Virus record (IMG/VR): IMGVR_UViG_3300049846_001393
Location: 1 to 64,000 of that record
Reading direction: 5' to 3' (one strand)
DNA length: 64,000 nucleotides
Source of the DNA: a virus
The first letter of the stretch is position 1. Each line of letters starts with the position of its first letter. Below the pieces are notes generated by a model. That model saw only the letters and a program-made list of their open reading frames with translations, was not told the origin of the DNA and made no database searches. Both the position numbers and the translations under genes were made by a program. Of this stretch, positions 1 through 64,000 are shown in pieces.

Positions 1-111
1 ACCCCGGCCCTGACACGGGTGCGGGACCGGCGCCCCTCACAGCGCCTCTCAGCGCCACGCAAGGGCCATGCCCACCCTTTATCTACAACGATTATGGACG
101 TTAATTAAACT

Positions 112-297
112 ATGTTCCCTTGGGAAGACTTTAATATTAAAGCAAGATACGATGGAAGTTATACTGTTCAAGTATTAGACATCGAAACTAGGGGAATATA
201 TTACATAGTCAGATACAGGGATGAAACCTTTGAAGCCCACAGAGATAAACTGGTCTTCATTGAAGATAAAAAGAAAACAGAAAAAAAGAAAAAATAA
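112..297 (+). CDS. hypothetical protein
   Basis: 61-aa ORF with a Lys-rich C-terminus, co-oriented with the next gene. Confidence 0.55.
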   Translation: MFPWEDFNIKARYDGSYTVQVLDIETRGIYYIVRYRDETFEAHRDKLVFIEDKKKTEKKKK

Positions 298-321
298 CTG
301 TCCCTCTAACATTGGAATAAT

Positions 322-747
322 ATGTCTATTAAAAATTCAATTAAAGCTATAAGTATTTGTATGATTGCACTCTTAGGAACAGCATGTCTACCTCATGAGC
401 AAGCAATCTTTAACTCACTAACCCCACAACAGCAGGCTGCGGTAAGAGCACACGAAGCAAGCAAGGTACCAAGCAGAGATTGCTACACTGCAATCGCAAA
501 GCATTGGCCTGCAAACCTACATGGTTGGGCTAGGTCAATAGTTTGGAGAGAGTCACGAAACATTCCTAGTGCTGCCAATCCACGATCCTCAGCACGAGGC
601 TGTTTCCAAATGTTGCTACGCTACTCTGCACCATTCTACAAGAGGGTTGGCTGCAACAACTATATGTGGGCTAATCCAGACTGCAATGTTAAAGCAGCAT
701 ACCAATTATACAAAGTTGCTGGCAAGAGTCCGTGGAGAGTTTACTAA
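322..747 (+). CDS. lytic transglycosylase (SLT/lysozyme-like) lipoprotein
   Basis: Signal peptide with lipobox-like LGTAC; SLT motifs IVWRES..P.A.N..SSARGCFQ, NVKAAYQLY and C-terminal SPW. Confidence 0.75.
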   Translation: MSIKNSIKAISICMIALLGTACLPHEQAIFNSLTPQQQAAVRAHEASKVPSRDCYTAIAKHWPANLHGWARSIVWRESRNIPSAANPRSSARGCFQMLLRYSAPFYKRVGCNNYMWANPDCNVKAAYQLYKVAGKSPWRVY

Positions 748-768
748 AATAAAAGTTATTGACAACTG

Positions 769-800
769 AAAAGGGGAGGGGTTTATTCCCCTCCCCTTTT
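769..800. terminator. bidirectional intrinsic terminator
   Basis: Perfect inverted repeat AAAAGGGGAGGGG-tttatt-CCCCTCCCCTTTT between convergent genes. Confidence 0.85.
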
Positions 801-818
801 CTAGTTATATAAAGAATT

Positions 819-1478
819 CTACTTCTTTACAAGAAGAACACCAAATATAATCATAGCGGAACCAATACAAACAAGAATCCAGGAATTAAAACCTGTCTCT
901 GCAAGTTCAGCGCCTTTAACCTGAACAGCAGCATCGCCTATTTCTGGCTCTGGAACTGTTGTTTGGACGCTGGTCGTCGTGGTTCCCTTGACGGTTGTGG
1001 TCGTTGGAATTGTGGAAGTTGAAGATGTAGTTGAACTGCTAGAAGTTATCGTAGAAGAACTAGTTGTCGTAGGATTACTTGTAGTTGTAGTGATAGCGGT
1101 TGTGGTAGTTCCTGTAGGAAGACAAACAATCCAATGCGAAACAGCGGACTGCTGACCACCGTTATTTAAGGGTGCAAGATAATTGCCACCAATAGAAGGA
1201 TTGTCGTACACAGCATTACCACCATCAACAGCGCCACCCTTAACAATCAATGCAATAAGCGGAGCATCCACGACAATTCCATTTGCGTTGCTGTTCAGAT
1301 GGCCGTACTGTGAAGTCTCGTTAGGCTCGTACTTAATGCATGTTGCCTTATAAATATCAGACCAATAATCTGAACTATTTGAATTAGATGTGCTTGCATA
1401 CGATGGCATAGACGTCATTCCAGTAAAGAATAATCCTAAACCAAAAACAATAACAGCTAAACTAATTTTATTCTTCAA
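819..1478 (-). CDS. secreted Thr/Ser-rich surface protein with LAETG sortase-type anchor
   Basis: N-terminal signal peptide, small globular domain, long T/S tract, then ELAETG + hydrophobic helix + KK. Confidence 0.75.
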   Translation of the reverse strand: MKNKISLAVIVFGLGLFFTGMTSMPSYASTSNSNSSDYWSDIYKATCIKYEPNETSQYGHLNSNANGIVVDAPLIALIVKGGAVDGGNAVYDNPSIGGNYLAPLNNGGQQSAVSHWIVCLPTGTTTTAITTTTSNPTTTSSSTITSSSSTTSSTSTIPTTTTVKGTTTTSVQTTVPEPEIGDAAVQVKGAELAETGFNSWILVCIGSAMIIFGVLLVKK

Positions 1479-1595
1479 GAGGATACTCCCAATGTCTAAT
1501 CAAAAAAATGAAATTAAAAAAAATAAAAAAGCCGAAAAGCGAGTTGATGATACCATCAACCGTCTTCTTAAGAAAATAAACGAAGAAAAGAAAAT

Positions 1596-1880
1596 CTAGT
1601 TTATTTCTGTAAAATACTTCATCATTGGATGATAATCTATTGTTAGATCAACATGATTATCTTTACCATATATTGATTCTAAAATAAAATTAGCCCTAGA
1701 AGATCCATACAATTCAACAAATCTTTTAATTGTTGAGTGAAGATCATCTAGGGCTTTATCTGCTGTTTCACCAAATCCCATCATTGGCAAAATTGAATCA
1801 TCAGATGGGGCGGCTGCCGCACTGCATGGGTAGGCTGCATACTGTTTCCTACCTTTGCATACTACTATTGATGGATACAT
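1596..1880 (-). CDS. HicB-like (partial RNase H fold) protein
   Basis: Motif GFGETADKALDDL resembles HicB G.T..EA...L; start moved to ATG 1880 with TGGAG upstream. Confidence 0.45.
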   Translation of the reverse strand: MYPSIVVCKGRKQYAAYPCSAAAAPSDDSILPMMGFGETADKALDDLHSTIKRFVELYGSSRANFILESIYGKDNHVDLTIDYHPMMKYFTEIN

Positions 1881-1997
1881 ATGGGCTCCAATGAAGATAA
1901 GGTCAGTCCACATCCCCGCTGGACATGGGAGGCACTGACGAATGAGAATAACAAAGCCGATCCTGATCTCCTGGTCGAGGAGAATAGCGCAAAACCT

Positions 1998-2975
1998 TCA
2001 TAGTACCCTTGAGGCGATTGAATCGTAAACATCACGATCTTCACGAAGGACCTCAAGAACCTTCAACTTGCCTTGACCAAGATTCTCCCCAGTAGCAGCA
2101 TCAGCAAACCAAGCACCAGACTTCTTGATAACACCAGCATCAATAGCCATATCAAGAAGAGTAGACTCATTAGAAATACCTGAGTCATAAAGGATATCAA
2201 AAGAAGCGGTCTGGAAAGGTGGAGCAAAACGATTCTTCGTTGTCTTAACCTTTACAGTATGACCAACAATGTCATCACCCTGCTTAACCTGCCCTGTACG
2301 AGCAACCTCAACACGGGTAGAACACCAGAACTTCAAGCCACGACCACCAGTAGAATCAGTCTGTGGCCCATAACCCATGCCACCGATCTTCTCTCGGATC
2401 TGGTTGATCCAAACCACAACGACCTCAGAATGATCTGAACGCTGAGCAGCGCCAAGCTTTCTCATAGCCTGAGAAAGAAGTCTCGCCACAAGACCAACAT
2501 GAGCATCGCCGTAAGAGCCTTCAATCTCTGCCCTAGGAACAAGACCGGCAACAGAATCAACAACAATCGCAGCCACATCATCTGCACCAAGAATCATCTC
2601 AATCATCTCAAGAGCAGACTCGGCAGACTCAGGCTGGGCAACCATAAGATCATCAAGGTTTACGCCAGAGTTCTCTGCCATATGAGGATCAAAAGCATTC
2701 TCAAGATCAACAAGAACACACTTGCCGCGCTTCTGAGCCTCTGCCATAAACTTCATAGCAATAGAAGACTTACCAGAACCATGATTCCCGTACAGTTCAA
2801 CCATCTTACCAAGAGGGAACCCACCACCAAGAATATTGTCTAAAGCCAAAATACCTGTAGGAATTCTATCAACATCAATATTGATATCTTCTGACAAAGA
2901 GGTCAGAGTGTTGTCGCCATGAAGCTTATTAATTTCTGCCTGAATTGCAGACAGACTCTTCTTTGACTTAGACAT
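1998..2975 (-). CDS. recA: RecA recombinase
   Basis: IPTGILALD..LGGGFPLGK, Walker A GNHGSGKS, VVDSVAGLVPRAEIEG, INQIREKIG, TGGRGLKF, KNRFAPPF. Confidence 0.97.
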   Translation of the reverse strand: MSKSKKSLSAIQAEINKLHGDNTLTSLSEDINIDVDRIPTGILALDNILGGGFPLGKMVELYGNHGSGKSSIAMKFMAEAQKRGKCVLVDLENAFDPHMAENSGVNLDDLMVAQPESAESALEMIEMILGADDVAAIVVDSVAGLVPRAEIEGSYGDAHVGLVARLLSQAMRKLGAAQRSDHSEVVVVWINQIREKIGGMGYGPQTDSTGGRGLKFWCSTRVEVARTGQVKQGDDIVGHTVKVKTTKNRFAPPFQTASFDILYDSGISNESTLLDMAIDAGVIKKSGAWFADAATGENLGQGKLKVLEVLREDRDVYDSIASRVL

Positions 2976-2983
2976 TTACATCC

Positions 2984-3196
2984 TTAAAATAGTATCCAAT
3001 TTTTTCCGACCATTCCGTGAGCAAACATTGACAGCGAATCTGCCCTTGAATTAAAGCCAGACTGCCAAACAGAACAGGGCCACGAATGAATCTGAAAGTC
3101 ATCTTGATCACGATACCTTCTATGATACGAAGCGTTATCACAGGTGTATCTAGCGACCGCTGGTTTCCAGTAATCATCATCTTCGTCGTATTTCAT
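2984..3196 (-). CDS. hypothetical protein
   Basis: Fills the gap between dnaE and recA in the same orientation. Confidence 0.45.
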   Translation of the reverse strand: MKYDEDDDYWKPAVARYTCDNASYHRRYRDQDDFQIHSWPCSVWQSGFNSRADSLSMFAHGMVGKNWILF

Positions 3197-3219
3197 GGCA
3201 ACCACCAAAGGTTACCTTT

Positions 3220-6200
3220 TTAACGACTAGCATATTCTCCAAATAGATCTTTTATCTGGCAAATTAGACTATCATCAACATTCACAGTATAATTTCTGGG
3301 AAGTTTAAGTCTACTTGACTTGCTCAAATATAAAGATACAGGAGTCCAGCCATAATTAGAAACAAGTATCTTTTTAAGGCGAGAAATCATCTTCTCATCA
3401 TTAGAAAAGCCCTTAGGAAGATACAGATTAAATCCTATACTATCATCTGACTGTGGCTCAATATCAAAAGCATTCAAGCTTTCAAAAATAAAGTTCTTTT
3501 CACCATTATAATCTGTCCCAGCGCGAACAGACATAACACCTATCTTGCCGGCAACAAGATCATCATTGTAACTCTTTGGGAAAGCAACAGCCTCACGATT
3601 GCCTGACTGATCTTGAATACCAAGAATACCCATCTTCTGACCATTTTTAGTTCTTTTGACTTTAACATCAGAAATCAAAACAAGAACCTTTGCCTGCTTA
3701 CCATCAGAAAGCTGATCAAGCTCAACTACAGACCAGTCAGTCTTAGAGTCAGTAAAGTCATCAAGTGGATGACCTGAAATATAGAGACCAGCAATAGAAT
3801 ACTCATTCTGCAAAAGTTCATTAGTATCAAACTCTGCTGTAGGAATATCGAAATCATTAGGCATATCAAACAACTGTGATTGACCAGCCTCAATCTTTTT
3901 CTTTAACTTTCTGAAAGATTTCAATACCTCAGGTATAACTGTTGAAGTTCCTAGACGAGTACCAAACTCCTGCAATGCACCACTGTAAGATAGGGCGGTA
4001 AACTCTCTAGCGTTTGGATTAATGCGGCTTGCAATATCCATCATTCCAGAATAAGCACCGTTGGACTTACGATCATCAACAATCTGTGCAGCAGAATCAG
4101 CACCAATATGCCTAAGACCGGCTAATCCAACACGAAGACCATCTTCCTCAACAGAGAACAAAACATCAGACTTATTGATATCTGGCGGATAGATTTTCAT
4201 CCCCATTGACCTAGCCTCATTTAGATAAAAGGCACATCTGTCAATATCGTCAATCATGGAACCACAAAGAGCAGCCATGAACTCTTTTGGAAAATTAGCC
4301 TTTAAATACGCTGTCTGATACGAGATATATGCGTAACTATATGCATGTGAAGAGTTGAATGAATAGCGTGAGAAACCTTCAATCATATCAAAAAGCTTAG
4401 AAGCAAAGTCAGAATCGTAGCCATTCTCAATGCAACCAGCAACGAATTTGCCACGCTCTTCTATCATCTTATCTATAAGCTTTTTACCCATCACTTTACG
4501 CAACAGATCAGCTTCAGTAAGAGAATAGCCAGCAAACTTCTTAGCAATCTCCAGAACTGATTCCTGATATATGCATAGACCAAGAGTGTTCCTAAGAATA
4601 GGCTCAGCGTCCTTATGGAAAAATGTTATAGCCTGTCTACCATTCTTACGATCTGCATAGTCGTTGTGCATATTCTCGGCCATAGGGCCGGGACGGTAAA
4701 GGGCAACAACAGCAGCAATATCGTCAATAGAGTTCGGCTGTAGTCTATGAAGAAGACTTCTCATAGGCTTAGACTCTAACTGAAATACACCAACAGTATC
4801 GCCAGACTTTAATAGATCAAAAGTTTTAATATCATCAAAAGATGTATTATCAATACCTGGATCATATCCAATGAGATTTATGCAATCAGATATAACGTCA
4901 AGAGTTCTGAGACCCAAGAAATCCATCTTGAGAAGCCCAAGATCCTCAACAGTGTCCTTCTCGTACTGAGTAACTACAGGACCATCACCACGCCTCTGTA
5001 CGGGCACATAGTCGGTTATAGGGCCGGGGGTGATAACAATGCCAGCGGCATGAATACCGTCCTGACGAACAAGACCTTCAAGACCTTTAGCAACATCAAT
5101 AATCTCTCTGACACTGCCATCGGAATTATACATATCCCTAAGCGATGCAGCATTTTTATAGCCAATATCGTAACGATCAGAATGCTCAAAGCAAGCATTG
5201 ATAGGCGTGATATCTCCCATTACAGGTTCAGGCATTGCCTTAGAAATCTTATCAGCAACCTTAGGCTCATAACCAAGAACACGGCCAGCGTCACGAACGG
5301 CAGCACGGGCACGAATGATATTGAAAGTAATAATCTGAGCTACATGATCTTCGCCGTACTTCTCAACAACATAATTGATCATATACTCACGATAACGTGA
5401 ATCATAATCTAGATCAATATCTGGCAAAGCAATACGGCCAGGATTCAAGAAACGCTCAAAGATCAAACCATGACGTAAAGGATCTACCTTAGTAATATCA
5501 AGGCAATAAGAAATAATACTGCCAGCAGCAGAACCACGAGCAGGTCCACGGCGAATTCCCTGACGATCAGCAAACCTCTGCAGATCCCAAACAATCAAGA
5601 AATAAGAAGAAAGACCCATTGAGTCAATAACACTCAACTCGTAGGCAAGCCGAGCAAAATGCTCATCTGACGGGCTCTCGTATCTCTCAAGAAGGCCATC
5701 AAAGGCAAGCTTTGTAAGATACTGCGTTGCACTATCGTACTTTTCTGGTACATCAAAGATAGGTAGGTGAAGTTCGTCAAATCTAAGATTGACATTAGCC
5801 CTATCTGCAATAACAAGAGTATTATCGCAAGCCTCTTCAACATGCATGAAAAGATTACGCATCTCTTCAGAAGACTTTAGATAGTGCTGGTCTGACTGAA
5901 ATCTGAACCTGTTCTCATCAGAAATCTTAGAACCAGTCTGACAGCACAACAAAGAATCGTGTGCAATATGGTCACTATGATTAACATAGTGAAGATCATT
6001 TGTTGCTATCAGAGGCGCATTGATTCTACGAGATATCTCAATGAGCTGCGGATTGGTCTTGACCTGTTCTGATAAACCGTGATTTTGGAGTTCGATGTAA
6101 AAATTATCATTCCCGAAGATTTCTTGAAGCCTAGCCGCCTTCTGAAGCGCCTCATCGAACCTGTCATGCAACAACTCCTGAAGAATCGGGCCACCAAGAC

Positions 6201-6639
6201 AGCCACTAGTAACGATAAGACCCTTAGAATACTTCTCAAGAAGATCCCAGTCAGCCCTAGGCTTATGATAGAAACCCTCTAAGAAAGCATCAGAAGAAAG
6301 CTTTATAAGGTTCTGATAGCCATCATTGTTCTCGGCAAGAACAGTTAAATGATAGTAACGCTTATCTGAACCATCAAGGTCAGAATGGCCCTTACCTTTT
6401 GGTGTCCTATCAAATCTATCATCGGCAAAGTAAGACTCAATACCGAGAACAGGATTTACATCATGCTTCTTGCAGGTCTTGTAAAAATCTACAAGCCCCC
6501 AAAGAACACCATGATCAGTGATTCCCAAGGACTTCTGTCCATCTGCCTTTGCAGCAAGAACTAGTTCATCAATTTTTGCTGCACCATCTAAGGCACTGTA
6601 AGAAGTGTGGTTGTGTAGGTGGCAAAAACTTTTTGACAA
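3220..6639 (-). CDS. dnaE: DNA polymerase III alpha subunit (family C)
   Basis: PHP motif HLHNHTSYSALDG, ITDHG, RGSAAGS, PDIDLD, LLKMDFLGL, YSFNSSHA, C-terminal OB fold; likely start is TTG at 6639, just after the upstream stop. Confidence 0.97.
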   Translation of the reverse strand: MSKSFCHLHNHTSYSALDGAAKIDELVLAAKADGQKSLGITDHGVLWGLVDFYKTCKKHDVNPVLGIESYFADDRFDRTPKGKGHSDLDGSDKRYYHLTVLAENNDGYQNLIKLSSDAFLEGFYHKPRADWDLLEKYSKGLIVTSGCLGGPILQELLHDRFDEALQKAARLQEIFGNDNFYIELQNHGLSEQVKTNPQLIEISRRINAPLIATNDLHYVNHSDHIAHDSLLCCQTGSKISDENRFRFQSDQHYLKSSEEMRNLFMHVEEACDNTLVIADRANVNLRFDELHLPIFDVPEKYDSATQYLTKLAFDGLLERYESPSDEHFARLAYELSVIDSMGLSSYFLIVWDLQRFADRQGIRRGPARGSAAGSIISYCLDITKVDPLRHGLIFERFLNPGRIALPDIDLDYDSRYREYMINYVVEKYGEDHVAQIITFNIIRARAAVRDAGRVLGYEPKVADKISKAMPEPVMGDITPINACFEHSDRYDIGYKNAASLRDMYNSDGSVREIIDVAKGLEGLVRQDGIHAAGIVITPGPITDYVPVQRRGDGPVVTQYEKDTVEDLGLLKMDFLGLRTLDVISDCINLIGYDPGIDNTSFDDIKTFDLLKSGDTVGVFQLESKPMRSLLHRLQPNSIDDIAAVVALYRPGPMAENMHNDYADRKNGRQAITFFHKDAEPILRNTLGLCIYQESVLEIAKKFAGYSLTEADLLRKVMGKKLIDKMIEERGKFVAGCIENGYDSDFASKLFDMIEGFSRYSFNSSHAYSYAYISYQTAYLKANFPKEFMAALCGSMIDDIDRCAFYLNEARSMGMKIYPPDINKSDVLFSVEEDGLRVGLAGLRHIGADSAAQIVDDRKSNGAYSGMMDIASRINPNAREFTALSYSGALQEFGTRLGTSTVIPEVLKSFRKLKKKIEAGQSQLFDMPNDFDIPTAEFDTNELLQNEYSIAGLYISGHPLDDFTDSKTDWSVVELDQLSDGKQAKVLVLISDVKVKRTKNGQKMGILGIQDQSGNREAVAFPKSYNDDLVAGKIGVMSVRAGTDYNGEKNFIFESLNAFDIEPQSDDSIGFNLYLPKGFSNDEKMISRLKKILVSNYGWTPVSLYLSKSSRLKLPRNYTVNVDDSLICQIKDLFGEYASR

Positions 6640-6640
6640 T

Positions 6641-7066
6641 TTAGAAATCCAGAATATCGCTATAAAGCTTGTGAAGTAGTTTGTTAAACGCCACAGCAGA
6701 ATCGTGCGGAATAACAATGTTATCATCCACGACGCTGTTGTGAATACCAATTCCCCTCAAAAAGGAGGAAATATTTGAAAGACTCTTGCCTACCTCAGAG
6801 TTTGGACCAACAATATCTGATGCAAGATTAACATTAGCACCAACAGTTCCATCAATCTGCTTTACAACAGAATTAGGTGTAGCCCAAACTCTTTCACCAT
6901 TTGATTCAAGAACAAAAGAATGATTGTAATTGCCCGCATCATACATTGATACAAGCATACCAATACCATACTTTAATGGCTCATTATAATTTATAGAACC
7001 ATTTGCTGAAAAAGTGCGGTACTTGATCTGATATTTATTACCAATTATAAGATCTGCCGATCTCAT
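6641..7066 (-). CDS. hypothetical protein
   Basis: 141-aa ORF coupled to its neighbours (ATGA overlap). Confidence 0.65.
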   Translation of the reverse strand: MRSADLIIGNKYQIKYRTFSANGSINYNEPLKYGIGMLVSMYDAGNYNHSFVLESNGERVWATPNSVVKQIDGTVGANVNLASDIVGPNSEVGKSLSNISSFLRGIGIHNSVVDDNIVIPHDSAVAFNKLLHKLYSDILDF

Positions 7067-7425
7067 GAAAACCTCACAGGATTATCTAGTGAACCATTGA
7101 TCCAATTAAGAATAAGATTTGCAATAGGAATATTACCATCATTCCAAAAGCTTTTATCAGCAAGCTTTCTTGACCAAGAAGCGCAGTCAGAATCAAGTAT
7201 CATAGATACATGATCAATAAAAGCATCTCTTGCATCACTTCTAACATTATAGTTATCAACAAAAATATTAGAAGAACTAACAATCCCTGCAACATGCATA
7301 ATACACATCTCAATTTCCATCTGAGAAATTGAAGTAGGATCAAACATCTTTAAGAAATCAAGTGCATCGCCAATGTTATAGCGAATACCATCCTGCTCTA
7401 GTTTTAGATACTCTTGAACATCCAT
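7063..7425 (-). CDS. hypothetical protein
   Basis: ORF in operon; start refined to MDVQEY. Confidence 0.65.
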   Translation of the reverse strand: MDVQEYLKLEQDGIRYNIGDALDFLKMFDPTSISQMEIEMCIMHVAGIVSSSNIFVDNYNVRSDARDAFIDHVSMILDSDCASWSRKLADKSFWNDGNIPIANLILNWINGSLDNPVRFS

Positions 7426-7429
7426 CTCT

Positions 7430-7843
7430 CTATCCCTTAAACCTATCGTCAGTACCAAGTTCTCTGATCTGAAACGAGGTCAATGCTAGAGCGTGCCAAG
7501 CCGCATGAATCACATGAGGAAGGCCAGACTCCTCATCGACATCTTCTCCAGCCCAGAACTGCTGCATATGCCTCATCATCGCGTTGTAACTCAATGACCA
7601 GTCATATCCTTTCAGATAATTATATTTCTCATACTTCTCAGCCCCCATACCAGCGACCTTGCCAAGTTCATACATAGCAACTGGATCTATGAAACTAATC
7701 TGAGAATATTTAGAACCTTTTGCGCCACCAGTATTACTGTCAACAACAATAGTTTCTTTATCGTTTATTAGTTTTCTAGATCCAAGATCGTTGTGAACTT
7801 TTGAAGCTTTCCTGAGTTTCTTAAATCTACCAGATGGAGGCAT
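7430..7843 (-). CDS. dATP/dGTP diphosphohydrolase-like protein (DUF5664)
   Basis: TGGAKG..., GAEKYEKYNYLKGYDWS, AMMRH...FWAGEDVDEESGLPHVIHAAW; true start uncertain. Confidence 0.8.
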   Translation of the reverse strand: MPPSGRFKKLRKASKVHNDLGSRKLINDKETIVVDSNTGGAKGSKYSQISFIDPVAMYELGKVAGMGAEKYEKYNYLKGYDWSLSYNAMMRHMQQFWAGEDVDEESGLPHVIHAAWHALALTSFQIRELGTDDRFKG

Positions 7844-8196
7844 AATGGCTGATATCTCTTTTTGTCAGAATGAACAGTGTCGTGATGCTTAAAACATAGA
7901 GTGATGAGATTATCTGGATCATTAGATCCACCCTCACTCCTGTATTTGATATGATGAACATGAAGTCCATATTCAGTGCCACAGTATCTACATCTAAACT
8001 CGTCAAGTTTTATAATCTCAAGTTTATCTCCAGAAGAAAGATCATTAGACTTCTTCTTCTGTTTAGAAACCCGCTTCTTACGAGTAGAATTTACATACTC
8101 ATGAAGATGATCTTCACAGCAAAAAGCTTGGATACTTCTTCTAATAGCAGAATCTCTATCCACATACTTTTTACAGTAAGAACATCTAACTTTCAT
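7768..8196 (-). CDS. HNH endonuclease with N-terminal Zn-binding motif
   Basis: CRYCG...LHVHHIKYRSEGGSNDPDNLITLCFKHHDTVH; N-terminal CSYC..FCC. Confidence 0.9.
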   Translation of the reverse strand: MKVRCSYCKKYVDRDSAIRRSIQAFCCEDHLHEYVNSTRKKRVSKQKKKSNDLSSGDKLEIIKLDEFRCRYCGTEYGLHVHHIKYRSEGGSNDPDNLITLCFKHHDTVHSDKKRYQPLCLHLVDLRNSGKLQKFTTILDLEN

Positions 8197-8491
8197 CGGC
8201 CTTCTCTAAATCATATCTAAAAGCTGCCAGATGACGCTTACGGTGAAGTTCGACAGAGTTTCTTTCCTTCTCAGTTAAACCACCCCTAATAAAACCATCA
8301 TTAAAATAGATAGCATTATCTAAGCATTCAACCCTTACAGAGCAAGCAGAGCAAATCTTTTTTGCCTCCGCAACATGATCTTCGCTATAAAAAATTGACA
8401 TATCCTTGCCAACACAGTTAGCGAAAGAACGCCAATTGGCTTTAAAAATATCTGCAAGAGAACTATAAAAATTGTCAATATCTGACATCAA
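8186..8491 (-). CDS. whiB: WhiB family Fe-S transcription factor
   Basis: W...ANC...D..IFY....AKKICSACSVRVECL...GGLTEKER, with four conserved Cys. Confidence 0.9.
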   Translation of the reverse strand: MMSDIDNFYSSLADIFKANWRSFANCVGKDMSIFYSEDHVAEAKKICSACSVRVECLDNAIYFNDGFIRGGLTEKERNSVELHRKRHLAAFRYDLEKADES

Positions 8492-8793
8492 TCATCCTCA
8501 ATCATGCGCTTATAAGCCCACTCACGAGGATTCTCGGTAGTATCTACAAACTCATCAGGAGGATTACGAAGCTCAATATAACCCCACTGAATCATCTCAA
8601 TAAGACGCTCCTGAATCTCAAAATACATTTGGATTCGATCCTCGTCCTCATCAATAGGAATTACCATAGTCTTAGCAAGCATCACAGTCTCTGACTGATC
8701 ATTCTTTTCTAAGAAAGTAACTTCAATTGCATCATCAGTAAATGCTACACTTGTAACAAAAGTATCGAAGTTTAGAACCTGCTCTAATCTCAT
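8488..8793 (-). CDS. hypothetical acidic protein
   Basis: Coupled ORF in operon. Confidence 0.65.
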   Translation of the reverse strand: MRLEQVLNFDTFVTSVAFTDDAIEVTFLEKNDQSETVMLAKTMVIPIDEDEDRIQMYFEIQERLIEMIQWGYIELRNPPDEFVDTTENPREWAYKRMIEDD

Positions 8794-9182
8794 ATTGCTT
8801 CCTTATTAAATAGGCTATCCTGCTCCATGATTTCATCAATAGAAACAGGCTGAACATTATTGGATGGAATCTCAATAATTCCATCATTAATCCCAGTAAC
8901 AGAAAGACCAGCCTGGTCATAAACATAGGCAGCCTTATCTGAATCCATTGGCGTAACAGACACAATCTTCATTGTATTAGAACGCTTAAGATCACCAGTT
9001 TTCATGTAAGAAAACTTTGGCACATCAACCCTTGCTGTAACAATAAACGTTACAAGATCACCATTGGAAATGGTGCAACCATCATCTTCTTCCATAATGA
9101 ATGGACCGCTAAAACGACCCTCATAGATGGCAACGGGATCTCCATCGAAATACTCCTTACCATCGCGCAATTCCTTACCCAT
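8790..9182 (-). CDS. hypothetical protein
   Basis: Coupled ORF in operon. Confidence 0.65.
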   Translation of the reverse strand: MGKELRDGKEYFDGDPVAIYEGRFSGPFIMEEDDGCTISNGDLVTFIVTARVDVPKFSYMKTGDLKRSNTMKIVSVTPMDSDKAAYVYDQAGLSVTGINDGIIEIPSNNVQPVSIDEIMEQDSLFNKEAI

Positions 9183-11074
9183 TAAAAATCACCTTCAATC
9201 TGGACAGGCATAGAGCCCAAAGTGTTATCACCAGTTTTATATCTATAGACAGCTTTCTGCCAGTCATCGCCAGCAAGCCAATACTGTCTCTCTCTCAAAG
9301 CACGCTCATAAAGAGGATCGTCCTTTGGAACTATCGCCAAGGTCAACGGAGCAAACTGATATTGAACCAGCGAACCAACGCCGCCATCTCTTGACTTTAG
9401 AATTTTCATATTGATCTCTTTGCGCTGATCAACCTTCGCAATACCAATCTGCTGATCAGGATTCCAAAGCGACATCAACATATCTGCAGTTTCCTCTACA
9501 GCACCCGAAGACTTACCTTGATCTGCCTGAAGTTCAGCGCCATAATCACCAGTTCTATTAACCTGATGAGGAACAAAGAAAACAAGCTCCCTAGTCTTAG
9601 CGATACCCTTAAGACCCATAATTGCTGAAGTAACTCTGGCGTACTCTTCTCCAGCAAATGATCTTGAGTAGTAGCCTAGATAGTCAACAGCAACAATATC
9701 TGGACTAGAACCAGTTTCATACTCGTACTGATCAATACATACTTCTAGCTCTGCTTCTGATAGACGGTTTTTATCAACCATCATAATCTTATTGTTCCAG
9801 AACTTGACAGTATCTAAAGTAGTTACTCCGGGCTCATAAAAGTTATGAATTCTATGAGCTCTTTCAAACCACTCATTACGAGTCTGCTCAAGTGAAATAT
9901 AAAGAATCTTTATATCTGGCCTAATTAGAGCCATTCTATGGAAAATATTGAGGGTAGCCAAAGTCTTGCCAGAATTTGATTTAGCGATAACTACAACAAC
10001 CTGACCTGGTAAAAGTCCGTGCTGCATTTCGTTATCAATAGCACCAACATTGAAACGTAAACCCACTAGATCTGGATTACCCTCAATCTCTGTCCACTTG
10101 TCAAAAGCCTGTGATACAGAAACAAGTAGACCACCATGAGCTTTGGAAAGCAGGAAGTCAAAATCTTCACGCTGCTTACCATGAGTAACGTACCATTCAG
10201 ATACATCAATCTTTTTCTGGCCGGGACGAGCCTCTGGCATCTGAACAACACGGGAACGTGGTCCAAGACGAGTGGCTAACTTTTCTGCACCAGCCTTGCC
10301 GGCCGCATCATTGTCGAACAAAATGAAGATTCTTTTAGCATCCTCTAGTTCTCCGGTCCACTCAGGCTTCCAGATGTTCTCGCCAGGAATTCCTACAGCC
10401 GAATAACCAAGTTGACGAAGAACTAAAGCATCGAACTCACCAGCAGACAACAAAACAGTCTGCTCACCACGGATCACATCAACCCCATACATTCTCGCCT
10501 GAGAACCGGGAAGACCTAGATACTTACCACCAATTTCCTTGCCACGAATTGTAACAACATCACCATACTCCATATATGGAATGGTAATTTTGCCCTGTAG
10601 GAAATCTGATCCAAACTGGTTGATAAGACCAGTCTGCTTGATATCGTCAATCTCATAACCAGAAGCGACCAGATGAGTAAGAAGACCGCCGTCGGCCCAA
10701 CCAAGCTTAGAAGACTTGACAAGATCATCAGAAAGACCACGCTTCTGAGTCACATACTGATAGGCATCAATATTGTCATAAAGCCTAGATGAGTAATAGT
10801 CGGCAGCAGCAGACATAATACTACGAAGAGTATAAGAATCCTCGCCTATAGGATCATCGCCAAAGTGTTCACGAATAGCGTTAATCCCACCCTTTGACTG
10901 GCAAAGATGACAGAACCATGCCCCGTAAGACTCAGAATCAGGATCTACCTGAATATAGAGCCTGCCCCTCTTTTCCTGTGACTCATTGCAGAAGATACAA
11001 TGGGTATAAATATTCCCATTCCCGCCCTGCTTGAGTTGCATATCCTTAGACTCTAGATATGCTACTAAATCCAT
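9182..11074 (-). CDS. DNA primase-helicase (Zn finger + TOPRIM + DnaB-like SF4 helicase)
   Basis: CIFC..CHLC Zn finger; TOPRIM GEFDAL / FDNDAAG; Walker A AKSNSGKT; VDYLG; HQVNR; KSRDG. Confidence 0.92.
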   Translation of the reverse strand: MDLVAYLESKDMQLKQGGNGNIYTHCIFCNESQEKRGRLYIQVDPDSESYGAWFCHLCQSKGGINAIREHFGDDPIGEDSYTLRSIMSAAADYYSSRLYDNIDAYQYVTQKRGLSDDLVKSSKLGWADGGLLTHLVASGYEIDDIKQTGLINQFGSDFLQGKITIPYMEYGDVVTIRGKEIGGKYLGLPGSQARMYGVDVIRGEQTVLLSAGEFDALVLRQLGYSAVGIPGENIWKPEWTGELEDAKRIFILFDNDAAGKAGAEKLATRLGPRSRVVQMPEARPGQKKIDVSEWYVTHGKQREDFDFLLSKAHGGLLVSVSQAFDKWTEIEGNPDLVGLRFNVGAIDNEMQHGLLPGQVVVVIAKSNSGKTLATLNIFHRMALIRPDIKILYISLEQTRNEWFERAHRIHNFYEPGVTTLDTVKFWNNKIMMVDKNRLSEAELEVCIDQYEYETGSSPDIVAVDYLGYYSRSFAGEEYARVTSAIMGLKGIAKTRELVFFVPHQVNRTGDYGAELQADQGKSSGAVEETADMLMSLWNPDQQIGIAKVDQRKEINMKILKSRDGGVGSLVQYQFAPLTLAIVPKDDPLYERALRERQYWLAGDDWQKAVYRYKTGDNTLGSMPVQIEGDF

Positions 11075-11090
11075 TTTTTCTCTTTCGACG

Positions 11091-11315
11091 CTATTTTGCC
11101 TTGATAAAGGTTGTTATAGCTATAAAGACGAATGCGATTTCTAAACCAAAGTTTGGCCAAGCACCATCAACTAATGCGCTAATACCAAGCATTGTTCCAG
11201 CTAAACCATTTATAATGGAAGCTTTTCTACTGTTAGAAGGCCAAACATTTCTTGCAGCCTGAAAATAGGCAAACAAAATAAGAAATGCGCCAGTCCAACC
11301 AATTAAATCAAACAT
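11091..11315 (-). CDS. small 3-TM membrane protein (CBU_0592/PQ-loop-like)
   Basis: DLIGWTGAFLILFAY...N.LAG...GAWP pattern. Confidence 0.6.
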   Translation of the reverse strand: MFDLIGWTGAFLILFAYFQAARNVWPSNSRKASIINGLAGTMLGISALVDGAWPNFGLEIAFVFIAITTFIKAK

Positions 11316-11410
11316 AATATTGAGTGAGGGTTGCTATGCTTGGAACGCTTGTGTTCACGTTCAGACCCAAAATCGCACAGCCATTACCGGGCCTACGACC
11401 CTCAGATCAA

Positions 11411-11665
11411 TCACTTGCCAAGGCGGTACTGGTAGGTGCCAGTCTCAGCGTTGAAACGCTTCTCAATAGCAAGACCAGAAGTACGAAGCTCACGAAGGCG
11501 ACGTAGACCCTGAACACTACCAATCTCCTCGTGGGTAAGCATCTCGCCATCTACCCAACCAGCAGTAGTCTTTACCTTGGTGCCATTAACCATAAGCTTG
11601 CCACGACGGGCGCTACGAAGCGCCTTAAGAACAAGCTCACGACGATTCATGGACTTAACTGTCAT
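11411..11665 (-). CDS. basic winged-helix-like DNA-binding protein
   Basis: GLRRLRELRTSGLAIEKR...YQYRL; SD AGGAG upstream. Confidence 0.55.
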   Translation of the reverse strand: MTVKSMNRRELVLKALRSARRGKLMVNGTKVKTTAGWVDGEMLTHEEIGSVQGLRRLRELRTSGLAIEKRFNAETGTYQYRLGK

Positions 11666-11700
11666 TATTTCTCCTATGTTTATTTACTGGTATACCCAGA

Positions 11701-12192
11701 TCAAAATGGCTCTTCGTTTGCGTATGGATCAGGAAGGGCACGAAGAACATCCTGAACACCATCACCAACGGTGCCATCACGCTTTGTGTAATTACGAACA
11801 ACTACACGGGCCTTCATGCCAGTCAGATCATCGGTATCAAACTCGTAGCCCTCTGGCATACGGTCAACACCGAAAATCTCCTGTGTCCAAAGACGAAGAC
11901 GGCAATTGTCTGAATCATTCCAGATCGGCTTAGCGTTACCCCAAAGGTTACGGTTCTTAAAGTCACCGTCAATAACCTTGAAACGGAAAGACACTTCCTG
12001 AGTATCCTTGATCTTGTACTTTGCACGGAACTCGGGGTTAATCTCGCGAAGCTCTACAGCAAGAACCTCAACATTAACAACCTTGCCCTCTGGAATAGGA
12101 TCAAAGGTACGCTTCTTCTGTGGCTGATCTGGGAAACCCCCACGATCATTAGAAGTATCGCCACCACTCTGATTCATCTGTAACTTAGCCAA
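11701..12192 (-). CDS. putative ssDNA-binding protein (DUF669-like)
   Basis: FDPIPEG..., FRFKVIDGDFKNRNLW, acidic C-terminal EEPF; follows a Sak4-like ATPase. Confidence 0.65.
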   Translation of the reverse strand: MAKLQMNQSGGDTSNDRGGFPDQPQKKRTFDPIPEGKVVNVEVLAVELREINPEFRAKYKIKDTQEVSFRFKVIDGDFKNRNLWGNAKPIWNDSDNCRLRLWTQEIFGVDRMPEGYEFDTDDLTGMKARVVVRNYTKRDGTVGDGVQDVLRALPDPYANEEPF

Positions 12193-12194
12193 TG

Positions 12195-13196
12195 TTATCC
12201 CTTTTTCTTAAAGCAATCCCCGCACATGGGAACGCCGAATCTCATTTTAGAAAGATCACTCCAAGTCTTCTGAGTAATTTCTACAGAACACTCGGAACAA
12301 TTCTCAACACCCTCATCAACCTCTTCCTCTTGTGTGACAGGCTGCTCAGGCTCAGGCTTTTGCTCAGGCTCTACAACCTCTTCCACAGGAGGAACAGTAA
12401 TAGATGAAGACTCTTGAAGATTATCAGCCGATAAAGCCGACTTAATCACATCAAAGAAATTTGACTCTGAAAGATCAATGACATTTGGAAGATTGCCAGT
12501 CTTATCATTGACCCACTCAGCCTCTACCTGAGGACCGGTAACAATCCAACGATCTACAGAAATATCTGTATGAGCAGCAAGAGTTGCTGTGGTCTTCATG
12601 CCAAGAATTTCAATATCATCTACCGACTGATCGCTAACGCTTCTAGCGTGCATCATCAAAGACATATCAACATACTCGTGAATATGCTCACAGAACTGAC
12701 CAGCAATTGCTGGCTTGATGATCACATCTTCACCGACGTTGACCTCTTTGGTGTGTGAAATGAGCACAATGTTGAGATCCAACTGACCCAGGCCAGCCAG
12801 GATGGCGTGCAAACGTGAATTTAACCATCCCCAGTCATCAAGCTTTGTTTCGGTACGGCGCTCGTTCTTCAGACGCTCAACAAGAAGCAAACGCTGAAGT
12901 TCATCAACGCTGTCAATGACCAGTGTCTCAACCTTTCGACCAAGAACAGACTCAACCCTATCCGAATCAAGGAATTCTTTTAGAGTAAAAAGATCATTCT
13001 CTGTCCCATAGTTTACATATGGAATATTTCCAATGCTTGCAAGTGTTGGTAGACCACAAGCAGCGTTTACCCAGATAGGATTAGGGAAACTGCTGGCAGC
13101 AAATGTCTTACCAACACCCGGCTGGCCTACGAGGAGAACTCTCGCATAATTAGGGAACTCATCTTTCCCAGAAATATTTACGGAAAATTCCGTCAT
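12195..13196 (-). CDS. AAA_24/Sak4-like ATPase (ssDNA annealing) with C-terminal Zn finger
   Basis: GQPGVGKT, TLVIDSVDEL, DDWG, IVLISH, C-terminal CSEC..CGDC. Confidence 0.8.
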   Translation of the reverse strand: MTEFSVNISGKDEFPNYARVLLVGQPGVGKTFAASSFPNPIWVNAACGLPTLASIGNIPYVNYGTENDLFTLKEFLDSDRVESVLGRKVETLVIDSVDELQRLLLVERLKNERRTETKLDDWGWLNSRLHAILAGLGQLDLNIVLISHTKEVNVGEDVIIKPAIAGQFCEHIHEYVDMSLMMHARSVSDQSVDDIEILGMKTTATLAAHTDISVDRWIVTGPQVEAEWVNDKTGNLPNVIDLSESNFFDVIKSALSADNLQESSSITVPPVEEVVEPEQKPEPEQPVTQEEEVDEGVENCSECSVEITQKTWSDLSKMRFGVPMCGDCFKKKG

Positions 13197-14035
13197 AAAT
13201 CTTTCTCCGATACTTCTTCTTCGACGGGACGGCCAGAATATACAGGACAAATCTCGGTGTACGAACACATTCCGCAAGATTCCCCAGAAATATTTGGAAC
13301 AAAGATCTGATTATCCACGGCTTTCTCAATTTCATCCAAACAACGATGAAGTTGATTTAGATCGGACTCAGTTCTTTTGCCGACCTCATATTCTTTTGCT
13401 TTTCTTAGATCGTACCAAACTCCAACAACTTCATAGTTTTTAAACTTTTCGTAAAGTTCTTCACCATTAGGAAAACCAGAATATTTCTCTATCTCTGGCT
13501 CCCAACCCATCCAAAACTCTGGCTGAGTGGCCGCATACATATAAGATGTGAACTGAACGTCAAAACTAAGATTGTAGGCACTTGGCCTGTATCCAGTTTT
13601 AAGATCGGTAATCTTTAAAACATTCGACCCAACTGGAGTTTCCAGAATATCAACAATGCCAGAAATATAATGATTTCTGAACGGGACGCAAAAGCGATGC
13701 TCAGTAGCAATAATTTCTTTATCGACCCACTTATTTTCTTCATGGTACATACGAATGAACTCAATGCCACGCTCCCTATATTGTCCATACGAAGTATTGC
13801 GATTCCACATTTCGGGCTCTATACCGAACTCTGCTGGATTATCCCAAGCAAAAAGGAAACATCTCTCTGCCGCCTTAACATCTTGAGTGTTGTTATATAG
13901 CTCAAGTGCTAAATGAACTGCAGTACCGAAAGATGCGGCAGAGGACTGCTGCTGCTCAACACCATCTATATAATTAAACTTTGCTTGCAAAGGGCAACGC
14001 ATGAAGCATTTAATCATGCTTGGACTAAACTTCAT
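13193..14035 (-). CDS. PD-(D/E)XK RecB/Cas4-like exonuclease
   Basis: FSPS.I..F.RCP, FGTAVHLALE, GIVD...ITDLKTG, Q..SY, C-terminal CGMCSY..IC. Confidence 0.88.
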   Translation of the reverse strand: MKFSPSMIKCFMRCPLQAKFNYIDGVEQQQSSAASFGTAVHLALELYNNTQDVKAAERCFLFAWDNPAEFGIEPEMWNRNTSYGQYRERGIEFIRMYHEENKWVDKEIIATEHRFCVPFRNHYISGIVDILETPVGSNVLKITDLKTGYRPSAYNLSFDVQFTSYMYAATQPEFWMGWEPEIEKYSGFPNGEELYEKFKNYEVVGVWYDLRKAKEYEVGKRTESDLNQLHRCLDEIEKAVDNQIFVPNISGESCGMCSYTEICPVYSGRPVEEEVSEKDL

Positions 14036-14300
14036 CAGGATCTTCCCTATATAATATTCCGAATACGTAGAGCATTTCCTCGGCAGAGCAGCCAAGTGCG
14101 CTCAAAATTTTAATCAGTGCTTTAGATGATGGAATTGTAGAGTTTGTCTCAACCTTAGAAAGATAAGCGGGAGATAGACCACAAAGTTCGGAAGCAGCCC
14201 TGGAGGAAAGGCCGCTACGAATCCTTATCTGCTTAACGACTTCCCCAATAGTTAGTCCAGATGATTCACCCAACGAAAGGAATAATTTTGTCACAACCAA
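14025..14300 (-). CDS. XRE-family HTH regulator
   Basis: IRIRSGLSSRAASELCGLSPAYLSKVE...PS..ALIKI. Confidence 0.8.
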   Translation of the reverse strand: MVVTKLFLSLGESSGLTIGEVVKQIRIRSGLSSRAASELCGLSPAYLSKVETNSTIPSSKALIKILSALGCSAEEMLYVFGILYREDPDEV

Positions 14301-14721
14301 AACACCTCCAATTCTTTTCGTCTAGATCTAGATAGCCACCATATACAGATAGATGTGGGCAAGGTTGTGTAAACAAGAAAGAATCTGGCATAGGATTTAG
14401 AGCCTGTGCAGAAATGAGCGATCTATCGCCTGCATCAGTCATCTTGTCTGACTGAATCCAGCCGAGAATCAAGCCCTTCGTCATAATGACCGTAATGTCA
14501 GCGTATGGCGCTGTGCTGTGGATCAGATTGCCACGAAGCTCGCCGGCACAAACCCCAATAGACTTACCCGCCAAATCTTCAAGAATTAGGCCATGCTCAT
14601 TAATATTATCAACAGTTAAAGATAGTTCATAACGCTGAACTATCGGATGCTGGGATATATCTTGAGTACCTTGAATATTTATTGACACCATTGTTCCAGT
14701 CGGAATACCAGCCATCTTCAC
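14266..14721 (-). CDS. hypothetical protein with C-terminal Zn ribbon; start uncertain
   Basis: CPH...WRCFGC; 5' part overlaps the glycosyltransferase. Confidence 0.45.
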   Translation of the reverse strand: MKMAGIPTGTMVSINIQGTQDISQHPIVQRYELSLTVDNINEHGLILEDLAGKSIGVCAGELRGNLIHSTAPYADITVIMTKGLILGWIQSDKMTDAGDRSLISAQALNPMPDSFLFTQPCPHLSVYGGYLDLDEKNWRCFGCDKIIPFVG

Positions 14722-15793
14722 GCAATGTTTCTAGCTGCTCAAAGTATGCTTGATAAAGCCATCTAACCCTATCTGTAGAAAAATTATTCACAGCATATTC
14801 TCTAATAGTTTTGGGGTCTAGCTTATCAAGATTTTCTACAGCCCAAACAGCTTCGCCCAAAGTTCTAGCCCTATAACCAGTTACACCATGAATAACTGTT
14901 TCGGGGAAAACACCCCAATCAGTTGTTATCACTGGAGTACCTGTAAACGCAGCCTCAATATGAACACCTTCAAATGGACCAACATACTGAGTATTTACTA
15001 GAACAGCCGAAGCTTCTCCGAACAACTTAGCCTTCTGCTCTGGGTCTGTTACCACACCGAGATATTCGAAATCGCAGTCCAACTGCAGATGGTCGCCATA
15101 AAGAACGCCATCTCGGACCTCTCCACCCTGCCCGACGACGAGAAGTTTCTTGCCGGTCTTCTTACAAAGATCATTAACTACATTAAGACCCTTGCGCTGA
15201 GTTAGCCTACCTATATAAAGAAGATAATCTTTTTTCTTTTCATATAAAGGAAAGTCGGTAAAATTATAATAATTAGGTATCACAAAATCAAAATAACGCC
15301 CATCCTCTATTCCGCACTTTCCATAAACATAATGCATCCAAGCATAAGATTCAAAAATACAAAAATTAGAAAAGATGCCTTCATATCCAATACCGTACTC
15401 AACAGAGGTATGGTTTGGGAAAGCGTCAGCAATTGGCTTCTGGCAAACTCCACCAATTAAACAAATGAAATCGTTAGGCTGGATGCGTTTACCAATCTCC
15501 TCAACCGAACCAATATTCATTATTTGCCAATAAGCTAGTTTAGAATCCCATTCAATAGGAAAAAAAGTTTTAGTATGATCATCCCTAAAATAATAGTTCT
15601 GCATTTTCTTTGAGATAATGCTTACATGCTCAGTTACCTCAGCATCATTATCTTCACTTGAATACAGAAAAACTTCATGACCAAGACTTGTCATCATATT
15701 ACAAAAACGCACAACCTTAGTTGTGTAAGCACAATGAACAAAGTCTTTAGTTGTTTGTGTATGTGGAAGAGAAACTACATGAAATCTCATCAA
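14627..15793 (-). CDS. GT4-family (GT-B) glycosyltransferase
   Basis: GHEVFLY, LLYIGRLTQRKG, GPFEGVHIEAAFTGTPVITTDWGVFPETVIHGVTGY. Confidence 0.88.
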   Translation of the reverse strand: MMRFHVVSLPHTQTTKDFVHCAYTTKVVRFCNMMTSLGHEVFLYSSEDNDAEVTEHVSIISKKMQNYYFRDDHTKTFFPIEWDSKLAYWQIMNIGSVEEIGKRIQPNDFICLIGGVCQKPIADAFPNHTSVEYGIGYEGIFSNFCIFESYAWMHYVYGKCGIEDGRYFDFVIPNYYNFTDFPLYEKKKDYLLYIGRLTQRKGLNVVNDLCKKTGKKLLVVGQGGEVRDGVLYGDHLQLDCDFEYLGVVTDPEQKAKLFGEASAVLVNTQYVGPFEGVHIEAAFTGTPVITTDWGVFPETVIHGVTGYRARTLGEAVWAVENLDKLDPKTIREYAVNNFSTDRVRWLYQAYFEQLETLREDGWYSDWNNGVNKYSRYSRYIPASDSSAL

Positions 15794-16371
15794 ACAAGAA
15801 CCCTACCTACGCTCCAAAGATTTTCTTTTCCAAAAACAAAATCAAGTCTAAGATAAGCATTTGTGTGATACAGTCCATCACCAGTATACATATTAACTCT
15901 TAGCAAAGAGTTGCCTTTAAGTTTTTTTATTCTTATAGTTTTTCCACCAGGTATATCGGTAGTATGACCTGGATCAGTTGAGCTTATTATTTGAACAAAA
16001 TCCGTATTTGGATATATATAATCAAGTTTTGGTGTGTGAGACATAGCACAACCAGCTCCATCGTTATAAGACCCAGTTCTAAATATCAATGTCTCATTCT
16101 GAAACTCAGGCTGCAAATCACACTCTAAAGTTAATTCTATACGTTCAAATTCCGAATTTTGTCTCTCAACCCTACCCCTATAAGTAACATCAATATACCC
16201 TGCCCTAACAGAGCCCCTAGCAGTAAAAGACTGTGTATTTGCATTTGTGCCACCACAATTATAGCTATCCTCAAAATCTATTTGAGCTCTTGTTGGAGAT
16301 AAAATATATTCTGGAACACCAACAAAACCATTTGTCTGTTGATCTGCAGGATTCCAGACTATTCCAGCCAT
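15790..16371 (-). CDS. putative minor tail/virion protein
   Basis: Beta-rich ORF at the end of the tail module. Confidence 0.5.
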   Translation of the reverse strand: MAGIVWNPADQQTNGFVGVPEYILSPTRAQIDFEDSYNCGGTNANTQSFTARGSVRAGYIDVTYRGRVERQNSEFERIELTLECDLQPEFQNETLIFRTGSYNDGAGCAMSHTPKLDYIYPNTDFVQIISSTDPGHTTDIPGGKTIRIKKLKGNSLLRVNMYTGDGLYHTNAYLRLDFVFGKENLWSVGRVLV

Positions 16372-16790
16372 TACACCGATCTTCCATAAAGTTGAACAGT
16401 TACATTACTATGTCCACCAGCAGCACTACATCTAATCTTAATCCAGTTAGTTGGACTAACAACGATATGATCAACATAACCAGAAGTTATATCAGCAGAA
16501 TTTTTTAAACTTGTAGCAACAAGAGAAATAGTTCTAGCAGTTTCAGTGCTACCAAAAGTGTTGTCACCTATAATCAAATCAAATGTTGTAGTTGCTGTAC
16601 CAACGCTTCCAGCTTGGACATACCAGTCAGTAAGCAAAATATTAGCTGACGGCGACCAAGGTCCAGAGGTAGAAACTTCAACCTCGCCATCTAAATAAAA
16701 TGGAGGAATATTAATATATGAAGCTCTTAGACCTGCTGTAAAAACATCTGTTGTCTGTGTTTTAATTATGCGATTTCTTTCATTAGCCAT
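16371..16790 (-). CDS. putative minor tail protein
   Basis: Beta-sandwich-like composition, position in tail operon. Confidence 0.5.
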   Translation of the reverse strand: MANERNRIIKTQTTDVFTAGLRASYINIPPFYLDGEVEVSTSGPWSPSANILLTDWYVQAGSVGTATTTFDLIIGDNTFGSTETARTISLVATSLKNSADITSGYVDHIVVSPTNWIKIRCSAAGGHSNVTVQLYGRSV

Positions 16791-16798
16791 GATTATTC

Positions 16799-17245
16799 CT
16801 AAATTGGATTACCAAAGGCTACACCAGTCAACTGCCACTGGACAATAACCTTTTGAGTTGGGGCACCAGTGACGACAACAGCAAGTTCGCAGCCTCTGTA
16901 AATTCTAGAAAATGGAGGATTCTCAACAGTTATCCATCTGCTTACAATTACAGAAACCGTTGGGAAAAAACCATCAACAATAACATCGCCCTCTTGAACT
17001 TCTGCGCCAAAAGTAATCAAAGGCTTTTCAGAGAAAGCGATAGGGAAATCAATTGGCACACGCTTCTCCCCAGAGTTCTTGATAAGAAACTCCCCAGTAA
17101 GAGTAGTGGGACCAGCCGCTGCCGAAGACATAGCAGCAGTCATGTCTTTTGCTATCATTGAGTTTCTAAATTTTTCAACTGCTTGAGCAGGGCTAGGAAA
17201 AGGTCTTTTAAAAACTTGTGCTTCATCACGCCAATCCATAATCAA
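16799..17245 (-). CDS. putative minor tail protein
   Basis: IDFPIAFSEKPLITFG resembles H-type lectin/gp53-like tail fibre C-terminal strands. Confidence 0.5.
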   Translation of the reverse strand: MIMDWRDEAQVFKRPFPSPAQAVEKFRNSMIAKDMTAAMSSAAAGPTTLTGEFLIKNSGEKRVPIDFPIAFSEKPLITFGAEVQEGDVIVDGFFPTVSVIVSRWITVENPPFSRIYRGCELAVVVTGAPTQKVIVQWQLTGVAFGNPI

Positions 17246-19953
17246 TCCTCCACGTATTTAGTATCTGAAATAGTTTTTTCATCAAAGTTATCAGAATCAA
17301 ACCATACTCTTAAAGTTGCAGAACCAGACTGCAGAGTATCACCATAAATGTTGATAGTGTAAGTTCCCTCATTTAAGTTACCCAAATTTTTGGTATCGCC
17401 AGAAAGTGGAAGATCAAAAGTATTTGAATATGGTGTTGCATCATTCTTGGTTATACTAACGGCACCATTATAAAGAATATCTTCTGAATAAGTAAACCTG
17501 ATCTTTGAATTAATAGCCTGATCAGGCACCACTAGTGTCGCTGTATAACTCCAAGTTGCTCCAGTGAACTCGAAGATATCTAGATTTAGAAAAAGATCAC
17601 CGTCTACAACTACAATATCAGATGAACCTAGTGTATCTAAAATTGCATTAATTTTATCTGTTTCAGAATTATGTATTTTAGTAATTGCTAAAGGTAGTGT
17701 AGTTAAAGTTTTTACATAGTCAATAACATCTGGCCACTCTGCTGCAGTAAAATTACCTTGAATAGCAATAGCGTCAGCAAAAACTGTTGGTGTAGCAGCC
17801 TCAATCCCATTGATAAATGTTTCCAATGCTTCAATATCTCTGGAGTCCATTCTTACACCATTATAAAAAGCATCAGAACCAGAATATCTAGCCATCAATT
17901 TTATATTTGGACCATAAACTTGTATGCCAGGAAAGTTATGGATTTGATCTGCTAAAGCATTAAACATAGTAATATAAGTATTTATATTATGAGAAGGAGA
18001 AGACTGGAATCCCAGAAGATCATTCCAAATAAAAACTTTAGAAGCAGATCCAAAAACTGCAGCAACGCCTGCTGCTAAAGCAAAATTATCAAGCCTAGAA
18101 AAATCTGGAATCAGATTAGCTGTTCTAATCTGATTACCACCAGAATCAAGAATACTATTAGAGTTAGAAACCAAAGAAGCAAACTCTGTAAGTTCATCGC
18201 TTGGATCTGGTATCACAGTTTCTTCACTTTTTTCAGAATAGCTAAAAGCAATGACTTTTGATCCATATCCATCTATTTCAGAATTGATACAATAGTTATA
18301 AAAAGAATTAAGCCAATCAACAATATCAGAGGATAGAGGTGGTGTTGCAGCAGAGCAATTAATGCTAATAGAAATACCAAGTTCCATATATTTATCTAAT
18401 GCCCATGCTCTTACTGGCTCTAGATATGGAATATAAAACTCTGCATTATCATAAACATCAATAGATATGAATACAAGATCCCAATATCTGGCATTATAAT
18501 TTGCATCATCTATCATTAGATTAATTGGATCATTTCCACCAAAATCACTCAAGGAATGCGTGCAAATAAATCCAATATTTAGACCAACAGGAGTCGCTTC
18601 AGCAATTGCTTCATCAAGTTTGTATTTAAACCTTTCCTGAAGACCCAGCCAACCAAGAATCGTATATGTAGAGCCATCAATAAAACTTTTTGGATTTGGA
18701 GCAATACATACCCAAGCAGGACCAGTTAAAGAATCGATATTGTCAATAATATCTCTAAAGTCTGAATCATGAACCTGTGGAGAACCCTCACTCCAGTCAT
18801 TAACAAAAATAATGAAAATAGGAAGAGCATCTTCATCAATAGCATCCTGTCCTAATGTTGGTATATCAGAAATAACATATGGAACAGAAGGAGTAGCCCC
18901 AGGATCTAACTCAATTAAGAAATTTTGAATGCCAACATTTTTAGTGGCAATACTATTAATTTTAGAAACATTATTTACTATAGAGCTGAAACCAGTTCTT
19001 ACGGCAAAGTTATTATATGCAATAGAACCGGGAAAATTTCTTTCCAATATAACATCTGGGCATTCTTCAATATTTATTGCTGTACCAACATTAGCTTTTA
19101 CAAAATCATAAGTTGCAGAATAAAAACTCTGCGAAAGATAGTTACCAGTGCTAGAGTATCCAGAAGTCCAAATATTACTATCAACTGAGAGAACTCCATA
19201 CGACATTCCCCTATCTATGCCACTTGGAATAATTACATCAACATCATTGACAGTTGGATAGTCGCCTTTATCAACAATATTGAATCCTTGAGCAGCACCA
19301 ACATCATAATTAGATACACATTCTCCAGTAACAATTATTCCGGGGATATGTCCAATATCATCAGAAAAAATTTGATTCTGAGAATCAGAAACTAGTATTT
19401 GATAACTACCCCAAGTTACTTTATATCTATCAGAACCATCAAACTGAAAAATTAGATCTTGAGTAGCTGCTACAGTTGAAATATCTACAAGTATAGATTT
19501 AATTTCTGTAAGAACAGAACCATCTGCAGAAATAGAACCAAAGGTCAAAAGTTTTGTAGACTTATTTATAGAACAGTAATAACCATCAGATATGCCAAGT
19601 GAATCTGAAATAGTTAGTGTTATAGAAAAATCAATTGAACTTAGATCAATCTCAACTCTTTGATAAAAACCAGAAGAAGTTATATTTATATCTAAGATTG
19701 CAAATCCCATACCATTAGCAGAACCAAATCTACCGTCAGTAACTCCACAAGCATCTAAAGCTGGATTAAGTATAGAGATGTCAAAAATATCTACAGGATC
19801 AAGAGACTTTGAGCCATTTGACTGTGTTAGAATAGGGGTAGCAGAACCCATCTCAGAGAAAATAAACTCTGCCTGTGGAAAAATATTCGTCGCCATTGAT
19901 CTAGAATCAACATAATTGAAACCAACATCAGCGAACTCTGGTCTAATAGCCAC
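17242..19953 (-). CDS. large acidic tail-associated protein, possibly with degenerate glycoside hydrolase-like domains
   Basis: 903 aa downstream of the tail hub; IWND...Y..MF...QIH..PGIQVYGP and ISIDVYD segments resemble clan GH-A barrels. Confidence 0.55.
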   Translation of the reverse strand: MAIRPEFADVGFNYVDSRSMATNIFPQAEFIFSEMGSATPILTQSNGSKSLDPVDIFDISILNPALDACGVTDGRFGSANGMGFAILDINITSSGFYQRVEIDLSSIDFSITLTISDSLGISDGYYCSINKSTKLLTFGSISADGSVLTEIKSILVDISTVAATQDLIFQFDGSDRYKVTWGSYQILVSDSQNQIFSDDIGHIPGIIVTGECVSNYDVGAAQGFNIVDKGDYPTVNDVDVIIPSGIDRGMSYGVLSVDSNIWTSGYSSTGNYLSQSFYSATYDFVKANVGTAINIEECPDVILERNFPGSIAYNNFAVRTGFSSIVNNVSKINSIATKNVGIQNFLIELDPGATPSVPYVISDIPTLGQDAIDEDALPIFIIFVNDWSEGSPQVHDSDFRDIIDNIDSLTGPAWVCIAPNPKSFIDGSTYTILGWLGLQERFKYKLDEAIAEATPVGLNIGFICTHSLSDFGGNDPINLMIDDANYNARYWDLVFISIDVYDNAEFYIPYLEPVRAWALDKYMELGISISINCSAATPPLSSDIVDWLNSFYNYCINSEIDGYGSKVIAFSYSEKSEETVIPDPSDELTEFASLVSNSNSILDSGGNQIRTANLIPDFSRLDNFALAAGVAAVFGSASKVFIWNDLLGFQSSPSHNINTYITMFNALADQIHNFPGIQVYGPNIKLMARYSGSDAFYNGVRMDSRDIEALETFINGIEAATPTVFADAIAIQGNFTAAEWPDVIDYVKTLTTLPLAITKIHNSETDKINAILDTLGSSDIVVVDGDLFLNLDIFEFTGATWSYTATLVVPDQAINSKIRFTYSEDILYNGAVSITKNDATPYSNTFDLPLSGDTKNLGNLNEGTYTINIYGDTLQSGSATLRVWFDSDNFDEKTISDTKYVED

Positions 19954-19961
19954 CTTAACTC

Positions 19962-22900
19962 CTAATTAAATCCACCAGTTAGCGTTATAGGCTCAACACC
20001 AAGACCGCTGAACTGCAATTCCCTATTTGTAATCTGCTGCCATCTATCAACTCGCTCAGAGATAGATACATGACTTATTGGATTATAAACATTATCGCTA
20101 GTAATAACCCAATCATTTTCATCGCCAAGCCAATTGGTTGTAAGACTCATTTCATACTGGCCTGTATCAAGATCCATAGTAGAAGAAACACCTCTAACAT
20201 AATGGATATATGTTTCACTTGTATTTCTTTCAATAATACGAATCTGATCATTTATCTCTATATTAGGATTAGCAACGCATGTAAGGCTTCCAGCTCTCTG
20301 ACTAAACCAAATCTGAAGATTGATGAGTTCGGCCATCAATTTCTGCTCTTCTTTGTCAGTAAAGGTATTATCGATCCAGATTGCTGGACGAATGATATTC
20401 CTTAGAGCGGGAACCCCCGGCCTAATCTCATCATTAGCAGATCCAGGAACGAAACGAACATACGAAGTTGCTCGTGGGTTGTTGGGATCTGGCTGGTCCG
20501 AGCCAATAATAATCTCAGACCTAAGAGAATCACCACCAATGGACACCTGATACTGCTTTAATGTTGTGGTCTCGTTTATTTCTGGGATAAACGGCTCAGC
20601 ACCGGGGGTACTAGAGCTTACTCTGGTATAGTTACCTTCTTCATCATATGTAACATAGATTTTTTGACCATCACCATAGGAATCGAAGTTTCCAGCAGAC
20701 CACCAGTTAGGACTTTCAAACCTTGCCCCACCCTGTTGGTCTATAAAGAAGTTATATCCAACAACCTGCTTAATTTCATTTATACAGTCAATGATAGTTC
20801 TCTTATCAAACTTGTCACCAGTAATATCTTTATCAGTAAAAATACCGGTAGATTCTATATTACCAAAGATAGAAGGTCTATCATTTGCATCTGGAGAACC
20901 GGGATAGCCAACCCAAAGATCAGCACCAGTATCCGTCTGAACACCAAAGAAACCATCATATCTTAGAACAAGCCTAGCGTTAGATCTAGTGTATGTCCTT
21001 GTATTAAATAATGCAGAACCTGCAGCTGAATACACAACAAAATTACCATCTGACTGCATTACAGCATAAGCACCAGAGTTTCCATCAGTCTCGGATTCCC
21101 AAACAACATTTTGAAGAGTAGTGGTACCTCCGACAGTAATGAAATTTCCAGTACCTAAAACTAGATTTCCATCTGTTTGCATAATAAGAGTATAGTCATC
21201 TACCTGCTCATAGCTTCCAGATGCTAAAGTTTTCGTAGCCCAAGATTTAATTGTCTCAATATTTGAGTCATAATAAGTAAAGCCAGACCAGCAAAGCATA
21301 TCTTTAATAATATCAATATATTCTTTAAAATTACCCTGCTTCCAACGGTAACCAGTTTTACCCCACCATCCAGGCTGGCCCCAGAATCTGGCATCATAAC
21401 TAAGAACAGAACCATTAGCAACAAGAACCCAGAAACCCTTACCATCTGGATCTCTAGCCAAATCCCAAACCAAATAACGAAAGAATGACCAATCATTAAC
21501 TTTATCTTCTGGAATCTTAAGATCAATCTGGGGATTATTCTGGTAAACATATGATGTTCCCTGCTTAACAGCGTCACCAAAAGCAGCAATATGACCATCA
21601 GCAAATGCAATCCAATAACCATCACCAGATTTAGTAGAAGTCATGCCATGACACCAGTTGCCATAATCAACACTAAAAGAATCTGCACTATTTTTATTAT
21701 AGATTCTATTTACTAAACCGCCATAATTTTGCACATTTCCAAATGCCCAAACTTGACCAGATCCATCTGTAACCCAAAATCCCATCTTTTTTGGATGAGC
21801 AGCTATAGCAGTTCCCCTTCTAGCCCAATTATATGCAGTAGATGGCTGCTGTCCAACATCAAAGCCAGCAGGACTTTGACCAAAACCTGTACCATAAGGT
21901 TTGCCAAATAGATACTTATAAGTCTTCCCACTATTAATCATTGATGCTGTAACTGAAGTATATGGCGTCTGTGCAAACGATGGAGATGCATCACCAAAAC
22001 CTCTAACACTTCCATCAGAATAAACAACCCAATAACCATTACCAGTATAGGTAACAGCCATATTCATAGCAGCTACGCCAACGAGAGCAAACTGCTCGCC
22101 ACGCCAAGGAACAATATAATGTCCATAATGATTTGCTTCACCAAAAGCATAAACCCTACCACTTGGATCAAGAACCCAATATCCCTCACCAGATGGATGT
22201 GCAGCCATTGAAGTTGCCCCTGGCTTCAAATATGTTCCACCAAGACCGCGAACATAATGAATACCATTCACACCACTAGCATACGGTGGGGATACAAAAT
22301 TTACCGGACCAAAAGCTGTTGAATCAAAATCAGCAGCATCACCAAAACCATGAACATAACCATTGGACTCACAAACCCAATAACCACGAACAGGATGGGA
22401 TTCCATAGCATAAGTCCAAGGAAGTTCCGTGAATGGCACAGAATATTCAGAAGTCTTATTTCCAACAGCCCTAAATACAATATCTCTAATACCACAACGG
22501 TAATTATTTCCAGAACCATCTGCCATACCTGAATAGGTAAGTGGATCTCCAAAAGTAATTCTAATCTGATCAGCTTTATACCAATAAGAACCAAAATCTC
22601 TCAGAACAGATATTTCATTCTCAGCAGGATTTGCAACACCAAAGTCAACAGAAATTTCGCGCTCATTACCATCAGGTGGCATAAGGGGAATCTGAATCTT
22701 CTTAACATAAGGAATAGAGCCGCCATAATCTGGAACAGTTTCTGTACCAAACCAAGAGCCATTATACTTAATAGAAATATATGCAGTATATCCACCAGCC
22801 CAAGGAGTAAAACTCATACCTTGAATACGACGACCGCTACCACCAGTCTTCTCTACATCAAACTCCCACCAAAAATATCCATACCCATTGTTTCCGGTGG

Positions 22901-23810
22901 GCTGGGCTTTAGCTGGAGAAAGTGCATATGTATTCCTATTGCCATCTGAAGCATGACTACCTTTATGACCAAAGATAGAATAATCGTAGGAACCAAAAAT
23001 ATCATCAGTGGCAGAATCTTTATAAATTGCTCTCACTTCACCAAATGAAGCATTGAAAGAACCCTTTGGATCTGGACCAAAAGGAGAATCAAAAGCAGAA
23101 ACACCGGGAGACTTATACTCAATAGGATAAAGACTCTGAGGAACTAGAGGGGGATAGGTGATCTGTTCAAGAAGGAGTCTACCAACATCACGGCATTGAA
23201 TGGTAAGCATTCCATCTGTGCCAGTCGAAATAGAATCAATCAACCAAGCACCCGTTATCATGATATTCTCATCATCAATTGCTTGCTGAACAGAAACGTC
23301 GTTACCGCCATAGCCTTGATATGTTCTAATTAAAGCATTAGGAACAATAACATTTGTCCAATCAAAATCTGGATCATAGGTTCCATCTTTAAGAGTGGCA
23401 CCCTGTCCCGGCTCTTGATTCCATAAAGCCTGCGCCTCAGCAGACTCACCACGCTTAGGCCAAAAATATCCAGGTCGGCCAAGCTGATTAGTGAGTTCAG
23501 GAACAATCACACCAGTAGCAGCACTATTAGAATAGTGCCACTGGTTATACATTGCAATATTGCAAGTTGCAATATCCTGAGAAGTCGAACGCTCAATCTG
23601 AATTGATTTAATATTAGGAATCTCTACCTCAACCTGATCGTTAGCAGAGTCCTGCCAGTAACGAAAAGGTCCACGGACAGAACCATCATAAACCGGGTCT
23701 GTGGTTTTTAGCGTCCAGTCAGGCTCAATCGTAACTCTGCCACAAGGCTTAGTATCACCAATCATTACACCTGAACGAACAATATTATGTATTGTCTGAT
23801 TCAGTCTCAT
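19962..23810 (-). CDS. tail tip hub/baseplate (Tal-like) protein with GYW repeats and a bulb-type lectin insert
   Basis: Hub-like N-terminus (IKSIQIERS, LTIQCRDVGRLL) and C-terminus (ANPNIEINDQI); about six GYW/GFW..DG.V.AFGDA repeats; QTDGNLV and QSDGNFVVY lectin motifs. Confidence 0.8.
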   Translation of the reverse strand: MRLNQTIHNIVRSGVMIGDTKPCGRVTIEPDWTLKTTDPVYDGSVRGPFRYWQDSANDQVEVEIPNIKSIQIERSTSQDIATCNIAMYNQWHYSNSAATGVIVPELTNQLGRPGYFWPKRGESAEAQALWNQEPGQGATLKDGTYDPDFDWTNVIVPNALIRTYQGYGGNDVSVQQAIDDENIMITGAWLIDSISTGTDGMLTIQCRDVGRLLLEQITYPPLVPQSLYPIEYKSPGVSAFDSPFGPDPKGSFNASFGEVRAIYKDSATDDIFGSYDYSIFGHKGSHASDGNRNTYALSPAKAQPTGNNGYGYFWWEFDVEKTGGSGRRIQGMSFTPWAGGYTAYISIKYNGSWFGTETVPDYGGSIPYVKKIQIPLMPPDGNEREISVDFGVANPAENEISVLRDFGSYWYKADQIRITFGDPLTYSGMADGSGNNYRCGIRDIVFRAVGNKTSEYSVPFTELPWTYAMESHPVRGYWVCESNGYVHGFGDAADFDSTAFGPVNFVSPPYASGVNGIHYVRGLGGTYLKPGATSMAAHPSGEGYWVLDPSGRVYAFGEANHYGHYIVPWRGEQFALVGVAAMNMAVTYTGNGYWVVYSDGSVRGFGDASPSFAQTPYTSVTASMINSGKTYKYLFGKPYGTGFGQSPAGFDVGQQPSTAYNWARRGTAIAAHPKKMGFWVTDGSGQVWAFGNVQNYGGLVNRIYNKNSADSFSVDYGNWCHGMTSTKSGDGYWIAFADGHIAAFGDAVKQGTSYVYQNNPQIDLKIPEDKVNDWSFFRYLVWDLARDPDGKGFWVLVANGSVLSYDARFWGQPGWWGKTGYRWKQGNFKEYIDIIKDMLCWSGFTYYDSNIETIKSWATKTLASGSYEQVDDYTLIMQTDGNLVLGTGNFITVGGTTTLQNVVWESETDGNSGAYAVMQSDGNFVVYSAAGSALFNTRTYTRSNARLVLRYDGFFGVQTDTGADLWVGYPGSPDANDRPSIFGNIESTGIFTDKDITGDKFDKRTIIDCINEIKQVVGYNFFIDQQGGARFESPNWWSAGNFDSYGDGQKIYVTYDEEGNYTRVSSSTPGAEPFIPEINETTTLKQYQVSIGGDSLRSEIIIGSDQPDPNNPRATSYVRFVPGSANDEIRPGVPALRNIIRPAIWIDNTFTDKEEQKLMAELINLQIWFSQRAGSLTCVANPNIEINDQIRIIERNTSETYIHYVRGVSSTMDLDTGQYEMSLTTNWLGDENDWVITSDNVYNPISHVSISERVDRWQQITNRELQFSGLGVEPITLTGGFN

Positions 23811-23812
23811 AA

Positions 23813-24193
23813 TTACCAGTCCAAGACAATAGCTTCAATAGAGTAATTATGACGCCAAGGATAGTTAATTGATCTTACCCTCGTTGGGTTGAAACTTTTA
23901 ATATAAATCCAGAACTCTCTACCGAGATCATCAGTCAAACGAATCTGATTTCTTTTTAGATACCAATCATTAAGAGTATTAAACTGGCTTTCAGTTAAGA
24001 TTGTACCAGAGAAAGAAAGACTTGCAGGACTCTCTCTGCCCTCAAAAGCAAGAGTCTGGCCGTTAGGGGCAGCCGTAGCCTCATAAGAAATATTCTTAGA
24101 TCTACTTGGATACCCGCCATCATTAGGATTAATTTCCCAATTATAAGTCTCATTACCTACTGGATCATAAAATTCCCACGCAACTCTTGGCAT
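23813..24193 (-). CDS. distal tail (Dit-like) protein
   Basis: 126 aa immediately after the tape measure gene; INPN, LSFSGTIL, LTDDLGR. Confidence 0.65.
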   Translation of the reverse strand: MPRVAWEFYDPVGNETYNWEINPNDGGYPSRSKNISYEATAAPNGQTLAFEGRESPASLSFSGTILTESQFNTLNDWYLKRNQIRLTDDLGREFWIYIKSFNPTRVRSINYPWRHNYSIEAIVLDW

Positions 24194-24201
24194 CTTAACT
24201 C

Positions 24202-27200
24202 CTAGTACCTTCTAGATTCCAAACCTGATGTGCCAACATTCATGGCCTTAGCAAGAGAATCAACAACCTGACCCTCACTCATACCATTGTTAACGACAAC
24301 CTGAACTTGGATATTACGATTATCCTGATAGCCAACAGATGGACCATTTGCACCACCGCTGACATTACCAAACTGGCCGGACTGATTTAACCTACGAACC
24401 TCATAGAGAGTAGGAAGCATAAGGCTTGTTGGAAGATTAGCCTGAAGATTGCCACTAATGTCGTCTTTAAGATTCTTGATAGTAACCTCAAGATCTCTGA
24501 ACTGCTTAGTGCCAGGGATAAGAGTAGACTTCAAACCCTCAAGATAATTAGCATACTCAGTCTTAGTGATCTGGTCAGTATCCAATAGATACTTGTATTC
24601 ATCAAGCTTACCCTGGAAGATAGCGTCACGAGCAGCCTTCTCAGCAGAAATAACACCAGCCCTTAGATTATTAATTTCTGCAGCACCCTTACCGGCATTA
24701 ATTGCCTGAGCCAACTGCTCTCTAGCAGCAGCCGCGGCAACCTGAGCAGCACCAATATCATCACCAATAGCAGCCAACTCTGCCTGACGAAGGCTGAACT
24801 GCGAATTACGAACGTCATTCATTGCGTTCGTCATTGCTCTCTGAGCATCAATTAACTGTCTTTGTGCAGCAATTCTTTCATCGTTAGTCTTTGCTTCAGC
24901 CAGCAACTGCTGTGCAAGGGTAAGGTCATACTGAGCGTCCTGAACAGGATCTTCTGTCTGAGCCTTAGCAAGATCAAACATCGCCTCCCTTCTTCTCTTA
25001 AACGCTTCACGCTGAGCACGCTCTGCTGCAATAAGTTCCATCCAAGCCTGCATACGCTCTTCTGGGCCAACAGCATTTGCCATATTCATTCTGGCAATAT
25101 TTACATCATACTGAGCCTGATCAAGACTGTCCTGTGATCCAAGAGCCTTTAGAAGCTGAGCAAACGTTTTAGCTCTGTTATTTATATTATCCCTAAGAGC
25201 AGCGCGTGCTGCAATCTGTGCAGCAACAGCATTAGCAGCGCCCTCCTTGTCGTTTGCAGCAACAGCAGCAGCATAATCCTTATTAGCTTGATCAAGATCA
25301 AGAACAGCCTGAGCGACAGAATCCTTGTTTGCAGCAGCCTGAGCCTTAGCAATACCACGAACAGCATCAGCAACAGCCTTAGCAGCATCAATCACAGCCT
25401 GCTTAGCTTCACGACGTTTAGCATCTAACTCATCAAGAGTCTGGGCATCCAAACCATCAGCAACAGCTTTTTGGTAATCTTTTTCTGCCTGCTGAGCATC
25501 CATCATCGCTTTAGCTACAGAATCTTTGTTTGCTTTGGCTTTGTTTAGATTTGTTGCAGCTTGAGCTCTTTGCTGGTATGCGGAGAACTGTGCTTTCTTA
25601 TCATTAACCTCATTGCCAGTATCGCCAGGAAGCTTTCCAGTAGTATTAATACTATTAATAATGGCATTTGCGCCAGAAATAGCCTGATCATATGCCTGAA
25701 CTGTTGGATCATTAGCTTTAGCTCCAGTCATCTCCATGAATAGAGCGCGTTGAGTTTCGAGATCCTTCTTTCGCTTCTCCATCATTGCTTTAACTTGATC
25801 AATTGATAGTGATCCATTACTTAAAGCAGTTGTTATAAATGTTATAAAGTCATCAGCAGTTTCACCAAAAGCAGTTTCCCAACCCTTAGTAAATGTAGAC
25901 CAGTTACCAACCAAAGTTCCAAGCTGACCCTTAATAGCAGCAACTCTAGTTTCAATAGGAATTTTTATTGGCCTACCAGCAATCTCTGCAGCCTCCTCGG
26001 CAGTGGCTGCATTCTGAATCATGGCAATGGCCATCTCTTTTTGAGTCTGAACAAGCTCAAGTGCAGCTTTGCGAAGATCTTCTCCAGTTAAACCAGAATT
26101 AATTGCAGTTTGAATAGCTGCAGCCTTCTGCATAATACCAGCTATTGTTGTTGGATCGCTAGTAAGATTGATAATATCAAGAGTTGCAGTTAAAGCCTTC
26201 TGAGCTTGCTCATTAACAAAACCGTTTATAGTTTTATCAATATTGAATAGCTGTTCATATAAAAGTTTTTTATTACCAGTAACTTTAGGATCATTAATCT
26301 TAGCAAGAATAGATGCTCTTAACTCATTCAAACCAGCAAGATATGATTCTGGAGAAATTCTACCAAGATCAAGATCTTTTTGTAGCTGTTCAAGAGACTT
26401 CAGAGAAGCAGCGGCAGCGTCATCAAGAAGACCATTAGCCTCAAGTAATGCCTTTACCCTAGGATCATTCTCCCCAAGTTCAATAATTTTATCAAGAACC
26501 TCTTTAGCCTGTTTCTGTTCTGCATCTGTATATTTTCTATCCTTATCCTGTACTATTTCTTCCAATGCTTTAGTTGGATTAGCTGAACCAAGAGCAGAAG
26601 CAATATCTCCATCAAGATTATTTAGATTAAAACCTAGAGCTTCAGAAATTTTTGTGAGTCTCTCTAAGGCGGCTGCTCTAAGCGCATCACCAGCATCAGC
26701 CAAATCTTGGTCAAACTGGAAAGCCCTAGAATCACCAAGTCTACCCTCACCAGCATAAGCATTTCTAATATATGCCTCTACGTTAAATTTACCCTTATTA
26801 GTGCCAGTTTTAATTCTGGCTTTATCTGCTGCTTGCTTTGATTTTTCTTCAGCCTTCTGCTGAGCTGGGCCTACTCCGACATTGCCAGCTGGATTGATAT
26901 CAATTCCCCCAGCAGTAATTCCTTCATCAGCAATTACATTTGGAAGAGCATTAGCACCACTAAGTCCAGAAATTCTTTCCAAGAAGAAGTTTACAGCAGA
27001 CTGCTGATTAGCTAAAATATCTAATATTCTCTGCTCATTTTCATCAAATGCAGACTTAGCAAAAGCAAGAGCCTGAGCATACTCTGCCTCACTTTCATAT
27101 CTTGCACCAGTAAAGAATCCAGATAAACGTGCACCAATACTTATACCAGCATTAACCTCTCTAAGATCTCGAGCCTTAGCTTCAAGATCTGCAATAGAAG

Positions 27201-30200
27201 TATTCGCATCCTCAGCAAATGCCTTAATCTTATCAAGGTTAGCATTCTGCTTATCAACACCAGACTGGATAAGAGAATAAGCGACCATAACACCAGTTAA
27301 AGCTAGTGTTGTAAAACCGCCAACAGCAGCAGAAGCTTTCTGTGCAGGAGTCTTCAATCCAGCCTTATTAAGCTTTTCAACATTTTGACTACGCTGATTA
27401 AATCCAGCACCTAAAGCAGATAGCCTCCCCTGACCAGCAGCACGGGCATCAATATATGCCTGTCTTCCTGTTCTACCAAAATTACCACCAAGCATACCTG
27501 GTGCTGTCATAGTGCCAGTTCTAGGGTTAATGCCATACTGTCCAGCACCAGAAGTTCCACTCATAAAATTGAATAAAGCAGCCATTTGGGCACGCTGGCT
27601 AGCATTAACTGTGCCCATAACAGCTTGACGCTGCAAAGCATTTGCTCGCATATTTGCAAACAAACCATTATTGCCTCTTAACCCACCAAGAGCGCCAGCA
27701 ATACCACCACCAGGACCAAATCTAGTTGCTGCCTTAAGAAGTTTGAATGCTGCAACTGCAGCAAGAATCTTTACAGGTAAACCATCAAAAGCACCAAGAA
27801 CTGGCGAGACAGCCTTAAAAATTAATCCAAATCCCTTAGCTATAATACCAAGAAGACCAGCAACTTCCTTAAGAAGATCTTCCAAGCCAGACTCAAGAAG
27901 TGTCAAGAACAGTTTTCTTACCTGCTCTCTCAAACGCTGGAAGGTATTGGTAAGAGTAGCCTGAACTTTCTTAAATCGCTCTTCAAGTTTACCAGCACCA
28001 TTTTCGGCAGCATCAGTAAGACCCTTCAAAGCCTGAGGGTTGGAAAGGGCAGGAAGAATTGCAGCAGCCTCACGACGACCACCAAGAAGATTAACAATGA
28101 AATCTTTAGATTCCTTGTTTAGACTATTAAACGCCTCTCCAATTCCAAAAAGAATTCCTCTAGTATCAGATTTATTAATAGCGGTAATAAATTCTGGAGT
28201 TCCAAGTTTATCATTAGTTATCGCAATATCCAAAAGAGCTTGACGACTCTGATAAATAGCAGGAATAATACGACCAAACTGCTCAGCAAGAGCAGCGCCA
28301 CCACGACCAGAACGCTGCTGAGCAAGAGCGGCAAGGGCTGCGAACTCTTCAAGAGAGAAACCTGCTTCTGTAGCAACAGGAGCAATATCGCCAATGAAAG
28401 AAATTGTCTCCTTAGCAAGTACACCAGACTTTTGCTCAAGAGCAATAGCAACGTCACCAATTTTTTTGAACGAAGCTTCGAAAGCAATAGATGCAGCAGT
28501 AAGACCATCGGTAATTTCTGCAAGAGGAAGACCTGTAGACTGAGCAATCTTTGCAGCAGATTCAATCTGGGCATTTACCAGATCAGTACCACCCATACCC
28601 TCAATAGGTCCAACGGTACTAAATGCTCCAATCAACTGAACTGTAAGAAGAGCAAGTTCATCTGCAGCAAGACCAGTCTCAAGCGAGATATCCATAATCT
28701 GCTTCTTGAACTGCTGGGTAACTACTGCGGCATCCTCACCAAAGGTTGCTTGGATCTGGCTTTCAATTTTTGCCAAGTTGAACTGAAGCTGCTCAGCTTC
28801 TTTGATTGAATCTTTGATTCCACCAAGAGCACCGTAAAGAAGCATTGAAGGAACGGCATAACGAACAGTTGAAAGCAAACCAGAGCCAAAGAAGCCGGCA
28901 GCGCCACCAAGACCACGAACCCTAGAAACAACATCTCCACGCTGACCGCCGCCGCGGCGACCCATTCCACCTGGGACTACCCCACCGCCACCGCCACCGC
29001 CACCAGTACCGCCAGTGCCACCAGTGCCGCCAGAAAGAAGAGTAAGCTTTCTACTCTCAAGAACCTGCAATTCAGTCTGCAAACGGCTAAGCTCTACCTG
29101 TGCCTGTGGATCAACAGAAGTATCAATCTTAATAACTTCTGCATTAATAGCCTTAACACGCGATTCAAGATCGGCAATTTGCTTAGCTCTAAGTGCAGGA
29201 TCTTTTTCCTTACCAATCTTACCAAGAAGAGTCTGCTCAGCAACAATCTGAGATCTATAATTCTTTAGCTTTGAAGAAGCTTTAACAGCATTTGGATTAC
29301 TAAGTTCAAAGTTTAACTGCTTTTGAGCTCTAGTAACTTTTTGTATAGCAAGATTGAGGGCATCATATTCAACTTTTTGCTGCTTGGTTAAATTATTGTA
29401 ACCACCAGCACCCTTAATAAGATTGTCTCTCTCTTTCTTAAGAGATCTCAGACTTTTTTCTGACTGACCCAGCGCCTGCCCACTTATAGTTGGATCGCTA
29501 ATAGAAAGAGAAGCAGCATCTTTAACATTAGAACCAATAAGTTTAGCTCTCTTAGTCAAATCTTTAATATCTTTAGAAGTATTATCTTTTGGAGTATCTA
29601 AAGCAGTAGAAAGATTCTGTGGAGCATTTTTACCAATCTTTTGTAGATCAGCAATCTTCTTTTCAAGAACAGCAGCTTCTTTACTAAGATTCTGAAGGAC
29701 GGCAGTAGCAGAAGCATCATTAATCGTAATGGTTACATCATCTTTAATATCAGTTTGTAACTCATCAAGCTGCTTTTTAATATTCTTAAGAGCATTTAAA
29801 GCATCCTTAGGATCAAGCTTTACAGCAGCCTGAACACCCTTCTGAACCTGAGCCAACTGTCGCTTACGTTCGGCAGCAATAGCAGCCTCATCACCTGGAA
29901 CCAAAACACCAGCAACAGCACCCCTAGCGGCAGTAAGACGTTCTTTCCTAGTAGAAACACGCGAAGGGTCAACGCCCTTTAATGCTGCCGCCTCAAGAGC
30001 AGCACGCCTTCTAGCAGCACGAGTCTGAGCAGCAACAACATCTGCCTCAGCAAGACGAGGGCCATAAAGAGCCTGAGCAGCAGCACCGGTAGCAGCCTGT
30101 CCTTCTGTCTTAAGAACTTGGCCCTCTGCGGCGCCAGCGACAAATGAAGGATTAGCATTCTGCAGCGCAGCAACCTGATTAGCAAGTCTCTGATTATATA

Positions 30201-32691
30201 AAGCAGCCTGAGCTCTTGCTTCAGCAATCTCTTGAACTAGTCCAAGATTTTCTCTTTCAAAACCAGCAGCAGCTTGAATAAGAGCATCAACATACTGTCT
30301 ATATGCCTCTGCAATACCAGAACTTTCAACAAGATCACTGGGATCTCCAGACTGAACGTTCCCTCCAATATCTTGCATATCAGCAGCTCTTTGAGCAGCA
30401 GCTTGAGCTGCAGCCTCATATGCGCTTACATTTTCTTCATCACCAAATGGATCATTGCCAGCAGCACCGCCACGGCCACCGCCACCGCCCCCGCCAGTAC
30501 CACCAATTCCGCCAGAAAGTTTTTTGGCTGTACTACCCTTGCTAGTTAATGAAGAAACAAGTCCACGTTCTGCTTTAGCAAACTCTGCATAAATACCTTT
30601 AAGTAGCTGAGTCTGCCTATCAAGAGCCTTAGACTTATCATTTAAAGCTTTAACAAGATTTTTTTCTGCACTAGAAATATTTGTTGCAGTAGAACCAGTG
30701 GCTTTAGCACCAGTAGCTTTAGCGCCGGTAGTTTTAGCTCCGGTAGGGCCAGTAGTTTTTGGACCAGTAGCGGCAGGACCAGTAGCTTTAGGTCCAGTAG
30801 CAGCAGCACCAGTAGTTTTAGCTCCGGTAGCAGCAGGACCAGTGGGACCAGTAGCTTTAGGTCCAGTAGCAGCAGGTGTCTGACCTTCAGCACCAGTAAT
30901 TTGTGCAACAGTTTCACGAAGAGCAGCCGCAAGGCTATCAAGCTCTTCGTTTAACTCATCAACACTTAAACCGCTTAACTCTTTTAATATTTCAGAAGTT
31001 ACATCGCCAGCCATAGTAGCTGGAGATCCCTTGCCAAGCGGTATACCTGTTCTTAGCGCTACTGATTCAGCAATTGTCTCATAAAGATCTTTAGTACCAT
31101 ACTGACTAGTTCCAGCAGCTAACTTTGATCTTTGTTTTGCAGCATCTTTATAAATAGGATTATCTCTTCCAAGATATTCCTGCAAAGTTTGAGCCTTAAG
31201 TCTACCCTTAGGTGTTAAACTGAACGGTCCTGTCTTTAAACCAGTAACCTTCATTGCTTCTGCATTTTGTCTCTGAATAAATTCTTTCAGAGACTTCATA
31301 TCACTAAGACCTGGATTTAGTTTCTTTACATCAGCAAGAGAAAGTGTTCCAGATTTTGTTCCGCTAGCAGCAACTCTTAAAGCTTCAGCATTTCTTGAAA
31401 GACCAATTACAGACTTAGCCTCTCTCCCACCAGTAATCCCATCTCCAAATATACCTGCACCACGCTCTACAAGCTTTCCTCTAACACGCGATCCAATACT
31501 TGGATCAACAGATCCCGCCCTAAAATCACCGATATGACCAAGCTCATGGAGCATTACCTGCATAGCGTCAGTTGGATTAAGGTCTTTTCTTAGGGCAACA
31601 CCCATATTTTTTGGACCAGCATAACCCGAAGCCTTACCAGGCTGGACATTATAGTCCAAAACTTTTCTTGAAGTCTTAGAAAATGTTTGGAGTTGTTCAG
31701 GCGCCAACGTTGGGAACTGCATCAAGGTCTTTTTCAAACCTCTATTAACTACTTTTGCAGTTCTAGGATCTTCAAATTCAGAAAGGAATTTAGGAGTTAA
31801 AAGCTTTTGAAACGTAGGCTCTAACTTTCTTCTAACCTTGCCTCTTTCAATTTGAGCCTGAAGTCGCTCATCTAAAGAAAGACCCTTAGCACGGGCAGTA
31901 GATCTAGTAACAGGTCTACCATATCTATCAAGTCTAGCGTTTTGCTTAGTTACACCACGATATGGCTCGGTATACTGTTTACCACCACCAATTTCAGCCT
32001 CTGCACTAACTAAATCTTCTGGGACAAAATCTTCAGTAGATCTCTTTGCCCTTGTTTTTCTTCTTGTAGTAGAAGGTGCAATATCTCTTGCAGCAGAAGC
32101 TCTACGCTCAGCAGCAGAAGGGGCGCGTGGAGTAGGTGCAGCCGTAGCCTCAGCCTGACGAACAAGAGTCTTGGCTGGAACAGTTTTAGCCTGCGCGGCC
32201 TTAGAACCAACTACAGCCTGAACTTCGCGATTATAAAGATCGCGAACAGCAGTACCAATTCTAGTCGGTTTAATCTTGCTTAACTGCCTATCAAAGTCAG
32301 CAAAAAAAGTATCAAAAGATTTAGTAAATTTTCTAACTACAGCAGTCTGCTGAGACTTAGGAAGAAGCTCAAATCCCTTAAAAGAAGACTTGAAAGAATC
32401 AACAGAAGCAGCTCTAATCTTGCTCAAAGAGGGAGTGTCAAGACCAAGTGCTTTAGCCTGCTGCATCTGCACCTGAGCATTAGCGGCAGCGATCCTGGCA
32501 GAACCAGTAGCAGCAGCGCTACGGTCAGCAGTATTAACTCTACTTAAATTTTGCTGAACAGGTGGAGCAGAGGCAACCTGCTTAGAAGAACCAGAGGCGA
32601 CACGCTTTGACTCAGCATCAAGCCTTCTGATGCTTTTCATAACCTCGCTATCATCCACACCAAGCTTGATATTAAAGTTAAAATCAGCCAT
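24202..32691 (-). CDS. tape measure protein with N-terminal HExxH metallopeptidase-like insert
   Basis: 2829 aa, Ala-rich helical, TMP core (ETGLAADEL, GFSLEEFAALA); follows the chaperone; contains VMLHELGH and YETIAES. Confidence 0.92.
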   Translation of the reverse strand: MADFNFNIKLGVDDSEVMKSIRRLDAESKRVASGSSKQVASAPPVQQNLSRVNTADRSAAATGSARIAAANAQVQMQQAKALGLDTPSLSKIRAASVDSFKSSFKGFELLPKSQQTAVVRKFTKSFDTFFADFDRQLSKIKPTRIGTAVRDLYNREVQAVVGSKAAQAKTVPAKTLVRQAEATAAPTPRAPSAAERRASAARDIAPSTTRRKTRAKRSTEDFVPEDLVSAEAEIGGGKQYTEPYRGVTKQNARLDRYGRPVTRSTARAKGLSLDERLQAQIERGKVRRKLEPTFQKLLTPKFLSEFEDPRTAKVVNRGLKKTLMQFPTLAPEQLQTFSKTSRKVLDYNVQPGKASGYAGPKNMGVALRKDLNPTDAMQVMLHELGHIGDFRAGSVDPSIGSRVRGKLVERGAGIFGDGITGGREAKSVIGLSRNAEALRVAASGTKSGTLSLADVKKLNPGLSDMKSLKEFIQRQNAEAMKVTGLKTGPFSLTPKGRLKAQTLQEYLGRDNPIYKDAAKQRSKLAAGTSQYGTKDLYETIAESVALRTGIPLGKGSPATMAGDVTSEILKELSGLSVDELNEELDSLAAALRETVAQITGAEGQTPAATGPKATGPTGPAATGAKTTGAAATGPKATGPAATGPKTTGPTGAKTTGAKATGAKATGSTATNISSAEKNLVKALNDKSKALDRQTQLLKGIYAEFAKAERGLVSSLTSKGSTAKKLSGGIGGTGGGGGGGRGGAAGNDPFGDEENVSAYEAAAQAAAQRAADMQDIGGNVQSGDPSDLVESSGIAEAYRQYVDALIQAAAGFERENLGLVQEIAEARAQAALYNQRLANQVAALQNANPSFVAGAAEGQVLKTEGQAATGAAAQALYGPRLAEADVVAAQTRAARRRAALEAAALKGVDPSRVSTRKERLTAARGAVAGVLVPGDEAAIAAERKRQLAQVQKGVQAAVKLDPKDALNALKNIKKQLDELQTDIKDDVTITINDASATAVLQNLSKEAAVLEKKIADLQKIGKNAPQNLSTALDTPKDNTSKDIKDLTKRAKLIGSNVKDAASLSISDPTISGQALGQSEKSLRSLKKERDNLIKGAGGYNNLTKQQKVEYDALNLAIQKVTRAQKQLNFELSNPNAVKASSKLKNYRSQIVAEQTLLGKIGKEKDPALRAKQIADLESRVKAINAEVIKIDTSVDPQAQVELSRLQTELQVLESRKLTLLSGGTGGTGGTGGGGGGGGVVPGGMGRRGGGQRGDVVSRVRGLGGAAGFFGSGLLSTVRYAVPSMLLYGALGGIKDSIKEAEQLQFNLAKIESQIQATFGEDAAVVTQQFKKQIMDISLETGLAADELALLTVQLIGAFSTVGPIEGMGGTDLVNAQIESAAKIAQSTGLPLAEITDGLTAASIAFEASFKKIGDVAIALEQKSGVLAKETISFIGDIAPVATEAGFSLEEFAALAALAQQRSGRGGAALAEQFGRIIPAIYQSRQALLDIAITNDKLGTPEFITAINKSDTRGILFGIGEAFNSLNKESKDFIVNLLGGRREAAAILPALSNPQALKGLTDAAENGAGKLEERFKKVQATLTNTFQRLREQVRKLFLTLLESGLEDLLKEVAGLLGIIAKGFGLIFKAVSPVLGAFDGLPVKILAAVAAFKLLKAATRFGPGGGIAGALGGLRGNNGLFANMRANALQRQAVMGTVNASQRAQMAALFNFMSGTSGAGQYGINPRTGTMTAPGMLGGNFGRTGRQAYIDARAAGQGRLSALGAGFNQRSQNVEKLNKAGLKTPAQKASAAVGGFTTLALTGVMVAYSLIQSGVDKQNANLDKIKAFAEDANTSIADLEAKARDLREVNAGISIGARLSGFFTGARYESEAEYAQALAFAKSAFDENEQRILDILANQQSAVNFFLERISGLSGANALPNVIADEGITAGGIDINPAGNVGVGPAQQKAEEKSKQAADKARIKTGTNKGKFNVEAYIRNAYAGEGRLGDSRAFQFDQDLADAGDALRAAALERLTKISEALGFNLNNLDGDIASALGSANPTKALEEIVQDKDRKYTDAEQKQAKEVLDKIIELGENDPRVKALLEANGLLDDAAAASLKSLEQLQKDLDLGRISPESYLAGLNELRASILAKINDPKVTGNKKLLYEQLFNIDKTINGFVNEQAQKALTATLDIINLTSDPTTIAGIMQKAAAIQTAINSGLTGEDLRKAALELVQTQKEMAIAMIQNAATAEEAAEIAGRPIKIPIETRVAAIKGQLGTLVGNWSTFTKGWETAFGETADDFITFITTALSNGSLSIDQVKAMMEKRKKDLETQRALFMEMTGAKANDPTVQAYDQAISGANAIINSINTTGKLPGDTGNEVNDKKAQFSAYQQRAQAATNLNKAKANKDSVAKAMMDAQQAEKDYQKAVADGLDAQTLDELDAKRREAKQAVIDAAKAVADAVRGIAKAQAAANKDSVAQAVLDLDQANKDYAAAVAANDKEGAANAVAAQIAARAALRDNINNRAKTFAQLLKALGSQDSLDQAQYDVNIARMNMANAVGPEERMQAWMELIAAERAQREAFKRRREAMFDLAKAQTEDPVQDAQYDLTLAQQLLAEAKTNDERIAAQRQLIDAQRAMTNAMNDVRNSQFSLRQAELAAIGDDIGAAQVAAAAAREQLAQAINAGKGAAEINNLRAGVISAEKAARDAIFQGKLDEYKYLLDTDQITKTEYANYLEGLKSTLIPGTKQFRDLEVTIKNLKDDISGNLQANLPTSLMLPTLYEVRRLNQSGQFGNVSGGANGPSVGYQDNRNIQVQVVVNNGMSEGQVVDSLAKAMNVGTSGLESRRY
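30690..30880 (-). repeat. 15-bp tandem repeat encoding G-[PA]-[KA]-[AT]-T pentapeptides within the TMP
   Basis: GPKATGPTGPAATGAKTTGAAATGPKATGPAATGPKTTG...; recurring ACCAGTAG units. Confidence 0.85.
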
Positions 32692-32738
32692 CCTGCCACC
32701 TAAAAGCCCTAGTAATCTACTATATCAATAACGACTAA

Positions 32739-33859
32739 CTACTCCTTAAATCTAGCCGCATAAATATTCTCATCCCAAATAGGCTCAGAACTATCATCTG
32801 AGATAGACTGGTCATCGCCTCCATATTTCTTTCTACGTTCAGCATCAACCTTGAGGAAATGCTCTTCCAATTCCCAATCAAGATTCCACATCCAACGTGG
32901 AGGCATTTCATCGCTAGGAAGATTTTCCTGCCAAGCAAGAATTCTGATCGCATGATCAAGAGCAGCATGAAAATCGTGAGGAACTTCCTGAACAGACTTT
33001 ACACCTTCAGGGTATAAAGAAACGTCAGAAATAGATTTAGAAGAAGAAACTATCCTTAAAAAATAAGGGTCAGCTGCTAGTCTTTTCCCTCAACGCCCTC
33101 AACAGTCATCTCGCGATAAACAGAAATAATCTCAGCCAAAATACGAGTATCAAGACACTTGACCTCATCAATTGACTCAAAATAGCGCTCATCATGATTC
33201 TCTGGAAGACGAGTGGCATAAAAAGCCTGATAGAAAGAAAACTCGTTCATCCAAGCGAAATCAGCTTCCATTTCAATAATCTTATTAATAACCTTAGTCT
33301 TAAGTTCATCTGTTTCAATAAGATCAAATTCTGAATAAACATCTTGCTTATCAACATCAAGAGCCTTATCTACCTCATCAGTATAACGCTTAAGCTCCTC
33401 ATAAATACGATTAGCCTCAGCATCATCATCAGTGGTAATCCAAGTATCTCTTACACCATCATTCCAAGCCTGCTGAAGAGAGTTTAGATAATCGTCCTTA
33501 GCCCACTCATCATCTGCGGCAATGCGCTGCTCAGCAGAAAGACGAAGTTCGTCAATACGGCTAGAAGCAAGGAAATCAATAAACTCTTCACGAGTATCAA
33601 GACCCATATCACCCAACTGATCCTCGTAAAGAACTTTCTCCTCTTCTGGAGCATGCTTCATTGAAAGCACTGCGGCTCTGGCCTTAGTACCAAAATCTGC
33701 TGCATCACGCTGCTCAATTGGGGAAATCTTCTGAAGATATACCTCAATCGGATCGCCATCACTATCATCATTAAGCTCAAGAGCCTTGCCGACCATATAG
33801 AGATCGCCAAGCCTACGACGCTTAGGGGCAACGACATTATCAGTCTTCTTATCGGACAT
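32739..33859 (-). CDS. tail assembly chaperone, -1 frameshifted long form (gpGT-like)
   Basis: Slippery G GGA AAA at 33089-33083 just before the stop; -1 frame open for about 114 codons (RLAADPYFLRIV...EMPPRWMW...ARFKE) to TAG at 32739. Confidence 0.85.
33077..33859 (-). CDS. tail assembly chaperone (gpG-like)
   Basis: Acidic protein between tail tube and TMP; start MSDKK with AAGGAG SD. Confidence 0.85.
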   Translation of the reverse strand: MSDKKTDNVVAPKRRRLGDLYMVGKALELNDDSDGDPIEVYLQKISPIEQRDAADFGTKARAAVLSMKHAPEEEKVLYEDQLGDMGLDTREEFIDFLASSRIDELRLSAEQRIAADDEWAKDDYLNSLQQAWNDGVRDTWITTDDDAEANRIYEELKRYTDEVDKALDVDKQDVYSEFDLIETDELKTKVINKIIEMEADFAWMNEFSFYQAFYATRLPENHDERYFESIDEVKCLDTRILAEIISVYREMTVEGVEGKD

Positions 33860-33924
33860 GATACTCCTTAAATCCAAGAATTTGCACCAGTATAGATGCA
33901 CCTAAAAACCTGTTAACATAACGG

Positions 33925-33950
33925 AAAAGAGGGCGGTATTTAAACCGCCC
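33925..33950 (-). terminator. intrinsic terminator after the major tail gene
   Basis: GGGCGGT/ACCGCCC stem followed by TCTTTT on the minus strand. Confidence 0.7.
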
Positions 33951-33974
33951 CCCAATCCAAGAAAGTGTTTACTA

Positions 33975-35267
33975 TCAGGCAGTACGAGCGCCGTTGTAAA
34001 CGTACATAAGACCAGCATCTGAAGTGAATGACAGGGTGGTCTCAAGCTTCTGCTGGATCTGACCGGAGTAACCGGGGACCTGGAAACGAGCATCTGGTAC
34101 GTAAATGGTCTTTACGCGGCTGCCGGTATCTGGGTGGTTGATACGAATCTCCAGAGGAACAGGAACAGCAGACTTAGGACCAACAACATTGGTTGAAGTA
34201 ACACCAGTGATCTGAGCAAGCTTGTCCCACATATCTGCAGGATCGAATGGACGAACACCAATCGAACCAGAAACCTCAGGAACATCATAGTCAGTAGCAA
34301 CATAGTGCTCGTTACCGAACTCCTGATCGTTGTCAAGAGTTACTGCCCATGAAACCTCAGCAGACTGAACTGAGTTGAAGCGGGTGAATACTGGAGTAGC
34401 ACCAGTGGTACCGATGTAAACATCAATATCCTTGGGGCGTACAGCAGCAGGCTTCACTGAAGCATTCTGGTGAACAGCGTTACCGTTAGGATTATTGCCA
34501 GACTGGGTGTATGAGCCAGTGGTGGTTGAGCTGTAGACGATACGAATTGTCTTGGTTGAACCGTCAAGAGCAGCAACACGGGCTGAACCAGTAGCAGTAA
34601 GGGTTACAGCGCTTGAAGTATTGGTGTAGTCATCACCGAAGAACAGACGACGGTAATCGCCAGTATCGGAAACAGCAACAATACAAAGAGCATAAAGATC
34701 GTCAGTACCCTCTTCGTAAAGAATGGCGGTATTGTCGAAGCTGTATGGGCCAACACCAGAGTAGGTCTCTTCCTGATAGTAAGGCTGACCTGGGGTGTAG
34801 TAGATTGAATCGCCACGAAGGGTGAATGACTGCGTAGCATTCTGGCCAATACCGTAACGGTAGGTTGCATTCTCAAGGGTAAGGTAAGGAATTGCTACAC
34901 CCTTGACAATATTATACTGGTTACGGCGTGACTTGAATGGTGAGATTACGTCGATTGGAACGTGATTCTGGAAATCGATCTCGTTGCTACCAACAACGCC
35001 AGAAAGCTGATTGCCAGCAGCAGCGGAACCGGGATTAGCGGCGCCAGCCTTGCCAAGCAGTAGAGCCTCAAACTCGCTGAAAACATCGAACGACTCAAGA
35101 TCGAATGAAAGATCGGGAATATCACGAACGGTAGCGACTGTCTGCCAGTTACCAAGCTCGTAAATCTTCTCCTCGGGGATGTTAAGGCTGCCGGGTCCAC
35201 CAGTCTGGATACGGTCAACCACAAATCCGTTTACATCAGTTAAAATAGCACCGGCCTTAATAGCCAT
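33975..35267 (-). CDS. major tail (tube) protein
   Basis: 430 aa, GGAGG SD, IYELGN and QEFGN..Y motifs, upstream of chaperone and TMP, followed by a terminator. Confidence 0.8.
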   Translation of the reverse strand: MAIKAGAILTDVNGFVVDRIQTGGPGSLNIPEEKIYELGNWQTVATVRDIPDLSFDLESFDVFSEFEALLLGKAGAANPGSAAAGNQLSGVVGSNEIDFQNHVPIDVISPFKSRRNQYNIVKGVAIPYLTLENATYRYGIGQNATQSFTLRGDSIYYTPGQPYYQEETYSGVGPYSFDNTAILYEEGTDDLYALCIVAVSDTGDYRRLFFGDDYTNTSSAVTLTATGSARVAALDGSTKTIRIVYSSTTTGSYTQSGNNPNGNAVHQNASVKPAAVRPKDIDVYIGTTGATPVFTRFNSVQSAEVSWAVTLDNDQEFGNEHYVATDYDVPEVSGSIGVRPFDPADMWDKLAQITGVTSTNVVGPKSAVPVPLEIRINHPDTGSRVKTIYVPDARFQVPGYSGQIQQKLETTLSFTSDAGLMYVYNGARTA

Positions 35268-35396
35268 GATAAACCTCCAATTAAAAGTTAACTGTATCCA
35301 AACCTAGAAACTTATCTAAGGTTCCTGCATAAAAAAAGATGCACAAAGTCCTGTGAATTCTTAACACTGTAACGGAAATTATTCAAACAATTAAAA

Positions 35397-36359
35397 TTAA
35401 CGTCTTCTTGTTGAACCTCTAGTTGCAGGAGGCTTAGGCTTTACGGTTGTTTTTCTTGTACCATTCCCAGCTTTTTTAGAATTCTTCTGAGAATCTGCAA
35501 CATATTTGTTAAGAACAGCTGTAAGCTTAACACCATATTCTTTATTCATCTTAGCAATACCCTTATCCAAGAATCTCCAGCCAAGAATACCCTTAGATTT
35601 CTTTGGCTTGAAAGATCTCTGTCCAAGGCCCCTAGTTTTAAAAGGATATACATAAATATATGGACCTCTTGGAGTTTGAACAATAGCCCTTGCAGATGGT
35701 GTTCTATCATATGGCTTACCAGATCCAACACCAACAGCGCCCCTACCCTTGCGTTTTGAACCCTTCTTTTTAGCAATCAAAGGGCTAGAAGGAACAACGA
35801 AACCAGATCGTGCACCAAACCTACTAAGATTTGGAGAGTCAGCAAGATTTCTCCTAAAAATCTTAACCTTCTCTGTTTCAGCTTTTTTTGAACCACGAGG
35901 AGATGCGCCAAAGTTTAGCCTAGCCCACTGTTTAGCATATTTATCAAGCTCAATAAAATTAAAACCAATACCCCTTGCAGAAGTAACAATAAGCCTATCG
36001 CTATTAAGACCCTTCTCCATCTGACCAGCAGAGTATCTTTTCAACTTGCCAGTATCAGCTTGACGATAAGGCTTTCTACCACGCTTCTTGCCAGCCTTAT
36101 AAGCCCTAAGCATTTCTTTTCGAGCAACCTCTCCAAGTTCCTCATGCATTACAGCAAGCTGGTTTCTAAAAGCAGAACTTCTTAAAGAAGTAGAAAAACT
36201 AGCTTTAACCCACTTAGCAAGCTGCGTGTTAGCCTCACTTGCAGCCTGATTAACAGCATCCTTAACTTCGATCTTAGCCATTACAGCAATAAGATCATTC
36301 TTACTTGTATTTGCTGTTGGACCTGGCTGAAAAATAAAGTTGCCACTCAACTTAGCCAT
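35397..36359 (-). CDS. very basic virion/neck protein (possibly HK97 gp10-like)
   Basis: K/R-rich; WARLNFGA and GWRFLDKG resemble gp10-family motifs; position in the structural operon. Confidence 0.5.
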   Translation of the reverse strand: MAKLSGNFIFQPGPTANTSKNDLIAVMAKIEVKDAVNQAASEANTQLAKWVKASFSTSLRSSAFRNQLAVMHEELGEVARKEMLRAYKAGKKRGRKPYRQADTGKLKRYSAGQMEKGLNSDRLIVTSARGIGFNFIELDKYAKQWARLNFGASPRGSKKAETEKVKIFRRNLADSPNLSRFGARSGFVVPSSPLIAKKKGSKRKGRGAVGVGSGKPYDRTPSARAIVQTPRGPYIYVYPFKTRGLGQRSFKPKKSKGILGWRFLDKGIAKMNKEYGVKLTAVLNKYVADSQKNSKKAGNGTRKTTVKPKPPATRGSTRRR

Positions 36360-36361
36360 AA

Positions 36362-36610
36362 TTAATCCTTATTCAATATACTATATATATCGTCCAAACG
36401 ATTCATAAATTCTTCATTCCAAACAACTTCATCTGGCTGAATCAAATCAAAAGCCATGTCGCAAAGATCATTAATGTCATCAAGAAACTTTTTTCTTAGT
36501 TTAGAAGAAACATCTTGAGGAAGAAAAGCATCGCACTCTCTTTCTTTAAATGACAAAAAAGAAGCAATAACCCTATCTCTACGCTTAGCTAGCAAACTAT
36601 TATTATCCAT
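36362..36610 (-). CDS. hypothetical protein
   Basis: Coupled ORF; start MDNNS. Confidence 0.6.
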   Translation of the reverse strand: MDNNSLLAKRRDRVIASFLSFKERECDAFLPQDVSSKLRKKFLDDINDLCDMAFDLIQPDEVVWNEEFMNRLDDIYSILNKD

Positions 36611-36887
36611 ATTGTCCACCCAAAGACCATGCCTCTGCCTCAGCAATCAAATGCTGCGGCTCTTGATGTATAACATTAGCAGCATCTTGCAGCGGAATAA
36701 CATTAAGAACAACTAAAAGAGTTGCTAAAGCACCAGTTGAATCTAATGGTGGATATGGATTAACAATAGTTTCTCTAGAAATTTCAATACCATTACTATA
36801 ATTAATAACAACTACAGATCCATCAGAATTTTCTATAGTTTGTTCTATAAGAACACCATCTAAAGTAGTAATTTCAGTTAAAATCAT
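36603..36887 (-). CDS. hypothetical protein (possible fibre chaperone)
   Basis: ATGA overlap with the collagen fibre gene stop. Confidence 0.55.
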   Translation of the reverse strand: MILTEITTLDGVLIEQTIENSDGSVVVINYSNGIEISRETIVNPYPPLDSTGALATLLVVLNVIPLQDAANVIHQEPQHLIAEAEAWSLGGQYG

Positions 36888-39013
36888 GGGGTACTCACTC
36901 TCATCCAAACATGAAATACGTTCCCTGTAATAGTACGACCTAAAGAAACTGTGGGATTATCAGCAAATGCTCCAGAAATTGAAGAACTTGTAAAAAATGT
37001 AAACATATTATTACTTGCAGCAGGAGTAGTTTCTCCAGCAATTTGTGCGGCAACAGAGCAAGCAGCAAATGTTGGATTAGCTCCAGCAGTATCAATATTT
37101 TGAGTAGAAATAGCTGCCCAATACCAACCGGGTGAAAGAGTTACTTCTGCAAATGTTTTAGTTAAAACACCAGTAGCATTTATAGAAGCTGTACCAGCAT
37201 CTATTTTTACAGTTCCGGGTCTACCTGAATTATCATTATAAATACCAATGCGTACAACTGCTGAAGCTCCTGCATTTAAAGCAGTGCAATAAACAGAAAG
37301 TGCTGTAGTACCAACCTGTTTGCCAATATAGAATGGAACATATCTAACAGCATTATTAGAGTTTGCAGCACTTGATCCAGTAGACTGTGTAGTATATCCA
37401 TTTCCATGCTGATGAGATAACAGCATATAGTCATTAGTAGCTAATGGAAGTTCGTTAACGCCTGGACCAGTTGCGCCAGTGCTTCCCGTAGAACCAGCGG
37501 GACCAGTCGCACCTGTGGCTCCTACAGCGCCATTGGTTCCATTGGTTCCTGCTGGACCAGCAGGCCCGGTAGCGCCAGTAGCACCAGCACCAGTAGCCCC
37601 TTGAGGACCAGTAGCGCCAGCAGGTCCAGTGGGTCCAGAAGGGCCAAGTTGGGTATACATGACTTGCGTAGCAGTTAAAATAACGCTTGGAATAGCTGGA
37701 GAAGGAGCTGATGCTGCTGAATACTCAAGAAACAAGTCAGTATGTGTTGTATTCCAAAAAAGTTCAATATAGTCACTAGCGGTTAAATTTAAAACAAAAT
37801 TTACAGTTCCAATATTATGCCCATCAATATTTCCATGATTTTCGTTAACACTCCACTTACTATCACTATCATTTATATTAGTTCCATTTTTCTTTAACCA
37901 AACATTAACATCTTTAATTTGATTATTAGAATTTGCAAACTGAATAGAGAAAGTAATGCTATAAACACCAGAATTAGAAAAAGTAATTTTACTATTATCT
38001 ACAACAGAAACGCCATTATTGGATAAATCAGAATTGTTATAAGTAATTGGATATTCCGTGTTTGCGGAAACAGCGGTTTGATCTTGCGTAGACCAAAAAG
38101 AACCCCAATATCCTAAAGAGCCACCAGCACCCGCAGGACCAGTCGCACCCGTTGCGCCAGCACCAGTTGCGCCCTGTGGTCCAGTAGAACCCGTTGCACC
38201 CACAGGACCAGTCCAACCATCACTGCCGGGTAGCCCCTGCGGACCTGTAGCGCCCGTAACACCAGTCGGTCCAGTAAAGCCAATATCACCACTTGCAGAC
38301 AAAAGAGTCCAAAATGTTCCCTCTACCGGAGTATCGCCAGTATTCCCACCATTAGCATTTATACGATACCAAGTTTGTCCACCATAAGTAGCAACATCAC
38401 CAACCGCATACGATGCCCCTACGTTATAGGCACCAGTAAAATTCCAAAGAGCATTCGCACCTGTTGGACCAGTAGGACCTTCGGGACCAGTAGGACCGGT
38501 AGCACCTGTAGCGCCTGCCGAACCAGCAGATCCCGTAGCCCCAACAGCGCCAGTAAAACCCTGAACACCCTGAATTCCCTGTGGCCCCGTTGCTCCAGAA
38601 GCACCGACCAAACCTTCATTTCCTTGGATTCCCTGCGGACCAGTTGCGCCAGTAGAGCCCACACCACCAGTCAAACCAGTCGAACCAGTTGCACCAGTAA
38701 AACCTTGCGAGCCAACGGCGCCAGAAGCGCCTGTAGCGCCAGAATCACCAATAGGGCCAGTAGGCCCCTGTGGACCAGTAGAACCTGTTGCGCCAGCACC
38801 AGTTGCACCAGCGGGGCCAGTAGAACCAGTAGCACCCACACTACCAGTTGGACCAGCAGGCCCACTTGGACCAGTAGAACCCTGAACACCCTGTGGACCC
38901 TGAACGCCATCAACAACAATAGAAGGAACTGCCTCTTCTATCACTTCGATATAAGTGGCATCCTCAGAATCAACTATGATTATTGTTTCATCTTCCTCTT
39001 GAAAGGATGCCAT
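36884..39013 (-). CDS. collagen-like fibre protein (G-X-T repeats, CBM-like and C1q/BclA-like domains)
   Basis: Three collagen blocks of GAT/GPT/GST/GPQ; WNFTGAY..GASYAVGDVATYGGQTWY; TEYPITYNN...KITFSNSGVYSITFSIQF. Confidence 0.88.
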   Translation of the reverse strand: MASFQEEDETIIIVDSEDATYIEVIEEAVPSIVVDGVQGPQGVQGSTGPSGPAGPTGSVGATGSTGPAGATGAGATGSTGPQGPTGPIGDSGATGASGAVGSQGFTGATGSTGLTGGVGSTGATGPQGIQGNEGLVGASGATGPQGIQGVQGFTGAVGATGSAGSAGATGATGPTGPEGPTGPTGANALWNFTGAYNVGASYAVGDVATYGGQTWYRINANGGNTGDTPVEGTFWTLLSASGDIGFTGPTGVTGATGPQGLPGSDGWTGPVGATGSTGPQGATGAGATGATGPAGAGGSLGYWGSFWSTQDQTAVSANTEYPITYNNSDLSNNGVSVVDNSKITFSNSGVYSITFSIQFANSNNQIKDVNVWLKKNGTNINDSDSKWSVNENHGNIDGHNIGTVNFVLNLTASDYIELFWNTTHTDLFLEYSAASAPSPAIPSVILTATQVMYTQLGPSGPTGPAGATGPQGATGAGATGATGPAGPAGTNGTNGAVGATGATGPAGSTGSTGATGPGVNELPLATNDYMLLSHQHGNGYTTQSTGSSAANSNNAVRYVPFYIGKQVGTTALSVYCTALNAGASAVVRIGIYNDNSGRPGTVKIDAGTASINATGVLTKTFAEVTLSPGWYWAAISTQNIDTAGANPTFAACSVAAQIAGETTPAASNNMFTFFTSSSISGAFADNPTVSLGRTITGNVFHVWMRVSTP

Positions 39014-39015
39014 TT

Positions 39016-39363
39016 TTACCTCGTTACTTCATCAGTTACTTTAAAAGATCCAAAGAACGGGCAGGAAACATCGCCATTCGAACCAGAGATAATTTCAATA
39101 TCATACTTGTAAGAACCTGGATCGAACAAAGAAGAAGTATCAGAATCAGAAATAAATAGTTCAATATAATTATCGGCAATAACAATACCACTATTTTCAG
39201 TAGTTAATTCAATTATTGCGTCAGAATCAAAATCAACTTTGATTTGCATTCTTCCTGTATAAGTAGAAAGATCTAAAGGCTTTTTATCTTTGTCAAAAAG
39301 ATACCACTTTTTTCTAAAAGTAGTTCCCTTCTTGCAAGAAAGAGGATACTTTATAGGAGTCAT
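39016..39363 (-). CDS. virion protein (BppU-N-like fibre adaptor)
   Basis: KGTTF, PLDLSTYTGRMQIK, LTTENSGI, GSYKYDIEI, EVTR: pattern common before collagen fibre genes. Confidence 0.65.
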   Translation of the reverse strand: MTPIKYPLSCKKGTTFRKKWYLFDKDKKPLDLSTYTGRMQIKVDFDSDAIIELTTENSGIVIADNYIELFISDSDTSSLFDPGSYKYDIEIISGSNGDVSCPFFGSFKVTDEVTR

Positions 39364-39365
39364 AA

Positions 39366-39719
39366 TTACGACTCCCAAGCAGGCTTAGCAGTAAGAATAT
39401 CTCCAACCCAATAAGTAGGTGTTGCACTAGAAGTTACAGAAATATAATACGTCTGCTTAGTAGCATCAGTAAAAGTCTCAACAATCTTATAAACAGAACC
39501 AGAAGGCTGAATAAGATCGTTCTCAACGACATCATTAAGAGACCACTCACCATCAGCATTAGCTGAAGTAGTCCTAGCGCCAGAAATAACGGTATCTGTA
39601 GAAGGAACTCTAGCAATGGGGGAAACATCAGTGTCCCAAGACAGGGTTACAGAAACCTGAGCAAAGCTCTGAGGTGACGAAGTTCCCGACCTGTTAATTT
39701 TATTCTCAATAGTAGCCAT
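39366..39719 (-). CDS. virion structural protein
   Basis: Beta-rich ADGEWS...P.GSVYKIVE, in the structural operon. Confidence 0.55.
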   Translation of the reverse strand: MATIENKINRSGTSSPQSFAQVSVTLSWDTDVSPIARVPSTDTVISGARTTSANADGEWSLNDVVENDLIQPSGSVYKIVETFTDATKQTYYISVTSSATPTYWVGDILTAKPAWES

Positions 39720-40249
39720 TATCCTACCTCGTCATCCATATAATTATCCATAATTTCAACGGCAATGGTCCACCAAAACTTATTGTATCTTAGATCCCAA
39801 TCCCTATTTCTAGTAATTTCAGGATTTTCAAACTCGCAATAAAAAATTTGTGGCTGACTTGACTGAGTTAGGTCATAAACCCTAAGTCCACCATCAGCAA
39901 TACCAGCATCTCTAAGAGCAGAAAACTTGCCCCTAATTATGTCATATACATCACCGGAAAGCTGAGTACCTATAGGATCATCCTGAGCAAAGATATCTAC
40001 ATAAGCAAAATGCTGTGTCTGCTCCAACATAGAACCCATCTCAAGTTCAGTAGAAAAAGAATCCTCTATAGAAACAGCAACAACATTTGGTTTAATTTCC
40101 TCAGAAGGATCATAAGGAGTTGACTTGACTGAAACAGGGAGATGTTTTCTATTCTCGCCAAACCAACCAAGTTCAGTAAGACCATCTTCGATCATCTTAC
40201 GAAAACTATCCCTAACAAGTCTAGTTCTTATACCACCAACATAACTCAT
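39719..40249 (-). CDS. putative tail terminator/completion protein
   Basis: Size, position and YVDIFA...LSGDV pattern. Confidence 0.55.
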   Translation of the reverse strand: MSYVGGIRTRLVRDSFRKMIEDGLTELGWFGENRKHLPVSVKSTPYDPSEEIKPNVVAVSIEDSFSTELEMGSMLEQTQHFAYVDIFAQDDPIGTQLSGDVYDIIRGKFSALRDAGIADGGLRVYDLTQSSQPQIFYCEFENPEITRNRDWDLRYNKFWWTIAVEIMDNYMDDEVG

Positions 40250-40701
40250 GACTCATCCACCGACATTAGATACATATTATAAACAGTAACTTCAAAAAGT
40301 CCAGTTGGTGGAGCAGTATAATCAATTACATAAGTATTGCCACCAAGCAAAACTTCATCAGCATCCTTAACCTGATCATAGTGAATATCAAGAATAGTCA
40401 ATATAACTCTATTGTTATCAAACTCACCCATGGCAGTGCCATTGCCATCAGAACCAGAGAACTGAACGGAGACAGGAACCTGAACATCAGGTTTAGAAAC
40501 TGTAGTAGCAGGCTCTCCAGTAAAGTCGTAAGGATTACCTTCAGGATCTGCTACATCATAAGTATAGTGTGTATTCCAGCGAAAAGTAGCCCTATCAGAA
40601 ACATTCTCTGGAAGACCCATCTCCATAGCAGAAGTAATAGCAGACCTGAAAAGAGCAGCATCAAACCCAGCGCCAAAATTAGGATCGGTAACTTTAGCCA
40701 T
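40246..40701 (-). CDS. putative head closure (stopper) protein
   Basis: Position after adaptor; LLGGNTYVI strand motif. Confidence 0.5.
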   Translation of the reverse strand: MAKVTDPNFGAGFDAALFRSAITSAMEMGLPENVSDRATFRWNTHYTYDVADPEGNPYDFTGEPATTVSKPDVQVPVSVQFSGSDGNGTAMGEFDNNRVILTILDIHYDQVKDADEVLLGGNTYVIDYTAPPTGLFEVTVYNMYLMSVDES

Positions 40702-41198
40702 CAGCCGTTCCAATCAATAAGACTACCACGCAGGGATTCGTCACGGCTCCTAACAGCATCAATATAGAAAGAATCAGTAAATCCACCATCAGAAAGACGC
40801 TGAAGAATCGTCGCCCTCTGAGCCAAAAGAGAATCAAGCAAAGACTTAATAACCTGAGCAGACTGCTGAGTTTCATACTCAACATCGCCAGCCCTAGCCC
40901 TGAACAAAGTCTTCAACTGCATAATCTGATTCTGATAAATATTGATCGCAGCATACATAATAACGATCTGCTGAAGATCCCTACCAAAAGTAGCATCGCC
41001 AGAAGCCGGTGAAACAATCCCGTCCTCGTCACAAACAAAGCCAGAGATAATGCCATCGTTATAGGCACTCCAAAAAGCATTGCGAAGACGGGTTAACCAC
41101 TCCGTATCAGACGCAGTAATAAACGGAGAAGTCGCACCAGGAACAGTCACAGCACCCTCAAGATCGCCAATGAGTTCACTTAAATCCACTGACGCCAT
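40701..41198 (-). CDS. putative head-tail adaptor
   Basis: Helical, RARAGDVEYE motif, AGGAGG SD, downstream of the capsid gene. Confidence 0.55.
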   Translation of the reverse strand: MASVDLSELIGDLEGAVTVPGATSPFITASDTEWLTRLRNAFWSAYNDGIISGFVCDEDGIVSPASGDATFGRDLQQIVIMYAAINIYQNQIMQLKTLFRARAGDVEYETQQSAQVIKSLLDSLLAQRATILQRLSDGGFTDSFYIDAVRSRDESLRGSLIDWNG

Positions 41199-41256
41199 GA
41201 GAACCTCCTGTTGACCTACACTTGATAAACGTCAACGTTATATGAAAATTTAGGTA

Positions 41257-41733
41257 CTATGGCTTGATAACCTCAACCTCAGAGACCTCAGCAACATCGC
41301 CACGAACCTCAGCAAGACGGCTCTCCAAAGCCCTGAACTGAGCCATAGAAACATTCAGAGACTCATCGCTTGCAAGCTCATGCATACGCTCCAAAGCAAT
41401 AACATTAGTAATGTCATCAAGTTTCTGAGAAAACGTCTTACCCTTAGTCTTAAGGATATCAAGCATATCAGTCTCAGTCAGATGATTAGGATTGCTAGCA
41501 ATCTCCTCATAATCATCAGCACTATCAACAAGACGCATAGGAGCAAGACGACCATTACTAAAAATGTCCATATCTGCAGAAGCAGCACGATCCTGATTCA
41601 ACTGACGCTCCTCAACAGAAATAGTCAACGACTGACCAGCCCTAATCGGAACAGAACGCAAAGCGCCCTTGTGATCATAGGTGAGAATAAAAACATCACC
41701 CTTGCCAATATTCGACCAAGTTTCCTTGTCCAT
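41257..41733 (-). CDS. hypothetical head-associated protein
   Basis: AGGAGG SD; directly after the capsid terminator. Confidence 0.6.
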   Translation of the reverse strand: MDKETWSNIGKGDVFILTYDHKGALRSVPIRAGQSLTISVEERQLNQDRAASADMDIFSNGRLAPMRLVDSADDYEEIASNPNHLTETDMLDILKTKGKTFSQKLDDITNVIALERMHELASDESLNVSMAQFRALESRLAEVRGDVAEVSEVEVIKP

Positions 41734-41791
41734 AACTAACCTCCTAAATCCATAATATAATAAACCAAGTCACACTAAAAATAAAAACAAA

Positions 41792-41822
41792 AAGGAAAAA
41801 GGGGAGGGTTTTACCCCTCCCC
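41792..41822 (-). terminator. intrinsic terminator after the major capsid gene
   Basis: GGGGAGGG/CCCTCCCC stem with a long T tract on the minus strand; near copy of the 769-800 terminator. Confidence 0.85.
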
Positions 41823-41845
41823 CAAATCCGACTAGATCAGAAAGA

Positions 41846-42796
41846 TCAAGCAGAGATGCTGGTATCCACGAATCGACGGACACGATCTGGGCGGTGAACA
41901 ACACCACCAAAGTCCTTCTTGCCGATGTAGTGCCAGTACCAGTTATCATCCTCCATGTACTCCTTCGACTTCATGCCACCCCAGAAGGCGAACTTAGAAG
42001 CGTCAGTTGAGATGACGTACATCTCGTTACCGGGGATGAAGGGCTCCTCATTCTCATCAAGGTAATTGGTGAGAGAGATGATGCTGGCGCCACGGTATGT
42101 GCCAAGAAGGCCACGGCTAACCATTTCCTCGTTGGTAGCAGGCAGGAAGCCAGAACCATTGTAGGAAGCACCAAGAAGCTCATCCATGATCTGCTCAGTC
42201 ATCGTAGGACGACCAACAATCACAACCTCACGGGTACGTGAGGCATCACGGACTGCAGTAAGAGCAGAGTTAAGAGCAGCAAGGCTCACGCTAGTACCCG
42301 AAACATAGTAGGGGCTAGATGAGGGGATTGCAGCCTGGAAGAGTGAGAAGACACGCTGGTTAACAGCAGCATCCATACGACGAACAGCAAGGTCCACAAG
42401 GGTAGCGGAGGTCTCAGCGAAGTTGGTCTCCATCTTCTCCTCAAACTCTGTTACGTGGAAACCAACCGTGTCACGGGTAATCTCCATTACGTCAGCGTTT
42501 AGAGTAGAAGCCTCAATGTGACCGCCACGGGCGACCCAGAAAGCCTTAAGACCACGAACTTCCTTTACGAAAGAACGGCCATCGAACGGGAGATTCTCAA
42601 CCTCAGCCATAAGGCTAAGAAGATTCTCATGCTCGAAACCCTCATAAATGGTCTCAGTCATTTCCTGAGCACGCTCACGACGCCACTGTGGATCATCAAA
42701 GTTCTCACGAGCCTCTGCGTTCAACTGGGCGACCTTCTGACGAAGGGCATCTAGTTCTGGATTTGATTCCTTACCGAAAAGCTTAAAGCTAGACAT
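41846..42796 (-). CDS. major capsid protein (HK97 fold)
   Basis: 316 aa, strong SD AAAGGAGG, AFWVARGG, LGTYRGASII, FGGVVHRPDRV; follows portal/protease/scaffold/decoration. Confidence 0.85.
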   Translation of the reverse strand: MSSFKLFGKESNPELDALRQKVAQLNAEARENFDDPQWRRERAQEMTETIYEGFEHENLLSLMAEVENLPFDGRSFVKEVRGLKAFWVARGGHIEASTLNADVMEITRDTVGFHVTEFEEKMETNFAETSATLVDLAVRRMDAAVNQRVFSLFQAAIPSSSPYYVSGTSVSLAALNSALTAVRDASRTREVVIVGRPTMTEQIMDELLGASYNGSGFLPATNEEMVSRGLLGTYRGASIISLTNYLDENEEPFIPGNEMYVISTDASKFAFWGGMKSKEYMEDDNWYWHYIGKKDFGGVVHRPDRVRRFVDTSISA

Positions 42797-42809
42797 TTTA
42801 ACCCTCCTT

Positions 42810-43373
42810 TCAGAAGTTAATACGGGCCTCAACCTCACCGGTTGAAGCATTGACGGCGGTTACAACAAGCCAACCATTAGCGGCAGTGGCAGTCTCAGCC
42901 CAGTAACCGGCAGAATCATTGCCAGTGCCGGGGGTGAGGTAGTCACCAACAGCGACAGTTGGAGTGGCACCAAGGCCAGCAACCATCACGCGAGCGGTTG
43001 GGTAATTCTGACGGGTGAGGAATGAAGTAGCAGTGGTATTCTTGAATGCCACCTTTACGTCCTCGCCATTTACAACCTGCACGGGCTCACCAGCGGGAAC
43101 CGTGTCGAAGTCAGAGTAGGTTGAGAGATATGGGTCCTGACCAATGTGCTGAATGTGCTCATAAACTAGAACACCGCCAGTACCTGGCTTGGGCTTGGCC
43201 TGAGCGCCAGTGGCAAGCTCTACACCAAGACGACCAGTAGCTGAATCGGCCTCACCGCTAAGTACCACAGGGGCACCAATGGGAAGGTCGGTTGAGCCAT
43301 CTAGGTAGTATCGGCCAGCGCGATTGCCGCCCTTAGGAGTTACTCTAAAAGAAAAATTACGACCGTAAGACAT
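42810..43373 (-). CDS. capsid decoration protein
   Basis: 187 aa, Gly/Thr beta-rich, strong SD, between scaffold and capsid. Confidence 0.7.
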   Translation of the reverse strand: MSYGRNFSFRVTPKGGNRAGRYYLDGSTDLPIGAPVVLSGEADSATGRLGVELATGAQAKPKPGTGGVLVYEHIQHIGQDPYLSTYSDFDTVPAGEPVQVVNGEDVKVAFKNTTATSFLTRQNYPTARVMVAGLGATPTVAVGDYLTPGTGNDSAGYWAETATAANGWLVVTAVNASTGEVEARINF

Positions 43374-43396
43374 TGCTAAACCCTCCTTTCAAAAAT

Positions 43397-44131
43397 TTAT
43401 AGGTAACGAACGTCAACACCACGGTTACGAGCGCCGAAAACATCAGCGGCAACAGAACCAGTTGTGGTGTGGTCATCATTGCGGACATTGGACATTGCAG
43501 TCTCGGGGATTACGTCAGCCTCAGCCTCACCATTCTCGTCCTCATCGGCGCGAGCGGTGGAAGCAACAGCCTTCCAATCCTCAATAACTGCCTCAAATGC
43601 GTCGTCCTCCATCGCTACCCAGCGATCAAGGTTGGCATCAATGTAATCATCTGCGAACGGAGCCGCAGTCTTTACTGCCTCGCGGCGAGCCTCACGACGG
43701 GCCTGAACCAGTGCAGCCTGCTCAATAGCAGCAGCCTCAGCATCTAGATAAGCAACAAGCTCATCATACTTTGCCTCAGCAGCAGCAACACGGATTTCAG
43801 CCTTATCAAGGTCTGCCTGTAGCTCGGCAATCTGACCATCCAATTCAGTACGAGCCTGAGAAGTACGAAGCTCCTCAATCTCTGACTGCAGCTCAGCGAC
43901 CTTAGTCTCGGCAGCAGCCTGAAGAGGGGCGACAGCCTCGGTTACAGCAGCAGTAAACTCATCTTCGGTATAAGTCTTCATGTCACCCCCTCCAATGGAG
44001 TAATCATTATTGTTAATGGAAATATCCTCATTGCAGAAGGGACAATCCTCTGCAATGTGATCGGCGGTTTCCGGCTTCTCTTTTAAGAGTAGATCATGAA
44101 AATCTTTAAGAATCATAACTTTACCTTTCAC
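43397..44131 (-). CDS. capsid scaffolding protein
   Basis: Acidic Ala/Glu coiled coil; possible internal start at 43981 with GGAGG SD. Confidence 0.7.
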   Translation of the reverse strand: MKGKVMILKDFHDLLLKEKPETADHIAEDCPFCNEDISINNNDYSIGGGDMKTYTEDEFTAAVTEAVAPLQAAAETKVAELQSEIEELRTSQARTELDGQIAELQADLDKAEIRVAAAEAKYDELVAYLDAEAAAIEQAALVQARREARREAVKTAAPFADDYIDANLDRWVAMEDDAFEAVIEDWKAVASTARADEDENGEAEADVIPETAMSNVRNDDHTTTGSVAADVFGARNRGVDVRYL

Positions 44132-44174
44132 GCCTGAAACAATAACGACTATGCGTAATTAAATTAAACTAAAA

Positions 44175-44999
44175 TTAAAGAATTGTCCTAAAATTAAGGA
44201 CGGTTTTTTCTGCGAGATGAAGTGCAGAAGGAGCATTGTCGTTATCTGAAGCAACTTCTTTTGCATTAGTTAGGCTAAGAATCTCAAACATTAGAGACTC
44301 CCACTTAGCTGGATCTAGGTGAGGAACACTACTAGCAACCTCATCATAAACTCGCTGTTTTTCCTCGTCAGACGCAACCTCATCAATAGAAGCGTTCTTC
44401 CAACCTGGACGATCAGGTGGAAGAATTAAACCACCTGCTAAGAAAGTCGGATTATTCAACTGACGATAAGAAGCACGGCTCTTAATGTGGTCACAATAAT
44501 TTTCTGACATTGGGCCGGCATAATCAAAAGTTTGCCCACAGCCCATTGGGCCAGCACAAGTTACAGACTCAGAAACGCACTCCATTGACTGGTGAAGAGC
44601 GCCCATATCATAAGCCTTCTCAACCATTCCAAGCTCCTCTGGGAAGTAATACTTCCAGAAAACTGAGGCTGTTTCGATATAAGCATTCATCTCCTGATCT
44701 TTAGGATAGATCATTTCCGAACCAACATATGCACCAACGATATAGTTCTGCCTATGACCCATATTCATTGGTGAATAGTCAATGCTTGGCTTGGAAACAC
44801 GAAGATCTTCAAGAGACCAATACTGACCATTGCTATTAGCATTGTCAGCCTCAACATACTTGCCAATAATATATCTAAACATTGGGTTTGTCTTTATGAC
44901 ACTTGAAGCCCAATGGGAAGCCATATCACGATCATGATTAATAAGTTCAGCCGATGATGTGAAATAAAATGAGTTTGAGTTCTCTGTTAAAATCGTCAT
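44175..44999 (-). CDS. prohead maturation protease with Zn-ribbon insert
   Basis: NSNGQYW, PMNMGH..IVG, QSMEC, C...CG..YCDHI, PTFLAGGLI..P. Confidence 0.7.
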   Translation of the reverse strand: MTILTENSNSFYFTSSAELINHDRDMASHWASSVIKTNPMFRYIIGKYVEADNANSNGQYWSLEDLRVSKPSIDYSPMNMGHRQNYIVGAYVGSEMIYPKDQEMNAYIETASVFWKYYFPEELGMVEKAYDMGALHQSMECVSESVTCAGPMGCGQTFDYAGPMSENYCDHIKSRASYRQLNNPTFLAGGLILPPDRPGWKNASIDEVASDEEKQRVYDEVASSVPHLDPAKWESLMFEILSLTNAKEVASDNDNAPSALHLAEKTVLNFRTIL

Positions 45000-45028
45000 A
45001 ATTGTTGAACGTCCTTTAAAACTACAAA

Positions 45029-46681
45029 TCAACTAGGCTTTACAACTGGGGTTGTAAACGATTCTGGATTAGTGCCACCAGTAGAACCACTACCATTTGG
45101 AGTGACAACACTACGTCCTTCTGGGTTTGCTGGGTTAACCGGATTTGGCGAAGAGAATGGAACATTAACTGGTGAGAAAATCTCATCCATAGTCTCTGCC
45201 TCACGCTGGCGCTTAATTGCCTCATCTTGTTCAAGAATGTCAAGTTCAGCAAGAATTGTTTCACGAGAAATATCGCCACGATCACGAAGCTGCTGCATGT
45301 AATTAGCAATATTTGGATCAAAGTCCAGAGCAATTCTTCTTGGATAGAAAGCCATCTTCGGCTCAGTCAAAAGCTGATCGTTCTTCATCCACATTGGGCG
45401 GAAAACGTTTCGCATGAACGAGTCACGAATATGGTCACGACGAGCCTCCATTGAAGAAGCAATAACCTTTAGAAGCTTCATTGAATCATCGGTTGCAGTA
45501 CCAGCAGCATAGTTGCCAGTTGATAGAATCTGATACATTCTTGCAGTAATACGTGAATCAATACCATTGTATCGCTCTGGAGCAAGAGTTTTATCAGTCT
45601 TTGGAGTAATGATTTCAATATTCAGACGATGGTCACCAACAATAATTGGAACACGAGAAGTTGTCTGAACCTGAGCACTTAATTGCTCCAACTCTTGCGG
45701 TCGGGCAGGATGGTCTTTGTCGCCTTTCTTAATCAAGATAATAGCATTAGTGCTTCCGAGGATTGCTGAACGGTCCATCTCGCGAAGCTGCTGCTTGAGA
45801 TCAAGAAGCTCGAACACCGACTCCATACGCACAGAAGCGAAACGCTGATAATGGGGGCGTGTTGATGTGATGCGCCAAACATTCTCTGGTCTTAGTAGAT
45901 ACATTCTGCTTTCTATCGCAGTCTGGCCAGTAAGCTCCATAAGATATCTAAGCTCATCTCTACCAGCATCCCTAATAGCGGGATTAGTTGAATTCCAAGG
46001 CTCATATTTTCTTTCAATCAACTGATTTACAATCAGATCAGAAGTATTATAACCAGCAAGAGTATCAAACTCCTGCGACTCTGACTTATCAGCAAGATAA
46101 ACCAATCTTTCCTGATTGAACATGAAGTTTCCAACAGGAATAACCTTCATAGGATCAAGATAGGTAATACCCTGAGGAACAAGAAGATCTTTATACTCCT
46201 TCTTCCTTCCCTTACCCTTAACCTTATAAGATTTTCTAGTATAAAGAACTGCGGGATAGCACTGAGAAATAGTGAACAGCTCTCTCCATCCTTCACGAAG
46301 ACGTTCTGGAAGATCGATCTCATCAACAATCTGATTCCAGATATTCTGCTCGTTCTCGTCATCACATTCCATAGCAATGCGCTTGAAAGCTAACTGCTCA
46401 GTAGTCTCAACTACGTTAGAAACAGCATCATCTCTTTCAACTGCCTGCTGAGCAATCTGGAACTTGTCAAAAATGCTAGAAGGATTCACATACCTATCAC
46501 GATCAAAGATCGTCCTTCTACGAGAAGCGCCCTGAGAATTAACAGCCCAACGGCGAATAGCAGCAACCTCAGGATGGCTCATAATTTCACTCCTGATTTC
46601 AGGTGTCATAGATACACCATCTTCAGCAATAAAAGAAATACCAAACTCTGGATCAAACTCAATTTCTGAACCTTCAGGCAT
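45029..46681 (-). CDS. portal protein
   Basis: 550 aa between terminase and protease; YLDP, LLDLKQQLREMD, IILIKKG, GDISRET. Confidence 0.8.
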   Translation of the reverse strand: MPEGSEIEFDPEFGISFIAEDGVSMTPEIRSEIMSHPEVAAIRRWAVNSQGASRRRTIFDRDRYVNPSSIFDKFQIAQQAVERDDAVSNVVETTEQLAFKRIAMECDDENEQNIWNQIVDEIDLPERLREGWRELFTISQCYPAVLYTRKSYKVKGKGRKKEYKDLLVPQGITYLDPMKVIPVGNFMFNQERLVYLADKSESQEFDTLAGYNTSDLIVNQLIERKYEPWNSTNPAIRDAGRDELRYLMELTGQTAIESRMYLLRPENVWRITSTRPHYQRFASVRMESVFELLDLKQQLREMDRSAILGSTNAIILIKKGDKDHPARPQELEQLSAQVQTTSRVPIIVGDHRLNIEIITPKTDKTLAPERYNGIDSRITARMYQILSTGNYAAGTATDDSMKLLKVIASSMEARRDHIRDSFMRNVFRPMWMKNDQLLTEPKMAFYPRRIALDFDPNIANYMQQLRDRGDISRETILAELDILEQDEAIKRQREAETMDEIFSPVNVPFSSPNPVNPANPEGRSVVTPNGSGSTGGTNPESFTTPVVKPS

Positions 46682-46683
46682 TT

Positions 46684-46986
46684 TTACCCCTTACTCATTT
46701 CCCACTCGGAAGTATTAATTGATGCTACTCTTGACCAAATTTTAAACTGAAAATCAGTCTCTTTCAGAAATGGAACAATCTCCTCAAACTTAAAATCATT
46801 TAAAAGACGATTCTTAGATGAACCTATCAGATTGTTCATATAAGTTGCTCTAGCTGAAAATCCAGAAAGTTTCTTAAGAATTCTTGAAGGATCATCCAAG
46901 TTTCCAAATTCACCCATTTCCCTCAAATAACCCAAAAGTTCCTCTCGCCAACCCTTAACTACCTCTTCTGAAGAGTTTTTTTCCAT
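46684..46986 (-). CDS. hypothetical protein
   Basis: GGAGG SD, coupled to the portal gene. Confidence 0.65.
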   Translation of the reverse strand: MEKNSSEEVVKGWREELLGYLREMGEFGNLDDPSRILKKLSGFSARATYMNNLIGSSKNRLLNDFKFEEIVPFLKETDFQFKIWSRVASINTSEWEMSKG

Positions 46987-47240
46987 TTTCTACCTCCATT
47001 TACGTCATTCAACCCGTTGAAATCAATTGCAGACTTTACAGCATCAGCAAGTGTTGGTGATCGCAAAATAAAACATTCGAACGGATATACCAGTTCTATA
47101 TAGAAAGTATTTTTTATAGAACTATTTACAACAATGAACCAGTCAGAAAAGCATTCATCGCATACCCAAAACTTTATAGAACCCTCTAATCCTCTAAGCT
47201 TTGGATAATCTGATCCGCACTGAATACAGGCGATGCTAGA
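46959..47240 (-). CDS. hypothetical Zn-ribbon protein; start unclear
   Basis: CIQCG...WVCDEC fills the gap after the terminase; no ATG immediately after the terminase stop. Confidence 0.35.
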   Translation of the reverse strand, partial: SSIACIQCGSDYPKLRGLEGSIKFWVCDECFSDWFIVVNSSIKNTFYIELVYPFECFILRSPTLADAVKSAIDFNGLNDVNGGRKWKKTLQKR

Positions 47241-48858
47241 GAAATAGCATTGGAGGTGGCTCCCACTGCCTGTCGTTGCTGTTGATGAAGTCTTCGATAA
47301 CTTGCTGCTGGAACGCAAGAACTGCCATACGACACGCATCAAGTGTGTGAAAGTTTCCATTGCTAAAGATCCTTTTCCTACCATAAGAGTCCATAGCCGC
47401 CTTAGCAAAACTCCAAGTCTGCCCCTGAAACTCAGCAATAATAGACTTATCGTAAGGAAGTATAAGCGTCTGTTCATCTACCATACCCCTAAGAATATCG
47501 GTACTCCACTCAAGAACATTCCTATGAATTGCAGCCTCTTTATAACCATCTGGAGAATTCTCATCAATAGTAATTGAATCATCAAATTCTGCAATAATCT
47601 TTTCAGAAAAGTTATAGCCCTTGATTCTTGATGTTAGATTTTTAAGATTAGGATCTTCCCTAGTTGCTTTCTGAACATAATCAAACAAAGGCAAACCAGC
47701 TCCAGTTGAGTCCATTGCAAAAGCGACTGGCCTATAGAGATCAAGAAGATGAAGAATCGCAGCAGCCTGATCTGGAGCAGCAACCTTCTTTAGAAGAATT
47801 CTTGCAAGAAGTTTAAGACAAGTCTTACCTTTTCTAGTTTTGTTATCTTCAGCAAAGATTACAATAGAACTAGGAGCAATAGTCCAACCAAGGTCCATGC
47901 CAATCCAAAAACGCTTATAAGATCTATGATTTCCTGGAAGATCTAGAAGAGGAATAATTGAACCATACTCACGTACAGCAGCCTCATCAATCTCTAAAGA
48001 TGTGTATTCAAATTCGTTATAATTGCTTCCAACATCAACATCAGTAGCAGCCATAAGACGGTAAAGTACAAAGATTGGTGAGTTCTGGTCACCGGGCAAA
48101 CCAAGAATATTACGTCGATAATCAACAGAATCTACGTGACCACCATACTCTTGAATCTTTTGCTCACGCTCTTCTGTAGTCCAGTTTGGGCGAAACATTG
48201 CCGGTAAAGCATGAACTTTCCAACCACTATCTGGCTGACAACGCTCATCGAAACCACCACCAACACCACGGGTTACCCCATGAGCACGCCAACGAGCACG
48301 GGGATTCTGGATCTTTACAGTCTCAATAATTTCTGCCCAAGCCTGTTCAGGGAAATCCGAAGCCTCGTCCTGTTCAAGCCAAAGAGGGTGAGTACCCTTC
48401 AAACCCTTACCATCACGCTGAGGAATACGGCCAATAATTCGACCTCCGTTGACAAAGTTAATCATGAAAGGTCTGTGCTTAATGCCACCACGACCCTTAG
48501 CAATCATCTCTCTTGCAAGCCTATTGTTAGTATATAGAGATTCAATGTTGTCGGTAACAGCATCAAGATGGATACCCTCTGGCGCTGTGATGACCATTTC
48601 TTCACCAGGGCAAACAAATGGGAAAGCGTAGGCCCTGAACTTGATTGACAACGATTTGCCAACTGAACGACTGCCTCTGTCAATCTGCTTCTGATCTTTA
48701 CATCTCCACCAGAACCACTGCACAGGCCAAGCCCTAAAAACGCTGTCATCCTGCGTTTCGTCAAGAAAAGAAAATTCTGCTAGATCAAGGCCAGACTCAT
48801 CTTGAAGTATAGAAAATAGGTAGCATTCCTCTTCTGAGAGATTCTCATAAACACTCAT
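47236..48858 (-). CDS. terL: terminase large subunit
   Basis: Walker A GSRSVGKS, Walker B LEQDEA, nuclease IGMDLG, MDSTGAG, HTLDACRMA. Confidence 0.9.
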   Translation of the reverse strand: MSVYENLSEEECYLFSILQDESGLDLAEFSFLDETQDDSVFRAWPVQWFWWRCKDQKQIDRGSRSVGKSLSIKFRAYAFPFVCPGEEMVITAPEGIHLDAVTDNIESLYTNNRLAREMIAKGRGGIKHRPFMINFVNGGRIIGRIPQRDGKGLKGTHPLWLEQDEASDFPEQAWAEIIETVKIQNPRARWRAHGVTRGVGGGFDERCQPDSGWKVHALPAMFRPNWTTEEREQKIQEYGGHVDSVDYRRNILGLPGDQNSPIFVLYRLMAATDVDVGSNYNEFEYTSLEIDEAAVREYGSIIPLLDLPGNHRSYKRFWIGMDLGWTIAPSSIVIFAEDNKTRKGKTCLKLLARILLKKVAAPDQAAAILHLLDLYRPVAFAMDSTGAGLPLFDYVQKATREDPNLKNLTSRIKGYNFSEKIIAEFDDSITIDENSPDGYKEAAIHRNVLEWSTDILRGMVDEQTLILPYDKSIIAEFQGQTWSFAKAAMDSYGRKRIFSNGNFHTLDACRMAVLAFQQQVIEDFINSNDRQWEPPPMLFL

Positions 48859-49371
48859 CTAGCCACCAATCATTTTTTTATACCAAGAGGTTGCAGTCTC
48901 TGGATTCTTAATCAAAAGTGAATTAAAAGCATTTAAAACTATATAAATTCTATACTCAAGAAAATAAGATGGATGCTTGTTAAATGCAACAGCAATTTTT
49001 TCAATTACCTCTATAGAAGGAGAATCTTGTCCAGTTAAAAGTCTCTGTATATGAGACTTGCTTAAACCAGTCTTCACATTCAAAGAACGAACAGATCTTC
49101 CACCAGCCAAAACTTTAAAAGCCTTATCAAACTCTGCTGAAGAGTAGTCCCTGTCAAGTATCTTATTAAGTCTTTCTAAGCCATCTGTCTTAGTGAGACT
49201 CGGTCTCTTCCCAGGGGTAGAAACTTTTCGCTCAGACTTCAGAACATCGCCAAGCATCTTGATGAATACATCGTCATGTTCTATTGCATCAGACCAATCG
49301 ACGCCATCAATGCTTGGATACATTGACTTAATTTTTTCGTATCTCTTGTCCCAAGAAGTTTTCTTTGACAT
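48859..49371 (-). CDS. XRE-like HTH protein
   Basis: SVRSLNVKTGLSKSHIQRLLTGQDSPSIEVIEKIAVAF..HPSYF. Confidence 0.75.
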   Translation of the reverse strand: MSKKTSWDKRYEKIKSMYPSIDGVDWSDAIEHDDVFIKMLGDVLKSERKVSTPGKRPSLTKTDGLERLNKILDRDYSSAEFDKAFKVLAGGRSVRSLNVKTGLSKSHIQRLLTGQDSPSIEVIEKIAVAFNKHPSYFLEYRIYIVLNAFNSLLIKNPETATSWYKKMIGG

Positions 49372-50036
49372 TATAGATCACGAATCCAAGTTGCTTGATT
49401 TTTTCTAAGTGCCTTATCAATTTCTTCAAACTCTTCAAATCTGCCCTTAAACCAATCAACTAGATTTTGCAGATTTGCACCAAACTCTTTTCTTTCAGAA
49501 TCAGAAGAATTCTCATAAAGAGTTATCAGTGCTCTTGCTTCCATTAGCAATTCGATTGCTTTTGCAGCTTGCTCATTCCTTGAAATACCAAACTCTTTTG
49601 CCCTGATTCCAAGCATCTGAATATATTCAGCTATAGAATCGCCCTTATCCTTATCACGAGTTGACTTATCGATACCAAGATCCTTTTTAATTCCTCGGAT
49701 CTCTCTTGAATATGTCTCAATAGACTTCTGAACTTCAGTTGGATTAATCTTACGACCATAATAGTCTTCTTCTGCAAGAATCCATATACCCCAACGATAA
49801 CACATAAGTTCCATAACAAGAATTCTGTCAAGCTCCAAAATATCTGAAACGTTTTTAAACTTGTTATCAGTCAAGTACCTCTTATGAACTTGATCATAGT
49901 AATCAGCTTCAGACTGATTCATTACTTTGATCGTAGCCCCAGATGGAGTAGTAACATCTACGCCAAGAACTAGACCCTCGTCATCATCATCAATTATCTG
50001 GCTAATATCGAAATCGTCAGTCATGATACCTATCAT
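49371..50036 (-). CDS. putative terminase small subunit
   Basis: Helical 221-aa protein two genes upstream of TerL; IKKDLGIDKSTRDK. Confidence 0.45.
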   Translation of the reverse strand: MIGIMTDDFDISQIIDDDDEGLVLGVDVTTPSGATIKVMNQSEADYYDQVHKRYLTDNKFKNVSDILELDRILVMELMCYRWGIWILAEEDYYGRKINPTEVQKSIETYSREIRGIKKDLGIDKSTRDKDKGDSIAEYIQMLGIRAKEFGISRNEQAAKAIELLMEARALITLYENSSDSERKEFGANLQNLVDWFKGRFEEFEEIDKALRKNQATWIRDL

Positions 50037-50068
50037 TTACGAACTAAATGTCCCAGTATTTAGGGACA

Positions 50069-51040
50069 CTAAATCATATCATTCATGACCTGATCATAAA
50101 CCCATGAATAAGTCTTCTCAAGGCCGGCCTTCAATGACTCACTCGGCTTCCACCCTAAAACCTCTTCAATCAAAGTGTTATCACTATTTCTACCTCGAAC
50201 ACCTTGAGGAGCTTCCAAATTGTAGACCCTCTGAAGATTGACGCCACCAATCTCCTCAACAATCGAAACAAGCTGATTAATTGAAACAAGTTCGCTGCTT
50301 CCAAGATTTAAAGGATCGTGATAAGAGCGGCTCATCATTCTTGATATACCATCAAGACATTCATCAACATAAAGGAAAGATCTGGTCTGATTGCCATCTC
50401 CCCAAATTTCAATAATTTTATCACCAGTAATTGCAGCAACTGCAACCTTTCGACAAATTGCTGCTGGAGCCTTTTCTCTCCCACCCTTGTAAGTGCCATA
50501 TGGACCAAAGATATTATGGAATCTAGCAATAACTGTTTCTAGGCCAGTCTCTAACCTATAAAACATAGCTATCTCTTCACCAAACAACTTCTCCATCCCA
50601 TAGCCAGGCTCTGGATCTGCTGGCCAAGCATCTGTTTCTTTGAGAGAAACTTGCTCAATTTGCTGAATCTTGTCATTGTAAACACACGCAGATGAAGCAT
50701 AGAAAAACTGCGAAACCTCGTTCAGTTCTGATGCTCTCAGCATATTGATGGTCACAAGAGCTGACTGCATACAGTCAACCCTATGAGTTGCAATGAAACC
50801 CATACCACCCATATCTGCTGCTAGATTATAGACAACATCTGCACCAATCGTCTTATCGCAACAATTATCAAAATCTCTAAGATCGCAATCAGGTCTATTC
50901 TTAGCGTTACGATGAACCTGATACCACTCTTCAAGTGGCTTAATATCTACAGCGGTAACAGAATTACCTTTTGCCAAAAGTTTTTTAACAAGATGACCAC
51001 CGATGAAACCACCAGCACCAGCAACAACTACATTATTCAT
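50069..51040 (-). CDS. GDP-mannose 3,5-epimerase-like NAD-dependent SDR
   Basis: GAGGFIG, YNLAADMGGMGFI, YASSACVY, AWPADP..GYGMEK, RFHNIFGPYGT..GGREKAPAAICRK, GVRGRNSDN. Confidence 0.9.
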   Translation of the reverse strand: MNNVVVAGAGGFIGGHLVKKLLAKGNSVTAVDIKPLEEWYQVHRNAKNRPDCDLRDFDNCCDKTIGADVVYNLAADMGGMGFIATHRVDCMQSALVTINMLRASELNEVSQFFYASSACVYNDKIQQIEQVSLKETDAWPADPEPGYGMEKLFGEEIAMFYRLETGLETVIARFHNIFGPYGTYKGGREKAPAAICRKVAVAAITGDKIIEIWGDGNQTRSFLYVDECLDGISRMMSRSYHDPLNLGSSELVSINQLVSIVEEIGGVNLQRVYNLEAPQGVRGRNSDNTLIEEVLGWKPSESLKAGLEKTYSWVYDQVMNDMI

Positions 51041-51552
51041 GATTTACTCGCAATAAAAAGATCCATAGAACGATTAAGTTCAATATCAAAATTATATAAT
51101 CTTGACAAATTGTGAATATCTGCCATAGACGGATATCCCTCTTCTGAGCCAAACAGTCTTAAATCATCAACGATGACAATATGTGACTGATAAGACTTAA
51201 AAATAGTTATCAGTTCTCTTACTATAGGGGTTTCGGAAGGAGGCATAAGACCATCAGATCGATTCACATTATGTGCATCAAGAAACCATACAGCAGGCTC
51301 ATGGATATGAAACTCAAATAAATCAATCCAATCACTAGAATCACCATGAATTAATTTAATATTATTAGTGTTCCAAAATCTTTCAATACAAGAACGATAA
51401 AGATCTTCCATAAATTCAATAGAAATTACCTGCTTAAAATTTTGAGAAGCCCAAAAAGTTGTCTCACCAACAGCAGTCCCAGTCTCAACAAAAACATCTC
51501 TACCATCTTTGACAGATAATACTATATCATAAAATTCTTCTGGATTATTCAT
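51037..51552 (-). CDS. class I SAM-methyltransferase-fold protein
   Basis: FVETGT..G.T, ISIE, HGDSS, WFLDAH, IVVDDLRLF. Confidence 0.75.
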   Translation of the reverse strand: MNNPEEFYDIVLSVKDGRDVFVETGTAVGETTFWASQNFKQVISIEFMEDLYRSCIERFWNTNNIKLIHGDSSDWIDLFEFHIHEPAVWFLDAHNVNRSDGLMPPSETPIVRELITIFKSYQSHIVIVDDLRLFGSEEGYPSMADIHNLSRLYNFDIELNRSMDLFIASKS

Positions 51553-52295
51553 AGCGGATCTTTCGCTTTCAAAGTTTTCAAAATGTAAGAATGAGTTCTA
51601 TCAATCTCTGGAGATTGCTTTCTCCAATCTGAAACAGGGTTGACTGTGTTATATACATATAAAGGAATATCTATATATTTGTATCTTCCACCAGCAAGTT
51701 CAAGACAAGGAATCATTACAGCAGTATCACCAGCACACTTAAACCAAGAACCATCTGGCCAAGTAAAATCAGACTCATCTAAATTTTTGAAAAGCAAATA
51801 CTTAACTGTTCTAAGATGATTAAAAAGAATCCCATGTTTATAAGCAGACTTTCTATAGGAGTTCGCCAAAACAACTTCTCTTGGATAAGGAGCTGGTTGA
51901 GGGCAGGTTTTTGAATATGGCTCTGTTACATAATTTCCATAAGTCATCAAGTAATTACCAGAACTATAAACCGCTTCCAGCCTTTTTAGAACATTTCTAT
52001 TTATAAGCCAATCGTCACCATCAACCCAAACAATAACATCATCATCTTCGGGCTCTAGCTTTGAGATTGCTTCTACTTGAGAATATAAAGCCCCTTTATT
52101 ATTTTTATGAAGGATGCTTAACCAGCCATGCTCTTCACAAAAAGACCTTATAAAAGGCCACTGGTTTCTATCAGTAGAAGCATCATCAACAACACATACA
52201 TTATAATTCGTATATGACTGATCAGCGATAGAAGCCAGCGTCTTAGGAAGCCAATCCATAGAATTATAACTTGCTACAACTATCTGAAACTTCAT
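51549..52295 (-). CDS. GT2 glycosyltransferase
   Basis: IVVASYN, VVDDASTD, WVDGDDWL. Confidence 0.88.
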   Translation of the reverse strand: MKFQIVVASYNSMDWLPKTLASIADQSYTNYNVCVVDDASTDRNQWPFIRSFCEEHGWLSILHKNNKGALYSQVEAISKLEPEDDDVIVWVDGDDWLINRNVLKRLEAVYSSGNYLMTYGNYVTEPYSKTCPQPAPYPREVVLANSYRKSAYKHGILFNHLRTVKYLLFKNLDESDFTWPDGSWFKCAGDTAVMIPCLELAGGRYKYIDIPLYVYNTVNPVSDWRKQSPEIDRTHSYILKTLKAKDPL

Positions 52296-52936
52296 TAGTC
52301 AATTCTCTTTTTTCCATGAAAAATTCCGCCATAAATATGATTAGGATATTTATGTGGAATAATTGTAACTTCAAAAAAGGCTCCAAGATATCTAACCCAA
52401 TCACCCCATCTTGGATCTGGACCATGAAACTCTCCAGTAATTCTTTCAACTTTCATCAAAGACTCTGGAGAAGCATTCAAAATAATATCTACCTCAGCGC
52501 CTTCAACATCAATCTTTAGAATATCGATAACTGAAAAAGATTCCGTAAGTTCATCAAAAGAAATTGACTCTACAGCAATAGAGTTTTCCCCTGACTGCAC
52601 AGCAGTTCCACCGCAATCAGCAACGATACTCACTCCATTAGAGTCAGACCAAACTGCCTTATTTATCAAGTTGATATTAGAAATATGTCCACAGTTTTTT
52701 TCTAAGACAGAAAAGTTGTCTGGCTCAGGCTCAACAGAAGTAACAGAACAGTTAGGAAACTTTCTAACAATTCTCGAAGAGAACGCACCAATATTTGCAC
52801 CAATATCTAAAACAATAGAAACATCATTCATAGTTTCAATTTCATAAACATCATGCAAAAAGATTTCATTTAAAACAAATTCATCTGAAGTTTCTGGCCT
52901 ATAATAAAGATCGCTTCTCTCATCAAGTTCTAACAT
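52295..52936 (-). CDS. FkbM-family methyltransferase
   Basis: LDIGANIG, VEPEP.N, ILKIDVEGAE, GEFH. Confidence 0.9.
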   Translation of the reverse strand: MLELDERSDLYYRPETSDEFVLNEIFLHDVYEIETMNDVSIVLDIGANIGAFSSRIVRKFPNCSVTSVEPEPDNFSVLEKNCGHISNINLINKAVWSDSNGVSIVADCGGTAVQSGENSIAVESISFDELTESFSVIDILKIDVEGAEVDIILNASPESLMKVERITGEFHGPDPRWGDWVRYLGAFFEVTIIPHKYPNHIYGGIFHGKKRID

Positions 52937-53522
52937 AAAAAGCATCTCCCCATCCAAACGGAGTCATTTCTGTAAGAACACGATCAAAATCTTTTAAGAA
53001 GTCATCCAGATCAGAAATCAAACAACAACCCTCATAGAGTTCATTCTCATTAACTTCTGTGTAAATGTAATCAACATTATCAAGCAAAGAACCCATACCC
53101 TTTAGTGCAAGAAGTTCTGCCCCCTGAATATCTAGGTTCAGAAAGTTGAACTCTTTTTCGATTCCAAGGTTTTCAATCTTATACATAGTTACAGTTCTAG
53201 AAGAAACATATTCAACTTCTGGGTGAACCTCAGCGTGAGTTCCCAATTCAAGAATAGAACTTGACTGTCCATTATTGGCTTCGTGGAATGTAACCTCTTT
53301 ACCAGTCTCGTCCCCGACGACAGCACAAATAACAGTATGAGAAGTTGGTACGATTTTTCTGATCTTGTCAGCCCTTCTTGGATCTGCCTCAACCCAAACC
53401 ACATCACTGACCTTATTGTGCTGGTAAATATCTACTTCTTCAGCAAGGTGACCTCCAACATGGAGAACGCCAGTGACTGGAGTATCAAAGAATCTTGACA
53501 AATCCTGCCAATCAATCAACAT
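52923..53522 (-). CDS. FkbM-family methyltransferase
   Basis: GVLHVGGH..EE, WVEA, SSSIL, LNLDIQGAELLALKG, YTEVN..ELY, WGDAFY. Confidence 0.88.
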   Translation of the reverse strand: MLIDWQDLSRFFDTPVTGVLHVGGHLAEEVDIYQHNKVSDVVWVEADPRRADKIRKIVPTSHTVICAVVGDETGKEVTFHEANNGQSSSILELGTHAEVHPEVEYVSSRTVTMYKIENLGIEKEFNFLNLDIQGAELLALKGMGSLLDNVDYIYTEVNENELYEGCCLISDLDDFLKDFDRVLTEMTPFGWGDAFYVRT

Positions 53523-54318
53523 TTTTTTCAGTCCAATCTGAAGGAATCATCCTTCTCCAAGGGATATGCCTAACTGCAGGATCTGTGCCAAACCAGCGGG
53601 ATGGGTAGAAACCTTTTTTGCTTTCAGAAAGAAATGCTCCCCACCAAGAAAAAGTTGAGTTAGCAATTATGTGCTGCTTACACATAGCCATGCTGAATAG
53701 ATCAAGATAGTCAGAGGGTTCGCCCAATCTATCCGCAACCTCAACTGGTCTTGGAGTTCCTTTAAAGAAAATAACTTTACCAGAATCAACTAGATTCGAA
53801 GTAAACTCATCTGTCTTATAATTAAATATTACTTGCTTTATTGAATCAGAAAAAACATAAAATACTGTTTCTGGATCGGACGAAAGAGCATCCTGCATTG
53901 CAGATGAATAATATTGCATTGTTGGAATTGGAAAATGGTTTGGATGATTTAGATAATCTCCAAGACGATGATGAATAGAACAACCGTGAGACTTCATTGA
54001 CTCAGCGTTGTCTCCAACATATTCAAGCGTATCATTGAGTGCCCTATCCGAAGGTTGGAAAATTGACCAGATGTAAGAATTAATCTGCTGCCAATAGTGT
54101 AGTTCTTGGTAATACTCAAATCCACCATCAATAGAATCATCTGAAGCAGTTGCAAAAAGAGAATCTGGAACTGAGAAGAACGGTCGATATTCCCAACTTG
54201 GAACAACAACACCATTACCACCGTTGCGATCAGCCTCTCCCAATGTCCAAGCAATCTGCCACAACTGATTACCAAGTCTTCCAGCTAAACCAAGATTTTT
54301 GAAACTAAATTCTCTCAT
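53512..54318 (-). CDS. GT11 alpha-1,2-fucosyltransferase-like
   Basis: GRLGNQLWQ, SIHHRLGDY, YVFSD, IIANSTFSWWGAFL. Confidence 0.9.
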   Translation of the reverse strand: MREFSFKNLGLAGRLGNQLWQIAWTLGEADRNGGNGVVVPSWEYRPFFSVPDSLFATASDDSIDGGFEYYQELHYWQQINSYIWSIFQPSDRALNDTLEYVGDNAESMKSHGCSIHHRLGDYLNHPNHFPIPTMQYYSSAMQDALSSDPETVFYVFSDSIKQVIFNYKTDEFTSNLVDSGKVIFFKGTPRPVEVADRLGEPSDYLDLFSMAMCKQHIIANSTFSWWGAFLSESKKGFYPSRWFGTDPAVRHIPWRRMIPSDWTEKNVD

Positions 54319-54967
54319 CAGACCAACCATATCTTAATGCATAATCTTTATTAAAAAGATTCCTATTTCTTATCTCATCTGCAGTATTAAAATCTGAATC
54401 ACCTCTGGGATGCCATAAGTGGCATACGTGCGATCCACATCTCAAATGCTTACCAATTGTATTATCTAGTTTTAATCTGAAGGCTACGTCTTCCCAGCCC
54501 CAACCCCTAAATCTTTCATCATAAAAACCAGCATCATTATACATATCTCTAGTTAATACTAACGCACCAGCCCAAGAAAGTATTTTAAAATCAAACTCTA
54601 AATTGTCTTCATCTTCACAAATTGACAAATCTTTTGATATAAATATTTTCTCAGTAAAGTCTTTTGTTAAATTATAATAATTCTGGTATGGTATTACCCA
54701 AGTGTTTTTATCTTTTACAAGCTGTATAGCATCGAGAATTGCGTCCATGCTCACCCAAGTATCAGCATCAAGAATAACAAGAAACTCTCCTTTGGCCTGA
54801 AGGAAGGCGTTGTTGCGGGCTCTTGATCTGTTCATGGACTGCTCATAGTCGTAACCAACGACTAACTCGCAATCATTAGATGATTTAACATAATCTTTGA
54901 TTAGGTTAAAAGACTGCAGTCGATATTTATCTTTTGTGTCATTCCATGGAATTATAAAAGAAATCAT
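54305..54967 (-). CDS. GT2/GT7-like glycosyltransferase
   Basis: SFIIPW, NRSRARN, ILDAD, GFYDERFRGWGWEDVAF, HLWH. Confidence 0.88.
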   Translation of the reverse strand: MISFIIPWNDTKDKYRLQSFNLIKDYVKSSNDCELVVGYDYEQSMNRSRARNNAFLQAKGEFLVILDADTWVSMDAILDAIQLVKDKNTWVIPYQNYYNLTKDFTEKIFISKDLSICEDEDNLEFDFKILSWAGALVLTRDMYNDAGFYDERFRGWGWEDVAFRLKLDNTIGKHLRCGSHVCHLWHPRGDSDFNTADEIRNRNLFNKDYALRYGWSDERI

Positions 54968-54970
54968 GTT

Positions 54971-55597
54971 TTAATCCAAATAAACGTTTTTTATAGTTCT
55001 TGAAAAAGGCTTATATTCTGAAACTATCTGTGAATATACCTTTGAATGTAAAGAATGATCTGTATTTCTACTACCTTCACGAACACCAATGCAATAAATA
55101 GCTTTTTCAACTACTTTAATATTTGAATTAGCATTACATATAAGATTAAGAAAAAGTTCCCAATCTTCTAAAATTGGATACTCTTTGAAACCACCGACTT
55201 TTATAAAGTCATATCTAGAAACCATCGATCCAATAACACAACTATTAGAAGTGAAAATGTCTCTGTTCGGAATAACAGATGGAGCTGGATCAGCTTCTCC
55301 AGATTCGTAGAAACCCATAGTCATTGGCTTAAAAATTATTGGACCATGAGAAACGTCTAATGCGTTATGCATTGCAATCAAATAATCTTCATGCAAAAAA
55401 TCATCAGCATCTAAGAAAACAATAAAGTCAGCATTAGACATTTTTGCTCCACGATTCCTTGCCTTAGCTAAAGAATCTGAGTGGACAGAAATGACATTAT
55501 TAAGACCTTCAAGAGTTGACATCGAATGACAAAGATCTGAGTTCTTGTCCTCCCAGTCTTTCGAACCAAATGTTCCAACAACAATATCAATCAACAT
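54971..55597 (-). CDS. GT2 glycosyltransferase
   Basis: LAKARNRG, FLDADD, VGGF....EDWEL. Confidence 0.85.
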   Translation of the reverse strand: MLIDIVVGTFGSKDWEDKNSDLCHSMSTLEGLNNVISVHSDSLAKARNRGAKMSNADFIVFLDADDFLHEDYLIAMHNALDVSHGPIIFKPMTMGFYESGEADPAPSVIPNRDIFTSNSCVIGSMVSRYDFIKVGGFKEYPILEDWELFLNLICNANSNIKVVEKAIYCIGVREGSRNTDHSLHSKVYSQIVSEYKPFSRTIKNVYLD

Positions 55598-56297
55598 TTA
55601 AACCAACAACATTCGGATACTTTTCATACTTGCCATCAGAAAGTATGGATTTTATATGTGAAATGCTATGACCAGGTCTAGAAATATATCTGTTATATTT
55701 CTCTAAACGATCAGACTCTTTAGCATACCCAAAATGCAACATCTTAATATCATACTGATTTGCTGGATTGCCCCTAGCATAAAGAGGCTCAGAACCGCAG
55801 CCCATAGAAGCAGCCGGCCAAGAAGCGTTTCCCTGGAACCTAAAAAATCTAGGAGAACAGATGCTATCCCAATAAGGATCTACCCTTACTGATAGCGAGT
55901 CGCCATCGACACCAAAAACCTCAAGAAAATGAATCTTCACAGAATCACTACCCAGTTCAGTGCACTTAAGAAGTGAATCGTGCAGCGGGAGACCAGAGTA
56001 TAAAAACTCGTCTGCATCAAATGCGAGAACCCAGTCCTCTTCAGAAGGACTCAGCAAATCTTCAAAGTATGTCCATGCCTGCGATCTAAACATGCTTTCG
56101 TTTTCAAGAAAGGATGGAGATGAATCAGGTCTGACCGCAACGGTTGCAAAGTCAGAAGCAATATTCACAGAATCATCAGTAGATCTATCATCAAAAATAA
56201 AAATTTCATCAAGAAAAGAAGAAGACCATTCAAGACATTCTTTCAGATATCTATCCGACTCATTCTTCATAACCATGAGTCCATAAATTTTAGTCAT
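55587..56297 (-). CDS. GT2-like glycosyltransferase
   Basis: MKNE..YL, FDDRSTDDS, WVLAFDADEF, LHFGY. Confidence 0.85.
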   Translation of the reverse strand: MTKIYGLMVMKNESDRYLKECLEWSSSFLDEIFIFDDRSTDDSVNIASDFATVAVRPDSSPSFLENESMFRSQAWTYFEDLLSPSEEDWVLAFDADEFLYSGLPLHDSLLKCTELGSDSVKIHFLEVFGVDGDSLSVRVDPYWDSICSPRFFRFQGNASWPAASMGCGSEPLYARGNPANQYDIKMLHFGYAKESDRLEKYNRYISRPGHSISHIKSILSDGKYEKYPNVVGLNVD

Positions 56298-57072
56298 GAT
56301 CTATACCATGGGCTTCACAAAATTCAACAAAAATCTTCTTTGCCTCACCCATCCTTGAATCAACTTCACCGCCAACAGGGGACGACTTATGCCATTCATG
56401 AATCATCTCAGCATTACCAAGGTACCAAACCTCTTTACCATGAGCCTGTGCGTGATAGGCGCAACCGGTTTCCTCATAGTAATGCTGCGTTGGAAGAAAG
56501 GCCCCAATTACATCTGGAAACATTGATGCATAAATGCTACAATTTGTTAATTCAGACCAAAGATCTCTTTTGATAAAAAATGCTGACCCAGAAACTGTAA
56601 CAGCCTTACGATCAAAGCGTAGCTCTTGGAGTCTTGGTGATCTCCAACCATTATGCTGTGGCTTTTCTAGCGTTCCAAAGATACCACCATGAGTTGCTCT
56701 AAAAGTTGAGTCGTACTGCAATGGGCCAACAATACCAACATCTGGATTTGAGTCCAAAAAATCTACACAGTAGTCAACACATTCATTATCAACAAATCTT
56801 GTGTCAGAATTAAAGAAGGCTAGAACATCTGCATCAGAGTTAAATCCAGCATAGTTGCAAGCCAAAGCATATCCAAGATTCCAGTCTGATCTAACCGACC
56901 AAGCATCTGACGGAATTTTTAAGTCATCAAAACCATCTTCAGAATCTACATCAATAATAGTTAGATGGCTTTCTGTTTTTGGTTTAAACTGCTCATAAGA
57001 ATCAATGAAAGCCTGAAGTAGATCATAAGTTCTATAATTTATGACAGAAATTTCTACTTTCAAAATCCACAC
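56290..57072 (-). CDS. GT2 glycosyltransferase (rhamnosyltransferase-like)
   Basis: VINY.T, NLGYALACN, FFNSD, VSGSAF, HYYEE. Confidence 0.85.
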   Translation of the reverse strand: MWILKVEISVINYRTYDLLQAFIDSYEQFKPKTESHLTIIDVDSEDGFDDLKIPSDAWSVRSDWNLGYALACNYAGFNSDADVLAFFNSDTRFVDNECVDYCVDFLDSNPDVGIVGPLQYDSTFRATHGGIFGTLEKPQHNGWRSPRLQELRFDRKAVTVSGSAFFIKRDLWSELTNCSIYASMFPDVIGAFLPTQHYYEETGCAYHAQAHGKEVWYLGNAEMIHEWHKSSPVGGEVDSRMGEAKKIFVEFCEAHGIDHD

Positions 57073-57767
57073 CTTTTATCAATCACAGTAATCATATTTT
57101 TACTCATAACATGCTTATTGCTAACTTTTCCGTCCCAAATGAGTTTTCCACCAGCGGCCTTAACGTTTGCGGACCATCCAAGATCTTCACCGTTCTTGTG
57201 CCAAGAATAGTCAATATTATAAGCAAATGGTTTCATCAATTTTGCAGCCATAATAATATCAACAGTTGCGATATCGTCAGTATCTCTTCTATAAAATCTT
57301 ACCATGTCGCCATCTGACCAATACCCCATGCTTGGATGAACCCTTGTTGTTTCTGACATATAGCACTTCATTCCAACAGCACAAGCATCGGTATGCACAC
57401 TTAAAGCAGACAATGCAGATGTGATTGCAGTTTCAGCCAAGAGGATATCTGAATCTAGACTCAAGAAAAGATCTGGAGCATACTCACGAACACCAGCAAG
57501 AAGTTCGTTTCTTAGATATGTCATATGAGAATATCTAGAGTCATTCCATCTTCTTTTATCTTCTCTTAGGTCTTCATCAATAACTCTTACTATAGAGTTT
57601 TCTAGAGAAGATAGATCGTTTAGATCCTTCTTGTTCTTATTTCCTGCAACAAAAATAAACTGAAAATCGGAGATTCCAGCATTAAAGCAGGCAAGATTTA
57701 CATGATCAATCCACTTGTCAAGAATCCAACCCCTATCACTATATGGGCATCCAATTAAAAGTCTCAA
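57060..57767 (-). CDS. GT-A fold glycosyltransferase
   Basis: LLIGCP, LRNELL, LSLDSD, GEDLGW; TTG start at 57767 overlapping the upstream stop. Confidence 0.75.
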   Translation of the reverse strand: MRLLIGCPYSDRGWILDKWIDHVNLACFNAGISDFQFIFVAGNKNKKDLNDLSSLENSIVRVIDEDLREDKRRWNDSRYSHMTYLRNELLAGVREYAPDLFLSLDSDILLAETAITSALSALSVHTDACAVGMKCYMSETTRVHPSMGYWSDGDMVRFYRRDTDDIATVDIIMAAKLMKPFAYNIDYSWHKNGEDLGWSANVKAAGGKLIWDGKVSNKHVMSKNMITVIDKRCGF

Positions 57768-57988
57768 ATCTTTACCAATCTGTGAGAAGGGCAAACACGC
57801 TTTTCGTCCCCTGACTTTGGGACATATTCTTCACCGTATACAAGTGAAACTTTCTCAACCTGAACTGTCGCAAACTTTCCAGTAAAATTAACTATTTTAC
57901 CAAGATAAAAAGTTTGAGATGTATTAGTATTCGCAATTGCAATAACTTTAGAACCAAGATCAAGAATATTACCAAAAGCATCAAGCAT
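57764..57988 (-). CDS. hypothetical SH3-like small protein
   Basis: MLDAFG..L.LG..V pattern, coupled ORF. Confidence 0.55.
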   Translation of the reverse strand: MLDAFGNILDLGSKVIAIANTNTSQTFYLGKIVNFTGKFATVQVEKVSLVYGEEYVPKSGDEKRVCPSHRLVKI

Positions 57989-58427
57989 TCTCTTGGCCCC
58001 ACTTAGCCATCAAACAAGCTTCAGCCCTACCATGATCCTTTTTTCTTTTAAAAAGATCGCATGAAGATGGCCAAGTATCTATAGCCCTAGCTCTAGCCAT
58101 CTCCTTGTCAGAAGAAAGTCCCATAGATGCCTTCCATTTTCTAGGAGTAACATGCATTATTGGCAACTTCAACGCACCAAAAACTCCGAGTAAAGTTCCA
58201 TAAGACTGACCAAACTTGAAAGTTGATGCAACACCCTGACCTGGCATTGATCCAACTTTTTCAACAATGACAATATCTGGAGTGCCGTGCTTAATAACTA
58301 AATCAGATAGAGCAGCAGCATCAACCCTACCATCCATTACAGGCATATCTACTGCATCTAAGATATTGCCATCCATTACCCATGCAATGGCTCCAGAAAG
58401 GCCAGGGTCAACACCAACAACAAGCAT
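57981..58427 (-). CDS. RuvC-like Holliday junction resolvase
   Basis: VGVDPGLSGA, IVEKV.SMPGQGVASTFKFG, P.KWK, DHGRAEACL. Confidence 0.88.
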   Translation of the reverse strand: MLVVGVDPGLSGAIAWVMDGNILDAVDMPVMDGRVDAAALSDLVIKHGTPDIVIVEKVGSMPGQGVASTFKFGQSYGTLLGVFGALKLPIMHVTPRKWKASMGLSSDKEMARARAIDTWPSSCDLFKRKKDHGRAEACLMAKWGQENA

Positions 58428-58804
58428 CAGTCATCTTCCTCAAGAAGACTTTGAATCTCCTTCTTTACTTCCATAATCTTAAAAGTAGTTGCTCTATTTT
58501 TATTTTCAACATCAATATCAATTTTTGCAAGAACCATATTAAACTCTATCTTAATACAAGTACCATCATCTGAAAGGCTGATAGCATCAGGTAGCCAATC
58601 ATCTACAGTGTCATACATGACAGCAGTAGCTCTCTTAATTCTTTCAGTGATTGCTTCACGGTACTCTGGATTCATTTCAGAATATATCCTTTGAGAATTT
58701 ATTGTTCTTTCAAATTCAGTAAATCTTGACTCCCAAAGAAGTGCAGGAGTGATCGCATCAACAAAAATTTTTATATCAAAATCTTCTATTTCGAACTGTT
58801 CCAC
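58427..58804 (-). CDS. hypothetical protein
   Basis: Coupled ORF. Confidence 0.6.
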   Translation of the reverse strand: MEQFEIEDFDIKIFVDAITPALLWESRFTEFERTINSQRIYSEMNPEYREAITERIKRATAVMYDTVDDWLPDAISLSDDGTCIKIEFNMVLAKIDIDVENKNRATTFKIMEVKKEIQSLLEEDD

Positions 58805-58841
58805 TCAGCAATCATATTCGGAAAAATAGTCGTATAAACCC

Positions 58842-58863
58842 AAAAAGCCCGCCGAAGCGGGCT
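58842..58863 (-). terminator. intrinsic terminator with UUCG tetraloop
   Basis: AGCCCGC-TTCG-GCGGGCT-TTTT on the minus strand. Confidence 0.85.
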
Positions 58864-58890
58864 AATCGGAGCTATTGCTAGTTTTAGCTT

Positions 58891-59229
58891 TTAATCTTCA
58901 TCATCCCAATTATCAACAATATCCTTTAGAGACTCAAGTTCAACCTCAAACTCAGTTGGGGCAGCACGCTTAAACTCTTTTTGGATTTCGTATGACTCTG
59001 GATTAAGAACCCTATCTGACCATGCAGAGTCTGATACAGTAAACATGGTACTCATGTATATCTTAACCTTACCCTCTTTAACCAGATTTGGAACTTCATC
59101 ATCATTGAAGTCCTCGTCCTCACCCTCGTCTGGGAAAACTGCAGCATCTACAGCGGTCATATGAATGCCGATACTTGACATAGCAGCTTCAACATCTTCA
59201 ATAACTGGTATAAGAAACTCGTGATCCAT
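58891..59229 (-). CDS. acidic hypothetical protein, probably leaderless
   Basis: ATG 6 nt downstream of the -10 box; MDHEFLIP. Confidence 0.65.
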   Translation of the reverse strand: MDHEFLIPVIEDVEAAMSSIGIHMTAVDAAVFPDEGEDEDFNDDEVPNLVKEGKVKIYMSTMFTVSDSAWSDRVLNPESYEIQKEFKRAAPTEFEVELESLKDIVDNWDDED

Positions 59230-59235
59230 GCCACA

Positions 59236-59264
59236 ACAATACACCATGGGCGGCGGCGTGTCAA
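59236..59264 (-). promoter_or_regulatory. sigma70/SigA-type promoter
   Basis: TTGACA-17 nt-TATTGT on the minus strand. Confidence 0.75.
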
Positions 59265-59294
59265 GCAGCGCTCGGACCTCAAATGAGCATTTGG

Positions 59295-59546
59295 CTAGAC
59301 TTCGCCCTCATCAGCGAGTTCACTACCACCATCATATGATGAATCTAAACTAGATGGAAGCGTTGAAGCAGAACCCTTAACACCAACCTGCGTTGCGGCA
59401 ATAGACTTCAAAGCAGCAAGACCAATTGCTACAACTGGAATCCATACCTTAGGTAGATCAAACATATCTACAGTAACAACAGCAAGCCCAGCCTGAATAG
59501 CTGTCCAGAAGGTTCTTTCAATAATATCTGCAGTAGTCTTATTCAT
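59295..59546 (-). CDS. holin (r1t-like)
   Basis: IERTFWTAIQAGLAVV, two hydrophobic helices, LAALKSI. Confidence 0.75.
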   Translation of the reverse strand: MNKTTADIIERTFWTAIQAGLAVVTVDMFDLPKVWIPVVAIGLAALKSIAATQVGVKGSASTLPSSLDSSYDGGSELADEGEV

Positions 59547-59824
59547 TTTTTCTCCTGATTTTTGTGAGATATATAAGATGCTCTAAATTTATCAAACTCA
59601 TCTCCCCAAGGTATCTTATCTGGATCATACCTCAGAAGAAACTGATGCTTATACTTTGAAACCAAACCAATATCTTGAAATTCTCTCATAACTATTGAAA
59701 GCCTCTGATAGGAGATTCCAAATCTTTTAGCAACTTCTCCCTGCGGGATAGCTACGATATTTTTTTGATCTCTATTTTCCCAAAGAAACCTATATAGGGC
59801 TTCTCTGCTGTGCATAGATTTCAT
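59543..59824 (-). CDS. winged-helix DNA-binding protein
   Basis: PQGEVAKRFGISYQRLSIVMREFQDIGLV. Confidence 0.65.
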   Translation of the reverse strand: MKSMHSREALYRFLWENRDQKNIVAIPQGEVAKRFGISYQRLSIVMREFQDIGLVSKYKHQFLLRYDPDKIPWGDEFDKFRASYISHKNQEKK

Positions 59825-61851
59825 CCCAAATCAATCTCACAGACGTCAGTGGTGCAGAACTTCTCGCCAGCACCCTCATTGGCCTTGGTGTAGAGAGCCT
59901 CAAGATCAAGTGGCTTAATCTTCTTCATCATCTTGATTGCCTCTTCCTCAGAGATTGGCTCATATGGAGCCTGAGCATAAGTAGTACCCTCATCACTGAT
60001 TGGAAGGAAAGAAAGGCTCTTGACCTGACCCTGAAGTGAACGAAGTAGAGGAGAAATTTCCTTCTGCTCATCAGGCTTAAATGAAACAGTTACAGAAACC
60101 ATATTATCTGCCCAGTAACGCTGAGCCATTGCAGCAAGAGAAGCCTTCTCCCAAATAGAAACCTCAAGTTCTGATCGAACCTCAAGACCCTTAGTTGGGA
60201 ATGAAGCAACAGCAGTAGTCTTGGAATCCATCACATCGTCCTCAATATGATAGCCAGCCTTCTTAAGAATTGGAAGAAGTGGATCTGTCTTGTGGAAACG
60301 GATACGACGAATGTAATAACCAGAAGTTGTAGGCCAATGAACGCCGGAAGTGGTACCAGCAATAATAGATGTTGTACCTGCAGGCTTAACGGTTGTCAGC
60401 TTAACAGAGTTTCTTACACCAAGCCACTCACTGTATTTAGTATCAACGTTCTCAAGATACTGATAACCTTCATCCATCCAATACTGCATGTCTGACCATG
60501 AGCGATTCTCAATGAAGTCAACGATGCCGGTCATCGAAATACCGATACGACGGTTTCGGGTGATAACCTCATTTGTCTCAGCCCAAGTTGAAGGCATAAG
60601 AGTTACAGCCTTAGCATACATATATGCATGCTTGACAGACTTCTTAAAGTCAGCAAATGTCTCATGCTTAGAAGGATAAAGTTCAACAAGGCAGCAGAAC
60701 TCGCTTGACTCAAGAGAAATCTCTGCACATGGATTACAACCAGAAACACGATAGTCGCGATTATTCTCTGGATCTGCCATCCTACCAAAACGACGCATCA
60801 TATCTAGCCAGATAACACCGGGCTCACCATTGATGGCAATCTTGTCAACGAGATGATCAAGACTATCGCCAGAGTTAATAAGAACAGAATTATTTGAGGT
60901 CCAAGCCCAACCATCAGGACCAGTACGCTCTGCGTTCTCTGGAAGATTCCAGTTCTTTAGATTTACGTAGTCATCATCTTCAGCTTCACCAAGAGCAATT
61001 AGTGCAGAGCGTCGTGCGCCACCAGCAACTACAGCCTTACCAAGTTTATTCATAATATCTACGATATCTCTGCTAGTAATCTTTTCACCGTGACGACCAG
61101 CAAACTGCTTATTAATCGATTCATGAACATCCATCAATGGGCCTGGGCCAGAAGCAGTGCCACCAAATGACTTAAGTGGAGCACCTGCTGGGCGCACCTC
61201 TGAGTAATCAAACTCAATTGGCTGACGATTCTTAAAGAAGAAAGACTCAAGTTGGGCAGCGATTGACTCGCTCCAACCCTCACGAGTGTCAGGGACAACG
61301 AACTTAACTGGATCGCCAGTTGGCTCCCAGATTGTTAGTTTGCCAGCACCATTTGTATCGAAACCAACACCAACACCATTCATGGACATTTCCATAAGGC
61401 GTGAGAATGGCATTGTTGCCTCATAGGCTGAATGGGTGCTGAGCTTCTCAGTTGAGATGAATGCACAGTTATTTAGACTTGAGTTTGACTGATTTAGGTG
61501 GACGTACTCTGTACCCATTGCCCACATGCCACGACCGGGTGGTGTCCACTTGAAGTGAAACATGCGATCAAATGCATCTTGTGCAGCCTTTTGAGCCTTG
61601 AACTCATTCCATGGGGTACGCTGGTGGGCACAGTGATCTTTCAGAATTGAATACATGCCTTCAATACAACGACGGCAAACCTCGTACCACTTCTCCTTAG
61701 TACCATCAGCCTTCTTACGGCTATACTTGGTTAGGAAAGTTAGCTCGCTTAGAGAGTTTCCACCACCAATGTCAAATCCCCAATCGACTTCTTTATTCTC
61801 GTACTCCTCAATAAATGAGTCTGAAAGATGGAAGGAAAGAAAGTCTGACAT
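59821..61851 (-). CDS. nrdJ: class II (adenosylcobalamin-dependent) ribonucleotide reductase
   Basis: PPGRGMW, LNNCAF, GVGVGF, VVAGGARRSA, NGEPG, NPCAEI, TTVKPAGTTS, C-terminal FCTTDVC. Confidence 0.93.
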   Translation of the reverse strand: MSDFLSFHLSDSFIEEYENKEVDWGFDIGGGNSLSELTFLTKYSRKKADGTKEKWYEVCRRCIEGMYSILKDHCAHQRTPWNEFKAQKAAQDAFDRMFHFKWTPPGRGMWAMGTEYVHLNQSNSSLNNCAFISTEKLSTHSAYEATMPFSRLMEMSMNGVGVGFDTNGAGKLTIWEPTGDPVKFVVPDTREGWSESIAAQLESFFFKNRQPIEFDYSEVRPAGAPLKSFGGTASGPGPLMDVHESINKQFAGRHGEKITSRDIVDIMNKLGKAVVAGGARRSALIALGEAEDDDYVNLKNWNLPENAERTGPDGWAWTSNNSVLINSGDSLDHLVDKIAINGEPGVIWLDMMRRFGRMADPENNRDYRVSGCNPCAEISLESSEFCCLVELYPSKHETFADFKKSVKHAYMYAKAVTLMPSTWAETNEVITRNRRIGISMTGIVDFIENRSWSDMQYWMDEGYQYLENVDTKYSEWLGVRNSVKLTTVKPAGTTSIIAGTTSGVHWPTTSGYYIRRIRFHKTDPLLPILKKAGYHIEDDVMDSKTTAVASFPTKGLEVRSELEVSIWEKASLAAMAQRYWADNMVSVTVSFKPDEQKEISPLLRSLQGQVKSLSFLPISDEGTTYAQAPYEPISEEEAIKMMKKIKPLDLEALYTKANEGAGEKFCTTDVCEIDLG

Positions 61852-61902
61852 TGGGGCCTCCTAGAAGATTTACAGATTATTTACGACAAATGTTGTAGAA
61901 AT

Positions 61903-61938
61903 AAAAGAGAGGTGTGGAAAGCGGGTGACCTCTCTTTT
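61903..61938. terminator. hairpin terminator after the sigma gene
   Basis: AAAAGAGAGGT...ACCTCTCTTTT inverted repeat. Confidence 0.7.
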
Positions 61939-61961
61939 GGGACAATAATAACTGAGGCAAA

Positions 61962-62711
61962 TCAGTCAGGAACACAAGATTTCCAAATGAAATCTAGAGC
62001 CCCCGTGTGGATCTGACAAACCCTTGACTCAGTTACCTCAAGCATCTCACCAATCTCTTTAAGAGAAAGACCCTCAATATAATGCAAGAAGAACACAGTC
62101 TTTTGCTGACTGCTAAGATCCTTAAACGAATCAAAAATCTTTTCTCTCAAAACTAAAAGATCTTCTTCATCTAAAACCTGATAGTTATTTGACTCATCAG
62201 GAATAATATCTGAAAGTTTAAAAGAATCTCCATCAGAATTAATAACTTCATCAATATTAAAAACTGAAGCGGTACTACCAGCACCCTTAATTCTTGATAT
62301 ATCTTTTATATTCCAACCTAGTGCTTCAGCAACTTCTTCATCACTTGGCTCTCGTCCCAGATCATTGGACAATTTCTCTGAAACAAAATCAATCTCACGA
62401 TTCTTAGACCTTAAAGAACGTGGAGCCCAATCAAACTGACGAAGCCTATCAAGAATTTCTCCACGAATTCTAAAACTGGCATAGGTTTCAAACTTATAAC
62501 CATACGATGAATCATATTTTGTAATAGCATCCATCAGTCCAATAAAACCATCTGAAACAAGATCATCATAGTCTACGTGATTAGGTAGACCTCTGGCGAT
62601 GGAAGCAGCAGTGCTCTTAACAAGATATTCATAGGCAATAACTAAATCTTGAAAAGTAGAACCATCAATTAAATATTGATTCCATAATTTTTCTGTATCC
62701 ATAAAAAGCAT
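61962..62711 (-). CDS. FliA/WhiG-family (sigma28) RNA polymerase sigma factor
   Basis: DDLVSDGFIGLMDAI, FETYASFRIRGEILDRLR..DWAPRSLR, LSLKEIGEMLEVTESRVCQIH. Confidence 0.93.
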   Translation of the reverse strand: MLFMDTEKLWNQYLIDGSTFQDLVIAYEYLVKSTAASIARGLPNHVDYDDLVSDGFIGLMDAITKYDSSYGYKFETYASFRIRGEILDRLRQFDWAPRSLRSKNREIDFVSEKLSNDLGREPSDEEVAEALGWNIKDISRIKGAGSTASVFNIDEVINSDGDSFKLSDIIPDESNNYQVLDEEDLLVLREKIFDSFKDLSSQQKTVFFLHYIEGLSLKEIGEMLEVTESRVCQIHTGALDFIWKSCVPD

Positions 62712-62759
62712 CTTAATGGTAAAAATACTTATTTAAACACAAAAACAAAAGAACTCATT

Positions 62760-63060
62760 TCTCAGTTAAGGCAGACTTCACCCCACCCCACAGGGAAAAA
62801 CAGCAAAACTGTAACGGTCGGTGTCTTCACCTAAATGATATCTCAATCACTGGATCAGATTACTACTCAGCAAGTTGCTTAGATGAAACTGCCCAGACGT
62901 TCCTTTACCAGTTTCCCTGCTTTTCGCTTGGGACGGCACTGATGACGGATTGCCCACCGGAAGAGTCAAGGCCACCTTCAGTCCTGCGGCGCTGTATGGG
63001 GCGCATCCCACAATCTTCATTCAGTTTTCTAAGCAAGCCGAGTGTAGGTCACGCTCAGCG
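62760..63060 (-). ncRNA. large structured non-coding RNA, ROOL-like (tentative)
   Basis: GC-elevated intergenic block with many nested stems and a long-range closing stem; the order of motifs recalls the ROOL 5' core from memory, not verified. Confidence 0.55.
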
Positions 63061-63302
63061 ATTGTAATAACGCGAGCACAGAAACCAGGCTCTTCGAGGA
63101 GAATTTGTCTTAATGTAGATAAGGAACAGAGCTCTCGAGTCGTCCGGGTGCGACCGTCCAGTTATCTAGATAATATCATATTCCCTGACATCTTCCTGGG
63201 AATCACACGAGCATTGTTTTCATTTGCGACCGATCCGGTCCATTATGTTAACAAAACTGTCGTTATAGATACTGTAGCGACAGTCGCCTGAAAGGTTTCC
63301 CA

Positions 63303-64000
63303 ATGGCACAAAAGCCCAAGGGGGTTGCCGACCACCCAGCAAAAGATCTGATGGAACAGATCTGGAAGTCTGGTGGTCGTGCCAAAGATATCGTTGCTTT
63401 CTTGGAGGAGAACTCCCTACCTCTTGTAAAAGAAGCAACTATTGCTCGTTATGGTCAGAGATTCTGGAATGAGCAGATCAAGATCACTACAGAGTCTGAA
63501 TCTCCTGAAGATATTGCTACCACTATAAAAAAGATTGAAGATAGTGGTGTAGCTCGTGTAGTAAAGCTTTCTCATTCAAAAAAGAAGTATCCTGGATGGG
63601 AAAAAATTAATGGTGAAAATATTCAGGTAGAAAAAGAGTCTAACTCTTGGAATATTGATCTTGTTCCATCTCTACCTGCTCCAGATAAAGCATCTATTGG
63701 ATCTTTTAAGATTAATGTTAAGGGTGTTAAGAAGCAGTCGAAGCCACATGGCTGGAATGTTGGGCTTGTTGTGCCTGACCCACAGATCGGATATTTCCGT
63801 GATGTGGATGGAAATTTGACGACAACCCACGACGAGGCAGCCCTGAACGTGGTTCATCAAATTGGTGTATATCTTAATAACACCTATGGTCTTGACCTTA
63901 CGGTTATCCTCGGGGACAACCACGACTTCAGTGCTTTCTCTACACATAGAAGCGCACCTGGCTATACGACCAATACCCAGTTAGAGATTGATCGCTTTGG
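63303..64000 (+). CDS. calcineurin-like metallophosphoesterase (truncated by window end; absent from the ORF track)
   Basis: Open frame from ATG 63303 (GAAAGG SD): MAQKPKG...LVVPDPQIG...THDEAAL...VILGDNHDF. Confidence 0.8.
   Translation, partial: MAQKPKGVADHPAKDLMEQIWKSGGRAKDIVAFLEENSLPLVKEATIARYGQRFWNEQIKITTESESPEDIATTIKKIEDSGVARVVKLSHSKKKYPGWEKINGENIQVEKESNSWNIDLVPSLPAPDKASIGSFKINVKGVKKQSKPHGWNVGLVVPDPQIGYFRDVDGNLTTTHDEAALNVVHQIGVYLNNTYGLDLTVILGDNHDFSAFSTHRSAPGYTTNTQLEIDRF

What the first reader, a model, noticed from the sequence alone, without database searches (positions are those of the whole stretch)
62760..63060. Compact, ornate non-coding RNA (ROOL-like) upstream of the phage sigma factor
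Seen: a ~590-nt intergenic region in an otherwise gene-dense genome, with no convincing ORF. On the minus strand it can form nested helices: closing stem AAAACUG/CAGUUUU (63022-63028 with 62805-62811), UGUGGG/CCCAUA (63007-63012 with 62995-63000), ACUGA/UCAGU (62978-62982 with 62938-62942) enclosing AAGG/CCUU and UGAC/GUCA, GAAACUG/CAGUUUC (62909-62915 with 62885-62891), AGCA-ACU-UGCU (62869-62879), GGUG-AAGA-CACC (62820-62831), and a 5' hairpin GCUGAG/CUCGGC (63037-63059). From memory, the ordered motifs UGAAUGAAGAUUG...GACUGAAGGUGG...UUCCGGUGGGCAAUCC...UCUAAGCAA...UGAGUAGUAAUCUG resemble the 5' core of ROOL RNAs. ROOL RNAs are large RNAs of unknown function found mostly in Firmicutes and their phages. 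Inference: this is a roughly half-length ROOL relative, or a new large RNA class, in an actinobacterial phage. It lies on the same strand as the sigma28 gene and just upstream of it, with a CGCGTTATT motif (63066-63074) at its 5' end that matches the putative phage promoter box.
Basis: partly seen in the sequence, partly recalled or inferred. Interest (0 to 1): 0.82.

Follow-up and report, generated by a model that had tools for sequence, protein, structure and literature searches.

The report
New conserved phage RNA, not ROOL
Upstream of the sigma-factor gene of a group of freshwater phages lies a roughly 260-base non-coding stretch kept almost letter-for-letter, with base-pair-preserving changes in some hairpins, that matches no known RNA family (including ROOL), so it is a credible new phage RNA of unknown function.

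Summary
The intergenic region is real (62703-63302) and holds a conserved core at 62773-63034 on the minus strand. I found it in 8 sequences (about 5 lineages) of freshwater viral or metagenome contigs, always between a divergent metallophosphoesterase-like gene and a WhiG/FliA-type sigma gene followed by nrdJ.

- **Conservation:** the core is 82-95% identical between lineages. Four-fold synonymous sites of the adjacent sigma gene are only 43-60% identical.
- **Not coding:** non-3n indels put the invariant middle third into different reading frames in different lineages.
- **Structure:** two hairpins (62835-62850, 62800-62812) show repeated compensatory changes, and one more pair covaries (62977/62962). 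Most other proposed helices are invariant and untestable. Folding energy is no better than shuffled sequence.
- **Not ROOL:** no Rfam family matches, even at E<=10. ROOL, GOLLD, OLE and raiA membership is not supported.

A conserved TTnACA-16 nt-TAnnnT promoter-like pair places the start near 63034. The sigma ATG (62702) has its own TAnnnT and no Shine-Dalgarno sequence. My best reading is a new, clade-restricted, stand-alone phage RNA; a cis-acting leader is the main rival. Expression was not testable.

The parts
62773..63034 (-). Conserved non-coding RNA core (~262 nt), from GCUUAG to GUCU
   Evidence: Alignments A1, A4, A7 and A8. Identity between lineages is 82-95%, against 43-60% at 4-fold synonymous sites of the sigma gene. 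There is a single copy in the 79-kb record.
63063..63068 (-). -35-like hexamer (ATTACA here; TTTACA, TTAACA or TTTACG in homologues)
   Evidence: Columns 4-9 of A4 are conserved in all lineages, while the 16-nt spacer after them is not. This is an inference; the consensus scan did not list it because it scores 8 of 12.
63041..63046 (-). -10-like hexamer TACACT (TAnnnT in every lineage), 6-8 nt before GCUUAG
   Evidence: Columns 26-31 of A4 read TACACT, TACAAT, TAATCT, TACCTT and TATCTT. The start near 63034 is inferred, not measured.
62997..63008 (-). 5' strand of the proposed closing helix (GGAU, then CGCCCCA)
   Evidence: RNAalifold pairs it with 62773-62785. 9 of 11 pairs never vary. One pair changes on one side, U.G to U-A. 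The local UGGG/CCCA hairpin is an untested alternative.
62773..62785 (-). 3' strand of the proposed closing helix (UGGGGUG, two unpaired bases, GUCU)
   Evidence: L007 lacks one G here.
62960..62979 (-). Hairpin GAAG/CUUC (62976-62979 with 62960-62963). Its loop word GCCUU (62968-62972) can pair with UGGGC (62952-62956) as a possible pseudoknot.
   Evidence: A-U becomes G-C in L003. The loop-to-downstream pairs change C-G to U.G and A-U to G.U. The competing nested fold is invariant.
62885..62915 (-). Hairpin GAAACUG/CAGUUUC with a 17-nt nearly invariant loop (includes AAGGAACGUCUGGGC at 62891-62905)
   Evidence: There is an extra base pair in the window and L002, and a U-A to U.G change in L015. 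The loop is invariant except at two positions.
62835..62850 (-). Hairpin P_e (GUGAU ... AUCAU)
   Evidence: Three of five pairs change on both sides: G-C/A-U; A-U/G-C/C-G; U-A/G-C. All cells stay paired.
62800..62812 (-). Hairpin P_f (ACAG ... CUGU)
   Evidence: The stem reads ACAG/CUGU, GUAG/CUAC or GCAG/CUGC in different lineages. U-A appears in both L003 and L015, whose sister L007 has C-G. Some lineages insert a second hairpin after it.
62738..62772 (-). Poorly conserved tail with an ACUGA(A)GAAA word and a U-rich run; possible weak terminator
   Evidence: L007 and L015 have 5-bp hairpins followed by U-rich runs; the others are weaker. The terminator scan found none on this strand.
62710..62715 (-). 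TAAGAT, a -10-like hexamer 7 nt before the sigma ATG (62700-62702); no Shine-Dalgarno sequence
   Evidence: TAnnnT lies at the same place in 6 of 6 representatives, although the sequence differs. Only 1 of 54 long ORFs of the window has one there.

Best explanation
This is a real non-coding RNA element under selection. It belongs to a previously undescribed family that I could find only in one clade of freshwater phages, probably of Actinobacteria.

**Shown**
- The core 62773-63034 is conserved far above the neutral level.
- It cannot be a conserved protein-coding gene.
- It has hairpins whose pairing is kept by compensatory changes.
- G.U pairs fit only the strand shared with the sigma gene.
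- No Rfam family matches it.

**Inferred**
- It is transcribed by the host housekeeping RNA polymerase from a TTnACA-16 nt-TAnnnT promoter, starting near 63034.
- It folds into a multi-helix body closed by CGCCCCA/UGGGGUG, with at least one possible pseudoknot and long invariant loops.
- It ends in the U-rich tail (about 62740-62757).
- It acts as a stand-alone, early-expressed RNA through its folded shape, binding a protein or another partner, rather than by long antisense pairing.
- The sigma gene downstream has its own -10 element and is read as a leaderless mRNA.

The partner and the biochemical activity are unknown.
For: **Conservation**
- The core is 0.82-0.95 identical between lineages. 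Four-fold sites of the sigma gene are 0.43-0.60 identical and its protein is 0.68-0.79 identical for the same cross-lineage pairs.
- The intergenic DNA upstream (63075-63235) is unalignable even between the window and L002.
- Contigs from other samples carry 0-1 differences across the core, against roughly 3-9% in the flanking genes.

**Not coding**
- Non-3n indels sit at A7 columns 53, 150, 167 and 201.
- Lineages A/B and C/D/E read the invariant middle ~97 nt in different frames, from different start codons.
- All six frames are largely open because the core is GC-rich.

**Structure**
- P_e has three pairs changed on both sides.
- P_f has two covarying pairs, one of which changed twice independently.
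- One compensatory pair lies in GAAG/CUUC.
- 97% of cells are paired, against 30-49% when the 3' partners are slid. The covariation score exceeds all 500 shuffles.
- One helix gains a base pair by a matched insertion, and some lineages carry an optional inserted hairpin.

**Strand**
- G.U pairs are invariant or frequent in several helices.

**Separate transcription unit**
- The two hexamers are conserved while the spacer between them varies.
- A TAnnnT ends 6-7 nt before the sigma ATG in 6 of 6 lineages, with no Shine-Dalgarno sequence. Only 1 of 54 other ORFs has this.

**Novelty**
- No Rfam hit.
- No match in GenBank phages.
- No true match in one genome per prokaryotic species for the most conserved 19-mer.
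Against: - There are only 8 sequences from about 5 closely related, fully syntenic lineages.
- About three quarters of the proposed pairs never vary, so most of the fold is a prediction.
- Minimum free energy is no better than shuffled sequence (z -0.91; -1.9 to +1.4).
- No transcript data exist. The listed 'RNA-Seq' runs are probably DNA.
- No convincing intrinsic terminator separates the element from the sigma gene, so read-through, and therefore a leader role, is possible.
- The element always lies upstream of the same gene on the same strand. That is what a cis-regulator would look like, although here it may reflect synteny alone.
- The promoter hexamers are consensus-like guesses (8 of 12 in the window).
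Confidence: 0.55

Rival explanations
1. It is a cis-acting 5' leader of the sigma-nrdJ operon. It would be either a ligand- or protein-sensing switch or a put/EAR-like RNA that modifies RNA polymerase so that it reads through into the sigma gene. The closing helix and the two GGGGUG repeats would provide alternative pairings.
For: - Same strand and same position directly upstream of the sigma gene in all 8 loci.
- No strong terminator lies between the core and the sigma gene.
- In L007 and L015 the tail hairpin overlaps the 3' strand of the closing helix, so the two would exclude each other.
- A C-run and CGCCCC can each pair with either GGGG run.
Against: - The spacer between the core and the ATG is poorly conserved and varies in length.
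- The sigma gene has no Shine-Dalgarno sequence that could be masked.
- A conserved TAnnnT at leaderless distance suggests the sigma gene has its own promoter.
- 260 nt of near-invariant sequence is large for a switch, and no known riboswitch or leader model matches.
- Synteny among close relatives carries no weight as evidence for cis action.
Confidence: 0.27
2. It is a diverged, roughly half-length member of the ROOL family.
Against: - No ROOL, GOLLD, OLE or raiA match at gathering score or at E<=10 with permissive filters.
- No tRNA gene lies in the window.
Confidence: 0.02
3. It is a DNA-level element, such as a replication origin, a packaging or regulatory region, or a single-stranded DNA hairpin site between divergent genes, rather than an RNA.
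For: It lies between divergent transcription units next to nucleotide-metabolism genes. Compensatory changes would also preserve DNA hairpins.
Against: - Many conserved G.U pairs would be A.C mismatches on the other strand and in a duplex cruciform.
- 260 nt with ~75% invariant positions is far more than protein-binding sites need.
- There are no iterons or repeats. The only recurring feature is short ACUG/CAGU words.
Confidence: 0.06
4. It encodes a small protein. ORFs of 43-66 codons are open in the core.
For: Sense ORFs of 57 aa (window 62847-63020) and 61 aa (L003) exist. A few substitutions are synonymous in one frame.
Against: - One-nucleotide indels at columns 53 and 150 make the two lineage groups read the invariant middle third in different frames.
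- The start codons differ: AUG in A/B, GUG in C/D/E, and GAG at that place in L002.
- The window has a stop where the others read on.
- All six frames are open, as expected for a GC-rich island in an AT-rich genome.
Confidence: 0.03

Closest known systems
ROOL RNA (Rfam RF03087) and GOLLD RNA (RF01998)
   Same: Large, sequence-conserved non-coding RNAs of unknown function that occur in phage or prophage DNA.
   Different: - No covariance-model match.
- About half of ROOL's 581 nt, with far fewer junctions.
- No tRNA neighbourhood in the window.
- Found only in one clade of freshwater phages.
- Oligomer formation is untested.
HK022 put RNAs and EAR-type processive antitermination RNAs
   Same: Placed just downstream of a promoter and upstream of a long operon on the same strand. 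These RNAs act through their fold on RNA polymerase. This comparison rests on my own knowledge.
   Different: Those RNAs are about 65-120 nt. There is no sequence or model similarity, and no terminators that need overriding have been shown here.
6S RNA and mycobacterial Ms1 RNA
   Same: Stable RNAs of 180-300 nt that bind RNA polymerase. A polymerase-directed role would fit a position next to a phage sigma gene. This comparison rests on my own knowledge.
   Different: Those RNAs are long rods, in 6S with a central bubble. The predicted fold here is branched. No Rfam 6S hit was found, and binding is untested.
phi29 pRNA (packaging RNA)
   Same: A phage-encoded structured RNA made from an early promoter that acts as a folded RNA, not as an antisense (my own knowledge).
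   Different: No match to any Rfam family, pRNA included. The phage type is different, and there is no link to the packaging genes, which lie about 10 kb away.

Membership tests
ROOL (RF03087) | Scores against the Rfam covariance model | tested here: not met
   No hit at gathering score in the window or in eight further loci, four of them homologous. No hit at E<=10 on 62600-63400.
ROOL (RF03087) | [quoted passage not shown] | tested here: not met
   The conserved core is 262 nt, at most ~295 nt with the tail. The covariance model built on the proposed fold has 4 branch points, and the fold has one possible pseudoknot (description).
ROOL (RF03087) | Often next to tRNA genes and in prophages | tested here: not met
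   ARAGORN finds no tRNA or tmRNA in the 64-kb window. Earlier notes place tRNAs more than 3.6 kb beyond the window's end, more than 4.5 kb from the element.
ROOL / GOLLD / OLE | Homo-oligomeric RNA-only assemblies (PMC12286853) | not testable with these tools
   Needs size-exclusion chromatography or cryo-EM.
GOLLD, OLE, raiA, HEARO, RNase P, 6S, tmRNA, pRNA, known riboswitches (Rfam 15) | Scores against the family's covariance model | tested here: not met
   Searches give no relevant match. The only hits with E between 1.7 and 9.5 are short chance matches to unrelated families.
Structured non-coding RNA (generic) | Conservation above neutral, no coding pattern, and compensatory base-pair changes | tested here: met
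   Covariation is limited to two hairpins plus one further pair.
Structured non-coding RNA (generic) | Fold more stable than shuffled sequence | tested here: not met
   z is -0.91 and -1.9 to +1.4 across homologues.
Cis-regulatory leader / riboswitch (generic) | A conserved expression platform (terminator or masked ribosome-binding site) linked to the sensor | tested here: inconclusive
   No terminator was found by scan. Weak AU-rich hairpins followed by U runs occur in some lineages. The sigma gene has no Shine-Dalgarno sequence.

The most novel reading that the evidence does not exclude
It is the founding member of a new class of phage RNA that works with the transcription machinery. It could be a polymerase-binding decoy or a cis-acting antitermination RNA that helps hand the host polymerase over to the phage's WhiG-like sigma factor, or it could be a new ribozyme. 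Near-invariance of about 200 nt across phages whose proteins are only ~70% identical is the level seen in catalytic or ribonucleoprotein RNAs.
Probability: 0.15. Interest if true: 0.8.

Novelty: new variant of a known kind. Interest (0 to 1): 0.55.

Why it matters
Large, highly conserved bacterial and phage RNAs without a known job are rare, and they have repeatedly led to new biochemistry. This one is a clean candidate:

- It is under stronger constraint than the proteins beside it.
- It is absent from Rfam.
- It sits at the head of the operon that encodes the phage's own sigma factor.
- It occurs in phages that appear widespread in fresh water: 20 public runs from 12 studies hold at least part of the stretch.

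If it acts on RNA polymerase or on a host defence, it would reveal how phages of abundant, hard-to-culture freshwater Actinobacteria take over their hosts. If it proves to be only a leader, it is still a new regulatory RNA for a phage sigma factor.

Tried and rejected
- **blastn against GenBank phages:** the 611-nt region gave no match. tblastn of the sigma protein found no close cultured phage; the best was 37% identity.
- **Pattern scans for the conserved blocks:** four related IMG/VR contigs beyond the window's own record. Three further distinct sequences came from JGI metagenomes, plus six chance hits. One genome per prokaryotic species gave twelve hits, all chance by nhmmer. L008 was a chance hit.
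- **Protein-guided search for more distant phages**: L040 and L041 keep the synteny with long spacers. Neither nhmmer, nor the covariance model R1 with filters on or off, nor Smith-Waterman against shuffles finds the element there.
The sigma relatives of 46-75% identity from the protein search, whose contigs I did not already hold, could therefore not be fetched. This is the main limit on the covariation analysis.
- **Sequencing runs:** no RNA holder is listed. The four 'RNA-Seq'-labelled runs are probably DNA, and I laid three of them. Contigs give no starts, ends or expression levels.
- **Antisense targets:** only one 13-nt complement exists elsewhere in the window, to a variable part of the RNA, about what chance gives.
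- **RNase P idea:** AAGGAACGUC(C/U)GGGC recalls the CR-I block from memory. The order of elements does not fit, and no RNase P model scores.
- **RNAalifold's long-range pairing** of GAACUG with the CAGUUU of hairpin P_f: rejected because P_f covaries as a local hairpin.
- **Sense versus antisense alifold energies** (-113.8 against -106.1) are not decisive.
- **Pairing of the invariant GCUUAG with the 3' tail or with the internal CUAAGC:** it is possible but either inconsistent between lineages or invariant, so I left it open.

Full report
**What is there**

The window belongs to a 79-kb linear IMG/VR virus record. Two genes lie on the minus strand:
- a WhiG/FliA-type sigma factor, with Pfam Sigma70 regions 2, 3 and 4 and PHROG 'RNA polymerase sigma factor';
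- a class II ribonucleotide reductase.

A gene for a 446-aa metallophosphoesterase-like protein diverges from them at 63303. The gap between the sigma ATG and that gene is about 600 nt and holds only short, non-conserved ORFs. GC rises to 0.53-0.56 in its middle.

**Relatives**

Searches used the sigma protein and exact words from the conserved blocks. They recovered the same locus in four other IMG/VR contigs and three further distinct metagenome contigs. With the window this gives 8 distinct sequences in about 5 lineages:
- A: the window
- B: L002
- C: L003
- D: L005, L011 and L020
- E: L007 and L015

All have the same gene order. The remaining pattern hits are chance matches. Public reads from 12 studies, where labelled mostly freshwater, river, sediment or other aquatic metagenomes, hold at least part of the stretch.

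**Conservation**

The alignments show three conserved modules in an otherwise unalignable spacer:
- a block next to the divergent gene (63237-63302);
- two hexamers at 63063-63068 and 63041-63046;
- a core from GCUUAG (63034) to GUCU (62773).

Between lineages the core is 82-95% identical. Four-fold synonymous sites of the neighbouring sigma gene are 43-60% identical and its second codon positions 83-91% for the same cross-lineage pairs. Contigs from other samples laid on the window show 0-1 differences across the core, against roughly 3-9% in the flanking genes. This is strong purifying selection on the nucleotide sequence itself.

**Not a gene for a protein**

The core is a GC-rich island, so all six frames are largely open. 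One-nucleotide indels at alignment columns 53 and 150 mean that lineages A/B and C/D/E read the invariant middle ~97 nt in different frames. They also use different start codons, and the window has a stop where the others continue. Variable positions show no 3-nt rhythm. They cluster in hairpin stems and loops.

**Structure**

| Feature | Window coordinates | Evidence |
|---|---|---|
| Hairpin P_e | 62835-62850 | Three of five pairs change on both sides, with three pair types at one position. Every cell stays paired. |
| Hairpin P_f | 62800-62812 | The stem reads ACAG/CUGU, GUAG/CUAC or GCAG/CUGC. U-A occurs in L003 and in L015, whose sister L007 has C-G, so it arose twice. Lineage D and L015 insert a further hairpin after it. 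|
| GAAG/CUUC | 62976-62979 / 62960-62963 | A-U is replaced by G-C in L003. Its loop word GCCYN can pair with UGGGC downstream, with wobble-preserving changes, giving a possible pseudoknot. |
| GAAACUG/CAGUUUC | 62909-62915 / 62885-62891 | Gains a base pair in A/B through a matched insertion. |

By parsimony on the lineage tree this amounts to about nine independent compensatory events.

Over the whole proposed fold, 97% of cells are paired, against 30-49% when partners are slid. The covariation score exceeds all 500 shuffles. That model was partly derived from these same sequences, and 37 of 53-54 pairs (about 70%) never vary.

The closing helix CGCCCCA/UGGGGUG plus GGAU/GUCU and several inner helices are therefore predictions only. 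Folding energy is not better than shuffled sequence. This argues against calling the RNA 'ornate' on present evidence. Frequent G.U pairs fit only the sigma-sense strand.

**Identity**

No Rfam 15 family reaches its gathering score in the window or in eight further loci, four of them homologous. A permissive scan of the region lists only chance matches with E of 1.7 or more. [quoted passage not shown] This element is 262-295 nt, and the window has no tRNA gene.

My covariance model finds one copy in the genome. It finds nothing in 76 more distant sigma-bearing viral loci, including two that keep the synteny. The family is new to Rfam and, as far as I could search, restricted to one clade.

**How it probably works**

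Upstream of the core, all lineages keep TTnACA and TAnnnT separated by 16 non-conserved bases. The second hexamer ends 6-8 nt before GCUUAG. This is the signature of a housekeeping-type promoter and puts the 5' end near 63034.

Downstream, the sequence up to the sigma ATG is poorly conserved, but it keeps a U-rich run and a TAnnnT ending 6-7 nt before the ATG. It has no Shine-Dalgarno sequence, whereas nrdJ has AGGAGG. Only 1 of 54 other long ORFs has such a hexamer at that place.

I therefore read the sigma gene as a leaderless mRNA with its own promoter, and the RNA as a separate, early transcription unit acting through its fold. No long antisense target exists in the window. This step is inference: no transcript data could be had, and no clear terminator was found. 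The main rival is a cis-acting leader, either a switch or a put/EAR-like antiterminator for the sigma-nrdJ operon. ROOL membership, a DNA-level element and a small protein are unlikely.

**Verdict**

The fallback reading, 'a new RNA class', is supported as a candidate. The limits are few sequences, one clade, a mostly untested fold and no expression data.

Noticed in passing
window 63237-63302 (+ strand): A block conserved between the window, L002 and L003 lies directly upstream of the metallophosphoesterase-like gene. It reads TTAACA, 16 nt, TACTGT, then the Shine-Dalgarno-like AAAGG. It contains an inverted repeat ACTGTCG ... It is probably the divergent promoter with an operator or a 5'-UTR hairpin.
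   Followed up: partly
window 62700-62715 (- strand): The conserved start of the sigma gene is the ATG at 62702 (MDTEK...), not 62711. A TAnnnT hexamer ends 6-7 nt before it in all lineages and there is no Shine-Dalgarno sequence, which suggests a leaderless mRNA.
   Followed up: partly
L040:1539-2446 and L041:1717-2365: More distant phages with the same gene order have 650-900-nt spacers at this locus. These hold long CT-rich (L040) or AG-rich (L041) low-complexity tracts and a GC-rich part (L040:2095-2420, fold z -2.17). There is no Rfam hit and no similarity to the window RNA, so this may be a different non-coding element at the same place.
   Followed up: partly
L005:2481-2765, L015:790-1075: Lineage D and L015 carry an extra hairpin (UGAAAC/GUUUCA; UGAA/UUCA in L015) inserted after hairpin P_f. 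L007, L003, L002 and the window lack it.
   Followed up: yes
window 62891-62905 (- strand): The nearly invariant loop word AAGGAACGUC(U/C)GGGC recalls, from memory, the CR-I block of bacterial RNase P RNA. No RNase P model scores and the order of elements does not fit.
   Followed up: partly
window 62764-63036 (- strand): The words ACUG(A) and (U)CAGU recur about seven times along the RNA, including near both ends. This gives several mutually exclusive pairings whose meaning is unclear.
   Followed up: no
window 62675-63584: A DNA run labelled as a single organism (X18, 'organism A') holds a 911-nt contig about 91% identical to this stretch. It may be a culture or enrichment carrying a related phage.
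   Followed up: no
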